A stretch of 64,000 bases of DNA from an uncultured Acidobacteriota bacterium (GTDB taxonomy: Bacteria; Acidobacteriota; Blastocatellia; RBC074), in contig CAWCKY010000006.1 of NCBI GenBank assembly GCA_963796275.1, positions 608,001-672,000 on the forward strand, in the 5' to 3' direction. Positions 1 through 64,000 of this stretch are shown here, in pieces. Positions within the stretch are counted from its first letter, which is position 1; each line of letters starts with the position of its first letter. Made by a program: the position numbers and the translations under genes. The notes beneath the pieces are model-generated. The model saw only the letters and a list, made by a program, of their open reading frames with translations. It ran no database searches and was not told the origin of the DNA.

Positions 1-193
1 TAATATCGCGTTAGGCCGGCGGCTCGGATCCGGGCGAACATACGCGGGCCCGACGTACTTCCCGCATTCGGTTTTCGCAGCTTATTTTTTAATCGCAAAA
101 TATTTTCGATCCGCCTTCTAGAGCCTTGGTTATCTGCTCAAGAGGTACCCGGCATCATTAAATCCGGTTTAGGTCTGTGGTAGGAGACTTCCT

Positions 194-226
194 TTACGAA
201 ATACGAAATTTACGAAATACGAAATT
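194..226. repeat. short tandem repeat (TACGAAA-like units)
   Basis: ttacgaaatacgaaatttacgaaatacgaaatt in an AT-rich intergenic region. Confidence 0.6.
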
Positions 227-654
227 ATGGATAAAAATCCATCGTTTCAGACTTCATTTTTCCTTTTAATATTCATCACATTCAGATAAATCCTTGATGA
301 TGAGTAACCTAGTCTGAAAGATATCCAGAAGATGATTACGGCACTAAATTTGCCAACAATTGAACCACTTAACTGAATACAGGCTTGTAGTTTTCATTCT
401 AATAATACGCTTCTTTGAGTTATCGAATAAGGCAGGCAAGGTTAGAAGGCTAATCAGATAGATAATTAGATAACCTGGGCCGCCGTGAAAAAGATCAAGT
501 ACCCATCGTCCCTGACATCTTTGAGTTTTCATCCCAGCAAAGCCCTCGACGCGGTGAGGTTCTGAGAACTTCACCGCCTTTTTTTCAATTTTATGAATGA
601 CCCCCGGTAATACAAAAAGTTACAATAGTCGTTAATTGACATTTATTTTTATAC

Positions 655-684
655 TTGACAGTCAACCAATATATTAAGTAGTAT
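655..684 (+). promoter_or_regulatory. putative sigma70 promoter upstream of cold-shock gene
   Basis: TTGACA (655-660), 18 bp spacer, TAGTAT (679-684); a second TTGACA at 636-641. Confidence 0.3.
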
Positions 685-1021
685 GCGCGCCGTAGCTATC
701 ATAGCGCCATCTCAGGCGCAACCCAATGCACAAATAAAATAGTAGGTGAGTAGCAGTTGTATCGAGGTTATTTATCCCAACTTCTTCATAGTAGAGATCG
801 TGCGCCGGGCTGGCTTTAATCGGCTGGCCGCGGGCACGATATTTACCTTGATTCAATTGTCCCGCAGTACCAAGGTTATCAACCCCCACCCCTGAACCCC
901 GACCGGGAAGAACGGCTAAACGGTCAGGTTTCAAATGTTATTTCCATTGAGTGGCGGGACGTTTAACTCGACGGGCTGTCGGTAGGCTCGTCTATCTGTT
1001 AACCCAGGAGGTAGTTTCAAC

Positions 1022-1237
1022 ATGGCAGAGAAGAAACTAGGCAAAGTTAAATGGTTCAATAATGCAAAAGGTTATGGCTTTATTGAACAGCCCGAGGGTG
1101 GTGGCGATATTTTCGTTCACTACTCAGCTATTCAGGGACACGGCTTCAAGACGCTGGACGAAGGCCAGATGGTCGAGTTCGAATTAGTCCAGGGGCCGAA
1201 AGGCCGGCAGGCTGAGAAAGTGATCAAGCTACAATAA
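1022..1237 (+). CDS. cspA: cold-shock protein (CSD)
   Basis: [14 protein letters not shown] (RNP1), DIFVHYSAI (RNP2); AGGAGG RBS; paralog name uncertain. Confidence 0.95.
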
Positions 1238-1266
1238 CACCTGCTCTTCCAATTCACTCTACGAAT

Positions 1267-1314
1267 TTGCCTCGCCTGCTGCAGCGGATTTGATGCAACA
1301 GGCGAGGCAATTTT
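1267..1314 (+). terminator. intrinsic terminator after csp
   Basis: stem ttgcctcgcctgctgcagc / gatgcaacaggcgaggcaa followed by tttt. Confidence 0.7.
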
Positions 1315-1592
1315 CATGTCTAATTTGACAACTTCCTCGGCCCTTAAATAAACTGAAATATGTGCAATTAAAGTTGATTGTAATCAATAGCTTCTGAAGC
1401 GGCTACTTGATGCCAATGTTTTCTCAAGCCGAAGATGAACGCCATCTGAATACCTACATTTCGCTTCAGGGGCTTACAAGATTTGGGTGTTAGAGTGGGA
1501 GAGACATTGCGCGTCTCTGTCGCCCAGGGCCGAGAGCATTGATTCCAGCGGCTTTTAATTTGAACACTCTTCAAATAGACTGACCATTCAAT

Positions 1593-2987
1593 ATGCTTAA
1601 GTTATACAACACACTGACAAACCAGATCGAGGAGTTTCAGCCGATCAACCCGGACGAAGTTCGAATGTACGTGTGCGGGCCGACCGTTTATGGCTATGCC
1701 CACATCGGCAATTTCCGCACATTTCTTTTCGCTGACCTGCTGCGGAGGTACCTTAGGTATAAGGGCTATACGCTCCGTCACGTCATGAATATCACCGATG
1801 TCGACGACAAGATCATTCGCCGGGCGGTCGAACAGCAGAAGAATCTGGATGAATTTACCGATGAATACATCAGATTCTTTTTTGACGATTTCGACGCGCT
1901 CGGCATCGAGCGCCCCGAAGTGTTGCGCGCGACCAGGCACATTCCAGAGATGGTCGAGCTGATTAAACGGCTGACTGCGATGGGGCATACGTACCAGTCC
2001 GACGGATCTACCTATTTCCGGATCGCGAGTTTTAAGAAATATGGACAGTTGTCGAAGACCAACTTTGAAGGGAATATCGCGGGCGCCAGCGAGCGCCTCG
2101 ATGCGGATGAGTATGATAAGGAGGATGTCCGGGATTTCGCCCTCTGGAAATTGGCCAAACCGGGGGAGCCTTTCTGGGAGACCGATCTCGGCCCGGGCCG
2201 TCCTGGTTGGCATATAGAGTGCTCGGCGATGTCGATGAAAGCACTGGGTGAATCTTTCGATATTCATGCGGGCGGGGTCGACCTGATCTTTCCGCATCAC
2301 GAGAATGAGATTGCCCAATCGGAATGTGCGACGGGCAAACCTTTCGTACGTTATTGGCTGCACACGGAATTCCTGATGGTCGAAGGGCAGAAGATGTCCA
2401 AGAAGCTGGGCAACGAGTATACGTTACGTGACTTGCTGGCTAAAGGCCATACGCCGCGCGCGATCCGCTACCTGCTGCTGTCGGCTCCGCATCACAAGCA
2501 GCTAAACTTCACGTTAGACAGCCTCCGCAGCGCCGAGACCACGGTCGAGCGTTTGAACGATTTCAGACGCAGGCTGAAAGAAATGAGGACCGAACCTGGA
2601 TCCTCGCCGGAGGTTGCCGGTTTGATCGAGCATTCACAACGGCGTTTCAACGATGCCCTCGATGACGATCTGAACACTGCTGAGGCGCTGGCGGCTACTC
2701 ATGACTTCATTCGGGAAACCAATACCGCGATGAAACCGGGATATCTGATGTCCAGCGATAAAAAAGCCCTGCTTGAACTGGTTGATGGCTTCGATTCCGT
2801 TTTCGGTATCTTCGGAAAGATCGAACAGGAGTTGCTCGATTCCGAGATCCAGGCCATGATCGATGAGCGGCAGGCGGCGCGCAAGGCCAGGGACTTCGGC
2901 CGTTCCGATGAGATTCGCGATCGACTCACTGATCTCGGGATCATTCTCGAGGATACGAAAGAAGGCGTCCGCTGGCGCAGAAAATAA
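1593..2987 (+). CDS. cysS: cysteine--tRNA ligase
   Basis: YVCGPTVY, HIGN, PGWHIECSAM, FPHHENE, KMSK motifs. Confidence 0.97.
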   Translation: MLKLYNTLTNQIEEFQPINPDEVRMYVCGPTVYGYAHIGNFRTFLFADLLRRYLRYKGYTLRHVMNITDVDDKIIRRAVEQQKNLDEFTDEYIRFFFDDFDALGIERPEVLRATRHIPEMVELIKRLTAMGHTYQSDGSTYFRIASFKKYGQLSKTNFEGNIAGASERLDADEYDKEDVRDFALWKLAKPGEPFWETDLGPGRPGWHIECSAMSMKALGESFDIHAGGVDLIFPHHENEIAQSECATGKPFVRYWLHTEFLMVEGQKMSKKLGNEYTLRDLLAKGHTPRAIRYLLLSAPHHKQLNFTLDSLRSAETTVERLNDFRRRLKEMRTEPGSSPEVAGLIEHSQRRFNDALDDDLNTAEALAATHDFIRETNTAMKPGYLMSSDKKALLELVDGFDSVFGIFGKIEQELLDSEIQAMIDERQAARKARDFGRSDEIRDRLTDLGIILEDTKEGVRWRRK

Positions 2988-3265
2988 AGTATGAGTCAAA
3001 ACACCATCTTCATCTTCCAACACGTTCCCACCCTCTCGCGCAAGAACCTCTTTGCGGATTAATCGAATTATCTACATCGAAATAGGTTGATCCACGGGGA
3101 ACACGGCGATAAATAGTAATACCTATCTCGCGTTCCCGGTGGTTACATTTGAAACCACGATAAAGCTGATGTCGTCGGATTTGCTCGGATTTATTCCGCG
3201 GATATCCGTAGGATCAGCGTCAATCCGTGGTTGGTTTCAATGTTCCCAATCCGGAGGTATATTCG

Positions 3266-4636
3266 ATGCAAGGCAGAAAAGAGCTGAAATCTGCGAGGCT
3301 TCCCATAATTAAAGGGTCGCTGCCAGGACCTCGCGCTGAAGAGGTCATCGCACGGGATGCGCAATATATTTCGCCGTCTTACACGCGCAGTTATCCGCTC
3401 GTCGTGCAACGGGGCAGCGGCGCGATGATCGAGGATGTGGATGGCAACATATTCCTGGACTTCAACGCCGGCGTCGCCGTCTGTTCGACGGGGCATGCAC
3501 ATCCTCGCGTTGTCGAAGCGATCAAGAAGCAGGTTGATAATTTTCTCCATATTTCGGGCACTGATTATTATTATCCGCACTTACCCGCTCTCGCCGAAAA
3601 ACTCAATCAGCTCGTCCCGGGCGATTTTGGTAAAAAGACGCATTTCGGAAACTCCGGCGCCGAGGCTATTGAGGGCGCGATCAAGCTGGCTTTTTACACG
3701 ACGCGCCGCCAGAAGCTGATCGGATTTTTTGGCGGATTTCATGGCCGGACGATGGGCGCGCTCTCTCTCACAGCGAGCAAATCGAGACAGCGCGCGGGGT
3801 TTGGTCGTCAGGCGCTCGATGTGACGCACGTCCCATATGCCAATTGTTATCGGTGTCCTTATAGCTTGAAGCCGGAGACCTGCGGGGCCTACGAATCGAA
3901 AGGTCCGCATTGCGCGCGAGTTATCGAAGACCTGCTCTTCAAGACGACAGTCCCGGCGGACGATTGCGCCGCGATCGTCGTCGAGCCGATCCAGGGCGAG
4001 GGCGGATATATCGTTCCTCCCGCCTCTTTCCTGCAAACGATTCGTCGCATCGCGGTCAAGTATGGCGTGGTGGTTATCGCCGATGAAGTGCAATCCGGGA
4101 TGGGACGAACGGGGAAGATGTTCGCATCGCAGCATTTCGATTTCGTTCCCGACATTATGGCGATCGCCAAAGGTATTGCGTCAGGTCTGCCGCTAGGGGC
4201 GACTGTGGCGCGCGCCGATTTGATGGAGTGGGGGTCTGGCGCGCACGCCTCGACCTTTGGGGGAAACCCCGTCGCGATATCGGCCGCTCTGGCGACGATC
4301 GAGCTGCTCGAAGATGGCCTGGTAATCAACGCGGCAAAGATGGGCGATTACTTGCTGGATGGTTTACGTGAGTTGATGAAGAGGCATGACATCATCGGCG
4401 ATGTGCGCGGCAAGGGCCTGATGATCGGAGTCGAGCTGGTCAAGGATCGTGCGACAAAGGAGCCGCATCCGGACGCACTGCTTCGTGTTGAAATCGAATG
4501 CTTCCGTCGCGGCTTGATAATTCAAGGGGCCGGGACGAGCACAATCCGGCTCTCACCGCCGCTGGTGATCGATCAGGATCAATGCGATTTTGCGCTTAAA
4601 ACGCTGGATGACGTGCTTCGGATGGTGAGGGAGTGA
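3266..4636 (+). CDS. class III PLP aminotransferase (4-aminobutyrate/acetylornithine type)
   Basis: NSGAEAIE, FHGRT, EPIQGEGG, DEVQSGMGRTG, AKG; ATG 3266 follows GGAGG. Confidence 0.9.
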   Translation: MQGRKELKSARLPIIKGSLPGPRAEEVIARDAQYISPSYTRSYPLVVQRGSGAMIEDVDGNIFLDFNAGVAVCSTGHAHPRVVEAIKKQVDNFLHISGTDYYYPHLPALAEKLNQLVPGDFGKKTHFGNSGAEAIEGAIKLAFYTTRRQKLIGFFGGFHGRTMGALSLTASKSRQRAGFGRQALDVTHVPYANCYRCPYSLKPETCGAYESKGPHCARVIEDLLFKTTVPADDCAAIVVEPIQGEGGYIVPPASFLQTIRRIAVKYGVVVIADEVQSGMGRTGKMFASQHFDFVPDIMAIAKGIASGLPLGATVARADLMEWGSGAHASTFGGNPVAISAALATIELLEDGLVINAAKMGDYLLDGLRELMKRHDIIGDVRGKGLMIGVELVKDRATKEPHPDALLRVEIECFRRGLIIQGAGTSTIRLSPPLVIDQDQCDFALKTLDDVLRMVRE

Positions 4637-4693
4637 AAGCGGGTTAACCGTAAAGCGTGGGGAGAGAATATATGAGTAGCCACAGAAGCAGAT

Positions 4694-4780
4694 CATTTTA
4701 CATTTGACATTTTAGATCTGACATTTGTCATTGATTCTTCCAATGACAAATATCGAATCTGAAATATCAAATGTAATATG
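4694..4780. repeat. inverted pair of 7-bp tandem repeats (CATTTTA/AAATGAC family)
   Basis: CATTTTA CATTTGA CATTTTA GATCTGA CATTTGT CATTG ... CAATG ACAAATA TCGAATC TGAAATA TCAAATG TAATATG. Confidence 0.8.
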
Positions 4781-4915
4781 TATTCTCTCTTCATCTCTCC
4801 AATACACGGCTCATGCCGGAAAGATCATGGGAGGGAGGGGCTCGGTCCCTCCCTCCCCACTCAGTCCCACTCCAATCTCTCTTTCATCTTTGTCCGTAAA
4901 AAATTAAGATATGAG

Positions 4916-4943
4916 GGAACTTTCCCCAGGTGCAGGTGTCTAT
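4916..4943 (+). promoter_or_regulatory. sigmaE-like ECF promoter upstream of the ECF sigma gene
   Basis: GGAACTT (4916-4922), 16 bp, TCTAT (4939-4943); matches the RpoE-type GGAACTT-N16-TCnAA consensus. Confidence 0.65.
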
Positions 4944-5016
4944 GTTGATGTCGAAAAAGTTGACACCACAGGGCTTCTAATTAATGTGACAGATCCACAT
5001 CGGAGAGTGGGCGCGC

Positions 5017-5724
5017 ATGCTTGCCGAGAAAGAGGCATTGCTGGTATCCGGGCTGGAAGAGTTCGGATCTTCGGAGTTGATGGCAACGGAACTCGCATTG
5101 GAAATCGAGTCTCCGCCAGCCGCACAGCTGTGTCTATACGAATCGGTTCTCATCAAGCGTCTCAGGGCGGGTGAGATGTATGCCTTTAATGAGCTGGTGG
5201 AGGAGTACCAGTCGCTTGTTTATGCGTTGGCCCTGCGCATTCTCGGTGATGCTGAAGATGCCCGGGATGCGACGCAGGAGACATTCTTGAAGATCTATCG
5301 CCACTTCGCACGCTTCCGAGGTGACGCGAGTTTAAAGACATGGATATGCCGGATAGCAATCAATCAGGCTCGCAGCACTGAGCGTTGGTGGCGTCGCCGG
5401 CATCGGGGAGAGACGACTTCCCTCGATATGCCGCTGCCCGGGAATGGCAGTGATAACCGTTCGCCCCAATGTCCGGGCGACTTCATTGCCAGCCCATCGG
5501 CGACACCAGAATCGGCGACCCTGACGCGCGAGCGTGGGCGTCAAATCGAAATCGCGCTGGGCCAGTTGAAGAGAGATTTTCGAATAGTCGTCATATTACG
5601 AGATATTGAAGGGCTTTCTTACGATGAGATCGCATATGTAACCGGTGTATCGGTCGGGACGGTCAAATCGCGGATATCGCGAGGCCGTGAAATGCTCCGT
5701 GAGAAAGTGCAGGGAGTTTTATAA
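5017..5724 (+). CDS. ECF sigma-70 family factor (RpoE/SigW-like)
   Basis: region 2 DAEDARDATQETF...WICRIAIN; region 4 LSYDEIA...GTVKSRISRGR. Confidence 0.93.
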   Translation: MLAEKEALLVSGLEEFGSSELMATELALEIESPPAAQLCLYESVLIKRLRAGEMYAFNELVEEYQSLVYALALRILGDAEDARDATQETFLKIYRHFARFRGDASLKTWICRIAINQARSTERWWRRRHRGETTSLDMPLPGNGSDNRSPQCPGDFIASPSATPESATLTRERGRQIEIALGQLKRDFRIVVILRDIEGLSYDEIAYVTGVSVGTVKSRISRGREMLREKVQGVL

Positions 5725-5892
5725 GTTTCGGAGATCGCCGTACCGGCTGTAAACGCCCTTTTCGACGCTCATAGCCGATGGGTCGGCGAAACACCAGTGA
5801 ACCAAAGATGGGTCAGCAACCGATTCTTGGGTTCTTTCAAAACTGAGCGTTTGCAGCGTACGGCGAACTCCGAAAACAATGTTGAACGCGGA

Positions 5893-5920
5893 GCAACTCA
5901 AACGGGATCCGGTGTTCTAA
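5893..5920 (+). promoter_or_regulatory. possible second ECF promoter before the anti-sigma gene
   Basis: GCAACTC, 16 bp, TCTAA; same geometry as 4916-4943. Confidence 0.35.
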
Positions 5921-5932
5921 ACAAATACAGAC

Positions 5933-6670
5933 ATGACTTGCAAAGAATTTCCATCGCTCTATTCAAGCTTGATCGATGATAGCGCCCGAGATATTGAGCA
6001 GCAGGCCCTCCATCAGCATATGAGGGCGTGTGTGCAATGCCGACGGCGTGCATCAGAGATGCGCAAATTACGATCTGAATTGCGGGCATTGGAATACCCG
6101 AAACCGGCGCTGGAAATGTCGGCGCAGATTCGATCGGCCCTCCAACGCGAGGCTCGACTGAAAGCCAGCTATGCGAAGGAGCGGGCTGATTGGATGGATT
6201 TGTGGCGCACTAGGCTCTACTCGCAGGGCATCGGTGCCGTCGTTTCGGTAGCCTTGATCCTCGTTGTTGGAATAGGCGTTTTCAGGTCGGCTCTGCGCGC
6301 CTTCTCTCTGTTACATACGACGACAGAAGTGATCTGGCAGGACCCGGTCAGTGAAGAGATTAGGTACCAATCTCTGCTCAAAGCCCGGCTGTTGCAGCCT
6401 CCCCTGCCGCCGACCTTCAGCCCTAGCGGTGAATTACTAAATGTCGGCGCCAGCCAGTCGGACGACTACATTATTCAGGTCACCGTCAAGGTGCACAAAG
6501 ATGGACGCGCTTCTATCAATCAGATCGATATTCCGGCGCACGATGCTTCAGTTATGACCAGATTTTCCAATGTGATCACAGAGCGGGCCAGCTTCGAGCC
6601 GTTTCGCCGCAACCAGAACACCACCGATAAAGCCGTTGTCATCTTCGGGAAGATGAATATATCCGGCTGA
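5933..6670 (+). CDS. zinc-finger (zf-HC2/ZAS) transmembrane anti-sigma factor
   Basis: N-terminal C plus HMRACVQC (HxxxCxxC); one TM helix; follows the ECF sigma. Confidence 0.85.
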   Translation: MTCKEFPSLYSSLIDDSARDIEQQALHQHMRACVQCRRRASEMRKLRSELRALEYPKPALEMSAQIRSALQREARLKASYAKERADWMDLWRTRLYSQGIGAVVSVALILVVGIGVFRSALRAFSLLHTTTEVIWQDPVSEEIRYQSLLKARLLQPPLPPTFSPSGELLNVGASQSDDYIIQVTVKVHKDGRASINQIDIPAHDASVMTRFSNVITERASFEPFRRNQNTTDKAVVIFGKMNISG

Positions 6671-6703
6671 ACTTTTAACAATCGACCTCAATAATCCGAG
6701 CGG

Positions 6704-6739
6704 CATCTCAAATTTCAAATCTTATATTTGAAATTTGAG
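6704..6739. repeat. short 7-bp inverted repeat (AAATTTC/TTTGAAA family)
   Basis: catctca aatttca aatctta tatttga aatttga g. Confidence 0.5.
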
Positions 6740-6803
6740 CGGGCCGGATTGCGTGAGCTTCCACATTCAGCACATTCCCGGATTTCCGTGAAGGAGGGAA
6801 AAG

Positions 6804-7217
6804 ATGAACAATATGAGTCGCCTAACGCCATACATCAATGTCACACCATTGATCGATATCCTGCTCGTCTTGCTCATCATTTTCATGGTCATCAGCCCTC
6901 TGCGACCGGAAAAATTCGATGCACGGATACCGGAGAAATTGCCATCCGATGACAGGGATGTTGAGATTCCGGACTACCTTGTCGTGTCGATCGATCGCGA
7001 TGGCGGCTATCGGGTGAATAAACAACAGGCCAAAACGATCGAGGACATGTCGGAGATTGTGCGTTTCGCGCTCGATATGCGCCCGCCGGAACACAAAGCC
7101 GTTTTTGTCAAAGCCCCGCGTGTCTTGAATTACGGCGAAGTTGTAAGAGTTATCGATGTTCTGAAGGCGGCAGGCAGCTCATCCATTGGACTGCAGATCG
7201 ACGGCCTCGACCATTGA
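6804..7217 (+). CDS. exbD: biopolymer transport protein ExbD/TolR
   Basis: INVTPLIDILLVLLIIFMV TM with conserved Asp; YGEVVRVID...AAG. Confidence 0.92.
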   Translation: MNNMSRLTPYINVTPLIDILLVLLIIFMVISPLRPEKFDARIPEKLPSDDRDVEIPDYLVVSIDRDGGYRVNKQQAKTIEDMSEIVRFALDMRPPEHKAVFVKAPRVLNYGEVVRVIDVLKAAGSSSIGLQIDGLDH

Positions 7218-7292
7218 TTTGGTCCAGATAGTTACAATCCCAATTTTCATAGCTTCGCAATCCATCGGCTGGATCGTTACATGGAGATAGCG

Positions 7293-8037
7293 ATGTTCGA
7301 TAGACTCGTTGAATCATCACGACATAAGCAAGGCAGGCGTGCGAGCAGCTATATGCTCGTCACGAGTTTGTTCTATACCTTGGCGCTCTTCGTATTCGTC
7401 GCGCTGGCTGTTCTCGGATTCAACCCCATATTGGCTCATGAGGGATCATTCCTGGCTAAGGTGACTCTCCCGCCAGTACCGGCGGACTCATTGCCGATGA
7501 CAATAAAATGCCCCACGGCGAATACTCCTGCTCCACACCTTCAGGGTGCCCTTTGAATTACCGGATACAACACTACCGAAGACAGATATGAGGGAATTCG
7601 GGCCAATAGATTTTCTTCCCGGCGTAATTAATACGGCGCTAAGATACAGAGGCGGCTCCCAGCCCGGATACGGGACAGATGACGAAATTCCGGCTGCGCC
7701 TACTCCTCCCCCGATGCCTAAAATTGAGCCATCTCCGGACGTGAACGCCGGCTCCAGCAAGGTTTCGGAGGGGGTGCTGCAGGGCAGCGCGATTAAAAAA
7801 GTGAGACCCGTCTATCCGGAGATCGCGAGGAGGATACGCGCAGGCGGACCGGTGCAGGTGCAGGTGATGATCTCAGAAGATGGGCGAGTGATTGAGGCTT
7901 TTATTCTAAACGGTCATCCATCGCTGAGAGGCGCCGCGCTTGAGGCTGCTCGCCAATGGATATTTGAGCCGACGACGCTCAGCAAGGTGCCGGTCAAGGT
8001 GCAGGGCGTTCTGACATTCAACTTTACGCTCGAATGA
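7293..8037 (+). pseudogene. TonB-family energy transducer split by a +1 frame change (pseudogene, sequencing error or programmed frameshift)
   Basis: ORF1 (MFDRLVES, TM, ends 7556) and ORF2 (Pro-rich region, TonB_C PVYPEIARR...GPVQVQVMISEDGRV...FNF) are in different frames and overlap at 7507-7553. Confidence 0.7.
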
Positions 8038-8042
8038 TGTAG

Positions 8043-8570
8043 TCAAAATGCGATTTTTTTGATTATCTCTTCGATTATCTGGTCGGGGGTTTGATCTTCC
8101 CTGGTCACAATTCGAAGCGAGTTATGCCGGTAGATCGGCAGACGTTGATCGTAGCGAGCGCGCGCGGACAATCGGTCAGGCGCTAGCGGGCGAATCGTCT
8201 GATCGTTCTGAATTCTCAGCCAGCATAACTCGAATGGAGTATCTAGCCAGACCAGGGTACCGCAGTTCGCCATCAATTCGCGATTTTCAGCGCGTGTGAT
8301 CGCACCGCCTCCCGGGGCGATCACGGCGAGCTCACCCTGAGCGGTCTCTCTCAGCAGTTCTGTTTCGATTTGGCGGAAATAGTCTTCGCCCTCACGCGCA
8401 ATCAGTTCGGCGATGGTAAGCCTCGTTCTGGCCTCAATCGCCGGATCGATATCGATGAACGGGCGATTGAGTCTTTGCGCGAGCAAGGGTCCTACGGTCG
8501 ATTTTCCACTCGCCATGAAGCCGATGAGAAAAATTTGTGACGGTCGATTTGAAATGGTCGAGTCGTTCAT
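8043..8570 (-). CDS. aroK: shikimate kinase
   Basis: GFMASGKST P-loop, FRQIE, GGG, RPL. Confidence 0.95.
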   Translation of the reverse strand: MNDSTISNRPSQIFLIGFMASGKSTVGPLLAQRLNRPFIDIDPAIEARTRLTIAELIAREGEDYFRQIETELLRETAQGELAVIAPGGGAITRAENRELMANCGTLVWLDTPFELCWLRIQNDQTIRPLAPDRLSARARYDQRLPIYRHNSLRIVTREDQTPDQIIEEIIKKIAF

Positions 8571-9886
8571 TACTTAAAGATCGCTCCGCAGTCGGCGAGA
8601 ATCTGAAAGAACTCCGGTAATGAAACGGATGCCGCATCGGCGCCGGAGATCTCAGTCTCTCCCTCTGCAACCATCCCGGCTACCGCGAATGACATCGCGA
8701 TGCGATGATCGCCGAACGAATCTATCCGCGCACCGCTCAGGGGTTGCGGGCCCGATAAACGCAGGCCGTCCTCAAACTCCTCCACCTCGGCTCCCATGCG
8801 GCGTAAATTGTCGATGATGGTCCGTATGCGGTCACTCTCTTTGACTCGCAGCTCGCGCGCTTCGCGAATAATCAGCGTGCCGCTCAGCTTTGTCGCGGCG
8901 ACGGCGAGAATCGGAATTTCGTCGATCAGGTTCGCGATGATAGCGCCGGAGAGTTCCATGTCTCCTTTCAACTCGGACGATTTAACGACGATGTCCGCGA
9001 CCGATTCGCCGTGAGCGAGTCTCGGGTTCTCGATTTCGATGCGCGCACCGAGCTGTCTCAAAACATCGATCAGCGCCGTGCGCGAAGGGTTGGTGCCGAT
9101 GTGGCGTAACCGCAATTCGGCGTCGGGGGTGACTAATGCGGCCACCATAAAGAAGGCGGCCGATGAAAGGTCCCCGGCCACCGTGTAGTCGCCGAGCGGC
9201 CGCAAGGGCTTGCGGCCGACTACTGAAATCCCTTGATCAGAAAGGGCCGCGCCGCATTCACCCATCATCACCTCGGTATGATTACGCGTCGGCGTCTTTT
9301 CGATTACGGTCGTTCTTCCATCAGCGAATAGTCCCGCGAGCAATACGCAGGATTTGACCTGTGCGCTGGCTATCGGAGGACTGTATTCGATCCCCTTCAG
9401 ATTACCGCCGGTGATCCTCATGGGCGCGAAATTATTGTCCCGCGCCTCTATTTGTGCACCCATCAATGTCAGCGGGTCGATGATTCGCTTCATCGGCCGG
9501 CGCTGGATGCTCTCATCTCCCGTGATCCCGCTCGTAAATTTCTGTCCCGCGAGAACGCCGGAGAGCATCCGGATGGTCGAGCCCGAATTCCCGGCATCGA
9601 GCATCCCCGGAGCTTCGCGCAGACCATCGAGTCCAACACCTTCGATCGTAATCGAACCGTGCTGGCGAACGATGCTGACTCCGAGCGATGCCAGGCATTC
9701 GAGCGTGTTTTGACAATCGCGCGCAGAGGAATAATTTCGTAGTCGGCTTGTCCCCTCCCCGATTGCCGCGAATATAGCGCTGCGGTGCGAGATGGATTTG
9801 TCTCCAGGCAATTGGAAATCGCCGCGTAGTGTGGATGCAGGAATTATTTTAATGATGTTTGAATATGTTTTTTTCTTTTCTGTCAT
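8570..9886 (-). CDS. aroA: 3-phosphoshikimate 1-carboxyvinyltransferase (class II EPSPS)
   Basis: [32 protein letters not shown]. Confidence 0.97.
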
Positions 9887-9903
9887 CGAAAATTAAATTG
9901 CGT

Positions 9904-9999
9904 TGAAACTTTTGTGTTTTTAATACCGTAGTGTTGTGCGATCATACAAAAGCTCGTCGAGCGCTTACCTTGACATCACTTTTTGCGCTGTGTTACACA
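9904..9999 (+). promoter_or_regulatory. candidate ECF-type and sigma70 promoters upstream of the rsbW/rsbV-like pair
   Basis: TGAAAC-N17-CGTA (9904-9930); TTGACA (9970-9975) with TGnTACACA (9991-9999). Confidence 0.3.
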
Positions 10000-10099
10000 G
10001 AGCGAGCCTGACAGTAATCGCGAGACTCGCGAGCATCTTAACAGATCGACACTTGCTTAGGCATATCTGAATTTCGCGTGAAGAAGGAACCCGCGGCAT

Positions 10100-10570
10100 A
10101 TGATGCTAGCCGAAAACGTGGTCGAACTGACCATTGCCAGCCAGTTGGAGTATATTGACCTGGTCACTACTCTCACTGATAACGTCACCGGCATGATCGG
10201 ATTTGACGAGGAGTCTGCCTATTGGATCAATATGGCTGTACGCGAATCGGTTGCCAATGCAGTGGAGCACGGGAACAAATATGATCCGCAAAAATCTGTT
10301 GATGTTCGATTCACGATAGGCGTAGACGCGCTCCGGGTAACAATCCGAGATTACGGGGAAGGATTTGACCCTTCCACACTTCCAGATCCGCTCGATCCCA
10401 ACAATCTATTAAATCCAGCCGGTCGTGGCATCCTCTACATGCGGACTTTTATGGACTCTGTCGAATACGGATATCATCCCGAAGGCGGGATGATCGTGAC
10501 AATGTCTAAGCGCCGAGCGCCGAAACAGATTGACGAAGGAGACCGAAAGCACGATGCAGTTGGAAATTAA
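10100..10570 (+). CDS. anti-sigma factor / serine kinase (RsbW/SpoIIAB-like, HATPase_c_2)
   Basis: [24 protein letters not shown]. Confidence 0.9.
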
Positions 10571-10898
10571 AGAACGGACGGTTGGCGAAGTCGTCATTCT
10601 CGAATTCACCGGCAAGATCACCATAGGAGAAGGCAGCATACAATTGCGCGACACTGTGAGCCGGCTGCTTGAATCGGGGCGCAATAGGATCATCCTCAAT
10701 CTCAGCGCAGTGTCATATGTTGACAGCTCCGGAATTGGTGAGCTGGTCTCTCGATACACGACCACGAAGAACACGGGCGGGAAGCTCAAACTCCTCAATC
10801 TGCCCAAAAAGATCAAAGACCTGTTGATGATCACCAAGCTGCTCACTGTCTTTGAGATATATGAAGACGAACAGGCGGCGCTCGACAGTTTCCAATAG
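10554..10898 (+). CDS. STAS-domain anti-anti-sigma factor (RsbV/SpoIIAA-like)
   Basis: [16 protein letters not shown] with phosphoacceptor Ser; overlaps the upstream kinase gene. Confidence 0.92.
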
Positions 10899-10901
10899 AT
10901 C

Positions 10902-12026
10902 TTACGGATTTACCGTTTCGCCCTTCGTCTCCGATCGCAAGCTCTCATTACCGTAAGTATCGACGGCCGTGATCTGATAATAATACTGTTTGCCCACCTC
11001 GACTTTGTCGTCACGGAACGATGCTGTTTTATAGAGCTGCGGATTGAGTTTTACCCACTTATCGGCGCGGGCATTTTCGTCGGCGGTTCTATAAATGTTA
11101 TAACCTTCTACATCCGCTTCGGGATTTAGCGGCCAGTAAAGGCTTACCAGACCGCCGATCGAGGCGATCGTGATCGGCGTTGGCGCGGAGGGTGGGAATG
11201 TATCCTTGGCCACAACCGTTATAGTTTTGCTCTCATCGCTTTCGATTGCATTTACAAGACTGGCGTCACTGTTGAGGGTGGACAAAGCCCGAACGGCATA
11301 TTCGTACTTTTTTCCGAATTCGAACCTGGTGTCGACGTATCGCAAATCTTGCAGTGGCTCGCCGTTGAGCTTGATCAAACTGCCGTTCTCAGCACTCCGA
11401 TAAATGTTATAGGCCACGGCATTGGCCGGACTCGTCCCGTTCTCATTTAGTTTAGGCGCATCCCAGGTGATCTCGATCCCTTTCTCTCTCTGTTTCGCTG
11501 CCAAACCTGGTGGCGGCGATGATAGGTCGAACAACGGTGTAATCAAGGCATAATTGGAAAAATCGGCCGCCATACCTGTCGAGGTGACCATCCGCACTGC
11601 GTAACGATAGCGCTGGTCGCGTGCGCCATTTTTAAGATCGAGATTGTCGCTTTTAGTGATAATCGATTTCTCGGGCGGAACCTCGTCGCCGAGGATCGAA
11701 TCGATGATTGTCGCGTTTGTCGAAAACTGCTCCTGGGTAACTCCGAGCGGGTCGCTTGTCGATTCGATCAGACGATAAACATCGATTCTTTGCAAGCGAG
11801 GCGAACGCGGCGATCTGATGATGGGGAATTGTAGAACGAGTTGTGTACCTTCCTGCGCGACGCTCAAGTCATCGATGATGAGCGGTGCGCGCGGGATGGG
11901 GGGGAGGGGATCGCCGATTTTGCCGCAACCGGAGAGACTTAGTATCAAGAGGGATAGGGGGAAAATGATTGCGGATTGCGCACTGCGGATTGCGAATCTT
12001 TGGGGAAGCTCCAGGCGAAACCGCAA
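10902..12026 (-). CDS. lipoprotein with fibronectin type III-like domains
   Basis: lipobox LSGC then GKIGDPLPP; FN3-like W..P...YNIYR...Y.YQITAVD; start uncertain (TTG 12026). Confidence 0.75.
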   Translation of the reverse strand: MRFRLELPQRFAIRSAQSAIIFPLSLLILSLSGCGKIGDPLPPIPRAPLIIDDLSVAQEGTQLVLQFPIIRSPRSPRLQRIDVYRLIESTSDPLGVTQEQFSTNATIIDSILGDEVPPEKSIITKSDNLDLKNGARDQRYRYAVRMVTSTGMAADFSNYALITPLFDLSSPPPGLAAKQREKGIEITWDAPKLNENGTSPANAVAYNIYRSAENGSLIKLNGEPLQDLRYVDTRFEFGKKYEYAVRALSTLNSDASLVNAIESDESKTITVVAKDTFPPSAPTPITIASIGGLVSLYWPLNPEADVEGYNIYRTADENARADKWVKLNPQLYKTASFRDDKVEVGKQYYYQITAVDTYGNESLRSETKGETVNP

Positions 12027-12051
12027 CCCGAAGTCCGTCAGCCAGAGCAGT

Positions 12052-13467
<1,416 letters not shown>

Positions 13468-13470
13468 AAA

Positions 13471-13551
13471 TAATTGATAATCGATAATTGATACTTGATA
13501 ATTGATAGCAGTTGTTTTTCATTATCAATTATCAATTATCAACTATCAATT
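13471..13551. repeat. inverted pair of 7-bp tandem repeats (ATTGATA/TATCAAT family)
   Basis: about 5x ATTGATA, short loop, about 4x TATCAAT, filling the hslV-hslU gap. Confidence 0.9.
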
Positions 13552-13554
13552 GAA

Positions 13555-14118
13555 TTAGATCTCTTCAACCACCAGATTCAAATTGCTATAGATGCAGATT
13601 TCGCCCGCCACCTTCATCGCTTCTTCCGCAATTTGACGTGCTGAGAGATCGGTGTTTCGGGCGAGGGCGCGTGCGGCGGAGAGCGCATACGGTCCGCCGG
13701 ATCCGATCGCTACGATCCCATCATCAGGCTCGATGACATCGCCGTTGCCGGAAACCACCAGGCTCGATTCTTTATCAGCGACGATGAGAAGGGCTTCAAG
13801 ATTGCGCATCATCTTGTCGGTTCGCCAATCTTTGGCCAGTTCGACCGCCGCACGATTGAGCTGACCGTGGTATTGCTCCAATTTTGTTTCGAACCGCTGG
13901 AAGAGGGCGAAGGCATCCGCACTCGCCCCGGCGAATCCCGCAAGCACCTTGTCGTTGTAAAGGCGCCGTACCTTACGCGCGCTCGCTTTCATTATGGTGT
14001 CGCCCATGGTCACCTGCCCGTCGCTGGCGACCACAACTTGACCGTTACGACGTATTGAAAGGATCGTCGTGCTTCGAATCAAAATTCCTCGTTTTTTTCT
14101 TAATGACTTATTCATCAC
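13555..14118 (-). CDS. hslV: ATP-dependent protease subunit HslV
   Basis: STTIL catalytic Thr, DGQVT, GFAG, GSGG. Confidence 0.97.
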
Positions 14119-14267
14119 TTACCAATGACATGACACAGGTTCGGACTATAGCCACCGCTCAGACTGGTTGTCAAGAAACCATTAAATGGCGAGCGTGCAT
14201 AAGCCCATCGCGTGGCGGCAGGCTGTATTCAAGCCAGGCATTTATACGTCATTTAACGCGGGCCAGG

Positions 14268-14296
14268 TTGACAGCGCCGGTTCACTACGTTACTTT
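14268..14296 (+). promoter_or_regulatory. putative sigma70 promoter of gap
   Basis: TTGACA, 17 bp, TACTTT. Confidence 0.55.
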
Positions 14297-14380
14297 GCAC
14301 GACTTCAGGCTAGAGATCAATCGGCATCACGTCTACTGCCTGATGGTTAATGCCAAGAAAAATAGAACAGGAGAAGTGCT

Positions 14381-15388
14381 ATGGCAATTAAGGTTGGTAT
14401 CAATGGTTTCGGGCGCATAGGGCGCAACGTCCTTCGGACTGCCCTGGGGGACAAAGATATCGATTTCGTCGCGGTCAACGACCTGACCGACACGCGGACG
14501 CTCGCGCACCTGCTCAAATACGATTCGATTCTGGGCAACCTCGAGCAAGAAATTTCGCACACCGATAAAACGATCAAGGTCAATAAAGATGAGTTCCGCG
14601 TCTTTTCCGAAAAGGACCCGGCCCGGATCCCGTGGGAAGAGGTAGGCGCCCAGATCGTCATCGAATCGACCGGAAGATTCACCGACAAAGAGACAGCAGC
14701 CGCCCATCTGCGCGGGTCAGTCAAGAAAGTGATTATCACCGCTCCGGCAAAGAACGAGGACCTGACCGTTGTACTCGGCGTTAATGAGAATGTATATGAT
14801 CCCGCGAAGCATCACGTCATTTCGAATGCGTCGTGTACGACCAATTGTCTGGCGCCGGTCGCCAAGGTGATCAACAAAAAATTCGGGATCAAAAAGGCGC
14901 AGATGACTACGATCCACTCCTACACCAACGACCAGGTGATTCTGGACTTCCCGCACAAAGACCTGCGCCGCGCGCGCGCCGGCGCGCTTTCGATGATCCC
15001 CACCTCGACCGGCGCAGCCAAGGCGGTCGCGCTCGTGCTTCCGGAACTCAAGGGGAAGTTCGATGGCATCGCCGTCAGGGTTCCGACGCCCAATATTTCG
15101 CTGGTCGACGTGGTCATTGAGCTCGAGAAAGAGACGACGACTGAAGAGGTCAATCAGGCGCTGAAAGATGCCGCGAATGAAGAATTGAAAGGCATCCTCA
15201 GTTTCGAGACAGAACCGCTGGTATCGACCGACTTCCGCGGAAACTCTAACTCGTCCATCGTGGATGGTGAATACACCAAAGTAATCGGCGGAAATATGGT
15301 CAAGATATTGTCGTGGTATGACAATGAGTGGGGTTATTCGTGCCGCGTCCGAGATCTGATCAAGTATATTGCATCGAAAGGTCTGTAA
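14381..15388 (+). CDS. gap: type I glyceraldehyde-3-phosphate dehydrogenase
   Basis: [29 protein letters not shown]. Confidence 0.98.
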
Positions 15389-15396
15389 AATATATA

Positions 15397-15446
15397 AAAT
15401 CAAAATGCCGCAGCGTGGAATCAGGTCCGCTGCGGCTTTTGATTTT
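15397..15446. terminator. bidirectional intrinsic terminator between gap and tRNA
   Basis: aaaatcaaaatgccgcagcg...cgctgcggcttttgatttt. Confidence 0.75.
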
Positions 15447-15460
15447 ATAATTGCATTTGA

Positions 15461-15532
15461 AGCGGGAAACGGGGATCGAACCCGCAACCCCCGGCTTGGG
15501 AAGCCGATGCTCTACCATTGAGCTATTCCCGC
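15461..15532 (-). tRNA. tRNA-Gly (CCC)
   Basis: reverse complement GCGGGAATAGCTCAATGGTAGAGCATCGGCTTCCCAAGCCGGGGGTTGCGGGTTCGATCCCCGTTTCCCGCT folds as a cloverleaf with anticodon CCC; CCA not encoded (followed by TCA). Confidence 0.95.
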
Positions 15533-15811
15533 TTATTTAACAACTCTTTGTATCAGATGCATAAATTACCATAGGTGATCTTCGGCTGCAATCATAACAC
15601 TTTCATTACGCGTGGATCCTAAAACGCACCTTGGAAAACGGTCTTGCTGACCGCGAATTCTCCGAATCTGCAATTCTCGCTTAGACACCTTCCCATCGCT
15701 CTACCGGCTTTTCTTAAGTGATCTGGCAAATGGATTCACCAGCGAGTTAGAGGGATGGCCCATTACTATTTTCATCTTACAGAAGATTGTTGATAGTTCT
15801 ACCATCAAATC

Positions 15812-18020
15812 TTATCTCACACCGAAATCCATCCACTGCTCAACGCGCGCATACTTCTTCTTCGCAAGCGCATCGACGACAATTACGTGCATCATGTAAT
15901 CACCCGGCGGAAATCCGTTGAGTTTGAGCGTCCCCTGGCACGCGAGCCTCGCTGAGTCGCCGACGTTTTGCATTTCAACCGGGCGCGATGGGCCTCGATA
16001 GACGGGCTTTCCATCTCGATATATCTCGATCTGCGCGACCACTTGCGTCTGGCCTGTTTTCGGATCGAGGGCTGGATTATAGATCACCGCCCCATAATCG
16101 ATCTCGCCGGTGCGCGAGAAGCGGCGCACGGCTGGCGATGGGTGGACATCGCTCGCCTGCAATCGGGGCTGCGCATCCTGTTCCACAGGCGCAGGCGGTT
16201 GAGCTCGTGAGCTCAGGATGAGCCCGGACATTGCGAGGCGTTTCTTTACCAAATCGGGTACTTGAATGAATTGACCTGCCGATCCCAACTTTCCGTTTTC
16301 GGTGTCCCGCAGCACTGTGCGGAATTGATATGCCCCGGGCTTTTTGATGATGAAATCGTCGGTATAGAGGAGACCCTTCTTCATCGCGATCTGGTAGCGC
16401 TCCTCGTTGAGGTTTAATTTGAACATCCTGCCATGGTGGTCGACTATCGCCCCCTTTTCGTCGAATGTGAATGAAGCTATTTCGATAGTCACGATCTTCT
16501 CGCCCTGCTTCTCCGGATCGTCTTTGAAGCTCAATTTGGAAGGGTCGATATTGTAAAGGGAGCGAACGAACGATCCTCCCTGATCCGAGTTGAAGAAGAA
16601 CGAAGTCATTTGCATCGATAGATACTCGAGCGCCGAATGGTGAATAAAGCGCCGAGAGTATCTGGCGGTTACGCGCTTCTGGTCCGGTTAATACCGGCGC
16701 TTCTTGCTTTTTGGCATCCGGGAAGCCGATGAAACCGGCGCGCGTTCGCACTTGTAGACCCGAGCGCTTCACTTTCAATTTTATCGAGTGATATCTTCTG
16801 TCGAACTTTTCATCTTCCGGATCGAAGCCGAGCAGGTAGTAGCTCTGCGTATCGCGCAGGGCTTTTTGAATGCCGAAGTTGATATCGTTGTTGTTGAGCA
16901 CAGCGAAACCCCCTGTTTCGCGGGCCAGGAAGCTCAAACCATCCTGAGTATCGAAATTGGATCGTGAGGCTCGGGTAAGTTGCTCGGAAAGCTGCGGGCC
17001 ACTTACCCCCATCATATTGTCAGCGGCCGTTGGAAGAAGCGGTTGCAGTCCCTTGGCGTCGATCGAATAGATGACGACGCTCGATCGGTTCGCCAGATCG
17101 GTGAGGCGCCGCACATTTTCGAGCACCTGCGTGTTGTCGCGATTGCGGCCGAAGAGCCGGAAGCCGTCCGAGATGAGGATCGCCACTTTGCGCCCCGGCA
17201 GCTCGCGCAGTCCGCTCACCACAAAATTCAGCGCGCCCAGCGTGCCGACGGAGAAGACAGTCTCCTGGAAATCTTCAAAGCGATCTTCAGCCTCCCGCGC
17301 GGCTTCACGCTCTTCTTCTAACCGCGAATCGTTATCCGCATCGGTGGCGCCGAAGCGCGGCCGCATATCGCGGCTGGTTGGGTTCCACGCCATCTTATCG
17401 ATTGCCGTGTAGAGAATCCGCTTATCGCTCGTAAATTGCTGGAGTGCGCCCAGCCCGCGTCCCGTCATGATGATCCCGATCAGATCGCCATCCTGCATCT
17501 GCTCATCGACAAATTTTTTGAGCGCACGCCGCGCAAAATGTGTCCCTTCGAATGAGAGCCCCAGGTCGTCAATGACGAATGCGACCGTGCGTTTGACATC
17601 CTCGGACGCGATCATCCTGGTAGGCATCGTCGTCGGGGGGACCGGGGCCTCGGGCGTTCTCCTTGACGCTTCCGGAGATTTGGGCGGTTCGGGCAGTTTA
17701 ACGAGCTGGAAATAAGATAAGGTCTGCCGTTTGCCATCAACCGTCAGTTCAAAGTCGTCCTGGTTCAAATCCTCCGCATGCGCGCCCTGCTTATCCGTTA
17801 CCACGGCGTCGATTTGAACGAGCTGGGTGGAGATGCGAACCACGCCTTCTTGTCCCTGGTCTTTCTGCTGTCGCTGCTCGGGCTGCTGCTTATCATTCGA
17901 TGCAGATTGTGGCGATGCAGATTGTGGCGATGCTGGTGGTGGCTGTTGCGAGAATGGAGGAAGAGAAAGCGCGAAAACGAGAAAAGATACAGCGAAACGG
18001 AGATGTGGGGAGTTGACCAT
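15812..18020 (-). pseudogene. secreted VWA-related (Acidobacteria-type) protein, frameshifted near 16624
   Basis: signal peptide, VVRISTQLVQIDAVVTD, GRKVAILISDGF, YYLLGF; removing one base at 16624 joins ...FGAR-DLSMQMTSFF... into ORF 15812..16615. Confidence 0.75.
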
Positions 18021-18166
18021 GCGTATTACCCTCAAAAGCGTCGCCGGACGGCGCAATATCTGACTGAGTCAGGTTGAATGCCAACAACATAAAAGAACTA
18101 TGAGGTAAAAAACGAATAATAACAGAAAAAGTTTTTAAAATTTCATCTATTGTCTGTCTAATTTTC

Positions 18167-18892
18167 TTACGCGGTTCGATTCAGATACGCGATCAAGCGG
18201 TCCGGAACATTGGTGACGATGCCGTCGACTCGACGGTCGATCATCCGTCCAAATAGTTTCTCGTCATCGACCGTCCAGACAAACAGCTTCTTTCCTTGCG
18301 CTTTGACCTGATGAGCCAGACGGTTGAAACAGAGTCCAACCCGGATAGATAGAACCTGGTAATTGATTCGTCGCAGAGCAATCCAGGGCATGGCTTCGCG
18401 CCAACGCACGATGGGATTGATATTTATCGTCCCGAGAATAATGCCCAGTTCGATGTCATTGACCTCTTGCCCCAGTTTGCGCATCAGGCCGAGATCGAAT
18501 GAGGCGAGCATCATATCCGGCTGACTTTGACGCGCGCGAATCAAGCGCAGGGTCTCAGCGGTAGAGCGAGTATCTTTTATCTCGAGGTAGAGTCTCGCCT
18601 TACCTCGGGTCAGATCGAGCGTCTCTTCGAGTGTGGGCACGCGCTCGCCCTTCCCGGCGTCGGCTCTTTTAACCTCGGCCAGCGAAAGACGATCGACGCG
18701 CCCCTTTAAGTTGGTTGTGTGGTCGAGAACCGGATCGTGGATGACGACGACGTGATTATCGCGCGTCAGATGCAGATCGAGCTCGATCATCTCTGCGCCC
18801 TGTTTAATGGCGAGGTCGAATGCCCGTAAGGTATTTTCCGGTTCGGCTGCCGAAGCGCCGCGATGGGCGATGACGAGAGGGTGCATTTCCAT
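18167..18892 (-). CDS. glycerophosphodiester phosphodiesterase
   Basis: IAHRGAS, ENT, IELD, VIHD, WTVD, DGIVTN. Confidence 0.92.
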   Translation of the reverse strand: MEMHPLVIAHRGASAAEPENTLRAFDLAIKQGAEMIELDLHLTRDNHVVVIHDPVLDHTTNLKGRVDRLSLAEVKRADAGKGERVPTLEETLDLTRGKARLYLEIKDTRSTAETLRLIRARQSQPDMMLASFDLGLMRKLGQEVNDIELGIILGTININPIVRWREAMPWIALRRINYQVLSIRVGLCFNRLAHQVKAQGKKLFVWTVDDEKLFGRMIDRRVDGIVTNVPDRLIAYLNRTA

Positions 18893-18895
18893 AAA

Positions 18896-18964
18896 TAGCT
18901 TTTAGCTTTTAGTTTTTAGTTGCTGATTTAGATCGCCAAACTAAAAACTAGAAACTAAAAACTA
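18896..18964. repeat. inverted pair of 7-bp tandem repeats (TAGTTTT/AACTAAA family)
   Basis: tagcttt tagcttt tagtttt tagtt ... aactaaa aactaga aactaaa aacta. Confidence 0.85.
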
Positions 18965-18967
18965 TCA

Positions 18968-21151
18968 TCATTTAACCTGAAATTCACGAGATCCCAGTAT
19001 TAAGGCAGCGATACTACCGATCAACTGTTGATTATTTTTCTGGACTGCCCGGCTTTTTAATTTTGCGGGAGTTATCTTTTCACGCGATTCATCCACCGCG
19101 CTCTCCAGATTATCCCTGGTCTCATCGGGAAGATCGCTGTGGACGAGTACGGCGATGAGCTGATCCAGCAGCTTATCGCGATCATTCGCGATCCCGGAGT
19201 CGACCAGTCTGGTCACGTCAAATCGCGTACCGTTGATCTTATTGCTGACGAGCGTGACGGTGAAATTCATCCGCTCGAGCAGGGTGGCATTGCTCAGCCA
19301 GCGGGAGGAATCCTCGGAATAGCCCGTCGGCGGCTGGCAGAGATAGAGCGGTTCGCCCATCCGAGCTATCCATTGAATCAACGGCGAGGCGGCATCGGTC
19401 GAGGTGCCGGTCGCCCGGATCGTCGATGCCACCAGTTCGAGCGGTGATTTGACTTTGTTGCGATAGTAAAGTGGTGAATAGAATTCGGGAGAGATCAGAA
19501 TCGACCGCACGACCTCACGAATATCTCCTTCAGTGCTCTTGAAGACGGCTGCTGCTCGATCGACGAGCGATGCGGGCGGATCGTCGGCGACGAAACGCTG
19601 GCTGAGTTTGTACGAGATAAATCTCGCGGTCGATGGATGTTTCACCAGTATATCGAGCACGCGCAGGCCGTCCTCAATCCCTCCCCCTGCGGCGATCCGC
19701 TTATTGAGGACGAGCTTCTCCCCCCGATCATGTATGCGTGGTCGAAAAACAAAGGTTGAATTCGGTTGCGGCGTGATCGACCATCCGGTGAAGCATCGTG
19801 CGACTTCGATGACGTCCTGCTGCGTGTAACCGCCGTCGACACCCAGCGTATGCAGTTCCATCAATTCGCGCGCATAATTTTCGTTCAGACCCGGGCGGCG
19901 AGCAGGGATCGAATTTCCATCCTCATCTTTTTTCTCAGGCGGCTCGACCCGGCTCAAAAAGTTGTCCAGATAATAGAGCATCGCCGGGCTCTGAGCGACG
20001 GCGACGAGCATCTCTTTGAATTTTCCGAGGGCGTGGGGGCGAATGACATCGCGTTCGTAAGAGGAGACCATCCATCTTACTGAATCTTTGCCGCCGAAAA
20101 CGTTGAAGTGGTTGATCCAGAAATCGACCATCACCTCGTGCAGCTGCTTTTCGCTAAAAACGGCGCGCAGTAATTTGGCCTGCTGCAATTCCCTGAGCGG
20201 TTGTTGCGGATCGCGTCGCGGCGTCGGTGCCGGTTTCGCCTTTTGCTGAACGGCCGGTTGTCGTTCGGGAGCCTGTTTCTGTTGAGGCATCGATCCCTGG
20301 GCTCGCGCCGAATCATTCTGATTTTGCATAGCGCTCATTTCGCCCTTTCCTCCCTCGCTGGTGGTTGAAACGATGGAAGGCAGGGCATTGATCGCCGGAG
20401 CCGGAATTGGCGCAGTTGTCGTCGTCTTTGCCGTCTGCGTTATCGCCGGTGTTTGTGTTGTCGTTGTCGCCGGTGTTTGTGTTGTCGTTGTCGCCGGTGT
20501 TTGTGTTGTCGTTGTCGCCGGTGTTTGTGTTGTCGTTGTCGCCGGTGTTTGTGTTGTCGTTGTCGCCGGTGTTTGTGTTGTCGTTGTCGCCGGTGTTTGT
20601 GTTGTCGTTGTCGCCGGTGTTGGTGCTGTCATTGACGACGGCATCGGTGCTGTCGTAGGTGTAGGTGTAGGTGTTGGCGTCGATCGAGCGGGAGGCGGCA
20701 CAAAAATCTGCATGGTTTCCGGAATAGATAGATGCAGTGTGCTGATTGCCAGCAGCGGCCGCGAAAGCGTGTCATCGGGCACTTCTTCAGGATTGAGCTG
20801 TTCTTCGATGTAACGCTCGATGCCCATTTCCCGCACGCGACGTATGTCTCCTGGGCGCGGGCCGAACCCAGCGCGATTGAGCAGGTGTAAAATCTTCTGG
20901 TCTTCGTTCAACGGGGGTAGCGGTTTCGTTGACCGACGATTGCGTGAGTTAAGAGAGGCCGCCTCGGGCGGGGGCTTGATTAGTTTTTCCCCCTCGGATA
21001 ATGATCCGCTCGGCAAAGTGGGTTTGATCGGAGCGATGGGAGAAGGGCGCGGTTGCTGCGCGGAAAATGGGACTGCGTACGACATTGCCAGCGCCAATAC
21101 GCAGAGAATTACCGATGAAGAGCGAACGCGCGAGGCCTTCAAGCATTTCAT
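18968..21151 (-). CDS. DUF1800 family exported protein with a Thr-rich insertion
   Basis: HLLNRAGFGPRPG, DFWINHFNV, NENYARELMELHTLG, PPTGYS. Confidence 0.9.
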   Translation of the reverse strand: MKCLKASRVRSSSVILCVLALAMSYAVPFSAQQPRPSPIAPIKPTLPSGSLSEGEKLIKPPPEAASLNSRNRRSTKPLPPLNEDQKILHLLNRAGFGPRPGDIRRVREMGIERYIEEQLNPEEVPDDTLSRPLLAISTLHLSIPETMQIFVPPPARSTPTPTPTPTTAPMPSSMTAPTPATTTTQTPATTTTQTPATTTTQTPATTTTQTPATTTTQTPATTTTQTPATTTTQTPAITQTAKTTTTAPIPAPAINALPSIVSTTSEGGKGEMSAMQNQNDSARAQGSMPQQKQAPERQPAVQQKAKPAPTPRRDPQQPLRELQQAKLLRAVFSEKQLHEVMVDFWINHFNVFGGKDSVRWMVSSYERDVIRPHALGKFKEMLVAVAQSPAMLYYLDNFLSRVEPPEKKDEDGNSIPARRPGLNENYARELMELHTLGVDGGYTQQDVIEVARCFTGWSITPQPNSTFVFRPRIHDRGEKLVLNKRIAAGGGIEDGLRVLDILVKHPSTARFISYKLSQRFVADDPPASLVDRAAAVFKSTEGDIREVVRSILISPEFYSPLYYRNKVKSPLELVASTIRATGTSTDAASPLIQWIARMGEPLYLCQPPTGYSEDSSRWLSNATLLERMNFTVTLVSNKINGTRFDVTRLVDSGIANDRDKLLDQLIAVLVHSDLPDETRDNLESAVDESREKITPAKLKSRAVQKNNQQLIGSIAALILGSREFQVK
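20443..20621. repeat. perfect 24-bp tandem repeat, 7 copies plus a partial (encodes TTTTQTPA)
   Basis: (tcgccggtgtttgtgttgtcgttg)7, in frame inside the DUF1800 gene. Confidence 0.95.
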
Positions 21152-21320
21152 ACTTTTTTTATCCTCGAATTACCCTCGTACTGTTAACCGACTTGGAGGT
21201 GCGATAAATAATAACTTATCTCAAGTGATGATGGAAGATTCTATGCAAAGTCGCCAATCCGTAAAGAAAAAACGGTAACCACTTTGTCTCTCAGCGAGTT
21301 TGAGTCAAACTAGGATACAA

Positions 21321-22052
21321 ATGTCGCGTGTTACTGATCAAACATCAGAAAATCAAAGAGCCGAGGGGGCCTCGGATAAGCTTTATCATTTTGCCGTCCT
21401 GGACCAATACACATTCAAACAAAGGTTTATCATACGAATTGCCGGCGTCGCGCTCTATTGGTTGATAAGGGTGATCGGGGCAACGCTCAGGTTTAAAGTA
21501 ATCGGCTGGGAAAACCACACTGAGTCCGAACCACTGATCTATTGTTTCTGGCACAACCGGATACCCATTGCGACCTATTTCTGGAAGAAGCGAGGTATAG
21601 TTGTGATGTCATCGCTCAGTTTCGATTCGGAATACATAGCGCGATTCATCCAACGATTCGGTTACGGCGCTGCTCGCGGCAGTTCGACCCGGGGGGCGCG
21701 CGCAGCATTGATTCAGATGATCCGAGCAGTCAAGTCAGGCAAAAGCGCCGCGTTCACAGTAGATGGGCCGAAAGGGCCCATCTACCAGGCCAAGCCGGGC
21801 GCTCTCCTGCTCGCGGCAAAGTCAGGCGCGGCGATCCTGCCGTTTTCCATTTCGCTCGAACGATGCTGGAGATTACCCAGCTGGGACAGAATCGAGATTC
21901 CGAAACCGTTCACCAGGGCGATTGTCGTGATCGGCGAGCGATTTTACGTTCAGGATGGCGATGCAGAAAATCAGCAACATCGGTTTCAGATGAAGCTCGA
22001 AGAACTGCGCCGGGAGAGCGATCGTTTGAGCGAGAATAAAAACGATTCTTGA
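21321..22052 (+). CDS. DUF374 / lysophospholipid acyltransferase family protein
   Basis: CFWHNR, RGSSTRG, FTVDGPKGP, SWDR...PKPF. Confidence 0.88.
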   Translation: MSRVTDQTSENQRAEGASDKLYHFAVLDQYTFKQRFIIRIAGVALYWLIRVIGATLRFKVIGWENHTESEPLIYCFWHNRIPIATYFWKKRGIVVMSSLSFDSEYIARFIQRFGYGAARGSSTRGARAALIQMIRAVKSGKSAAFTVDGPKGPIYQAKPGALLLAAKSGAAILPFSISLERCWRLPSWDRIEIPKPFTRAIVVIGERFYVQDGDAENQQHRFQMKLEELRRESDRLSENKNDS

Positions 22053-22077
22053 CAGCCCCACTGCTCAAACTTAGAAT
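22049..22077 (+). promoter_or_regulatory. putative sigma70 promoter
   Basis: TTGACA, 17 bp, TAGAAT upstream of ORF 22120. Confidence 0.6.
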
Positions 22078-22119
22078 CGCTCTTCGATTTCATATCACAC
22101 CTCACGGAGAATAGGGTAA

Positions 22120-22548
22120 TTGACCAACGAAGAATCAACAGGACAGGCGGTTATACCAACACCGGTATCGATGGGGCGCACTACAGCGGCTTGTATCGCG
22201 GCTATGATCCTGCCCGGACTAGGGCATGTGCTCCTGGGCAAGTGGGCTCGCGGCGCCATCATCGGTCTCGTCATAATTTTGATGTTCGTGCTCGGTTTTG
22301 CTATGAACGGACATCTTTACAGGCCGGAGAGCAATGAGTGGCTAACCTGGTTCTTCAGCTTCCTGGACGCCGGAATCGGACTGCCGTATTTTGTATGTCT
22401 CGTGGCCGACTGGGGCATCCAGGTGCAGCCGGAGCAGGCGGCCAGAGTTACCTTCGAATACGGAAATACCTTCCTTTGTGTCGCGGGGGCCCTGAATATG
22501 CTGGCGACGATAGATGCATACGATATCGGAGTTGGGAGGAAGGCATGA
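22120..22548 (+). CDS. membrane protein (DUF6677-like)
   Basis: LPGLGHVLLG, EYGNTFL..AGALNML...DAYD; several TM helices. Confidence 0.75.
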   Translation: MTNEESTGQAVIPTPVSMGRTTAACIAAMILPGLGHVLLGKWARGAIIGLVIILMFVLGFAMNGHLYRPESNEWLTWFFSFLDAGIGLPYFVCLVADWGIQVQPEQAARVTFEYGNTFLCVAGALNMLATIDAYDIGVGRKA

Positions 22549-22721
22549 CCCATTTCCTGGCGCTCGTTTTGTTCGGATTACTCGTTTCAACAGCTTTTGC
22601 CGTCCTCTCTTCGGAGCATCGCACACCTACCGAACGATTCAAGTACGGCGCGAAAGTCTTCGGTTATTTCGTCGGTATCGGTCTGCTGATCGCCTGGGGT
22701 CTGTATCCACTGCCATTCTAA
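22545..22721 (+). CDS. small two-TM membrane protein (58 aa)
   Basis: ATGA overlap with the upstream stop, GGAGG RBS; MTHFLALVLF...WGLYPLPF. Confidence 0.7.
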   Translation: MTHFLALVLFGLLVSTAFAVLSSEHRTPTERFKYGAKVFGYFVGIGLLIAWGLYPLPF

Positions 22722-22762
22722 AGGCAAAGACGTAGCTGCCGATAGACCAGGGAAGCTTACCA

Positions 22763-23254
22763 ATGCGACGGGTGCTCGCCGATTATCAGGTTGGCTCAGT
22801 TCCGCGCCGGCGAATCGTATCCATAAGCATCAGCGGTGAATTACGTCTCCCCCAGACTATGGACAAAGTCACATTGACGATCGTGTTGACTGCTGGACTG
22901 GTACTTGTCCTCAGTGTCCTAGGGTACACGTGGAAGTATCATTTCGTGCTTTTCAAATACCTGCTCGTCGGCGTCATTTTTTGCGCAGCTTTAACGGCCA
23001 TTCTTATCTACCGTCTGCAGCCGGTCGAGCCGAAGCGCGATCCGGCCAGGGGAAAGCACGCCTATATGAAATTGACGGGTGAATATCTGGGAGTGGTCGA
23101 AGGCTCGGGCAGAGATAGGCAGCGTGGTGAGGTCTGGTTCGTGCGGCCGCCCGGAGGCTATCCGCTGATGTACGGGAAATCGCGCGTGACGCTGAGGGAT
23201 GTGAGAGATAGCGAGAAGGAAGAGGAAGCCGAGTCAAGCCCGAGCCCTAAATAA
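22763..23254 (+). CDS. hypothetical membrane protein
   Basis: two hydrophobic helices; start may be the downstream ATG (MDKVTL). Confidence 0.55.
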   Translation: MRRVLADYQVGSVPRRRIVSISISGELRLPQTMDKVTLTIVLTAGLVLVLSVLGYTWKYHFVLFKYLLVGVIFCAALTAILIYRLQPVEPKRDPARGKHAYMKLTGEYLGVVEGSGRDRQRGEVWFVRPPGGYPLMYGKSRVTLRDVRDSEKEEEAESSPSPK

Positions 23255-23423
23255 TCTTTGCCATTTTCACCCCCGGATGGACCTCAGCCGGTGATAGATC
23301 CGGCCTTCTAATCTTCTCGGGATATATCGCGTGACAGCGAACGCGGTCAGCCGAATTAGTTTCGCAAAATGACCGCACGGCAGAGGTTTACTAAGACCGC
23401 CTGATCATTTACGATTAATATTT

Positions 23424-24209
23424 ATGCCGCTTCATGAAACCGAGGCCTTCGTGCTTCGTACGTTTACGCTCAAAGAAGCAGACAAGGTCTGCGTGTTCTT
23501 CACACGTGAAGCGGGGAAGTTGCGCGGTGTGGCTCATGGGGCGCGTCGTTTACGTAGCCGATATGGGGCCAGCCTCGAACCGTTCACGGAAGTTGCCCTC
23601 GTCTATTATCAGAAAGAGAACAAGGAGCTCGTATCGGTCTCGAGTTGCGAGATCATCCGCTCGCAGTTCCATGAAGGTATAAGCAGCGAGTTGCTGGGCG
23701 TCATGCATTACTTCGCTGAACTGGTGATGGAGTTCGTCCCCGATCACGAACCGAACGAACGAGTTTACAAATTGATTGCGGCGATACTCAAGGCTTCACG
23801 CAGCGCGGCGAAACCGCAGCTGCCGCCGCTGGTTCGATATTTTGAAATCTGGATGCTCAAGCTGGCGGGGGTTTTCCCCGATTGGAAACGCTGCTCTGCC
23901 TGCGAGCGGGAGTTCAGTCGAGAGCCATCAGTCTGGCTGACGAACGAAGGCGCCCCGCAGTGCGCCGGGTGCAGCGAAGGTTTCGGGGATGAGGTTCGCT
24001 GGATCGAATGGAGAACTATCTACGACATACTGAGATATTCGCCGGCGGATTTTTTATCGTCACCTCGTGATGGGCGCGTGGTCGGGAACATCGGCGGACT
24101 TGCTACGCGGCTGATCACCCGCGCTCTTGAACGGGAATTGAAATCATACGATGTATTAGACCGGTTGAAGCCGGCCTTGATTTCACCGGATTCAGCAAAA
24201 TCAGAATGA
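23424..24209 (+). CDS. recO: DNA repair protein RecO
   Basis: TEAFVLR...EADK...FTREAGKL, LEPF, Zn-finger CSAC...CAGC. Confidence 0.93.
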   Translation: MPLHETEAFVLRTFTLKEADKVCVFFTREAGKLRGVAHGARRLRSRYGASLEPFTEVALVYYQKENKELVSVSSCEIIRSQFHEGISSELLGVMHYFAELVMEFVPDHEPNERVYKLIAAILKASRSAAKPQLPPLVRYFEIWMLKLAGVFPDWKRCSACEREFSREPSVWLTNEGAPQCAGCSEGFGDEVRWIEWRTIYDILRYSPADFLSSPRDGRVVGNIGGLATRLITRALERELKSYDVLDRLKPALISPDSAKSE

Positions 24210-24291
24210 GGTTGCTGAATCCGGTGAAATCAAACGAAAACAAATGTGCATAAAATTGGGATAAATTCGAGTAAGGAGCAATGTATAGCAA

Positions 24292-27072
24292 ATGAATAAT
24301 AAGTTCGTTTATCTTTTCGCCGATAGCAAAGCCGAGGGTACGGGAAAGATGAAAGACCTCCTCGGCGGCAAAGGGGCTGGGCTGGCCGAAATGACCAATG
24401 CGGGTTTGCCCGTTCCGCCGGGCTTCACCATCACGACCGAAGCCTGCACCGCATACTACGCAACGGGAGAGACATTTCCTGACGGTTTGTGGGAGGAGGC
24501 GCTGGCAGCGCTGCAGCGGATCGAGGAATCGACCGGCAAGAAATTCGGGGGCACGGAAAATCCGCTGCTCGTCTCCGTCCGTTCCGGCGCGAAATTCTCC
24601 ATGCCGGGAATGATGGATACCGTCCTCAACCTCGGGCTCAACGAAGAGACGCGGGCCGCCCTGGCGCGACTCACCGGAAACGAACGTTTCTCTTATGACG
24701 CTTATCGGCGATTCATTCAATTATTCAGTAAGATCGTTATGGGCGTCGATGCCGAGAAATTCGAGCATAAGTTCGATGAATACAAACAGAAACTCGGGGT
24801 AACCGAGGACACGCAGGTCGGCGCCGAAACCCTCGTGCAATTGATCGAAGATTATCAAGCGATCGTCAAAAAAGAGACGGGTAAGGCATTCCCGACTGAT
24901 CCGCGGACGCAGCTCGAACTGGCCGTCAAAGCCGTTTTCGCTTCGTGGAACGGCAAGCGCGCGAAAGACTATCGCAGAGTACACAAGATCGACGATAACC
25001 TCGGCACCGCCGTCAACGTCATGACCATGGTCTTCGGAAATATGGGTGAAGACTCGGGAACGGGCGTCGCCTTCACCCGGGACGTTGCGACAGGCGAAAG
25101 AGTGATCTATGGGGAATATCTCGAGAACGCACAGGGAGAGGATGTGGTTGCGGGCATTCGGACGCCGAAAAAGATCGCGCAGCTCCAGAAAGAGATGCCG
25201 GTAATTTACGAGCAGTTCAGCCAGGTCGCCGACCGTCTGGAGAAACACTACAATGACGTCCAGGACCTGGAGTTCACAATCGAGCGGGGCAAGCTTTGGA
25301 TGCTGCAGACGCGCAACGCCAAGCGAACCGGATCAGCCGCAGTCCGCATCGCTGTCGAAATGGTCGAAGAAGGCCTGATCGACAAAGCGACCGCGGTGCA
25401 GCGCGTCGAGCCCGCGCAGCTCGATCAATTGCTGCATCCGATGATCGATCCCAAATTACCGGTCGAGGTTCTTGCAGTAGGGCTGCCGGCATCGCCCGGC
25501 GCGGCATCGGGGAAGGTCGTTTTCGATCCCGACAGCGCGGAAGAGATGGGGAAGAACGGTGAGAAGGTAATCCTCGTACGAACTGAGACTTCGCCCGAAG
25601 ATTTCCACGGCATGGTAGCGGCGCAGGCGATCCTGACTTCGCGTGGAGGGATGACGTCCCATGCGGCCGTGGTAGCTCGCGGTATGGGCAAATGCTGCGT
25701 CGCCGGATGCGGCGATGTAGTGGTCGATTACGGGAACCAGCAGTTTACCGCCGGAGGGCTTACCGTCAAGAAGGGAGATTGGATCACGCTCGATGGCTCT
25801 ACCGGTCGAGTCATCATCGGCCAGGTGCCGCTGATCGAGCCTGAAATCAGCGTGCCGTTCAAGAAATTGATGGAATGGGTCAACGAATTCCGCAAGCTCG
25901 GGGTGCGGGCTAACGCCGACACGCCGAACGATGCGACGGTCGCGCGCGGGTTCGGGGCAGAAGGTATCGGGCTTTGCCGAACCGAGCATATGTTCTTCGA
26001 AGGAGACCGGATCGACAGCGTACGCCAGATGATCCTTTCGTCGGGCGACTACAAAGCGCTCGAGGGCCAGCTCAATAATGCGCGCGCCGATTTGGAGAAA
26101 GCTTCGAAGGATAAGAAACCGGCGGCCAAGAAGCGCCTCAAGGATATTGAAAAGAAGATCACGCGTCCGAGCGAACTCTATCTCGGTGCGCTGGCCTCGC
26201 TGCTCGAGCTTCAACGCGAGGATTTCGCCGGCATCTTCCGCGCGATGAACGGCTATCCGGTGACGATCCGCACGCTCGATCCGCCGCTGCACGAGTTTGT
26301 CCCGCACGATGACAAAACGCTCAAGGATTTGGCGCAGAAGATCAAGATGCCGTTCAAAGATGCCAAGGCCCGCGTTGCGCAGCTGCACGAGTTCAACCCG
26401 ATGCTCGGCCACCGCGGTTGCCGTCTCGGTATCGTCTATCCGGAGATAACCGAGATGCAGGCGCGCGCGATTTTTGAAGCGGCGGTGCTGGTCAAACGCG
26501 AAGGCGTAGTCGTCAAACCGGAGATCATGATCCCACTCGTCGCCAATGTGAATGAACTGAAACTGCAGGCCGACGTCGTCCGCCGCGTGGCCGAAGAGGT
26601 CTTCGAGCGCGAGAATGAGCGGGTGGAATACCTGGTCGGGACGATGATCGAGTTGCCGCGCGCGGCGTTGACCGCCAATCGGATCGCCGAAGTGGCGGAG
26701 TTCTTCAGCTTCGGAACGAACGATCTTACTCAAACGGCCATGGGGTTGAGCCGTGACGATGCGGGGCGCTTCCTGCCGTTTTATGTCGAGAAGAAGATAT
26801 TTCCCGACGACCCATTCCAGACCCTCGATCAGGAGGGCGTCGGCCAATTGCTCGATATGGGAGTCAAGCGCGGGCGTGGGACGCGGCCCGATCTGAAGAT
26901 CGGTATCTGCGGTGAGCACGGAGGAGACCCGGAATCCGTGATCTTCTGTCACAAGACGGGGTTGAACTACGTGAGCTGCTCGCCCTACCGCGTGCCGATC
27001 GCGCTGCTCGCTGCGGCACATGCGGCGCTGGCCGATCAGACCGGTGCCGTCACTGTCGCGACGACGGCGTAA
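24292..27072 (+). CDS. ppdK: pyruvate, phosphate dikinase
   Basis: LLGGKGAGLAEM, SVRSGA, GGMTSHAAVVARG (phospho-His), GLCRTEHMF, FSFGTNDL. Confidence 0.98.
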   Translation: MNNKFVYLFADSKAEGTGKMKDLLGGKGAGLAEMTNAGLPVPPGFTITTEACTAYYATGETFPDGLWEEALAALQRIEESTGKKFGGTENPLLVSVRSGAKFSMPGMMDTVLNLGLNEETRAALARLTGNERFSYDAYRRFIQLFSKIVMGVDAEKFEHKFDEYKQKLGVTEDTQVGAETLVQLIEDYQAIVKKETGKAFPTDPRTQLELAVKAVFASWNGKRAKDYRRVHKIDDNLGTAVNVMTMVFGNMGEDSGTGVAFTRDVATGERVIYGEYLENAQGEDVVAGIRTPKKIAQLQKEMPVIYEQFSQVADRLEKHYNDVQDLEFTIERGKLWMLQTRNAKRTGSAAVRIAVEMVEEGLIDKATAVQRVEPAQLDQLLHPMIDPKLPVEVLAVGLPASPGAASGKVVFDPDSAEEMGKNGEKVILVRTETSPEDFHGMVAAQAILTSRGGMTSHAAVVARGMGKCCVAGCGDVVVDYGNQQFTAGGLTVKKGDWITLDGSTGRVIIGQVPLIEPEISVPFKKLMEWVNEFRKLGVRANADTPNDATVARGFGAEGIGLCRTEHMFFEGDRIDSVRQMILSSGDYKALEGQLNNARADLEKASKDKKPAAKKRLKDIEKKITRPSELYLGALASLLELQREDFAGIFRAMNGYPVTIRTLDPPLHEFVPHDDKTLKDLAQKIKMPFKDAKARVAQLHEFNPMLGHRGCRLGIVYPEITEMQARAIFEAAVLVKREGVVVKPEIMIPLVANVNELKLQADVVRRVAEEVFERENERVEYLVGTMIELPRAALTANRIAEVAEFFSFGTNDLTQTAMGLSRDDAGRFLPFYVEKKIFPDDPFQTLDQEGVGQLLDMGVKRGRGTRPDLKIGICGEHGGDPESVIFCHKTGLNYVSCSPYRVPIALLAAAHAALADQTGAVTVATTA

Positions 27073-27211
27073 TGCCATTGCGGATTACCAGATGTTCTTG
27101 AGATCATGTCCCGGGATAGATAATTGTAACCTTGAAGAGGCGAGAGATATAGCATTGTCATAATCCATATCTTCGCCTGGAAGACCCATACTCTCCGTCG
27201 CATAACGACGG

Positions 27212-27344
27212 CGTCCTGAAGGCGGAACTCCGAAAATGTTCCGCGTTTGGGTTCGGGATTAGGGCCTCGTGTTTGGAGTTCCGCGTTTATGCGGTCTTCA
27301 TCTTTTCGATGATATTCTGACCGCCTGAAGACGGAACTCCGAAC
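27212..27344. repeat. REP-like cluster (CCGCCTGAAGGCGGAACTCCGAAC), three copies in alternating orientation
   Basis: copies at about 27212-27234 (+), 27271-27296 (-), 27319-27344 (+). Confidence 0.75.
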
Positions 27345-27389
27345 CTTAGGCCTCGCTTCCTTTTCAGAAGCGTTGAGTTGAAAGTTAAA

Positions 27390-28100
27390 ATGGCGATCGC
27401 CAAGAGAACAATAGAAAATACAAGGCCTGAGGATCAACTGGTAATTCGCCAGCCGCGATCTGCGATCAAAATTCTGGCGATTGCCGGAACGTCTTCTAAT
27501 GTCGGAAAAACGTCATTGATTCATCGGTTGTTGCAGGAACTGTCGCGCGCTGAACGATGGGAGGCTATCAAACTCACGCGCGGCCATTATCGTTCTTGCG
27601 GCAAGGACCCGCACGCATGTTGCGTAAGCCATCTGTTGAGTGAGGAGCCCGTCGTTCGTTCGGGGCGCGAGGCGACCTATGCATTGGGGAAGGACACGGG
27701 AATATTTTGGGATGCGGGGGCGGACAATGTTCATTGGGTAATCGTGACGAACGATCAAGTGGGTCAGGGAGTAGAACAGGCGCTCGACCGAGTCAGGTCC
27801 GACAACGTTTTGATTGAAGGGACCAGCTTCCTGAAATACATCAAAGCCGATCTCGCCATACTCGTCGCGCGCGCCGATCAGCTGCAGCTGAAACCATCGG
27901 CCAGACAGGCATTATTGAATGGCTTGATAGATGCGATCTATTTATCGGGAGATGGTGATAGCCAGATATTGAGGGAACAGTTCAGCTCGTCGATAAATGT
28001 GGGTAGCAAATCGGCCGCGATTGCCAGTTCGCTCGCAAATCTTCCGATCTATACGGAACAGGAGTTTCCGCGATTGGTCGAGCTAATTGGTAGGATATAG
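27390..28100 (+). CDS. P-loop protein, MobB-like, with a Cys/His cluster
   Basis: AIAGTSSNVGKT Walker A; HYRSCGKDPHACCVSH; VLIEG. Confidence 0.6.
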   Translation: MAIAKRTIENTRPEDQLVIRQPRSAIKILAIAGTSSNVGKTSLIHRLLQELSRAERWEAIKLTRGHYRSCGKDPHACCVSHLLSEEPVVRSGREATYALGKDTGIFWDAGADNVHWVIVTNDQVGQGVEQALDRVRSDNVLIEGTSFLKYIKADLAILVARADQLQLKPSARQALLNGLIDAIYLSGDGDSQILREQFSSSINVGSKSAAIASSLANLPIYTEQEFPRLVELIGRI

Positions 28101-28478
28101 TTTCAGATACTTCATGATCATCTCCTTCAAGTGATCGAATTCTATCGGCTTGCTGATGTAATCGGTGCTGCCGGAAGCCTGGGCTTCATCACGAGTCTCC
28201 GGATTGTCGTAGGCTGAGACGATAATGATCGGCAGTTGTCCCAGACCCGCGTCGGCGCGGAGACTGCGAGTCGCCTGTAAGCCGTCGATGATCGGTAACG
28301 AAATGTCCATGAGTACAAGGTCCGGCTTCTCTCTCCGCACAATTTCAATCGCCTGCTCTCCGTCACAAGCTTCCAGAGGATCAAAACCTGCAAGTTTTAA
28401 CATGAGTTTCAGTGCGATGCGGTTCTCATCGAGGTCTTCAGCGATCAAAATTCGAGGTAGTTTTGCCGACATGGTCAT
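28083..28478 (-). CDS. single-domain response regulator (DivK/CheY-like)
   Basis: ILIAED, PDLVLMDISLP, IVSA, SKP. Confidence 0.92.
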   Translation of the reverse strand: MTMSAKLPRILIAEDLDENRIALKLMLKLAGFDPLEACDGEQAIEIVRREKPDLVLMDISLPIIDGLQATRSLRADAGLGQLPIIIVSAYDNPETRDEAQASGSTDYISKPIEFDHLKEMIMKYLKLYPTN

Positions 28479-28757
28479 TCCCTATGAAGAGGAAAGCATT
28501 CTAACAGCCGGTTGGACTGAGGGACAAGCATCGGTTAGATAGTTTTCTGTTTCCCGCGATTATTGATGTAGGACCGGGTAGACAGGCTCCTCAAGAATTT
28601 TGGAGAACCATATTGGAATATTGTTAATTGAGATTGATAATGCTTTTTGTTAGCATACGTGCAGTCTTGGACTAGATGGAAACAACCAATCTCCGGCTGT
28701 TCGCTGAGGCAGGAACACAGGCAACAAGACGGCTTGAGGCAAGACGGCTTGAGGACT

Positions 28758-29789
28758 GTGAGTGAAGGCGATCCGATCATCTCCCTCCCCAACACCCCGC
28801 GCGTATACCAAGCGATGAAGATTGAGAGGGTTACGATGTTGATACTATGCCGAACCGATGGCAGGATTATTGCCATCAACCAGACCATTATATCTTTCGC
28901 GGAATTCCATGAGTCCAATGGGGTCGCGACGATAGCCGATCTGGCGCTCGGATTTGCGTGCGGCGATTTACCGATCAGGTTCGCAACCTTCATAGAATCG
29001 GGGAAAACCACGGACAGCTTCCCGCTCAGGTGCAGAGGCAGTATTTTTCTGGCGACTATGCAGATTCTCAATGAGGTGAGCCAAGACCGTCTGATACTTC
29101 TCGAGTTGAAGCAGCGAGAGGTCGACAGTGAACAGGCGCGCCTGTTCGAAGCCGGCCGCTTGACATCCCGCCTGATCCACGATCTGAAGAATCAGATGGG
29201 AGGATTGAAACTTTATGCGGCTTATCTGAAGAAGCGTTTCGCCGATCAGCCGGAAGGCTTGGAGATAGCCGATAAGATCGTTGAAGGATTGAATACGATG
29301 GCCGAGCAGGCGTCGCTCGTGAGCAGGTTGACGCGCCCGCTCGAGATAAAACGGGAACCCGGCGATCCGTCAATGGTTCTCGATAATGTCATCAACGATC
29401 AAAAGTTGCGTGCCGAAGCGCGCAACGTAAGGATCGAGACTAAAATCGAAACTGACCTGCCGCCCGCTTCGCTCGATGCGCAGCAGCTACGTGCCGCCTT
29501 CGGATCGATCATCACACGCGCGATTGAATCGTCGCCTGAGGGCGGTCTTGTTAGTATTGAGATGCAAGCGAAACCCGGCGAAATGCAGATCGAGGTCAGC
29601 GATCAGGGTGAGATGCTCAGCGGAGAACAGAGGGGGGCTCTATTCGATCTTCTCGCGGCCGATCGTATCAGCAAAAGCTCGCTCGACCTGGCGCTGGCGC
29701 GAAGGGTCATCGAATATCATGGCGGAGAGATTATGGCGCTTGCCGCGTCTACAGATGGTACGGTTGTGCGGGTGATATTACCCATTTGA
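28758..29789 (+). CDS. histidine-kinase-like protein with a degenerate ATP-binding domain
   Basis: H-box LIHDLKNQM; N/G boxes degenerate (IITRAIE, SDQGEML, SSLDLALAR); start uncertain. Confidence 0.75.
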   Translation: MSEGDPIISLPNTPRVYQAMKIERVTMLILCRTDGRIIAINQTIISFAEFHESNGVATIADLALGFACGDLPIRFATFIESGKTTDSFPLRCRGSIFLATMQILNEVSQDRLILLELKQREVDSEQARLFEAGRLTSRLIHDLKNQMGGLKLYAAYLKKRFADQPEGLEIADKIVEGLNTMAEQASLVSRLTRPLEIKREPGDPSMVLDNVINDQKLRAEARNVRIETKIETDLPPASLDAQQLRAAFGSIITRAIESSPEGGLVSIEMQAKPGEMQIEVSDQGEMLSGEQRGALFDLLAADRISKSSLDLALARRVIEYHGGEIMALAASTDGTVVRVILPI

Positions 29790-29901
29790 TTGCGGATTCG
29801 CGACGGGAATTGGGACGGGCGACGGGGGACTGGCCGATGAATAATTCCCGAACGCCCGATTTCACGTCGCCGTTGCGACTCCACAATCCGGAGATGTACT
29901 T

Positions 29902-31305
29902 TTGAAGAGAGATGTAAAAATCCTGGTGGTTGATGATGAGCCTTCGATCACAGATGGCTTGCGGTACCTGCTTGGGGCGGAGGGATTTCATGTCGATACG
30001 GCATCCAACCTGAGCGCAGGTAGAGTGGCGGTCCAGGATCAGCCATATGACCTTGTGCTGACGGACCTTCAGTTACCCGACGATCATCACGGCGGGTTCT
30101 CTCTCCTGCGCGCGGTCAAGGCGTTCTCGCCGGAGACTGAAGTGATAGTGATCACCGGCCACGGTTCCGTCTCAGAAGCTGTCGAAGCGACAAAATCCGG
30201 GGCGTTCTTCTTCGTTGAAAAACCGTTTGAGCCGGAGCAGATATTATTGCTGGTTGAGAAGGCCCTCGAACGGCGGAAGCTGGTTAGCGAATCGCAGAAC
30301 CTGCGCAAACATTTCCAGCGTCGTGAATTCTCATACATTATCGGTGCTTCGAAATCGATGCAGATGATCTATGAGACGATCGAGAGCGTAGCCAAGAGCG
30401 ACGCCAACGTGCTGATCATCGGCGAATCGGGGACAGGTAAGGAGTTGATCGCGAACGCAATCCACTTCAATTCGCTGCGGGCTGATCGGGAATTCGTCAA
30501 GGTAAATTGTTCGGCTCTCCCGAAAGAGCTGATCGAGGCTGAACTGTTCGGCTATGTTAAGGGCGCGTTCACCGGAGCGATACAGAACCGTAACGGCCTC
30601 ATCGCGCAGGCGAAGGGCGGAAGCCTGTTGCTGGACGAGATCGGTGAAATGCCGATTGAGTTGCAGCCCAAGCTGCTGCGCGTGCTGGAAGAGCGGCGCT
30701 TCCGTCCGGTCGGCTCGACCGAGACCTTCGAGGCGGATTTCCGCCTGATCTGCGCCACCAACCGGGAACCGCGCGAAGCTATCAAGGAAGGATTGATGCG
30801 CGAGGACCTCTTCTATCGCGTCTCGACCATTACGATCAACGTACCGCCGCTGCGCGAACGGAGCGAGGACTTGCAGTTGTTGACCGATCATTTCTTCAAT
30901 ATGTTCACGGAGAAATATAACCGCCCGCTTCAGGGATTTTCGCAGTCAGCCTATCAGCGAGTCTTCACTCATCGCTGGCCCGGCAATGTCCGCGAATTGC
31001 AGAATGCGATCGAGCGCGCGGTGCTTCTGGCCAAGGGACCGCGCATCGAGCCTGAAGATTTGCCGTTCGGTGAACAGGCCGGAGAAGCCAGCAGCGATGC
31101 GTTCTATGTCCCACCCAATATGACGCTGGAAGAGATCGAACGCCTGGTGATCGCGCAAACATTGCAGCGCACGAGGGGGAATAAACAGGCGGCCGCGCAA
31201 ATCCTCGGAATCTACCGCCCGCGACTCTATAGTAAAATTCGTAAGTACAAAATCCAGGTGTCGCGCGAACCTCGCAAGCGAGCGAAGACAGCCTCCGAGC
31301 CGTGA
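29902..31305 (+). CDS. sigma54-dependent response regulator (NtrC family)
   Basis: receiver domain, GESGTGKE, GAFTGA, LDEIGE, WPGNVRELQN, C-terminal HTH. Confidence 0.95.
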   Translation: MKRDVKILVVDDEPSITDGLRYLLGAEGFHVDTASNLSAGRVAVQDQPYDLVLTDLQLPDDHHGGFSLLRAVKAFSPETEVIVITGHGSVSEAVEATKSGAFFFVEKPFEPEQILLLVEKALERRKLVSESQNLRKHFQRREFSYIIGASKSMQMIYETIESVAKSDANVLIIGESGTGKELIANAIHFNSLRADREFVKVNCSALPKELIEAELFGYVKGAFTGAIQNRNGLIAQAKGGSLLLDEIGEMPIELQPKLLRVLEERRFRPVGSTETFEADFRLICATNREPREAIKEGLMREDLFYRVSTITINVPPLRERSEDLQLLTDHFFNMFTEKYNRPLQGFSQSAYQRVFTHRWPGNVRELQNAIERAVLLAKGPRIEPEDLPFGEQAGEASSDAFYVPPNMTLEEIERLVIAQTLQRTRGNKQAAAQILGIYRPRLYSKIRKYKIQVSREPRKRAKTASEP

Positions 31306-31866
31306 TCAATTTTCAGTCGTGGCTGCTCAGCCTCTTCGCCGCGTTAGCGGCGGTTGATTGTAGCCGTGGGTTTTAACCCACGGAGTACTGGTGATCGCGC
31401 AAACATTGCAGCGCACGAGAGGTAATAAACAGGCGGCCGCGCAAATCCTCGGAATCTACCGCCTGTGACTCTATAGTAAAATTCGAAAGTACAAAATCCA
31501 GGTGTCGCGCGAACCTCGCAAGCGAGCGAAGACAGCCTCCGAGCCGTGACCAATTTTCAGTCGTGGCTGCTCAGCTTCTTCGCCGCGAACGCGGCGGTTG
31601 ATTATAGCCGTGGGTTTTAACCCACGGAGTACTGGTGATCGCGCAAACATTGCAGCGCACGAGAGGTAATAAACAGGCGGCCGCGCAAATCCTCGGAATC
31701 TACCGCCTGTGACTCTATAGTAAAATTCGAAAGTACAAAATCCAGGTGTCGCGCGAACCTCGCAAGCGAGCGAAGACAGCCTCCGAGCCGTGACCAATTT
31801 TCAGTCGTGGCTGCTCAGCCTCTTCGCCGCGTTAGCGGCGGTTGATTGTAGCCGTGGGTTTTAACC
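31144..31866. repeat. three tandem, diverged 244-bp copies (3' end of the regulator gene plus a REP arm)
   Basis: units start at 31144, 31388 and 31632 with ctggtgatcgcgcaaacattgcagcgc. Confidence 0.92.
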
Positions 31867-33261
31867 CACTGGTATCTACACAAGTTTTTGCGTTTGGTTG
31901 CAAAGAGTTATCGCAATCAAACCTACCGAAGAATATGCTCTTTGAATGTTTCTCCTCAAACCTCCATTTGACCCCCGTTTGCAAAGACGGTATGAGAGGC
32001 TGGTGAATGAACATCTCCATACAAGCGAGAATCAAGCTGCTGGATCGCGTGCGCTGCCGAGCGTTAATGAAGCGTTTGCCAGCACGCAAGCGGCCTGGCG
32101 ATTTTATGCCAACCCCAATGTGAAGCTGACGGGGCTGGTCGAACCGTTGGTAGAACAAGCTCGGCGGGAGATGCCGCTTGTCTGTCGACGGTATGGACTG
32201 GCGATCCACGACTGGTCTGATCTGCGCTACGGAACGCACACGAGCAAGAAGGATCGGAAAAAAATCGGCAGCGACTTGGGCTACAAACTGGCGACCACGT
32301 TGCTGCTGAGCGACCAGAGCGGGGCGCCGATAGCGCCGATCAGCCTTGGGCTGTGGGCCAATGATGGATGGCACACAACGCTTGATGAAGAGAGGCACAG
32401 AGATTGGTCGCCCCTGGGATTGGTGAGCCAGACAATGCGGGCTTCGCAGAAGCAAAAACTGTCGTTGCCGCTGGTCCACATCATTGATCGGGAAGGCGAC
32501 TCGATCTTTCACTATCGTCAATGGAATAGTGAAGGCCATCTGTTTGAAGTACGTGCCAACGGGGAACAGAGAGTTGTTTGGCAGGAGCGGACACAACCGT
32601 TGAGCCAGGTCGCAGCACAGGTCGCCTTGCGCGCTAGCCAAGCGGTAGAGATTTCGGCCAATCTCATTGGGCAACTGTTTGTGGGCGAAACCAGCATCGT
32701 CATTGATCGTCCGGCCTTTCCCCGCGCGCGCGACGGGGGCAAGCGTCAATGGATCAAAGGTGAGCCGCTCGAACTGCGCTTGATTGTCTGTCAACTGCGC
32801 TTGCCCGATGAAACGATTGCGGCTGAATGGTACTTGCTCAGTAACGTGCCGGCTGGCATCAGCGCTGAGCAACTGGCCGAATGGTACTACTGGCGCTGGA
32901 GAATTGAATCTTACTTCAAGTTGCTTAAAAGCCATGGTTTCCAAGTCGACCAGTGGCAGCAGGAAACTGCTGAGGCGATTGCCAAACGTTTGTTGGTGGT
33001 GGCCATGGCTTGTGTCGTAGTCTGGCACATCCAACGCGCAACGGATCCGCAGACGGTCACCCTGCGCAATCTCTTGGTGCGATTGAGCGGTCGACAAGTT
33101 CGGCGTGGGCAACCCACTGCACCAGCATTGTTGGCTGGGTTTTGGAGTTTCTTGTCGACACTTGAATTGCTCGAACATTATGACCTCAATGACCTTAAAC
33201 AGATGGCCCGGCTCATTGTGCCAGGCTATTCCTAACCGTCGGAAATGTGTAGATACCAGTG
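31867..33261 (+). mobile_element. IS4-family (IS50/Tn5-like) insertion sequence, 1395 bp, 19-bp IRs, 10-bp target duplication GGTTTTAACC
   Basis: IRL CACTGGTATCTACACAAGT (31867-31885); IRR reverse complement CACTGGTATCTACACATTT (33243-33261); direct repeats 31857-31866 and 33262-33271. Confidence 0.93.
31946..33235 (+). CDS. IS4-family DDE transposase
   Basis: FDPRLQRR, AWRFYAN, IHDWS, IDREGD, YYWRWRIESYFKLLKS (YREK signature). Confidence 0.93.
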   Translation: MFLLKPPFDPRLQRRYERLVNEHLHTSENQAAGSRALPSVNEAFASTQAAWRFYANPNVKLTGLVEPLVEQARREMPLVCRRYGLAIHDWSDLRYGTHTSKKDRKKIGSDLGYKLATTLLLSDQSGAPIAPISLGLWANDGWHTTLDEERHRDWSPLGLVSQTMRASQKQKLSLPLVHIIDREGDSIFHYRQWNSEGHLFEVRANGEQRVVWQERTQPLSQVAAQVALRASQAVEISANLIGQLFVGETSIVIDRPAFPRARDGGKRQWIKGEPLELRLIVCQLRLPDETIAAEWYLLSNVPAGISAEQLAEWYYWRWRIESYFKLLKSHGFQVDQWQQETAEAIAKRLLVVAMACVVVWHIQRATDPQTVTLRNLLVRLSGRQVRRGQPTAPALLAGFWSFLSTLELLEHYDLNDLKQMARLIVPGYS

Positions 33262-33578
33262 GGTTTTAACCCACGGTGGCTTGAAGGATATTCCCGCGTC
33301 GCGTTAGCGACGCCTGAATTCAACCGTCGCTGACGCGACGTGAAAAAATCTATGGCCACCGTGGGTTAAAACATGTTAAAACCCACGGCTACAATCAGCT
33401 GCCGCTAACGCGGCGAAGAAGCTGAGCAGTTAATTTCAGTTTTTAAGTTTTTAGCTGTGTTGATCAGCAACTAAAAATTAAAAATTCAGAAAAAATCTAC
33501 GGCCACCGTGGGTTAAAACCGGGTTAAAACCCACGGCTACAATCAGCTGCCGCTAACGCGGTGAAGAAGCTGAGCAAT
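33262..33578. repeat. REPIN-like nested palindrome (CCGTGGGTT..AACCCACGG family) with duplicated right arm
   Basis: central cgtcgcgttagcgacg...cgtcgctgacgcgacg; right arm complementary to 31811-31866; arm repeated at about 33342-33429 and 33489-33578. Confidence 0.8.
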
Positions 33579-33727
33579 TAATTTCAGTTTTTAGTTTTCA
33601 ATGAGTGATCTCGGTCGACAACTGAAAACTGAGGATTGAAAACCAATTAAGGTGTATAATTGTGACACCCTCTTTGAAAAATAGTTTTCGGGTTTCAACT
33701 GAAAACTGAATACTGAAAACTGAAAAC
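33431..33727. repeat. three inverted pairs of 7-bp repeats (TTTTCAG/AACTGAA family)
   Basis: at about 33431-33487, 33579-33645 and 33682-33727. Confidence 0.65.
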
Positions 33728-33746
33728 GGTTTTCCAAGGAGCCCAT

Positions 33747-34520
33747 ATGAGGAACATAGTTGCCTTCTCACACATTCTCGCCGCTACCTTATTTCTCACC
33801 ATCACGGGAACCGCACAAACTGCAGCAATTGAAGAGACGCCGGTGGAGTGGCGCATCACCGAAAAGGAGGTGGTAGCCGTTCAGACTGAACTGAAGCGCC
33901 GGGGTTACTACAATTCGACTCCCAGCGGCATCCTCGATCGTAGCACACGCGAATCGGTTAGATCCTATCAAACAGACAACGGATTGAAGGTTACCGGGCG
34001 TATAGACCGCAGCACTTACGAAACGCTCAAACTGCCCTATCCGGCAACCGGCGATGAGGGGGACAGCGAACGCCGCAGCGGCGTATTGCCTTCGATCGGT
34101 TACGGAATTAAAGATACGGTCGTCGCCACGGGACAGACACTCGAGAGCGCGGCAACAAAGGTCAAGGTCAAGACCGAGGCCGGTTATGATAAAGCGAAAG
34201 AGGCCGGCGGCGAGGCGGTTTCAAAAACGAAGGGAGTGGCCGAAGGAGTGGGGAGCACGACGACGAAAGGGGTCAGGGCAATCGGCCGCGGAGCGCAAAG
34301 AGCCGGCGATATGATCGTGGGAAGAAGCGATGCCGACATTCAAACCGATGTGCGCGAACTTCTCAAATCCGATTCTGAGACCGAAAAATGGTATTCCGAA
34401 GTTAAATCCGGCATGGTGACTATCAAAACACCTCAACAACACAACGGCAATGTGGGAACGGTCATCTCGGATATTCGCAAGATTGCCGGTGTAAAATCGG
34501 TTTTTGTGATTGCTGAGTAA
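33747..34520 (+). CDS. exported peptidoglycan-binding domain protein
   Basis: signal peptide; VQTELKRRGYY...G.LD...VRSYQ..NGLKVTG (PG_binding_1); A/K/G-rich helical middle; BON-like C-terminus. Confidence 0.8.
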   Translation: MRNIVAFSHILAATLFLTITGTAQTAAIEETPVEWRITEKEVVAVQTELKRRGYYNSTPSGILDRSTRESVRSYQTDNGLKVTGRIDRSTYETLKLPYPATGDEGDSERRSGVLPSIGYGIKDTVVATGQTLESAATKVKVKTEAGYDKAKEAGGEAVSKTKGVAEGVGSTTTKGVRAIGRGAQRAGDMIVGRSDADIQTDVRELLKSDSETEKWYSEVKSGMVTIKTPQQHNGNVGTVISDIRKIAGVKSVFVIAE

Positions 34521-34526
34521 GGAAAG

Positions 34527-34607
34527 TAATGCGAGCGAGAGCGAGCGAATTACCATTTCTGACTTTTTGATAATTTGCTCGCTCGCTACCGCTCACGGTC
34601 CCGATTA
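34527..34607. repeat. REP-like hairpin between convergent genes
   Basis: gcgagcgagagcgagcgaatta ... taatttgctcgctcgctaccgctcacggtcccg. Confidence 0.5.
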
Positions 34608-36404
34608 GACTTTAATGGGTTGATTGGGCAGTTGCGATGGCAGGAGCCCTTGCAAGTTGTTGACCTCGTCTTCGATCTTTTTCAGCTCTTTGGCAATCGC
34701 GTCACATGCCTCGGTGATCTGTTGTGATCTATCCGGGGGAATTTCAGCTATTTCATCGAGACGAAAACTCAGTTTATTGAGGGTCTGGCGCCATATATTG
34801 CGTTTGTCCCTGAACCCGGGTTTGTCGGATGCCTGTAGCTTCTTATTGATCTCGGCGATCTTTTCGCGCAACTGCGCGATCTTTCCATCCTTCTGATTCT
34901 GGTTCTCGATGATCGCCTCTTGTTGCAACGTGTTCTTCTCTTCCTTCTGCTTCAGGTAATTGGTAACACCGATTACCGATCCGGCCATCACAAGCACAAG
35001 CAGCCCGGCTAAAATGTAAGTCCCCTTCCGGGAACCCTTCTTTTCGGCAGGGATGTTGATCGGCAGCTTGGTAATCGAAGGCATATGACCGTAGTTGAGG
35101 GATGACGCGAGGGACGGCATCGCGGTCGCGCCCCCGAGTTGTGGCTGCGATAACGAGATCGGGCCGGTCGAGCGGCTCTCGAGTGGACCCGTATTCTGAA
35201 CCGGCTTTTGAATGCTCGCCATCTCGACTTCATCATCCAATTCTCCCGGTGCAAAAAGAGAACTAACGGGATCACTTTGATCCGGCTGATCGTTTGTATG
35301 AGCATCATCTGTATGAGCATCATCAACCTGGTTATCCGGCTGGTCATCCGAATCTTGATCTTCCATCGACGCTGGCTGCGCAGGCGGTATCGGCGCCATA
35401 TCACTACCAACGTCCTCCCCATCGAGTTCTTCTTTCTGCGGGGCGTTGAGTATTGTGGAGGGGGTTTCGACCGGATCGATCTCTTCGCTCTCGCCCCAAT
35501 CGATTTCGGTTGGAGTATCCGGCAACCGCAGGAGTATCTGTGCTTCGAGGGGATCACCGGTGGGTTGTGGAAGACCGGCACCTGAAAATTGCGCAATGAC
35601 GATCGTTATGTTGTCCTCTCCGCCTCTGTCATTGGCCAGGTCGATCGATTCTTGGCAGGCCGTCTTAAAGTCGCTCGCCTCCTGAACGATGCCTAGAATT
35701 TCGTCCTGATGCATCTTGCCTGAAAGCCCGTCGCTGCACAGAACGAGGGTGTCGAGTTGGCAAAGAGTCAGATGACTGACTTCGACATTGACATTGTTAT
35801 GAGCGCCGAGAGCCTGCAGGATCACATTCCGGTAACTGTGAGTCTCCGCCTCTTCTTCGGTGATCTGACCGGCGTCGATCAATTGCTGAACGAGAGATTG
35901 ATCTTTCGTGATGCGATAGATCTTGTCCTGCCTGATCAGGTAAGCGCGGCTATCTCCGACCTGAGCGAAATATATGCGATTGCCGATGGTGGCGATTGCG
36001 GTGAAGGTAGCCCCTAATCCTTTATGCTCCGGATTGGTCTGGCTTTCGCCATTGATCAGGATGTTGGCTTCTTCGATGGATAGGCGCAGGCGTTCTTCAA
36101 AAGAGATTTTTCCGTGAGTCTCGTGCGCCTGCAATTGAAGCATGCGGTCGCGCACTGTTTCGACGGCCATCCGCGAAGCCACTTCACCGGCTAGCGCGCC
36201 GCCCATCCCATCAGATACGGCAAGCAACGATCCATAGTAACCCTGTGGAAAAGTGAGTAGCTCCTCCGATTCTTCCTCGGTGGCTGTCCAGCTCTTTCCG
36301 GTAGAGAGATCCAGGATCAGAAAATTGTCTTCGTTCCCACTGCGCACCATGCCCACATCTGTCTGAGCATAAAGTGCCAGATTTATCATTTCTTGCTCGG
36401 CCAT
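34605..36404 (-). CDS. PP2C/Stp1 Ser/Thr phosphatase with acidic linker, TM helix and C-terminal coiled coil
   Basis: RSGNED, VSDGMGG, VGDSRAY, LCSDGL, GGEDNIT. Confidence 0.92.
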   Translation of the reverse strand: MAEQEMINLALYAQTDVGMVRSGNEDNFLILDLSTGKSWTATEEESEELLTFPQGYYGSLLAVSDGMGGALAGEVASRMAVETVRDRMLQLQAHETHGKISFEERLRLSIEEANILINGESQTNPEHKGLGATFTAIATIGNRIYFAQVGDSRAYLIRQDKIYRITKDQSLVQQLIDAGQITEEEAETHSYRNVILQALGAHNNVNVEVSHLTLCQLDTLVLCSDGLSGKMHQDEILGIVQEASDFKTACQESIDLANDRGGEDNITIVIAQFSGAGLPQPTGDPLEAQILLRLPDTPTEIDWGESEEIDPVETPSTILNAPQKEELDGEDVGSDMAPIPPAQPASMEDQDSDDQPDNQVDDAHTDDAHTNDQPDQSDPVSSLFAPGELDDEVEMASIQKPVQNTGPLESRSTGPISLSQPQLGGATAMPSLASSLNYGHMPSITKLPINIPAEKKGSRKGTYILAGLLVLVMAGSVIGVTNYLKQKEEKNTLQQEAIIENQNQKDGKIAQLREKIAEINKKLQASDKPGFRDKRNIWRQTLNKLSFRLDEIAEIPPDRSQQITEACDAIAKELKKIEDEVNNLQGLLPSQLPNQPIKV

Positions 36405-36409
36405 AAAAA

Positions 36410-37549
<1,140 letters not shown>

Positions 37550-37656
37550 ATGAAATGTTTAATAACTCTTGAAAATCCCGGTATCTATATCTGATAGCCA
37601 ATGATATTAAATATTTGGGCGTGAAAAAGAAAGCGATAATCGCATGTCGGAAGTGG

Positions 37657-37790
37657 TTCGGTAGTCGGTTATCGGTAGTCGGCGGATGCCTCAAGAATAG
37701 AGTCTGCGATGAGGTTGTCAACGTACCGATACTCATACTATAACAAACAGGCAACCGAGAATCGACAACCGACCACCACCGACTACCGAA
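37657..37790. repeat. inverted pair of 7-bp tandem repeats (TCGGTAG/CAACCGA family)
   Basis: tcggtag tcggtta tcggtag tcggcgg ... caaccga gaatcga caaccga ... ctaccga in the divergent intergenic region. Confidence 0.75.
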
Positions 37791-37794
37791 TTTT

Positions 37795-38559
37795 ATGAGC
37801 TCAAGAATAGTTGCCATCATTCCCGCGCGATATGCCTCAACCAGGTTTCCGGGCAAGCCTCTGGTTGACATCGCGGGCATGCCGATGATTCTGCACGTGG
37901 TGAAGCGCGCGCATCTGGTTCCGGCGATCGATCGCGTGATAGTTGCAACCGATGACCAGCGTGTCTTTGATACTGTGACCGCTGCGGGCGAAGAGGCATT
38001 GATGACATCAGGTGAACACCGTACCGGGACCGACCGCCTCGCCGAAGTCGCGGCGCAGCTCGATGCGGAGATAATCGTCAACGTACAGGGAGACGAGCCG
38101 CTCATCGATCCGGCAACCATCGAATTCGCGCTCTCTCCGCTGCTTGAGGATCCGTCGGTCGTAATGAGCACGACCTGCGAGCCGATTGAATCTTTCGCAG
38201 ACCTGATAAATCCCAGCGTGGTCAAAGTCGTATCTGATCGCGAAGGTTTCGCGGTCTACTTTTCGCGCAGTCCAATCCCTTATCCGCGCAGTGAGGTTCT
38301 CAAATACGGCTCGCTCCAGGAAGCTTTGAATGCCCAACCCGATCTTTTGAAGTTGTTTGCCAAACATACCGGCCTTTATGTTTATCGGCGCGGGTTTTTA
38401 CTGGAGTTTACCCGGCTGTCTCCGACTAGACTCGAGGAGATTGAGGCGCTCGAACAACTGCGTGTGATCGAGAATGGCTATAGGATCAAGGTGATCCGCG
38501 TGAACGAACGGTCGATAGGGGTTGATACTCCTGAAGACCTGGAGCGCATAAGAAGATAA
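37795..38559 (+). CDS. kdsB: 3-deoxy-manno-octulosonate cytidylyltransferase
   Basis: IPARYASTRFPGKPL, GTDR, NVQGDEP, LEQLR, GVDT. Confidence 0.96.
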   Translation: MSSRIVAIIPARYASTRFPGKPLVDIAGMPMILHVVKRAHLVPAIDRVIVATDDQRVFDTVTAAGEEALMTSGEHRTGTDRLAEVAAQLDAEIIVNVQGDEPLIDPATIEFALSPLLEDPSVVMSTTCEPIESFADLINPSVVKVVSDREGFAVYFSRSPIPYPRSEVLKYGSLQEALNAQPDLLKLFAKHTGLYVYRRGFLLEFTRLSPTRLEEIEALEQLRVIENGYRIKVIRVNERSIGVDTPEDLERIRR

Positions 38560-38643
38560 TTGATAATTGATAATTGATAATTCGTTTGAATTGATGCAAC
38601 GGTATTTACGAACTATCAATTATCAATTATCAATTATCAATTA
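38557..38643. repeat. inverted pair of 7-bp tandem repeats (ATTGATA/TATCAAT family)
   Basis: 3x ATTGATA ... 4x TATCAAT; begins with the kdsB stop codon. Confidence 0.9.
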
Positions 38644-38704
38644 AGTCTGATAAACTCCCTCCCGGTAGTAACAACCCTATTCAAACAATCCAAGTCCAGG
38701 AGCA

Positions 38705-39211
38705 ATGATTATGCCCGTCCGAGAAATTCTTCTTCTTGGTAATCCTCTACTCTGGCACCCCTCTCAGAATGTCAACGACATTCGCTCTACCGAGACGCGG
38801 GGGCTCATCGGTGATCTGGCCGAGACGTTGTCGGACTTTCGTCTTCGCCAGGGATTCGGGCGGGCGATTGCCGCGCCTCAAATCGGTGAACATCGCCGCC
38901 TAATCTTTGTCAAGATGTCGGAAAGCGCGCAACCGATGCCCTTCATAAATCCCACTATTCTCCGCGCGAGCCGTGAAATGATGGAGATGTGGGACGATTG
39001 TTTTTCATTTCCCGAGTTGATGGTTCGTGTCAGCCGCCACCTCGAAATCACCGTCCGTTACACCGATGAGTACGGTTCGGAGCAGACGGCCACCTTGCGC
39101 GACGATCTATCGGAACTGCTCCAGCACGAGATCGATCATCTAGACGGAATTCTCGCCACCGACCGGGCGATCAACCCGCGCGGCTTCGCTCTGCGGAGTG
39201 TGGTGAAATAG
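38705..39211 (+). CDS. def: peptide deformylase (variant motifs)
   Basis: GNPLL, GRAIAAPQIG, INP, DDCFS, QHEIDHLDG. Confidence 0.85.
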   Translation: MIMPVREILLLGNPLLWHPSQNVNDIRSTETRGLIGDLAETLSDFRLRQGFGRAIAAPQIGEHRRLIFVKMSESAQPMPFINPTILRASREMMEMWDDCFSFPELMVRVSRHLEITVRYTDEYGSEQTATLRDDLSELLQHEIDHLDGILATDRAINPRGFALRSVVK

Positions 39212-39277
39212 TTTTCAGTTTTCAGTTACCGAACGAGACTGCCCGACTAAAAACTGAAAACTAAAAACTGAAAACTA
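39209..39277. repeat. inverted pair of 7-bp tandem repeats (GTTTTCA/AAACTGA family)
   Basis: spans from the def stop codon to the glnS stop codon. Confidence 0.85.
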
Positions 39278-41005
39278 TTTATGACTTTTTGTGCGCTGTT
39301 CGATCTTGGCCCAGGTATCCCGCAGGCCGATTGTGCGGTTGAACAGCGGCTTACCAGGGGCGGAATCGGGATCTACGTAAAAGTAGCCCATCCGTTCGAA
39401 TTGATAGGCAGTGCCGGGGACTGCATCGCGCAGCGCCGGTTCGACCTGGCAATTCGCCAGCACCTCCAATGAGTTGGGATTCAGATTGGAGGTGAATTCC
39501 TGTCCATCTTCTACCTCCTGCGGATTTTCTTTCGTGAACAGGTTCTCATACAGACGTACCTGCGCTCCCATCGCGTGCGCGGCGGAAACCCAGTGGATAG
39601 TGGCTTTGACCTTGCGCGTGCTGGCCGCGTTGCCGCTGCGGGTTTCGGGGTCGTAGGTGCAATGTAATTCGACGATATTCCCGCCGGCATCCTTGATTAC
39701 GCTTTCGCATTTGATGATGTAACCGTAACGCAACCGAACTTCGCGGCCCGGCGAGAGCCGGTAGAACTGTTTCGGCGGGTCTTCGCGAAAATCGTCCTGT
39801 TCAATGTAAAGAACTTTTGAGAATGGAACTTTGCGGGTGCCGGCACTTGCATCTTCTGGATTGTTGACAGCTTCCATCTCTTCGACCAGATCGTCAGGAT
39901 AGTTCGTCAGCACGACTCGCAGGGGTTTCAGCACAGCCATCACGCGCAGCGCGTGTCTATTCAGGTCTTCACGAACGTAGTATTCGAGTTGCTGGAGCTG
40001 GGTGACGCCGTTTGTTTTGGAAACGCCGAGGCTGGCGCAGAAATTACGAATCGCTTCCGGCGTATAGCCGCGCCTCCGCATACCAGACAGAGTCGGCATG
40101 CGCGGATCGTCCCAACCGTCGACCAGGCCTTCCTGGACTAATCGCAGCAGCTTGCGCTTGCTCGTTACGGTGTAGGTGAGGCTGAGCCGGTCGAACTCAA
40201 ACTGCTGAGAGGGGAAAATACCGAGTTGATCGATGTACCAGTTGTAGAGCGGGCGATGATCCTCAAATTCGAGCGTGCAAATGGAATGCGTCACCTTCTC
40301 GATGGAATCCGATTGCCCGTGGGCGTAATCGTACATCGGGTAGATGCACCATCGGCCTCCCGTGCGATGATGTTCCATCTTGAGAATGCGATACATCACG
40401 GGATCGCGAAAATTCAAGTTAGGTGACGCCATATCGATCTTCGCGCGCAGCGTGTGTGAACCATCGGGGAATTCGCCATCTTTCATGCGCTCGAAGAGGT
40501 CCAGATTCTCTGCCACGGAGCGATTTCGATACGGGCTCTCCTTGCCGGGCTCGGTGAGCGTGCCGCGATATGCGCGCAATTCATCGGCGTTGAGGTCGCA
40601 CACAAAGGCCTTCCCGCTCTTGATCATCTGAACGGCCCACTCATAAAGCTGCTGGAAATAATCGGAAGCGTAATACAATCCGTCCCATTTGAAGCCCAGC
40701 CACTTTATATCCTCCATGATGGATTCGACATACTCGGTCTCCTCTTTGGATGGATTGGTGTCGTCGAAACGCAGATTACACTTGCCGCCAAACTCAGCCG
40801 CCAGCCCGAAGTCTAGGCAGATCGCCTTGGCGTGACCGATATGCAGGTAGCCGTTCGGCTCGGGCGGAAAGCGGGTCTGCACGCGGCCGCCGTGTTTCCC
40901 CTCATTGATGTCTTCGATAATAATGTCGCGAATGAAATTAGACCTGCCCGCCGATTCAACTGACGTGGCGCTCGAGTCAGATTCCAACGAATTCATCTGG
41001 TTCAA
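39275..41005 (-). CDS. glnS: glutamine--tRNA ligase
   Basis: [43 protein letters not shown]. Confidence 0.96.
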
Positions 41006-41045
41006 TTTTCTCCTTTTGCAAATTTTGACGGTCGGGCGCTGGGCT

Positions 41046-42764
41046 TCATAAAAAGATAGAAAGCCGTTTCTCGATCCGATCCCTTCCCATTACCTGCATG
41101 ACATCCCACAGACCGGGAGCTTGACGGCTGCCGCAGAGGGCGACGCGAAGCACCATTGCCACATCACCGACATGCCCTCTTAATGCGCCTTTCGCTTTCT
41201 TAAAAGCTCCAACGCTGTCTGCAAATCCAATCTCCCTGGCAATTTCCTTATATCTTTCGAACTGGGCATTATTATCATCTTTCTCGTCATAAACTTCGAT
41301 AAATCTTTTGAGCACGGTTTTTATCTCTTCTTGAGTCATATTCTCGGGAAACTCGAATTGGTGTTGCTGTGAGAAGAGCTCGTCGAACATGAACGCGAAT
41401 TGAGGCCGAATATCTTTCCATGTACGTAATCGCTTGGCGGCGGTCTCTCCCGTACGTTCTATATCGAGAGTCCTACGCGTATAATCCGGATATTCCACCA
41501 TAAGACCAGCCAGTTCCGGATCGAACTCTCTCGCCCAGTTTAACGCCTTTCGGTAAACGGCATCGATGTCCATGCGGGAGATTACGTCCTTGCTGATGCT
41601 GGCAATCTTTACGACATCGCTCAGCGCACCATGGGACGCAAGGGAGCTCAGTTTGAACGGGAAATTGCCGTATGGAGCGGCGGGGTTGGCTGCTCTCCAC
41701 GGCTCGAAAGAAGAGTCGAACAGATTCGAAAGATACTCGATAGTAGCCTCTTCGGGAAATCCCATCTCGGCGTAAAAATCGATATTAGCCTCAGGGTCCT
41801 TGCGCTTAGACAGTTTCCTCCTCGATTCGCGTATCACAGCTTCGCCCGATTCATCGATTTCTTTTATTACCTCGATCTTTTCGATGGGCGGAAAGTGACC
41901 GAATGCCGGAGGAGACCAGGAAAACAGATGGAACAACTGAAGGTGGAGCGGCACAGAAGATACCCATTCGTCACCGCGTATTACGTGCGTCGTCCGCATC
42001 AAATGATCGTCAACTACGTGCGCGAGATGGTAGGTGGGAATGCCGTCGGCTTTCAAGAGAGGAATGTCTAGATCGTACTCGGGCATTGAAATAGATCCTT
42101 TGATACAGTCATCCCATACGATCCGGTTATTATAATCGCCGATGGCTCGAAGCCTGATTACGAAGGGTGTTCCGCGGCGCAGCTGCTCCAGCGCCACTTC
42201 GAGAGGGAGATGCCTACATTTAGCCCATTTTCCATAGTATCCGGATCTCACCACCTTTTGTTCCTTCTGAATATTGCGCTGATTTTCGAGGTCTGTTTCC
42301 GTGCAAAAACAAGGATAGGCGTGCCCACGCCGCATTAAGTCAGCGGCAAAGGTATGGTAAATCTTCACGCGGTTAGTCTGTATATAAGAACCGTAATTGC
42401 CTCGTTCGATCACTGACCCCTCTTCAACCCCGATCACTCCTTCGTCGGGTGGAAGGCCGAATCGATTTAGCCCATTAATTATCGTTCTAATCGCACCTTC
42501 TTGAGAGCGCTTGGTATCTGTATCTTCAATACGTAGAAAAAATACGCCCCCACTTTGTTCAGCCACCTTTTTATTGATTAAAGAAGCATAAATCCCTCCT
42601 ATATGCATAAAACCGGTAGGGCTCGGGGCGAACCGGGTAACCATTGCATTAGAGGGAAGATTCCGTGGCGGATGCATATCCTCATATGATTGGGGAGATA
42701 GAAAGATATCGGAGTCAGCAAAGGCCAACTTCACTAATTGATCGCTCATTTCTGGTGAGAGCAC
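41046..42764 (-). CDS. gltX: glutamate--tRNA ligase (long form)
   Basis: [44 protein letters not shown]. Confidence 0.92.
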
Positions 42765-43134
42765 GAGGTCGTCCTTTCAGAGGTAGTTTATAAAACCGCT
42801 ATTCTAAGATAATTATCTTGCGGTATTCAATTGTGCGCGTCGATCGACAAGCGCAATCAGGAGCGAGAGTTGGCTGAGTCCCACAACCAACGGGTTATCC
42901 GGCAACGCATGATCCAAGTTGAAAAAATTGTTTTCTGCGACTTATTATTATCAACTTCATCAAAGGGGATCGGTAGTTACAGTTCTGTTGAACACATTAT
43001 TTATCCCAGTCGTAAATCCCAGTCGTAATGCTCTGCGCGCAAGACTTGCGGCATTTTAATTGCCGAATAATCGCCGAGCGGTTAGGTCATTACGGGGATA
43101 GGCAGAAAATTAGGCAGATAAATATAGATCGATA

Positions 43135-44790
43135 ATGAAAAATCGCCCCTCATCACATTTTTTTCTTCTCTTCATCCTGCTCGCTTTTGACGTACTGGCA
43201 TACGTTGCGATTTATCGTGCAGGGGTGGCGCGGGGATTCTCCCCGTCTGCGCTGCTCGCCTTCCGTGATCTGGCGCTTTTCATCCCGATCATCGTCGGCT
43301 TCGTCTGGATGGTCAGACGACATCGCTATGCCGGTGATATGACGCTTCTGACGACCGCCGTGCTCCTCTTCAGCGTGGGTCAGTTCATGCAATACCGGCT
43401 CTTCACCGACCCAGAGTACAGCGCCGGCCGAAGGGAGGAGGCGGGCAAGGCTCGGCTCGCCAAGGCCAATACCCTGCAGCAGCGGTACATCAATCAACAC
43501 TACGACGCGGGGAAGAAGCAGGTGCTCTTCGGCGATCCGAACTATCAGATCCAGATCAACGCCGCGCAGGCCAATCAGCGGGAGGAGAGCTACTGGACTC
43601 TCAGCCGGATATTCTCATCGGTTTCAACGCTCATCCCGATCCTGGCATTCATCGGGTTTGTCAGCGCCTTCACCCTCACCAGCCGCGACGATGTGCTGCT
43701 CTGGCTGCAGCGGCACAGTTTTATCATCGGATTTATCACAACTTTGCCGTTCGCGATCATCGCCATCGTTTATTCGAGCGGAGGGAAATTCCTCGGCAAC
43801 ACGACGCCGTGGGAAGCGGTCAAGGTCACGTTCCTGGTGAGCTATGCGGGGATCCTCTCCGATCATTATCGCAACCTTTCGCGCACCTATTGGGGGATTC
43901 CCCCGTGGCGATTCGTCCTGCCGTTCCTGTTGGTGGCTTTGCTGCCGATCGTCCCGTTCTTCGCGCTCTCCGATTTCGGCCAGATGCTCGTCTTCTTCGG
44001 AGCCTATCTGACGCTTTATGTCGTCGCTGTGCGAAGGTTGCCCCAGGTGACGATCGCGATCGTTCTGGCTGGAGTCCTGCTCGGCGCCTCGATCTTCGCG
44101 GCGGGCGTTTATAACTTTGCCACCGATATATTAAGCGAAAAAGACGATGTCTCGGCGATCGAACGGGTCAAGGACCTGGTCGGAGGAGGTATCCCGCCCA
44201 GGATCCACCAGAGGTTCTATTTGTGGCAGCACGGGGGATTGCCGCCCGACCCTGATGAGCATTGGTGGTGGGCGAAAGATTCTACCGATGCCGAAGGGCG
44301 AGGCATCTCGAATGAGGAGATGTGGTATAACAAGTACGCCTATCAACCCTCGCAGGCGTTATTCGGAGTGAGCGATGGACGATTGTTCGGTGCAGGGCTC
44401 GGCCGCGGTTATCCGGAGAGCGTGCCCATCGCCGATTCGGATTTTATTTACTCCGCCATTGCCGAGGAGATGGGACTCGCCGGAGGAGCCATCATCATAG
44501 TTGCTTTCATTATTCTGGTGATCGCCGGGATGCGGACGGCGATTGAAGCGCGTGATATGTTCACTAAATTACTGGCGGCGGGAATTACGGCTTTTCTCGG
44601 GTTTCAGGCGATCGTCAATATCGGCGGCGTTATTCGGATGCTGCCGATGACCGGCATTACTTTGCCTTTCGTCAGCCACGGCGGCTGGTCACTGATAACA
44701 AGCCTCTTTATGCTTGGGATGTTGATGGCGATTTCTCACAGGAACAACGTCAGATCGTATGAAGATCACGGTCGGAAAAATAACGGATAA
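43135..44790 (+). CDS. FtsW/RodA/SpoVE (SEDS) family protein
   Basis: multi-TM; [40 protein letters not shown]. Confidence 0.92.
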
Positions 44791-46279
44791 AGGGCTCAAT
44801 CCCAAACGGGAAGTTAACGAAGACAGTATGCTCGTGATGCAGGAGCGGGGATTGTTCCTGGTGGCTGACGGCGTCGGCGGTCGGCGCGGCGGTCAGGTCG
44901 CCAGTCAGACAGTCGTCGACGTATTCACGAAGGTTTTCTCCCAGGATCAACCGGGCAATCTGCGCGACCTCATGATCAACACCATCGATCTCTGTAACCA
45001 GAAGATTTTCGAAGAGACCGAGGTCAATGCCGAGCTCAAAGGTATGGCGACTACCATCGCATTGGTCGGTCTGGAGGGCAAAAAAGGCGACTTGGGAAAG
45101 CGCGCAATCGTCGCCCACATCGGAGACAGCCGGGTCTACCGTCACGACAATGATGGATTGATTTGCCTGACGGAGGATCACAGCGACGTCAACGATGCGG
45201 TGCGAGCCGGAATGATTACCGAGGAACAGGCAGCTGTGCACCCGCAGCGCAATGTCATCAATCGTGCATTGGGCGCGGAGCTCGAAGTCGAAGCCGACGT
45301 CGTCGAACTGGAAGTGGATGATAATACGAGTTTCCTGCTTTGCAGCGATGGAATCACGCGCCATATAACCCATGATGAGATCGCCCGCCTCATGCGAAGC
45401 GGCCGCCGCCCGGAGGCGATCTGCGAGTCCATGAAAGAGTTATGTTATATGGGAGGCGCCGAAGATAATCTAACCGCGATCGTCATCGATTTCGGGGAGC
45501 GTGATTATGTGGAAGACCCGACCAGACCCGCGATGCGCATGGTGGGCGCGACCGCTGCTCCGGTGAATGAAGGAGCGGCTCAGCGGAAAGCCAGGCGCAT
45601 CGAAGTAGATCTAACGAAGCCGCGGTCCGATGCAGATGAGGAGATTCCATCCAAATCAGATTTACGATCACGTTTCCGGCTCTTCAATGGAAAGTCGAAG
45701 TCCGAACAACCGCAAAATTTATTATCCAAGGATCACGTCGGCCAGCTAAAAAGGCCGCTGCCGAAGAAAGACGAGTTGTCGACAGCTATGAAGTTGAGTT
45801 TAATTAGTTTCGGCCTGGCTGCCGGTGCGGTCATTGGCACGCTGTTTGGCAAGCCGATCGTAGATTACATCGGGAATTATTTTGGTGTCGATGTCCCTTA
45901 CGAAGAGCAGGGGATCGCTCGGCCTCCCAAAGATGCGGAGGTCAGCGCAGCATATGCGCGATTTTTGGAGGGGTATCCGAGCGAAGGGCGCCAGCGGCTC
46001 AGGGATATTATCAACATTAATCCAAAGCACGCTGAGGCGAATTTCTATCTCGGTCGGATCGATTACGCCGAGGGCAAGTATAATGAGGCGATCGACCATT
46101 TCAATAAGGCCATGGAGAACGATCCGAACCGCACCGATTTTCGTGTGTACCTGGCGATGTCTTACTTGCAAATGGCCCAACCGCGTAATGCGAAAGATGT
46201 ATTGCAACAGGTCGTGTCACCAAATCCCGAAACCGCATCTCCCACCCCAGCTGCGACCTCCGCGACGCCTGGAGGATGA
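44759..46279 (+). CDS. PP2C Ser/Thr phosphatase with TM helix and C-terminal TPR
   Basis: [31 protein letters not shown]; [14 protein letters not shown]...EAIDHFNKA. Confidence 0.92.
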
Positions 46280-46389
46280 GGGCGACGGAGCGATGTTGGA
46301 GAGAGGCGACGGTGCGACTTTATTTCATCGTCCCGTCATCCAGTCACCCCGTCCGGTCCCCGTTACCCGGGCGCGATGTGCTATCGAAT

Positions 46390-48033
46390 ATGCCGGAATT
46401 GAAATTAGAAAACAGTCTGTTGGATGGCCGTTATGAGGTAAGCGAGCGCCTCAGCCGCGGCAGCTATGCGGAGATCTTTGTGGCGAGCGACCGTGAGGCT
46501 GGGGGCAGGGAGGTCGTAATCAAAGCTCTCAACACGAGCCTGCAGGGAACTCCGGATGCGGACCTCGAGCGGACGCTGGTTGAAAACTTTCAAAATGAAG
46601 CCATAGCGCTCGATACGGTTCGTCATCCGAACGTGATTTTGCGCTGGGGACACGGCACTGCCGCCGACCTGCTCGGCGTACCATTCCATTATCTCGTGCT
46701 CGAATACATGCCCGGCGGCGACCTTCTGCGGCTCTGCCGTGAACTTCCTAATAACGCACTTCCGCTCGATGCCGCGCTCTATTTTTTCAAACAAGTCTGC
46801 GAGGCGCTGGCGTTCGCTCACAGCAGAGGCATCATTCACCGCGATCTCAAACCGAACAACTTCCTGCTCAGCGCCGATCGCCGGACGCTTAAGATCGCCG
46901 ATTTCGGTGTGGCGAAGATAACGGGCGCTGAAGAAACGGAGATTACGCGCGTCGGAGCCGACATCTATGCCCCGCCCGAGCACAATCCCTATGAAGAATC
47001 GGGCCAGGCTGATCGTTTGACGGCATCGGCAGATATATACTCGCTCGCCAAGAGTTTTTATACGGTCGTATGCGGCCGCGCGCCGAACCAGTATATCTGC
47101 GATCCGATTACATCGCTTACCGGTGAGATGATGAGGAAGAGTTGGGGCGGAGCATTGACCGCGATTTTGTGTCGCGCGACTGACTATGAGCCTGCCAGAC
47201 GCCACGCCACGGTAGTCGAGTTCTGGAACGACCTGGCACAGACCGCCGCCATCGCTGAGGATCAATTGACGACGGCTCCCGAGGAGGAGACTGTTGTCAA
47301 GCCTCGACTCAAGATCGCTCCGGGCGAGATGCCGAAGCAGCCGCTGCAACCCGACTTCGAGATGGCGCTCGCCAGCCCGGGTTCCCATGCTTCTTTTTCG
47401 ACCGCCGAGCCGATGATACAGATACCCGGAGCTCAAGCTGAAGCGAATGACCCGGCGCAGATGAACCTGAACCGTCAGGGTCGCAGGTCATCGAAATTTT
47501 TCGTCGATCTTCAAAAGCCGAAGCCATCTCCGGCGATTCAGGCATCGGAGAGCACCGGCTCTGTTCAGATCGCGACCGAAGCAAGAGCTGCTAACAAGCC
47601 GGAGGAGCGGAGGGGGACGAAACTTACGGCTCGATCCGTCACCGATAAATTCCATGAAAATTTGCGGCGGCGAATCTTCATTGCTATGCTCACTTTGGCT
47701 TTCCTCGGATCGCTCGTGAGCGTCTATAACTTCGTATGGAGGGGAGGCGTCACGGTCGGCTCCGGGCCTCCGACGGAGATCGAGATAGTCACACAGTCTC
47801 TCTACGTCCGGGCCGGACCTGATGATACCGAAACGGAGCTGGGCGCCGTTCCCAGAGGCTCGCGCCATAAGGTACTGGCACTGGATGACAAACGAACGGT
47901 TGCGGGAATACAGTGGATACTAATTGAAGTCAGTGTGTGGGATCCGAATTTTGAACACATACCCGGGCAAAATCGCGGATGGGTCTATGGAAAACCGGAC
48001 TTTGTTCGTGTAGTCTCTCGTCGGTGGTGGTAA
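46390..48033 (+). CDS. Hanks-type Ser/Thr protein kinase with TM helix and C-terminal SH3b-like domain
   Basis: [19 protein letters not shown]; TM IFIAML...; LYVRAGP...W...GWV. Confidence 0.92.
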
Positions 48034-48034
48034 T

Positions 48035-48862
<828 letters not shown>

Positions 48863-48934
48863 TCGATGGTCGGAGGCGAGTCATCCACTTCAAAAGATAA
48901 CTGTCAGCCGGCCACTATTTTCCGAGGAACTACT

Positions 48935-50074
48935 ATGCCGTATTTTCGCCAATCCATCATCTTATTCTTTGCGGTTTTGCTGCTCACCTTGACTCCCGCG
49001 ACGATTGCGCAGAGGGCGGACGAGACCCCGAAGCGCAATGACTTTGCGGATCTCGTGGCTCGGCTCTCGGAGCGCGCGGGGTACTTTGGTTCCGACAATC
49101 TGGTCTCGAACGAACTCTCTTACCAACACGTCCTCGGAAGAATGAATAAGATGAGCCTGACCGGGGGAGCATACCTGGGCGTCGGGCCGGATCAGAACTT
49201 CACCTATATCGCCCAGATCAAACCGCGTATCGCGATATTGATCGACATACGCCGCGACGCCCTGTTGCAGCATATGTTCTTCAAAGCTCTCTTCATGATG
49301 TCGCGCAGCCGGGTCGAATATCTGTCGCTTCTCTTCGCGCGCCCGCTGCCCAAGGACCACAGGAAATGGGGCGAGAAGCCGATCCGCGATCTGGTGGATT
49401 ATTTCGACCGCACCCCTCTCGATCAGAAAATCGCCAGCAAGACCGAATCTGAGATTCACAAACGAATTGTGGGCTTCGGCGTACCGCTTTCCCCCCGCGA
49501 CATTGAAACGATCGACGAGATATATCAGGCCTTTTATACCGACTGCCTGGAAGTACGATATACGATACGCGACCGCCCCACCGGAAGATTCTTCCCGGCT
49601 TATCGGGACCTCCTGCTGGAGAAGGACCTGGATGGTCGATATCGCAATTATCTCGCCTACGAAGCTGACTTTCAGGTGATTAAGGGTATGCACGACCGTA
49701 ACCTGATCATCCCGATCACCGGCGATCTGTCTGGCGCGAAGGCTTTGAAAACGATCGGTGAATTTCTGAAAGAGATCGATGAAAAGGTCTCTGCCTTCTA
49801 CGTTTCGAACGTAGAGTTCTACCTCTGGCGTGCTGATTCGATGCAGCGTTTCGTCGAAAACCTAAAAATGCTGCCTATCAGTGAACGCAGCTTGATCATC
49901 CGCAGCTATTTCAACTACGCTTACTATACAAACGTCCATCCGCAAACCATCGAGAACTACTTCAGCGTTCAACTCCTTCAGACAATCGATAGTTTGATCA
50001 AGGATTACGAGACGAATGGCGGTTACGGATCGTACTATGAGCTGACGACGCGGCGGAGTTTGGACCTCAAGTAA
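48935..50074 (+). CDS. exported conserved hypothetical protein
   Basis: signal peptide; [36 protein letters not shown]; GAGG RBS. Confidence 0.75.
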
Positions 50075-50083
50075 GGAAGGGGA

Positions 50084-50180
50084 CATTTTACATTTATCAT
50101 TTAACAGTTGTCATTTGTCATTGAAGAAATGCAGTTTTCCAAATGACAAATGTAAAATGACAAATGACAAATTTAAAATG
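50084..50180. repeat. inverted pair of 7-bp tandem repeats (CATTTTA/AAATGAC family)
   Basis: catttta catttat catttaa cagttgt catttgt catt ... aaatgac aaatgta aaatgac aaatgac aaattta aaatg. Confidence 0.85.
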
Positions 50181-50202
50181 ATCTTCTTCATTCCTTTCGC
50201 AT

Positions 50203-51630
50203 CTACTGATTCTGATTGAGCGCAAGTTTCTCGCCTTCTTCCATCATCGTCTTCAACTTAACCACCGAGGCCGCCTCGCAATAGATGCGTAAGACCGGCT
50301 CGGTCCCCGATTGCCGGAACAATATCCAGCTCTCGTCATCGAAGACCAGCTTGGTTCCGTCGAGCGTGGCGATCCCGGAAACCTGATGACCGGCGAATTT
50401 AACCGGCGTTTTTTCCCGCAAGTCGCTCACCAGTTTCAGCCCGGAATCGATCGGCACGTGGAGGTCGCGGCGTTCGAAGTGGAACTCTCCGAACTCCTTC
50501 CATATGTCCCGCACGATCTCCGATGGTTTTTTGCCTGCTGAAAGGACTGCCTCGAGCAGGAGGAGGGAATTGAATATTCCGTCGCGCTCGGGGATGTGGC
50601 CCCGGACGCCGATCCCGCCCGATTCCTCGCCGCCTACCAGAAAATCGTTAGCCGGGTCGAGCATGATCTCGCCGATGTGTTTAAATCCGATGGGTGTTTC
50701 GAAGAGTCTGAATCCGTAACTTTCTGCGATGCGTTTGACGATCACCGATTGCGAGAACGTGCGAACGACCGAACCCTTCCAGCCTTTTCGACGCACGAGG
50801 TGCAGGAGCAGGATCATCAGGATCTGATGAGTGTTGATATATCCGCCGTTTTCATCCATAGCGCCCACCCGATCCGCGTCGCCGTCCGTCACGAGCGCCA
50901 TGAGCGCGCGTCGCTCGCGGATCGTGTGGGCGGTCAATTCCAGGTTCCATGGCATCGGCTCCGGCAGGACTCCGCCGAAGAGCGGATCGCGCTCGGCACG
51001 GATCGTTTCGACGCGTATCCTCCCGCCGGCGAGCAAATTTTCGATCCAGCGTCCGCCCGTGCCGTGCATTGGATCGGCGATGACCAGCGCATCGGCTTTC
51101 CGCAGGTCTTTGATTGATATGAGCGATTCGAGGTGATGGCGATAGTCGTCGGAGGGCTCGATGATGCGGGCGATGCCCTGCGCGATCGCATCATCCAGCG
51201 GCATCCGCTGAGGTCTGGTCGCCCCGACCAATTTCTCTATCTCATTGGTGATCCGGGGTGTGGCGGACCCGCCGAAAGGAGCCTTAAACTTGTAGCCATT
51301 GAATTCCGGCGGATTGTGCGATGCGGTTATCAAGACACCGCCATCGAGTCCGCGGCGTTTGACCTCGAAGGAGACGAGAGGTGTCGGGACATCTTTCGCA
51401 TAGAGGTCGACCGCGATCCCGTTGCCCGCGATAACTTCCGCCGTAAGTTTTGCGAAGAGGTCGGAGATGAAACGGCGATCATATCCGACGAGTAGCGCGA
51501 GCCCGCCGCCTGCCTTCTGTGCCTTCAGATAATCGATCAAGGCCTGCGTCACGAGTTCGACATTTGCGAAGGTGAAATCCTCGGCAATACGCGCACGCCA
51601 ACCGTCAGTCCCAAATTTTATTCTAGCCAT
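50203..51630 (-). CDS. phosphoglucomutase/phosphomannomutase
   Basis: FGTDGWR, TASHNP, DGDADR, GEESGG, SGTEP. Confidence 0.93.
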   Translation of the reverse strand: MARIKFGTDGWRARIAEDFTFANVELVTQALIDYLKAQKAGGGLALLVGYDRRFISDLFAKLTAEVIAGNGIAVDLYAKDVPTPLVSFEVKRRGLDGGVLITASHNPPEFNGYKFKAPFGGSATPRITNEIEKLVGATRPQRMPLDDAIAQGIARIIEPSDDYRHHLESLISIKDLRKADALVIADPMHGTGGRWIENLLAGGRIRVETIRAERDPLFGGVLPEPMPWNLELTAHTIRERRALMALVTDGDADRVGAMDENGGYINTHQILMILLLHLVRRKGWKGSVVRTFSQSVIVKRIAESYGFRLFETPIGFKHIGEIMLDPANDFLVGGEESGGIGVRGHIPERDGIFNSLLLLEAVLSAGKKPSEIVRDIWKEFGEFHFERRDLHVPIDSGLKLVSDLREKTPVKFAGHQVSGIATLDGTKLVFDDESWILFRQSGTEPVLRIYCEAASVVKLKTMMEEGEKLALNQNQ

Positions 51631-51817
51631 AAAAAATTATAGAGATAAACTAAGTTCGGTTTACCATAGGTCCTTCTTGATCAGTTCCGGGGATTTTGGG
51701 GTCCTATGACCGAGGTAACCTGCCGCGTGGAGAGTGTCAGTGAAACCGTGTCTTCTTTTTTATATTTCGCTATTGCCACCTGCACCAATTACTTATTTTC
51801 ATTTCACTCACATCCAT

Positions 51818-52420
51818 CTATTGCTTGCATTCTCTGTGTGTTAAAAATGTATTGTATACTTTTCTCAGCTCATCTGAGTTGTTCTTCTCAGTACTATCAT
51901 CCCAGAAGGCAACATATGTTCTTTCTACCCCGTCTTGTTCACGGCGCTGCAGCACTATCGCATATACAAAACAGTCACGGCAATATGTATCCGTTGGCCC
52001 GCTCCACACGGAAGCATTGGCTGAGAAAGCTGTTTGAGTCAATATCTGTATCGCATCATCCCGCAGGTTAACGTTACATTGATTTTCTCTCGCATTCCAG
52101 AGAAGTTGGCCCCGAGATGTTATCGTCAAATTACCTTTCCCTCTTCCCGCGAAACCGCCTCCAGAAAGAATTTGAACTGCCCATGAATTTGTTTCCGTTG
52201 ATAATTCCAATTTCCGGATATTGTTCAAAAGACCTGTAAATACAGGAGGAAGCTTGGCTGGTGGATTTTGAATCAGACCAGAATCGGACCTTTGCAACCC
52301 TGGTTCCGGCTTTTGCATAGATGATGAAGTTGGAGTTTTGTTGGCGCTTTCCTGCGCGAAGCACAAACAGATCGGTATCAAATTGATAATAACAATAAGA
52401 TTTCTTAATAGTTGACTCAT
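51818..52420 (-). CDS. exported hypothetical protein (AT-rich)
   Basis: AAGGAG RBS, signal peptide, GGGFAG and CRDCF motifs. Confidence 0.65.
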   Translation of the reverse strand: MSQLLRNLIVIINLIPICLCFAQESANKTPTSSSMQKPEPGLQRSDSGLIQNPPAKLPPVFTGLLNNIRKLELSTETNSWAVQILSGGGFAGRGKGNLTITSRGQLLWNARENQCNVNLRDDAIQILTQTAFSANASVWSGPTDTYCRDCFVYAIVLQRREQDGVERTYVAFWDDSTEKNNSDELRKVYNTFLTHRECKQ

Positions 52421-52503
52421 AGCAAGCTCCTTCTGTAGAACGGTTCCGATTCTAATCTAGAACGAATCCTGCACGAAGGCTTGCAGCCTGCCAAAAGAGC
52501 ATT

Positions 52504-53538
52504 TCAGACTGAGGAGTAATCGGTTAGCGAGGATTTATCGCCCAGCACGGAGTCCTCAACTTTCGCAAAGCGTCCGATGAGAGCGCTCTTACCGATGAGT
52601 GAGCCGCGCACCTCCGTCGCTCGTCCGATACGCGCGCCGGCGAGCAGCACGGAATTCTCGATCCGGGCTCGTTCTTCGATAAAGCAATTCGCTCCGATCA
52701 CGGAATTGATGATCTCAACCCCGGGTTTGATCGTGCAACTCGGATCGATCACCGATCTTTTATCGATTTGCGGCGGGTCGCCCTCGCCATTCGGAGGTGG
52801 AAAGGGCGTACGCTCGACTTTAAAGGACTTGATTCGTCCATTTAGCAGGTCGTCATTCGCTTTCAGGTAGCGTTGTGGTGTGCCGATGTCCATCCAATAA
52901 CCGGACCAGGTGAAACCGAAAACTTGCTGCTTGGCTGCGAGGAGGGCGGGAAAGAGTTGATACTCGAACGAGAACTTTTCGTTCTCGGGAATGAAATTAA
53001 GGATGCTCGGTTCGAGCACGTAGATACCCGCATTGATTGTATTGCACGTGATCTCTTCGGCTTTCGGTTTTTCGATGAAGCGGACCACGCGGCCATCCGC
53101 ATCCGTTTCAACCAAACCATAGATCGAAGGGTTTTTCACCGGTGTCAGAACGATAGTTGCCGCCGCCTGTTTTTCCCGGTGGAAGTTGACGACATCTTTG
53201 ATATTAGCGTCAGTAATTATGTCACCATTAAAAACTACGGTCGTCTGGCGCATCCGGGCTTCCGCGTTCTTATACGCTCCGGCTGTTCCCAGCATCGTGG
53301 TCTCGACGACGTATCGAATGCTGACGCCGTATTCCTGCCCGTCGCCGAAGATGTCTTCTATCTTGTTCGGTTGATATCCAAGCGCGAGCGTGATGTCTTT
53401 GATGCCGGCGCGCTTGAGCAGATCGATCTGATAGTATAGAAATGGGCGATTGACTATCGGCACCACTGGTTTGGGGGTGTATACCGTGAGCGGGCGCAGA
53501 CGCGTACCCTCTCCACCTGCGAGAATCAATGCTTGCAT
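52504..53538 (-). CDS. NDP-sugar synthase (mannose-1-phosphate guanylyltransferase-like) with hexapeptide repeats
   Basis: [26 protein letters not shown]. Confidence 0.9.
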
Positions 53539-53555
53539 GAAACCGATCTCTCCTC

Positions 53556-53632
53556 TGCAAATGTAGGCATGTTTTCTAACTCGCCCTTCGCCCTGAAGAC
53601 AGGGCAGGTTAGAAAACCTCCCTGCATTTGCA
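53556..53632. repeat. REP-like long hairpin
   Basis: tgcaaatgtaggcatgttttctaac ... gttagaaaacctccctgcatttgca. Confidence 0.55.
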
Positions 53633-53804
53633 TTGTTTCAGTGCGTCGTCTCTGACATTTGGACGACTCCCATTTGCCTCTGTGGCAACTCGTAATGTTC
53701 ATCGATATGATATTCGTTGTAAGATAATAATCCGTCTCTAAAGATTTGTTGAGGATATCTGAAAGTAATAAAACATTCGGGAAAAATCAAATTTATCAGG
53801 GAAA

Positions 53805-54878
53805 ATGCTGATATTAGGTATCGAAAGTTCTTGTGACGAGACAGCGGCCGCGGTCGTCGAAGATGGCGTTAGGGTCCGCTCAAACATCATCTACTCTCAA
53901 ATCGCCACGCACAAAAAATTCGGCGGAGTTGTTCCGGAGCTGGCCTCGCGCGAACACCTGGAAAAGATCGGAGGCGTGGTCGATCAAGCATTGACGGGAG
54001 CCGGGGTCAGCGCGCACGACGTGGACGGCATCGCGGTTACGTATGGGCCGGGGCTGGTCGGATCTCTGTTAGTCGGTATCAACTACGCCAAGGGCATCGC
54101 GTTCGCCACCGGGAAACCGATCGTCGGTGTAAACCACATCGAGGGCCACGTCTATTCGGTCGCATTCGAATTCCCTTCGCCTCAATATCCCGCGTTGGCG
54201 CTGGTTGTTTCAGGCGGTCACACAAACCTGTTTCTGATCCCAGAGCCCGAGAAATACAAACTCGTGGGCCGGACGCGCGACGATGCGGCGGGCGAGGCCT
54301 TCGATAAAGTCTCTAAACTGATAGGGCTGGGTTATCCCGGCGGCCCGGTGATCGACCGGCTGGCTGTGCGCGGCGATAAGCGCGCCATCACCTTCCCCCT
54401 CGCCGAGATCAAAGACGAAGAGCACAAGCTCGATTTCTCGTTCAGCGGACTGAAAACCGCCGTTTTGCGCTATGTCCGCGATAACAATATCGCCCGGGTA
54501 ACCGACCCGGAGGCTCCCTCACCACAGATCATCGATCTCTGCGCGAGTTTCCAGAACGCGGTTATCAGAGCGCTCGTCCGCAGTCTTCGCAAAGCCGCCG
54601 AATTGTATCGTCCGCAAACCCTGATCCTCGCGGGCGGGGTGGCTTGCAATAGCGAATTGCGCGAGGCCGTCAGAAAACTCGCGGGAGAGACCAGCCTACC
54701 CGTCTATATCCCATCCCCGGTATTTACGACCGACAACGCCGCGATGATCGCAGCTGCGGGCTATCCCAAGCTCGTGCGCGGCGAATGCGCTGGCTGGGAT
54801 TTGAGCGCAGATGTCAGTCTGCGCCTGCCGAATATCGACGTCGAGAAACCGAAGAAGAAAATGAGATATCGCTTGTGA
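53805..54878 (+). CDS. tsaD: tRNA N6-adenosine threonylcarbamoyltransferase
   Basis: [37 protein letters not shown]. Confidence 0.97.
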
Positions 54879-55037
54879 ATGATTGCTAATGAGCGTTGGC
54901 GAAATTGACGATTTGAAGTAGACTCTACATATCGATCTAAATTCCAGATCAAATTGGGGATGAAGTACACGGGCAGGTGAAGAGTTCATCGAAAGGTGAA
55001 TGACACTGAGGGTTCATTTGTCTGAAAATGCGAGGTT

Positions 55038-56093
55038 ATGATCAAAACACTTGAATGGACTGAAGATGGCGTGATGATGATCGATCAGCGGCTACTGCCG
55101 TCTGAGGAAGTTTATCCGGTCTTTCACACGTACGAAGAGGTCGCAGGCGCGATAAAGGAGATGGTGATCCGCGGGGCGCCGGCGATCGGCGTAGCGGCGG
55201 CGATGGGGATAGCGTTGGGGGCGCGCGATACGCAAACCCAAAAACTGGATGAATTCGATCTGGCATTCGATCGGATATGTGAAGTTATGCGGGCGACGCG
55301 ACCGACCGCGGTCAACCTCTTCTGGGCGATTGAACGGATGCGCGATCTCTATGCCGTTCTCAAGCGGGAAAACAGATCGCTCGCCGAGATCCGCGAGCAA
55401 TTGATTGACGAGGCGAAGCGGATGCACGAGGAGGATGTAGAGGCCAACCGGTCGATGGGCCGATTCGGCGCAGCGTTGATTCCGGATGGGGCAACCGTGC
55501 TCACGCATTGCAACGCGGGGGCGCTCGCAACTGCGGGCTACGGCACGGCGCTGGGCGTCATCCGAGCGGCAGCGGAGGCCGGCAAGAAGGTAGCGGTCTA
55601 CGCCGACGAAACCCGACCATTCCTTCAAGGAGCGCGACTGACCGCCTGGGAGTTACACAAGGAGAATATCCCGGTGACACTGATCACCGACAATATGGCG
55701 GGGCATTTTATGAAGAGCGGCCGGATCGATTGCGTCATCGTCGGCGCCGACCGGATAGCGGCCAATGGCGATACGGCGAACAAGATCGGGACATACTCCG
55801 TCGCAGTCCTCGCCAAAGAGAACGATCTGCCTTTTTACGTAGCCGCGCCCATCTCGACGCTTGATTTGAGCCTGGAGTCGGGCGAGCAGATTCCGATCGA
55901 GGAACGCGATGTGCGGGAGGTAACGCACATCAAGGGCGCGCGACTGGCGCCGCAGGGGATACAGATCGCCAATCCGGCGTTCGATGTGACGCCGCATCGT
56001 TATATCGCGGCGATCGTCACTGAACTGGGGGTCGCTCGTCCTCCATTTCAGGAAAGCCTGAGAAATATTACAAATTTGAAACGTGCGATTTGA
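55038..56093 (+). CDS. mtnA: methylthioribose-1-phosphate isomerase
   Basis: [45 protein letters not shown]. Confidence 0.96.
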
Positions 56094-56115
56094 GTTTTGA
56101 GGTTGTTGAATAGCT

Positions 56116-56958
56116 ATGTTGACAAGTCAGTCTAACGCGCGTGTCGGCGTTTACGTTGATGTTGCAAACATCAATCGAAATGGTGGCTATGGGATGGGGT
56201 ATGAGGTGCTTCGTGAATTTGCCTGCCGCGACAAAGGCGAGGCTCTGAGACTGAACGCCTATGTCAGTTATGATGCAGAGAAGGCCCGCCGCGAGGCCTA
56301 TTACAACCAACGAACGAACAGTTTCTACTCAGTCCTTCGCGATTTCGGCTATAAAGTAATTCAAAAAGAGGTCAAATGGTTTACCGACGAAGACGGGAAC
56401 CGTGTGGCCAAGGCCAACGCCGATCTCGACCTCGCCGTCGATGCTCTGCTGCAATCGGAAAATCTGGATCGCGTTCTGTTGGTCACGGGTGACGGGGATT
56501 TCGTCCAGGTCGTCCGCGCCTTGCAGAACAGAGGCTGCCGGGTGGAGGTCGTCGCATTCAGAAATGTGTCATGGGATCTGCGGCGTGAAGCCGACATGTT
56601 TATGTCGGGTTATCTGATCCCGAACCTGCTGCCGGTTGAGGAGAAGGCCGGTGAAGAGAACATCTGGGGTGAAGTCGAGCATCGCGTGCGCGGCATTTGT
56701 TATTATCACAAGAACGATTTCGGTTTCATGCGTTTCCTCAAGCGCATTGATCAGAATTTATGGATGACGGATGCGAAACATCCCGAGTCGCCTTATGGGA
56801 CAGCTTGGTTCCACGATTCCAGCCTCCCCAACGGTTTGGGAAGTACGATCGCGACGGACCTGCCAAGCCGCAAGTACATCTTCGAGTTCAAGCTGATGAG
56901 AGCTGAACACGAAAGAGGATTGAGAGCGGTCGATATTCAATTGTTGGTCGAGATGTAA
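56116..56958 (+). CDS. NYN/LabA (DUF88) domain protein with an OB-like C-terminus
   Basis: YVDVAN, KANADLDLAVD, TGDGDF, GCRVEV, LRREAD. Confidence 0.85.
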   Translation: MLTSQSNARVGVYVDVANINRNGGYGMGYEVLREFACRDKGEALRLNAYVSYDAEKARREAYYNQRTNSFYSVLRDFGYKVIQKEVKWFTDEDGNRVAKANADLDLAVDALLQSENLDRVLLVTGDGDFVQVVRALQNRGCRVEVVAFRNVSWDLRREADMFMSGYLIPNLLPVEEKAGEENIWGEVEHRVRGICYYHKNDFGFMRFLKRIDQNLWMTDAKHPESPYGTAWFHDSSLPNGLGSTIATDLPSRKYIFEFKLMRAEHERGLRAVDIQLLVEM

Positions 56959-56968
56959 GCGCGATTTC

Positions 56969-56997
56969 TTGACATCGATCACCCGAGCACCTACCAT
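56969..56997 (+). promoter_or_regulatory. putative sigma70 promoter of the asd-lysC-thrC operon
   Basis: TTGACA, 17 bp, TACCAT. Confidence 0.55.
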
Positions 56998-57054
56998 TCG
57001 CTTTTCGTCAAAAATCACGAGCAACAACATAAATGGGCTGAGGTTGAGCGCGTA

Positions 57055-58113
57055 ATGAAAAAGCAAGCGAAAAGACGTGTCGGCATTCTCGGCGCAACCG
57101 GAACGGTTGGTCAGAGGTTGATTCATATGATGCGCAATCACCCGTATTTCGAGGTGACTGCGCTCGCAGCTTCGGATCGTTCGGAAGGCAAGCGATTCAG
57201 TGAGATATGCAATTGGAAACTCCCTTTCGAGATGCCCGATGAAGTCAAGGGGATCAAGGTTTACGGATGCAAACCTCCGCTCGACTGCGACCTGGTGTTC
57301 GCCAGCCTGCCATCAGATATCGCGCTCGAGGCCGAAGCAGCGTTCGCCGCGGCCGGCGTTCCCGTGATCAGCAATTCCTCGGCGTTCAGGATGGCGGACG
57401 ATGTGCCGCTCATCGTACCGGAGATAAATCCCGATCATCTCGACATGATTCACCAGCAGAAGAAAAATCGCGGCTACACCGGTGGTTTCATGATCACCAA
57501 TCCCAACTGCACTACGATTGGCCTGGTGATGGCGCTCGCCCCTCTGCACAGGCGATTCGGACTGGAAGCCGTAATGATGACTTCGATGCAGGCGATCTCG
57601 GGCGCTGGTTACCCGGGAGTAGCATCGATGGATATTATTGACAATGTCATGCCATTCATCGGCGGCGAGGAAGAGAAGGTCGAGGTGGAGCCTCAGAAGA
57701 TTCTGGGTAAATTCAGCGGGATGAAGTTCGAGGCAGCGTCGTTTCAGGTGAGCGCGCAGTGCAACCGCGTTCCGGTGCAGGACGGGCATCTCGAATCTGT
57801 CCGCGTGAAGCTGGGCAGCCAGGCGTCCCTTGAAGAGGTCGCCGATGCGCTGTCATCCTTCAGCGGGCTGCCGCAAGAGCTAGGATTGCCTACCGCACCC
57901 GCGCGTCCGGTGATAGTCCGCGCGGAAAAGGATCGCCCACAACCACGACTTGATCGCGATGCCGAAAATGGCATGGCCACCGTCGTCGGCCGGATCATGA
58001 AGGACACCATCTTCGATTTCAAATTCACACTCATCAGCCACAACACGATTCGTGGCGCGGCCGGCGCGGCGCTACTCAACGCTGAGTTGCTGGTGGCAAA
58101 AGAGCTTATCTAA
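57055..58113 (+). CDS. asd: aspartate-semialdehyde dehydrogenase (archaeal/fungal-like subtype)
   Basis: LGATGTVGQR, NPNCT, QAISGAG, CNRVPVQDGH, HNTIRGAAG. Confidence 0.95.
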   Translation: MKKQAKRRVGILGATGTVGQRLIHMMRNHPYFEVTALAASDRSEGKRFSEICNWKLPFEMPDEVKGIKVYGCKPPLDCDLVFASLPSDIALEAEAAFAAAGVPVISNSSAFRMADDVPLIVPEINPDHLDMIHQQKKNRGYTGGFMITNPNCTTIGLVMALAPLHRRFGLEAVMMTSMQAISGAGYPGVASMDIIDNVMPFIGGEEEKVEVEPQKILGKFSGMKFEAASFQVSAQCNRVPVQDGHLESVRVKLGSQASLEEVADALSSFSGLPQELGLPTAPARPVIVRAEKDRPQPRLDRDAENGMATVVGRIMKDTIFDFKFTLISHNTIRGAAGAALLNAELLVAKELI

Positions 58114-58208
58114 TTGATAATGGATAATTGATAATTCGTATAGATTGCTGTCACAGCATATACGAATTGCCCATTATCAATTATCAATTGTCAATTATCC
58201 ATTATCAA
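58111..58208. repeat. inverted pair of 7-bp tandem repeats (ATTGATA/TATCAAT family)
   Basis: starts at the asd stop codon and ends at the lysC ATG. Confidence 0.85.
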
Positions 58209-59620
58209 TGTTGATCGTAATGAAATTCGGCGGCACTTCGGTAGGGGGTGTCGAGCGCATTGCGCAGGCCGCGGATCTGGCTGTCACCAACGCAAAGCAG
58301 GGGCATCGAGTGGTCGTCGTCACGTCGGCCATGAGCGGAGTGACTAACCAATTGATCTCGGCCGCCCAATCGGCCGCGCGGGGGAACTGGCAGCCGGTTG
58401 TGCGCGACAACTTTTTCGAGCGCCACAAGGCCGTCGCCGATCAACTTATGAAGGGCGATCATGCTCGCCGGAAGGCGGTACTGGATGTAGTTTCCAGCGG
58501 CCTCGATCAGTTTGAAAAATTATGCTTCGGACTCTCGATGGTTCACGAGCTGACTCCCCGCCTGCTCGATGTGATCTCAGGAACCGGCGAGCGCTTGTGT
58601 GCGCCGCTGCTGGCGGGAGCGATATCCCGGCTCGGAGTCGAATCTGAAGCAATCGAAGCGACGGAGCTCATCGTCACCAACGATCAGTTCGGCTCGGCCG
58701 AGCCGGTGATGGACAAAACGCGCGCGAAGAGCCGGGCGCGGTTGACCGAAATGATCGAACGCGGCGTAATTCCGGTAGTGACCGGATTCATCGGGGCCAC
58801 GGAAGACGGCGTGCTGACGACTCTCGGGCGCGGAGGATCGGATTATTCGGCTTCGATCATCGGCGCGGCGCTCGATGCCGATGAAATCTGGATCTGGACC
58901 GACGTGGATGGAGTGATGACGGCAAATCCTTCCGAGGTCCCCGAAGCGCGCACGATGCGCGAGATTTCCTATAGCGAAGCGTCGGAGCTCGCCTATTACG
59001 GTGCCAAGGTTCTGCATCACAAAACGATCCTCCCCGCCTATAAACAGAGCATACCCCTTCGCATTCTCAACAGCTTCAACCCGGAAGACCACGGCACCCG
59101 CGTCAGCGTGAAGGGGCGTCCGTCGTCGCGCGGTGTAAAGGCCGTGACATCAATCCGAAATGTCAGTTTGGTGACCATCAGCGGGAAGGGGATGCAGGGC
59201 ATTCCCGGTATCGCTGCGAAGGCTTTTGCCGCCGTCGCCGCCGAACGCGCGAATATTTTGATGATCTCTCAGGCTTCGTCCGAGAACAACCTCTGCTTCG
59301 TCGTGAATTCGTCGGAAGCGCGCCGGGTAGTTAAGGCGTTAAGATTTTCGTTAGAATTGGATATGCTGCAGGGGCATATAGAGGACATTTCATCCGACGA
59401 TTCGATATCGGTGGTCGCAGCAGTCGGTGACAGGATGCAGGGGACGCCGGGGATCGCAGGAAAAGTCTTCGGCGCGCTGGGCGCGGCGGGCGTCAACGTC
59501 ATTGCGATTTCGCAGGGGTCATCGGAACGGAATATTTCGCTGATCGTGGCGGCTGATGATGCCGCCGAGGCTGTGAGAGCGATACACCGCGCGTTTGAGC
59601 TGGATAAGCCGGCTCAGTGA
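58208..59620 (+). CDS. lysC: aspartate kinase (two ACT domains)
   Basis: KFGGTS, TLGRGGSD, WTDVDG, GAKVLH, SQGSSE. Confidence 0.92.
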   Translation: MLIVMKFGGTSVGGVERIAQAADLAVTNAKQGHRVVVVTSAMSGVTNQLISAAQSAARGNWQPVVRDNFFERHKAVADQLMKGDHARRKAVLDVVSSGLDQFEKLCFGLSMVHELTPRLLDVISGTGERLCAPLLAGAISRLGVESEAIEATELIVTNDQFGSAEPVMDKTRAKSRARLTEMIERGVIPVVTGFIGATEDGVLTTLGRGGSDYSASIIGAALDADEIWIWTDVDGVMTANPSEVPEARTMREISYSEASELAYYGAKVLHHKTILPAYKQSIPLRILNSFNPEDHGTRVSVKGRPSSRGVKAVTSIRNVSLVTISGKGMQGIPGIAAKAFAAVAAERANILMISQASSENNLCFVVNSSEARRVVKALRFSLELDMLQGHIEDISSDDSISVVAAVGDRMQGTPGIAGKVFGALGAAGVNVIAISQGSSERNISLIVAADDAAEAVRAIHRAFELDKPAQ

Positions 59621-59706
59621 AAATACCGCACTCCAAAGGCCCCGCCGATGAATCGAGCATGGGAATTACCTGTACTTATTGATTTTGCATTTTGCTTGCT
59701 TATTTT

Positions 59707-61032
59707 ATGCAGTCTCTTCGCTGTATCAATTGCCACAACGAATTCCCGACCTCCTCACGCATCTACACCTGCACCCAATGCGGGGGACTGCTCGATATCG
59801 TTTACGATGTGAGCCAGTTTCGTGGTGGGAAGTTAACCGGCCGCTGGGATAAACGCCGCGCATCGTCAAAGCAGATCGATCAGAGCGGCGTCTGGCGCTT
59901 CCGCGAATTGCTCCCCGAAGCTGATGAGTCGCAAATCGTCACGATGATCGAAGGGAACACCCAGCTATTTGCCGCGCCTCGTTCAGCCGCTTACGCGGGA
60001 ATCGATCGTCTGACATTCAAACATCTGGGAATGAATCCGACCGGATCATTCAAAGATCTGGGAATGACGACGGGAATTACACAGGCAGGACGAATGGGCG
60101 CGAGATCTGTTGCATGTGCGAGCACCGGGAATACTTCGGCCTCGATGGCGGCATACGCCGCGCGCGCCGGGATGAAAGCGTTTGTCTTCATCCCCTCCGG
60201 GCAGATATCCCTGGGAAAACTGTCGCAGGCGCTCGATTATGGTGCGGTGCTACTGCAGCTCGACGGCGATTTCGACGATGCCATGCGGCTGGTGCGCGAA
60301 GTGGCGAGCGACTCGTCCCTCTATCTGCTCAATTCGGTCAACCCATTCCGGCTGGAAGGACAGAAGACGATAGCGTTTGAGATGTTGCAACAACGAGGCT
60401 GGCAGGCGCCCGATCGCATAGTCGTGCCCGGCGGTAACCTGGGCAACTCCTCAGCGATCGCGAAAGGTCTTCGTGAGCTACTCGAGTGCGGTGTAATTGA
60501 AAAGATGCCGAAGATTACGATCGTTCAGGCCGAGGGCGCAAATCCTCTCTATCGATTGTGGTTGAAATATAGAGACGGTAACCCGGATTCTGAGTTGAAA
60601 ATGGAACCGGTCGCAGGAGCATTCACGCTGGCGACGGCAATCAAGATCGGCTCGCCCATCTCCTGGCCGAAAGCGATCCGCGCCCTGCGGTGGAGCGGTG
60701 GAGAGGTCGAACAGGTGAGCGAGGGAGAGATCGCTGATGCAAAAGCTGTGATCGGTCGCGAAGGCATTGGATGTGAGCCCGCTTCAGCGGTCACGCTGGC
60801 GGGAATCAGAAAGATGGTCCTTGCGGGCGATATCAAACAGGATGAAGATATCGTCGCCATACTCACGGGCCACGTGCTGAAAGACCCGGATTATACGGTG
60901 AGTTATCATAGCGGGAATCTGAGTTTTGTTGATGAGAGCGGAAGGAAAGTCGCAATTGAGGCTAATTATGCGAATGCTCTCGTGCGCTTGCCCCCCGACC
61001 GCGACGCGATCAATGAGGCGTTGAAGATCTAA
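59707..61032 (+). CDS. thrC: threonine synthase
   Basis: CxxC...CxxC, NPTGSFKD, ASTGNTSAS, EGQKT, PGGNLGN, TGHVLKDP. Confidence 0.95.
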   Translation: MQSLRCINCHNEFPTSSRIYTCTQCGGLLDIVYDVSQFRGGKLTGRWDKRRASSKQIDQSGVWRFRELLPEADESQIVTMIEGNTQLFAAPRSAAYAGIDRLTFKHLGMNPTGSFKDLGMTTGITQAGRMGARSVACASTGNTSASMAAYAARAGMKAFVFIPSGQISLGKLSQALDYGAVLLQLDGDFDDAMRLVREVASDSSLYLLNSVNPFRLEGQKTIAFEMLQQRGWQAPDRIVVPGGNLGNSSAIAKGLRELLECGVIEKMPKITIVQAEGANPLYRLWLKYRDGNPDSELKMEPVAGAFTLATAIKIGSPISWPKAIRALRWSGGEVEQVSEGEIADAKAVIGREGIGCEPASAVTLAGIRKMVLAGDIKQDEDIVAILTGHVLKDPDYTVSYHSGNLSFVDESGRKVAIEANYANALVRLPPDRDAINEALKI

Positions 61033-61050
61033 AATAGCAGAGGTTTTTTA

Positions 61051-62658
61051 ATGACGAACAATCACTGCGACGTGCTGATCATCGGCGGAGGACACAATGG
61101 TCTCGTCACTGCCGCTTACCTGGCGCGGGCCGGCCTGAAGGTCACCGTCCTCGAGCGCCGCCATCTACTCGGAGGCGCCTGCGTTACCGAAGAGGTCTGG
61201 CCCGGGTTTAAAGTCTCTACTCTCTCGTATCTTTGCTCGCTCTTGCAGCCCCGTATCATAGAAGACCTGGAACTCGCGCGTTTCGGGTATCACATCCTGC
61301 CCAAAGACCCGTCGTTCTTTACGGCCTTTCCCGACGGCCGCCACATATTCTTCTGGCAGGATATGAAGAAGACCGTGGCCGAGATCGGCAAGTTTTCCAG
61401 GCGAGACGCCGAACTATATCCGCGTTATGAAGAAGATCTCGCGCATCTGGCCGAATGGGTCGAATCGCTGCTTCTCGAAACTCCGCCCAACATAATAAAG
61501 CGAAGTCTTGGCGATCTGTTGTCTCTGGGGAAGCTCGGGATCAGAACTTTCAAGCTCGGCGATGAGGGGATCACCCGCCTGCTTAAGATTATGACGCAGA
61601 GCGCGCGTGAATTCCTCAACGAACGGTTTGAATCGGAGGAGATCAAGACGACGTTGGCCACCGATGGCGTGATCGGCGCAAATGGCGGGCCAGCGACGCC
61701 CGGTACGGCTTATATACTGTTACATCACGTTATGGGTGGAGCGGCGGGCCAACGCGGCCTCTGGGGATTCATCCGCGGCGGGATGGGTGCAATCAGCCAG
61801 GCGCTCGCGCTTTCGGCCGAATCGAGAGGCGCGACTATACGGGCGGATTCGGATGTCGCGCAGATACTGATTAAAGACGGAAAGGCGTATGGCGCAGTTC
61901 TCACCAGCGGCGAAGAATTTCGCGCGAAAGTCGTGGTCTCGAGCGCCGATCCCAAGCGGACCTATTTGAAAATGGTTGCGCGCGAGCATCTCGACCAAGA
62001 TTTCCGGCGGTCAATAGAAAACCTCCGCATCGAAGGTTGTTCATTCAAAATTAACCTCGCGCTCGATGCGCTGCCGGACTTCAAAGCCTATCCCAACAGA
62101 AGCGCGAATGAGGTCAACCTGCCTCACAAAACGACGATGCACGTCTGTCCGACGATGGATTATATCGACCGCGCCTGGGAGGATGCGAAACAGGGGCGAC
62201 CATCGGAACATCCTATGCTCGAATGTACCATACCGACCGCTTATGACAGCACGATAGCGCCTCCGGGGAAGCACATAATGTGTATCTTCGCGCAATATGC
62301 TCCATATACGCTTAAAGATGCTATCTGGGATGGGTCGTTGAAAGATCGATTCGCCGATCGCTGCATCGATGCGCTGGCAGAATATGCTCCGAACATGAAG
62401 GATATCATTCTGCATCGGCAGGTGATCTCACCGCTGGATCTGGAAGAGGAATACGGATTGACGGGCGGCAACATTTTTCACGGCGAGATGGACCCCGATC
62501 AATTGTTCTTCATGCGTCCGGTTGCCGGCTGGGCCCGATATCGCACTCCGGTTCGAAATCTATATCTTTGCGGCTCCGGGACGCATCCCGGTGGTGGTGT
62601 GATGGGCGCGCCGGGTTACAATGCGGCGCGCGAGATTTTGCGTGATCTGGGGAGATAA
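61051..62658 (+). CDS. FAD-dependent oxidoreductase, phytoene desaturase-like family
   Basis: IGGGHNGL, LGGACVTEE, GGNIFHG, CGSGTHPGGGV. Confidence 0.88.
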   Translation: MTNNHCDVLIIGGGHNGLVTAAYLARAGLKVTVLERRHLLGGACVTEEVWPGFKVSTLSYLCSLLQPRIIEDLELARFGYHILPKDPSFFTAFPDGRHIFFWQDMKKTVAEIGKFSRRDAELYPRYEEDLAHLAEWVESLLLETPPNIIKRSLGDLLSLGKLGIRTFKLGDEGITRLLKIMTQSAREFLNERFESEEIKTTLATDGVIGANGGPATPGTAYILLHHVMGGAAGQRGLWGFIRGGMGAISQALALSAESRGATIRADSDVAQILIKDGKAYGAVLTSGEEFRAKVVVSSADPKRTYLKMVAREHLDQDFRRSIENLRIEGCSFKINLALDALPDFKAYPNRSANEVNLPHKTTMHVCPTMDYIDRAWEDAKQGRPSEHPMLECTIPTAYDSTIAPPGKHIMCIFAQYAPYTLKDAIWDGSLKDRFADRCIDALAEYAPNMKDIILHRQVISPLDLEEEYGLTGGNIFHGEMDPDQLFFMRPVAGWARYRTPVRNLYLCGSGTHPGGGVMGAPGYNAAREILRDLGR

Positions 62659-62792
62659 TGTTTCTGGACAGCCCGATTCATCCGTCTTCACGGATGTCAA
62701 AATAGCTATGCAGAATAAGGACCATTACCTGGCTTGAACTTGGCTGAACTATCAAAATTTCACGAAGGAAGTGTAGGTAAACGAAAACATAG

Positions 62793-63119
62793 ATGAGAAC
62801 CGTTTTTCTTCTCACCTTATCCAATATTTTTATGACGATCGCCTGGTATGGGCACCTGAAGTACAAGGATGTAACCTTGTGGAAGGTAATTCTGATCAGC
62901 TGGCTGATTGCGCTGCCGGAATATTGCTTTCAGGTCCCGGCAAATCGTTCGGGTTCCTATCAATTTTCGGCGCCACAATTGAAAGTCATTCAGGAAGTAA
63001 TCACGCTGGTGGTCTTCTGTTTCTTTTCTGCGCTTTATTTGAAAGAAGGGTTGAAGTGGAATTATCTCGTCGGATTTGCACTGATACTCGGCGCAGTCTA
63101 CTTCGTATTTAAAGAGTGA
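62793..63119 (+). CDS. DMT family small membrane protein
   Basis: SNIFMTIAWYGHL, EYCFQVPANR, QLKVIQEVITL. Confidence 0.88.
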   Translation: MRTVFLLTLSNIFMTIAWYGHLKYKDVTLWKVILISWLIALPEYCFQVPANRSGSYQFSAPQLKVIQEVITLVVFCFFSALYLKEGLKWNYLVGFALILGAVYFVFKE

Positions 63120-63128
63120 GAAATCCTT

Positions 63129-63974
63129 ATGGACGCTACAACAATAGGTTTTGTTATTCTGGCGGTCATTATACTTTTAATCATCGCCCGCGGGGTTTAC
63201 CGATTGGTCCTCGGTCAGGCTATGACCGAGACGTTGATCGACCGCGATAATAAGGCCGCCGCAGTCGCGCTCAGCGGATTTTTGCTCGGCGTGATTCAGG
63301 TGATCATTCCAATTTTGAGCGCGCCGAGCCATACATTCTGGAGCGATGTCATAGGAGTTGCCGTATATGGCATCGGCGGGATCATTGCGATGACCATCGC
63401 CGGACTCGTCTTCGAGCAATACAGCCGCTTGACCGGGGCGCCTCTGCGAGATCAGATCGCGAAAGACAATCTGGCAGCCGGGATCATCGATGCGGCGATT
63501 CATTTCTCATCGGGGCTGATCGTCGCCGGCGCGCTGACCGGAGACAGCGGTACGTTAATGCCTACCATCGTTTTCTGGGCAGCAGGAGTTGCGGCGCTCA
63601 TCGTATTTACCCACATCTTTCGCCAGGTTACGGCTTACCACGATGCCGAACTTATTAAACAGGGCAATGTGGCGGCGGCCCTCGGATGCGCCGGATTGAT
63701 CGTGGCCATCGGGATGATGGTCGGTTATGCCGTCTCGGGAAATTTCACCGGCTATGGCGACAGCTTCCGCAGTTTCGGTTTTATGCTGCTCGTCGTACTG
63801 GTCCTCTATCCCGTACGCCAGATCATCGTGCAGATGCTGTTGCTCGGCGGCGGATTCAGTTTCCGCAACGGGCGGCTCGACCGGGAAATAGCGAACGACC
63901 AGAATGTCGGGGCGGGTTTGCTTGAAGCTATCGGTTATCTCGCGACCGCGTTAGTTGTGACGCGAATCTTCTGA
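63129..63974 (+). CDS. DUF350 domain membrane protein
   Basis: repeated (D/G)N.AA motifs (DNKAAA, DNLAAG, GNVAAA, QNVGAG) between TM helices. Confidence 0.8.
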   Translation: MDATTIGFVILAVIILLIIARGVYRLVLGQAMTETLIDRDNKAAAVALSGFLLGVIQVIIPILSAPSHTFWSDVIGVAVYGIGGIIAMTIAGLVFEQYSRLTGAPLRDQIAKDNLAAGIIDAAIHFSSGLIVAGALTGDSGTLMPTIVFWAAGVAALIVFTHIFRQVTAYHDAELIKQGNVAAALGCAGLIVAIGMMVGYAVSGNFTGYGDSFRSFGFMLLVVLVLYPVRQIIVQMLLLGGGFSFRNGRLDREIANDQNVGAGLLEAIGYLATALVVTRIF

Positions 63975-64000
63975 GAATGAGAAACACGCATATGAATAAG

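Follow-up and report, generated by a model that had tools for sequence, protein, structure and literature searches.

The window, a stretch of 64,000 nucleotides from the genome of an uncultured acidobacterium, contains an insertion sequence (IS) that lies inside a short hairpin repeat (REP). The genome comprises 9.46 Mb in 7 contigs and is 94.7% complete. Two intact copies of the hairpin are found to the left of the IS, and to its right are two empty copies in which the central 10-mer of the hairpin occurs twice. The hairpins, the IS, its target site duplication (TSD) and both doubled forms, as quoted in the preliminary description of the window, are all present at the following positions:

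31364..31383, unstranded: intact REP hairpin CCGTGGGTTTTAACCCACGG, preceded by GTAG; first unit of an array with a 244-bp period; an equivalent copy folds at -9.3 kcal/mol
31608..31627, unstranded: intact REP hairpin CCGTGGGTTTTAACCCACGG, second unit of the array; DNA fold -9.3 kcal/mol, z -5.35
31852..31866, unstranded: left half of the occupied REP, stem CCGTG plus the first TSD copy, GGTTTTAACC, at 31857-31866
31867..33261, + strand: predicted IS4-family insertion sequence, 1395 bp, with the ends CACTGGTATCTACACA / TGTGTAGATACCAGTG; 13 copies in the genome
31867-31882 and 33246-33261: 16-bp terminal inverted repeats of the IS, read in the sequence
31946..33235, + strand: transposase gene, 429 aa, predicted DDE enzyme (Pfam, NCBIfam, residue conservation, AlphaFold/Foldseek)
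33262..33276, unstranded: right half of the occupied REP, the second TSD copy, GGTTTTAACC, at 33262-33271, plus stem CACGG
33277..33358, unstranded: spacer between inverted REP arms, at the position of a Y1 transposase gene in the master copy (contig C4)
33359..33388, unstranded: empty, doubled REP; each 10-mer lacks its joint base and AT lies between them, ccgtg GGTTAAAAC-AT-GTTAAAACC cacgg
33506..33536, unstranded: empty, doubled REP; both 10-mers are whole with one extra G, ccgtg-GGTTAAAACC-g-GGTTAAAACC-cacgg; fold -11 kcal/mol

The REP is a short imperfect palindrome that occurs in many intergenic copies. In front of it stands GTAG, a tag that REPs reportedly also carry in earlier literature. 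The pattern CCGTGGGTT-N(2-16)-AACCCACGG matched 4 times in the window, whereas 100 dinucleotide shuffles gave an expectation of 0.00. Genome-wide, we counted 53 exact copies with a 2-nt centre, and about 59-63 copies when one mismatch or weaker stems were allowed. At many of 40 loci the REPs form inverted doublets ('ii' pairs) roughly 103 bp apart. The hairpin also occurs in 10 of 40 relatives, with 94 copies in total, 17 of them in a single unpublished genome (G004). The REP arrays themselves were found in none of the close relatives.

One locus on contig C4 has an intact 154-aa reading frame for a Y1 (IS200-like) transposase (C4:611677-612021), which lies between inverted REP arrays that include doubled units. 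The matched 115-aa part of this protein scored above the cut-off of the transpos_IS200 model (2e-20), but fell below that of the RAYT-specific model REP_Tyr_transpos (E 0.0047; 16.8 bits vs a cut-off of 80). The window locus has the same layout as this locus minus the gene, and it can be classed from its sequence as a gene-less REPIN-like doublet.

The IS transposase was characterized by profile, residue and fold comparisons. The protein matched Pfam DDE_Tnp_1 (PF01609) at an E-value of 3.4e-6 (27.4 bits, cut-off 23). Its match to the Pfam Tn5 N-terminal DNA-binding domain was weak (0.0059) and under the cut-off, and its best NCBIfam model, transpos_IS4_3 (6.8e-29), was reached with 101 bits, under the curated cut-off of 160. 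The sequence YYWRWRIESYFKLLK (window 32886-32930) contains a Y-2-R-3-E-6-K motif; this arrangement around the catalytic E is the signature of the IS4 family. Across 30 homologues of 47-90% identity, picked by hand out of 2316 matches, D89, D181 and E321 as well as Y314, R317 and K328 were invariant or nearly so. An AlphaFold model of the transposase (pLDDT 82.9, pTM 0.81) was compared with the PDB by Foldseek, where the five best matches were all Tn5 transposase (E 3.8e-16 to 3.8e-15, TM 0.58, ~470 columns), led by 1MUH at 3.8e-16. A phmmer search against PDB sequences matched no transposase, whereas the fold search did. Taken together, the profile matches, the YREK and DDE residues and the Tn5-like fold of the model identify the element as a predicted Tn5-like IS of the IS4 family. 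A TSD of 9-10 bp and 16-bp inverted repeats also fit the range of this family (TSD of ~8-13 bp).

The ends of the IS are themselves similar to its target. The first and last 6 bp imitate the outer REP stem, and the two IS-REP junctions fold, at -6.7 and -7.5 kcal/mol, into REP-like hairpins that each have a bulge of 1 nt.

We found 13 full-length copies of the IS in the genome at 99.3-100% identity (blastn), 12 of which lie inside a REP, flanked by ccgtg plus the 10-mer on one side and by the 10-mer plus cacgg on the other. The flanks of these 12 occupied REPs sum to 30 bp, compared with 20 bp for the intact hairpin, and the duplication is therefore 10 bp long and centred on the dyad. The IS thus inserts on the dyad axis of CCGTGGGTT-NN-AACCCACGG, and the 10 bp around this axis become duplicated. 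The thirteenth copy (C3 1145081) occupies a non-REP site, where it is flanked by its own 9-bp direct repeat, GGTAAGAGC. This shows that the element makes genuine duplications. The same copy sets the IS ends at CACTGG..CCAGTG; other boundaries that the palindrome would allow, with a TSD of 8, 12, 14 or 16, were rejected because the ends are fixed by this copy.

Target choice is shared with at least one related element. The relative G018 carries a 76%-identical IS with the ends CATTGG..CCAATG, inserted in the same hairpin and in the same register. More distant related ISs in other Acidobacteriota MAGs also sit in palindromic sites, and no doubled sites were found within the available flanks of these loci.

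Both doubled REPs of the window keep the hairpin stem. The first can also be read as two changed 10-mers, ccgtg-GGTTAAAACA-TGTTAAAACC-cacgg, and its stem still folds at -10 kcal/mol around an enlarged loop. More generally, the doubled REPs retain the stem while the loop grows from 2-4 nt to about 12-13 nt. When the genome was scanned with exact 9-bp stems, 14 of the 67 matches had a long centre, and in each case this centre was the 10-mer twice. A scan with weaker stems (CGTGGG..CCCACG) gave 96 matches, consisting of 59 intact cores, 20 doubled REPs and 17 unrelated sequences. The preliminary description had noted that the doubled 10-mer shares its register with the TSD of the IS; this holds for both doubled REPs of the window and for all 20 doubled REPs genome-wide. 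It had also reasoned that duplications of varying length and register in other REP copies would speak for slippage. The 96 weak-stem matches include no REP with a duplication of a different register or length class.

The 20 doubled REPs differ at the joint between the two 10-mers. One base is added in 12 of them and none in four, two bases are lost in two, and in one case each the loss of two bases is accompanied by AT (the window copy at 33359) or by T. The 12 copies with one added base correspond to 11 events if an identical tandem pair on C3 is counted once. Read in a common orientation, these events have an added T in five cases, A in three, C in two and G in one. A or T was thus found in 8/11 events (p = 0.13), or in 9/15 when metagenomic copies were included (p = 0.31), and there is no significant 'A-rule'. 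Both loop variants of the REP (AA/TT and TC/GA) are found doubled, and each doubled copy repeats its own 10-mer.

We compared 100 bp of flanking sequence for 19 of the doubled REPs. The nearest relative was an intact or IS-occupied unit for nine of them, and another nine form three tandem clusters (C3 263772/263899, C4 611161/611341 and five units on C7). The remaining one was nearest to a neighbouring doubled REP, by 58 to 56 over an intact unit. By their flanks, the doubled REPs fall into at least 13 lineages, including a diverged copy at C6 2522265. Since both loop variants and at least 13 flank lineages are involved, the doubling must have happened repeatedly. Within the C7 array (609970-610583), units with identical flanks nevertheless have different joints. 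Joints can therefore change after they have formed, and this weakens the counts of joint types given above. Doubled REPs were not significantly closer to an IS than intact ones (5/19 vs 8/63 within 300 bp, p = 0.17), and the idea of local hopping was dropped.

We then searched other genomes for the doubled form, using a pattern that allows 0-3 bases between the 10-mers and has 15 matches in this genome. It had no match in the 40 relatives, although 10 of these hold the 94 intact hairpins. No match was found either in 400 genomes sampled from the class (Blastocatellia), mostly fragmented assemblies from which REP arrays may be missing. A reversed-pattern control had 0 matches in 401 genomes. 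The difference between 15 doubled to 53 intact copies here and 0 to 94 in the relatives gave p = 8e-7 in Fisher's test (5e-6 without G004), with the caveat that kin and tandem copies are not independent. Among the 40 relatives, G018 alone has a close relative of the IS, and it holds one intact hairpin and no doubled REP. The doubled form has thus not appeared in relatives without this IS, an occurrence that the preliminary description would have counted against excision.

Outside these genomes, the doubled form was present in seven unrelated metagenome contigs, with no added base in three, an added C in two, an added G in one and an added A in one. The seven contigs, which were scored for the doubled form, resemble this genome at the hairpin only. 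Other organisms therefore have the doubled form too, and it is not an artefact of this assembly. In 4 of 20 public runs, only short contigs match window 30800-34300; one contains the IS plus 14 bp of flank at either end, and none of them reaches across the IS or clearly spans a doubled REP. No site turned up that is occupied by the IS in one sequence and doubled in another.

How did the doubled REPs arise? A DDE transposase cuts its target only by strand transfer of the transposon ends, and the duplication results from filling the staggered gaps. Since the target duplication is made only by insertion, an empty site that carries it points to an insertion followed by loss of the IS, with breakpoints that lie at its ends or no more than one base away. 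We therefore considered it probable that the doubled REPs are sites from which the transposase excised the IS and which were then resealed by non-homologous joining, where the excision itself is deduced from the sequences. The proposal in the preliminary description that the IS repeatedly visits this REP family and that donor sites are resealed agrees with the 12 of 13 copies in REPs and the at least 13 lineages of doubled REPs. Slippage should produce exact repeats in varied registers, and the spread of a founder should produce one flank lineage with one joint; neither expectation fits.

It is unlikely that the doubled REPs are instead a subfamily founded by one or two duplications of unknown cause, which the REP/REPIN machinery (Y1) or array amplification then multiplied, with later mutation of the joint. 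Three groups of doubled REPs are clearly tandem copies (C3, C4 and C7), the Y1 transposase gene lies between REP arrays that include doubled units, and the C7 unit with a different joint despite identical flanks shows that a joint can diverge in place. However, spread from a founder would not leave an intact or occupied unit as the nearest relative by flank of 9/19 doubled REPs. Nor does it fit the doubling of both loop variants, each with its own 10-mer, the presence of all four bases and of +0 and -2 joints, or the lack of a single doubled copy among the 94 hairpins in 10 relatives. It also leaves the match to the TSD register of the IS unaccounted for.

A tandem duplication at the centre of the palindrome, driven by slippage or by the hairpin and independent of the IS, would match the TSD through symmetry alone. 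We judge this to be quite unlikely. Like the product of any symmetry-driven process, the duplication has the dyad at its centre, and an exact 11-bp tandem repeat of GGGTTAAAACC is another way to read the doubled REP at 33506. Such a process should, however, yield exact repeats, whereas 8/11 events with one added base have an A or T that no hairpin copy could template. It should also yield other duplication lengths or registers, none of which were seen, and the doubled form was not found in any of the 400 other genomes, among them REP-rich genomes like G039, which has 39 hairpins.

The order of events could also be reversed, such that the IS prefers to target a doubled REP and enters between two existing 10-mers without making a duplication. 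In one IS copy (C3 262265-263659), an additional C separates the right IS end from the 10-mer, as would be seen after insertion beside a joint base, and this C is unpredicted by the excision model. Yet the other 12/13 copies have no joint base, and the non-REP copy has a 9-bp duplication of its own. Strand transfer by Tn5-like DDE transposases is staggered and always produces a target duplication, which likewise counts against this order of events. In G018 the IS lies in a REP although the genome has no doubled REPs, and the origin of the doubled form would be left unexplained. We consider this order of events very unlikely. Finally, although some long-read chemistries are prone to errors at palindromes and the doubled REPs here are read from an assembly, an assembly or sequencing artefact is most improbable, given the same form in seven contigs of other metagenome projects, the variable joints alongside 59-63 copies of the same hairpin that assemble intact, and the identical doubled REPs on tandem units.

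Within the window, the two doubled REPs differ at three joint positions, and the surrounding unit of ~105 bp differs at only a few. Because the joints differ this much while the flanks hardly do, two separate events are more likely than a single one. The preliminary description had suggested that both arms may derive from one event followed by duplication; one event with a later change, of the kind seen in the C7 array, is the less likely alternative.

Under the excision reading, the transposase would cut the IS out at its exact ends. Excision of Tn5 and Tn10 proceeds via a hairpin formed at the end of the transposon, which releases blunt flanks, and by analogy the acidobacterial IS may do the same and leave blunt donor flanks. 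The two flanks, each with its own 10-mer, would then be joined without homology. Joining would usually follow the addition of one untemplated nucleotide, but would sometimes be direct and sometimes follow the loss of one base per end, with stem-10mer-N-10mer-stem as the product. With its loop enlarged, such a scarred REP may no longer be a target, and 0/12 of the REP insertions lie in scarred REPs.

The base at the joint is probably not left over from the IS. The preliminary description had pointed out that the extra G at 33516 matches the terminal base of the IS. This G says little about a kept IS base because other scars have T, A or C at the same place. Besides the IS terminal base, three other sources were rejected: palindromic P nucleotides arising from hairpins on the flanks, snap-back synthesis, and microhomology of the IS ends with the flanks. 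Each of the four would give C or G exclusively, or else a longer insert, while A and T are common.

The preliminary description had pointed to Ku and LigD as possible joining enzymes, and the genome encodes only part of this set. Ku had 0 matches to PF02735 (Pfam) and TIGR02772 (NCBIfam) in this 94.7% complete genome, and was present in 1/18 relatives of the same family. Because Ku was not found, classical Ku-LigD joining is unlikely, and the canonical bacterial end-joining pathway is probably missing. The genome does contain a gene for a 537-aa protein with LigD_N and LigD_Prim-Pol domains (phosphoesterase, PE, and primase-polymerase) at C6:240-244 kb. Beside it, and divergently transcribed, is a gene for a 543-aa ATP-dependent ligase with N, M and C domains. 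The LigD-type domains are thus split over two genes rather than joined in one LigD. A second ATP ligase gene is located at C4:854 kb. Judged by their predicted domains, the PE/Prim-Pol protein and the adjacent ATP ligase are the only dedicated candidates for the joining step.

The joints resemble those left by bacterial end joining at blunt breaks. In Sinorhizobium meliloti, one-nucleotide insertions are the usual error at such breaks and deletions the alternative (PMC6379672). LigD-POL and Prim-PolC extend blunt ends with untemplated nucleotides (PMC8068969). Ku-LigD non-homologous end joining (NHEJ) and the acidobacterial system are alike in the typical one-nucleotide insertion, in small deletions as the alternative, and in the PE, Prim-Pol and ATP-ligase domains encoded here. 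They differ in that no Ku was found here, and in that the domains are divided between a pair of genes, which is also the arrangement of the LigC/Prim-PolC excision-repair module. The pathway may therefore be something other than NHEJ proper. A further-reaching proposal is that donors of Tn5-like ISs are routinely resealed without Ku, either by the PE/Prim-Pol protein and ATP ligase or through the post-cleavage complex of the transposase, which would keep the two flanks together, and that a scarred REP is immune to re-insertion. We put this forward tentatively and regard it as possible rather than likely.

If the doubled REPs are excision scars, a bacterium can commonly reseal the donor sites of an IS, and the occurrence of resealing in a lineage without detectable Ku points to an uncharacterised end-joining activity. 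Rates and histories of IS excision would then be readable from single genomes wherever the target is repeated, and REP families would be remodelled by the ISs that target them. Should routine Ku-free resealing also be true, cut-and-paste transposition would not be lethal to the donor chromosome and would leave eukaryote-style footprints, with the repeated hairpin target as a record in which earlier excisions can be read. The system is open to direct tests: it consists of a single transposase, a 20-bp target and two candidate genes for the repair step.

ISs that target REPs are known from several families, and Tobes and Pareja (2006, PMC1525189) list IS1397/ISKpn1 (IS3 family), ISPpu9/ISPpu10/ISPa11 (IS110) and ISRm22 (IS4). 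These elements share with the acidobacterial IS the near-exclusive use of one REP family and a fixed position in the palindrome, and ISRm22 is also a member of the IS4 family. The ends of the acidobacterial IS differ in that they additionally imitate the REP stem. Empty REPs that retain the target duplication are a further difference; they do not feature in PMC1525189, where the word 'footprint' is absent.

The REP family itself is comparable to REP/REPIN-RAYT systems, for which Bertels and Rainey (2011, PMC3116915) describe a Y1 gene between inverted REPs. The short palindrome, the inverted doublets and the Y1 gene between inverted REP arrays are found here too. In contrast to these systems, the Y1 protein here fits the IS200 model better than the RAYT model. 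The putative scars are also a change made to the REPs by a second party and lie outside REPIN biology.

In the textbook view, the donor site of bacterial cut-and-paste transposition is lost or repaired from a sister copy, and excision leaves no trace. This also applies to Tn5 and Tn10 (IS50, IS10), where precise and nearly precise excision are transposase-independent. The acidobacterial element resembles them in its predicted Tn5-like fold, its DDE and YREK residues, its terminal inverted repeats and its 9-10-bp duplication. To our knowledge, donors resealed with both duplications in place have not been described as the outcome for Tn5 and Tn10, whereas here the lineages of putatively resealed donors (at least 13) are about equal in number to the live IS copies (13). 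We know of few bacterial cases in which excision scars with rejoined ends have been documented. A literature search, with most subscription journals outside its scope, found no footprints of bacterial IS excision but only papers on eukaryotic transposons and on REP targets, along with a hypothetical remark on footprints in haloarchaea (PMC3119063).

Footprints of this kind are best compared with those of eukaryotic cut-and-paste transposons. After excision of Tc1/mariner, hAT, P and Mutator elements, the empty donor site keeps both TSDs with a few bases changed at the joint. The putative acidobacterial scars likewise keep both TSD copies and have heterogeneous joints with few bases added or lost. 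They differ in that bases of the transposon ends are probably not kept and the added base can be any of the four, and in that the host is a bacterium without detectable Ku. Transposon footprints as such are of a known kind; here the putative footprints occur in a bacterium that lacks detectable Ku and are recorded in a REP family. Since the target is a hairpin repeat of the host, unlike in the eukaryotic cases, the scars can be recognised without an outgroup.

The left-hand REPs of the window (short GTAG-tagged hairpin repeats at 31364, 31608 and 31852) are spaced 244 bp apart within long direct repeats of nearly identical sequence, such as 31500-31628 and 31740-31868 in the region 31340-31870. 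The REP units here have thus multiplied as tandem copies, carrying about 200 bp of flanking sequence along. Elsewhere in the window, 33590-33745 is A-rich with repeated CTGAAAA(C) heptamer-like units and lies directly upstream of an ORF starting at 33747.

A tandem array of five units occurs on contig C7 of the source genome (G000), at 609970-610583. Four of the five carry the +0 scar, in which the central 10-mer of an empty REP is doubled, while the remaining unit, with flanks identical to those of the other four, reads GGTTAAAAC-T-GTTAAAACC. Therefore, a scar can still change once its unit has been amplified, or a unit can be visited again.

Additional bases were also found at ends of the IS and of a related element. 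In the IS copy at C3:262265-263660 (loci L014/L020), one additional C separates the right end (..CCAGTG) from the 10-mer. It is complementary to the terminal G of the IS, the base expected if an end hairpin were opened off-centre. For the related element, a solo end at C7 473105 has T as its additional base, not C. The related IS type also has non-autonomous derivatives of about 200 bp inside REPs, with the right end ..TGTGTAGATACCAATG, a hairpin in their interior and the left junction deleted, which were amplified within 266-bp tandem units:
C7:472900-473400, non-autonomous derivative
C3:1550769-1550960, non-autonomous derivative
C4:1435600-1435803, non-autonomous derivative

The sole IS copy outside a REP (C3:1145081-1146477) has a 9-bp duplication, GGTAAGAGC, at a weakly palindromic site (ccgta..tatgg). 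Because its right inverted repeat is mutated and it has two extra internal bases, this is probably the oldest copy.

At some occupied sites, the central dinucleotides of the two flanking 10-mers are mutually inverted (AA versus TT, or TC versus GA):
C6:1405046-1406440, occupied site
L036/L010, occupied site in the relative G018
L033, occupied site
Through the same inversion, the scar on a metagenome contig (L050) is a perfect palindrome. Recombination between inverted IS copies, with exchange of flanks, would explain the inverted dinucleotides.

Outside the window, an intact Y1 (IS200-like) transposase frame of 154 aa (C4:611677-612021; L040) has inverted tandem arrays of the window's REP on both sides, in the layout 'SSi [gene] iiiiS'. 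The REP/REPIN family probably has its master copy here. A second, broken Y1 copy (C6:308723-308959) adjoins another IS.

As candidate end-joining genes, C6:240451-244117 (8452-12117 of locus L039) encodes a LigD-type phosphoesterase and Prim-Pol fusion, divergent from a gene for a three-domain ATP-dependent DNA ligase. Ku was found neither adjoining this gene pair nor anywhere else in the source genome. The arrangement is similar to the mycobacterial LigC/Prim-PolC module.
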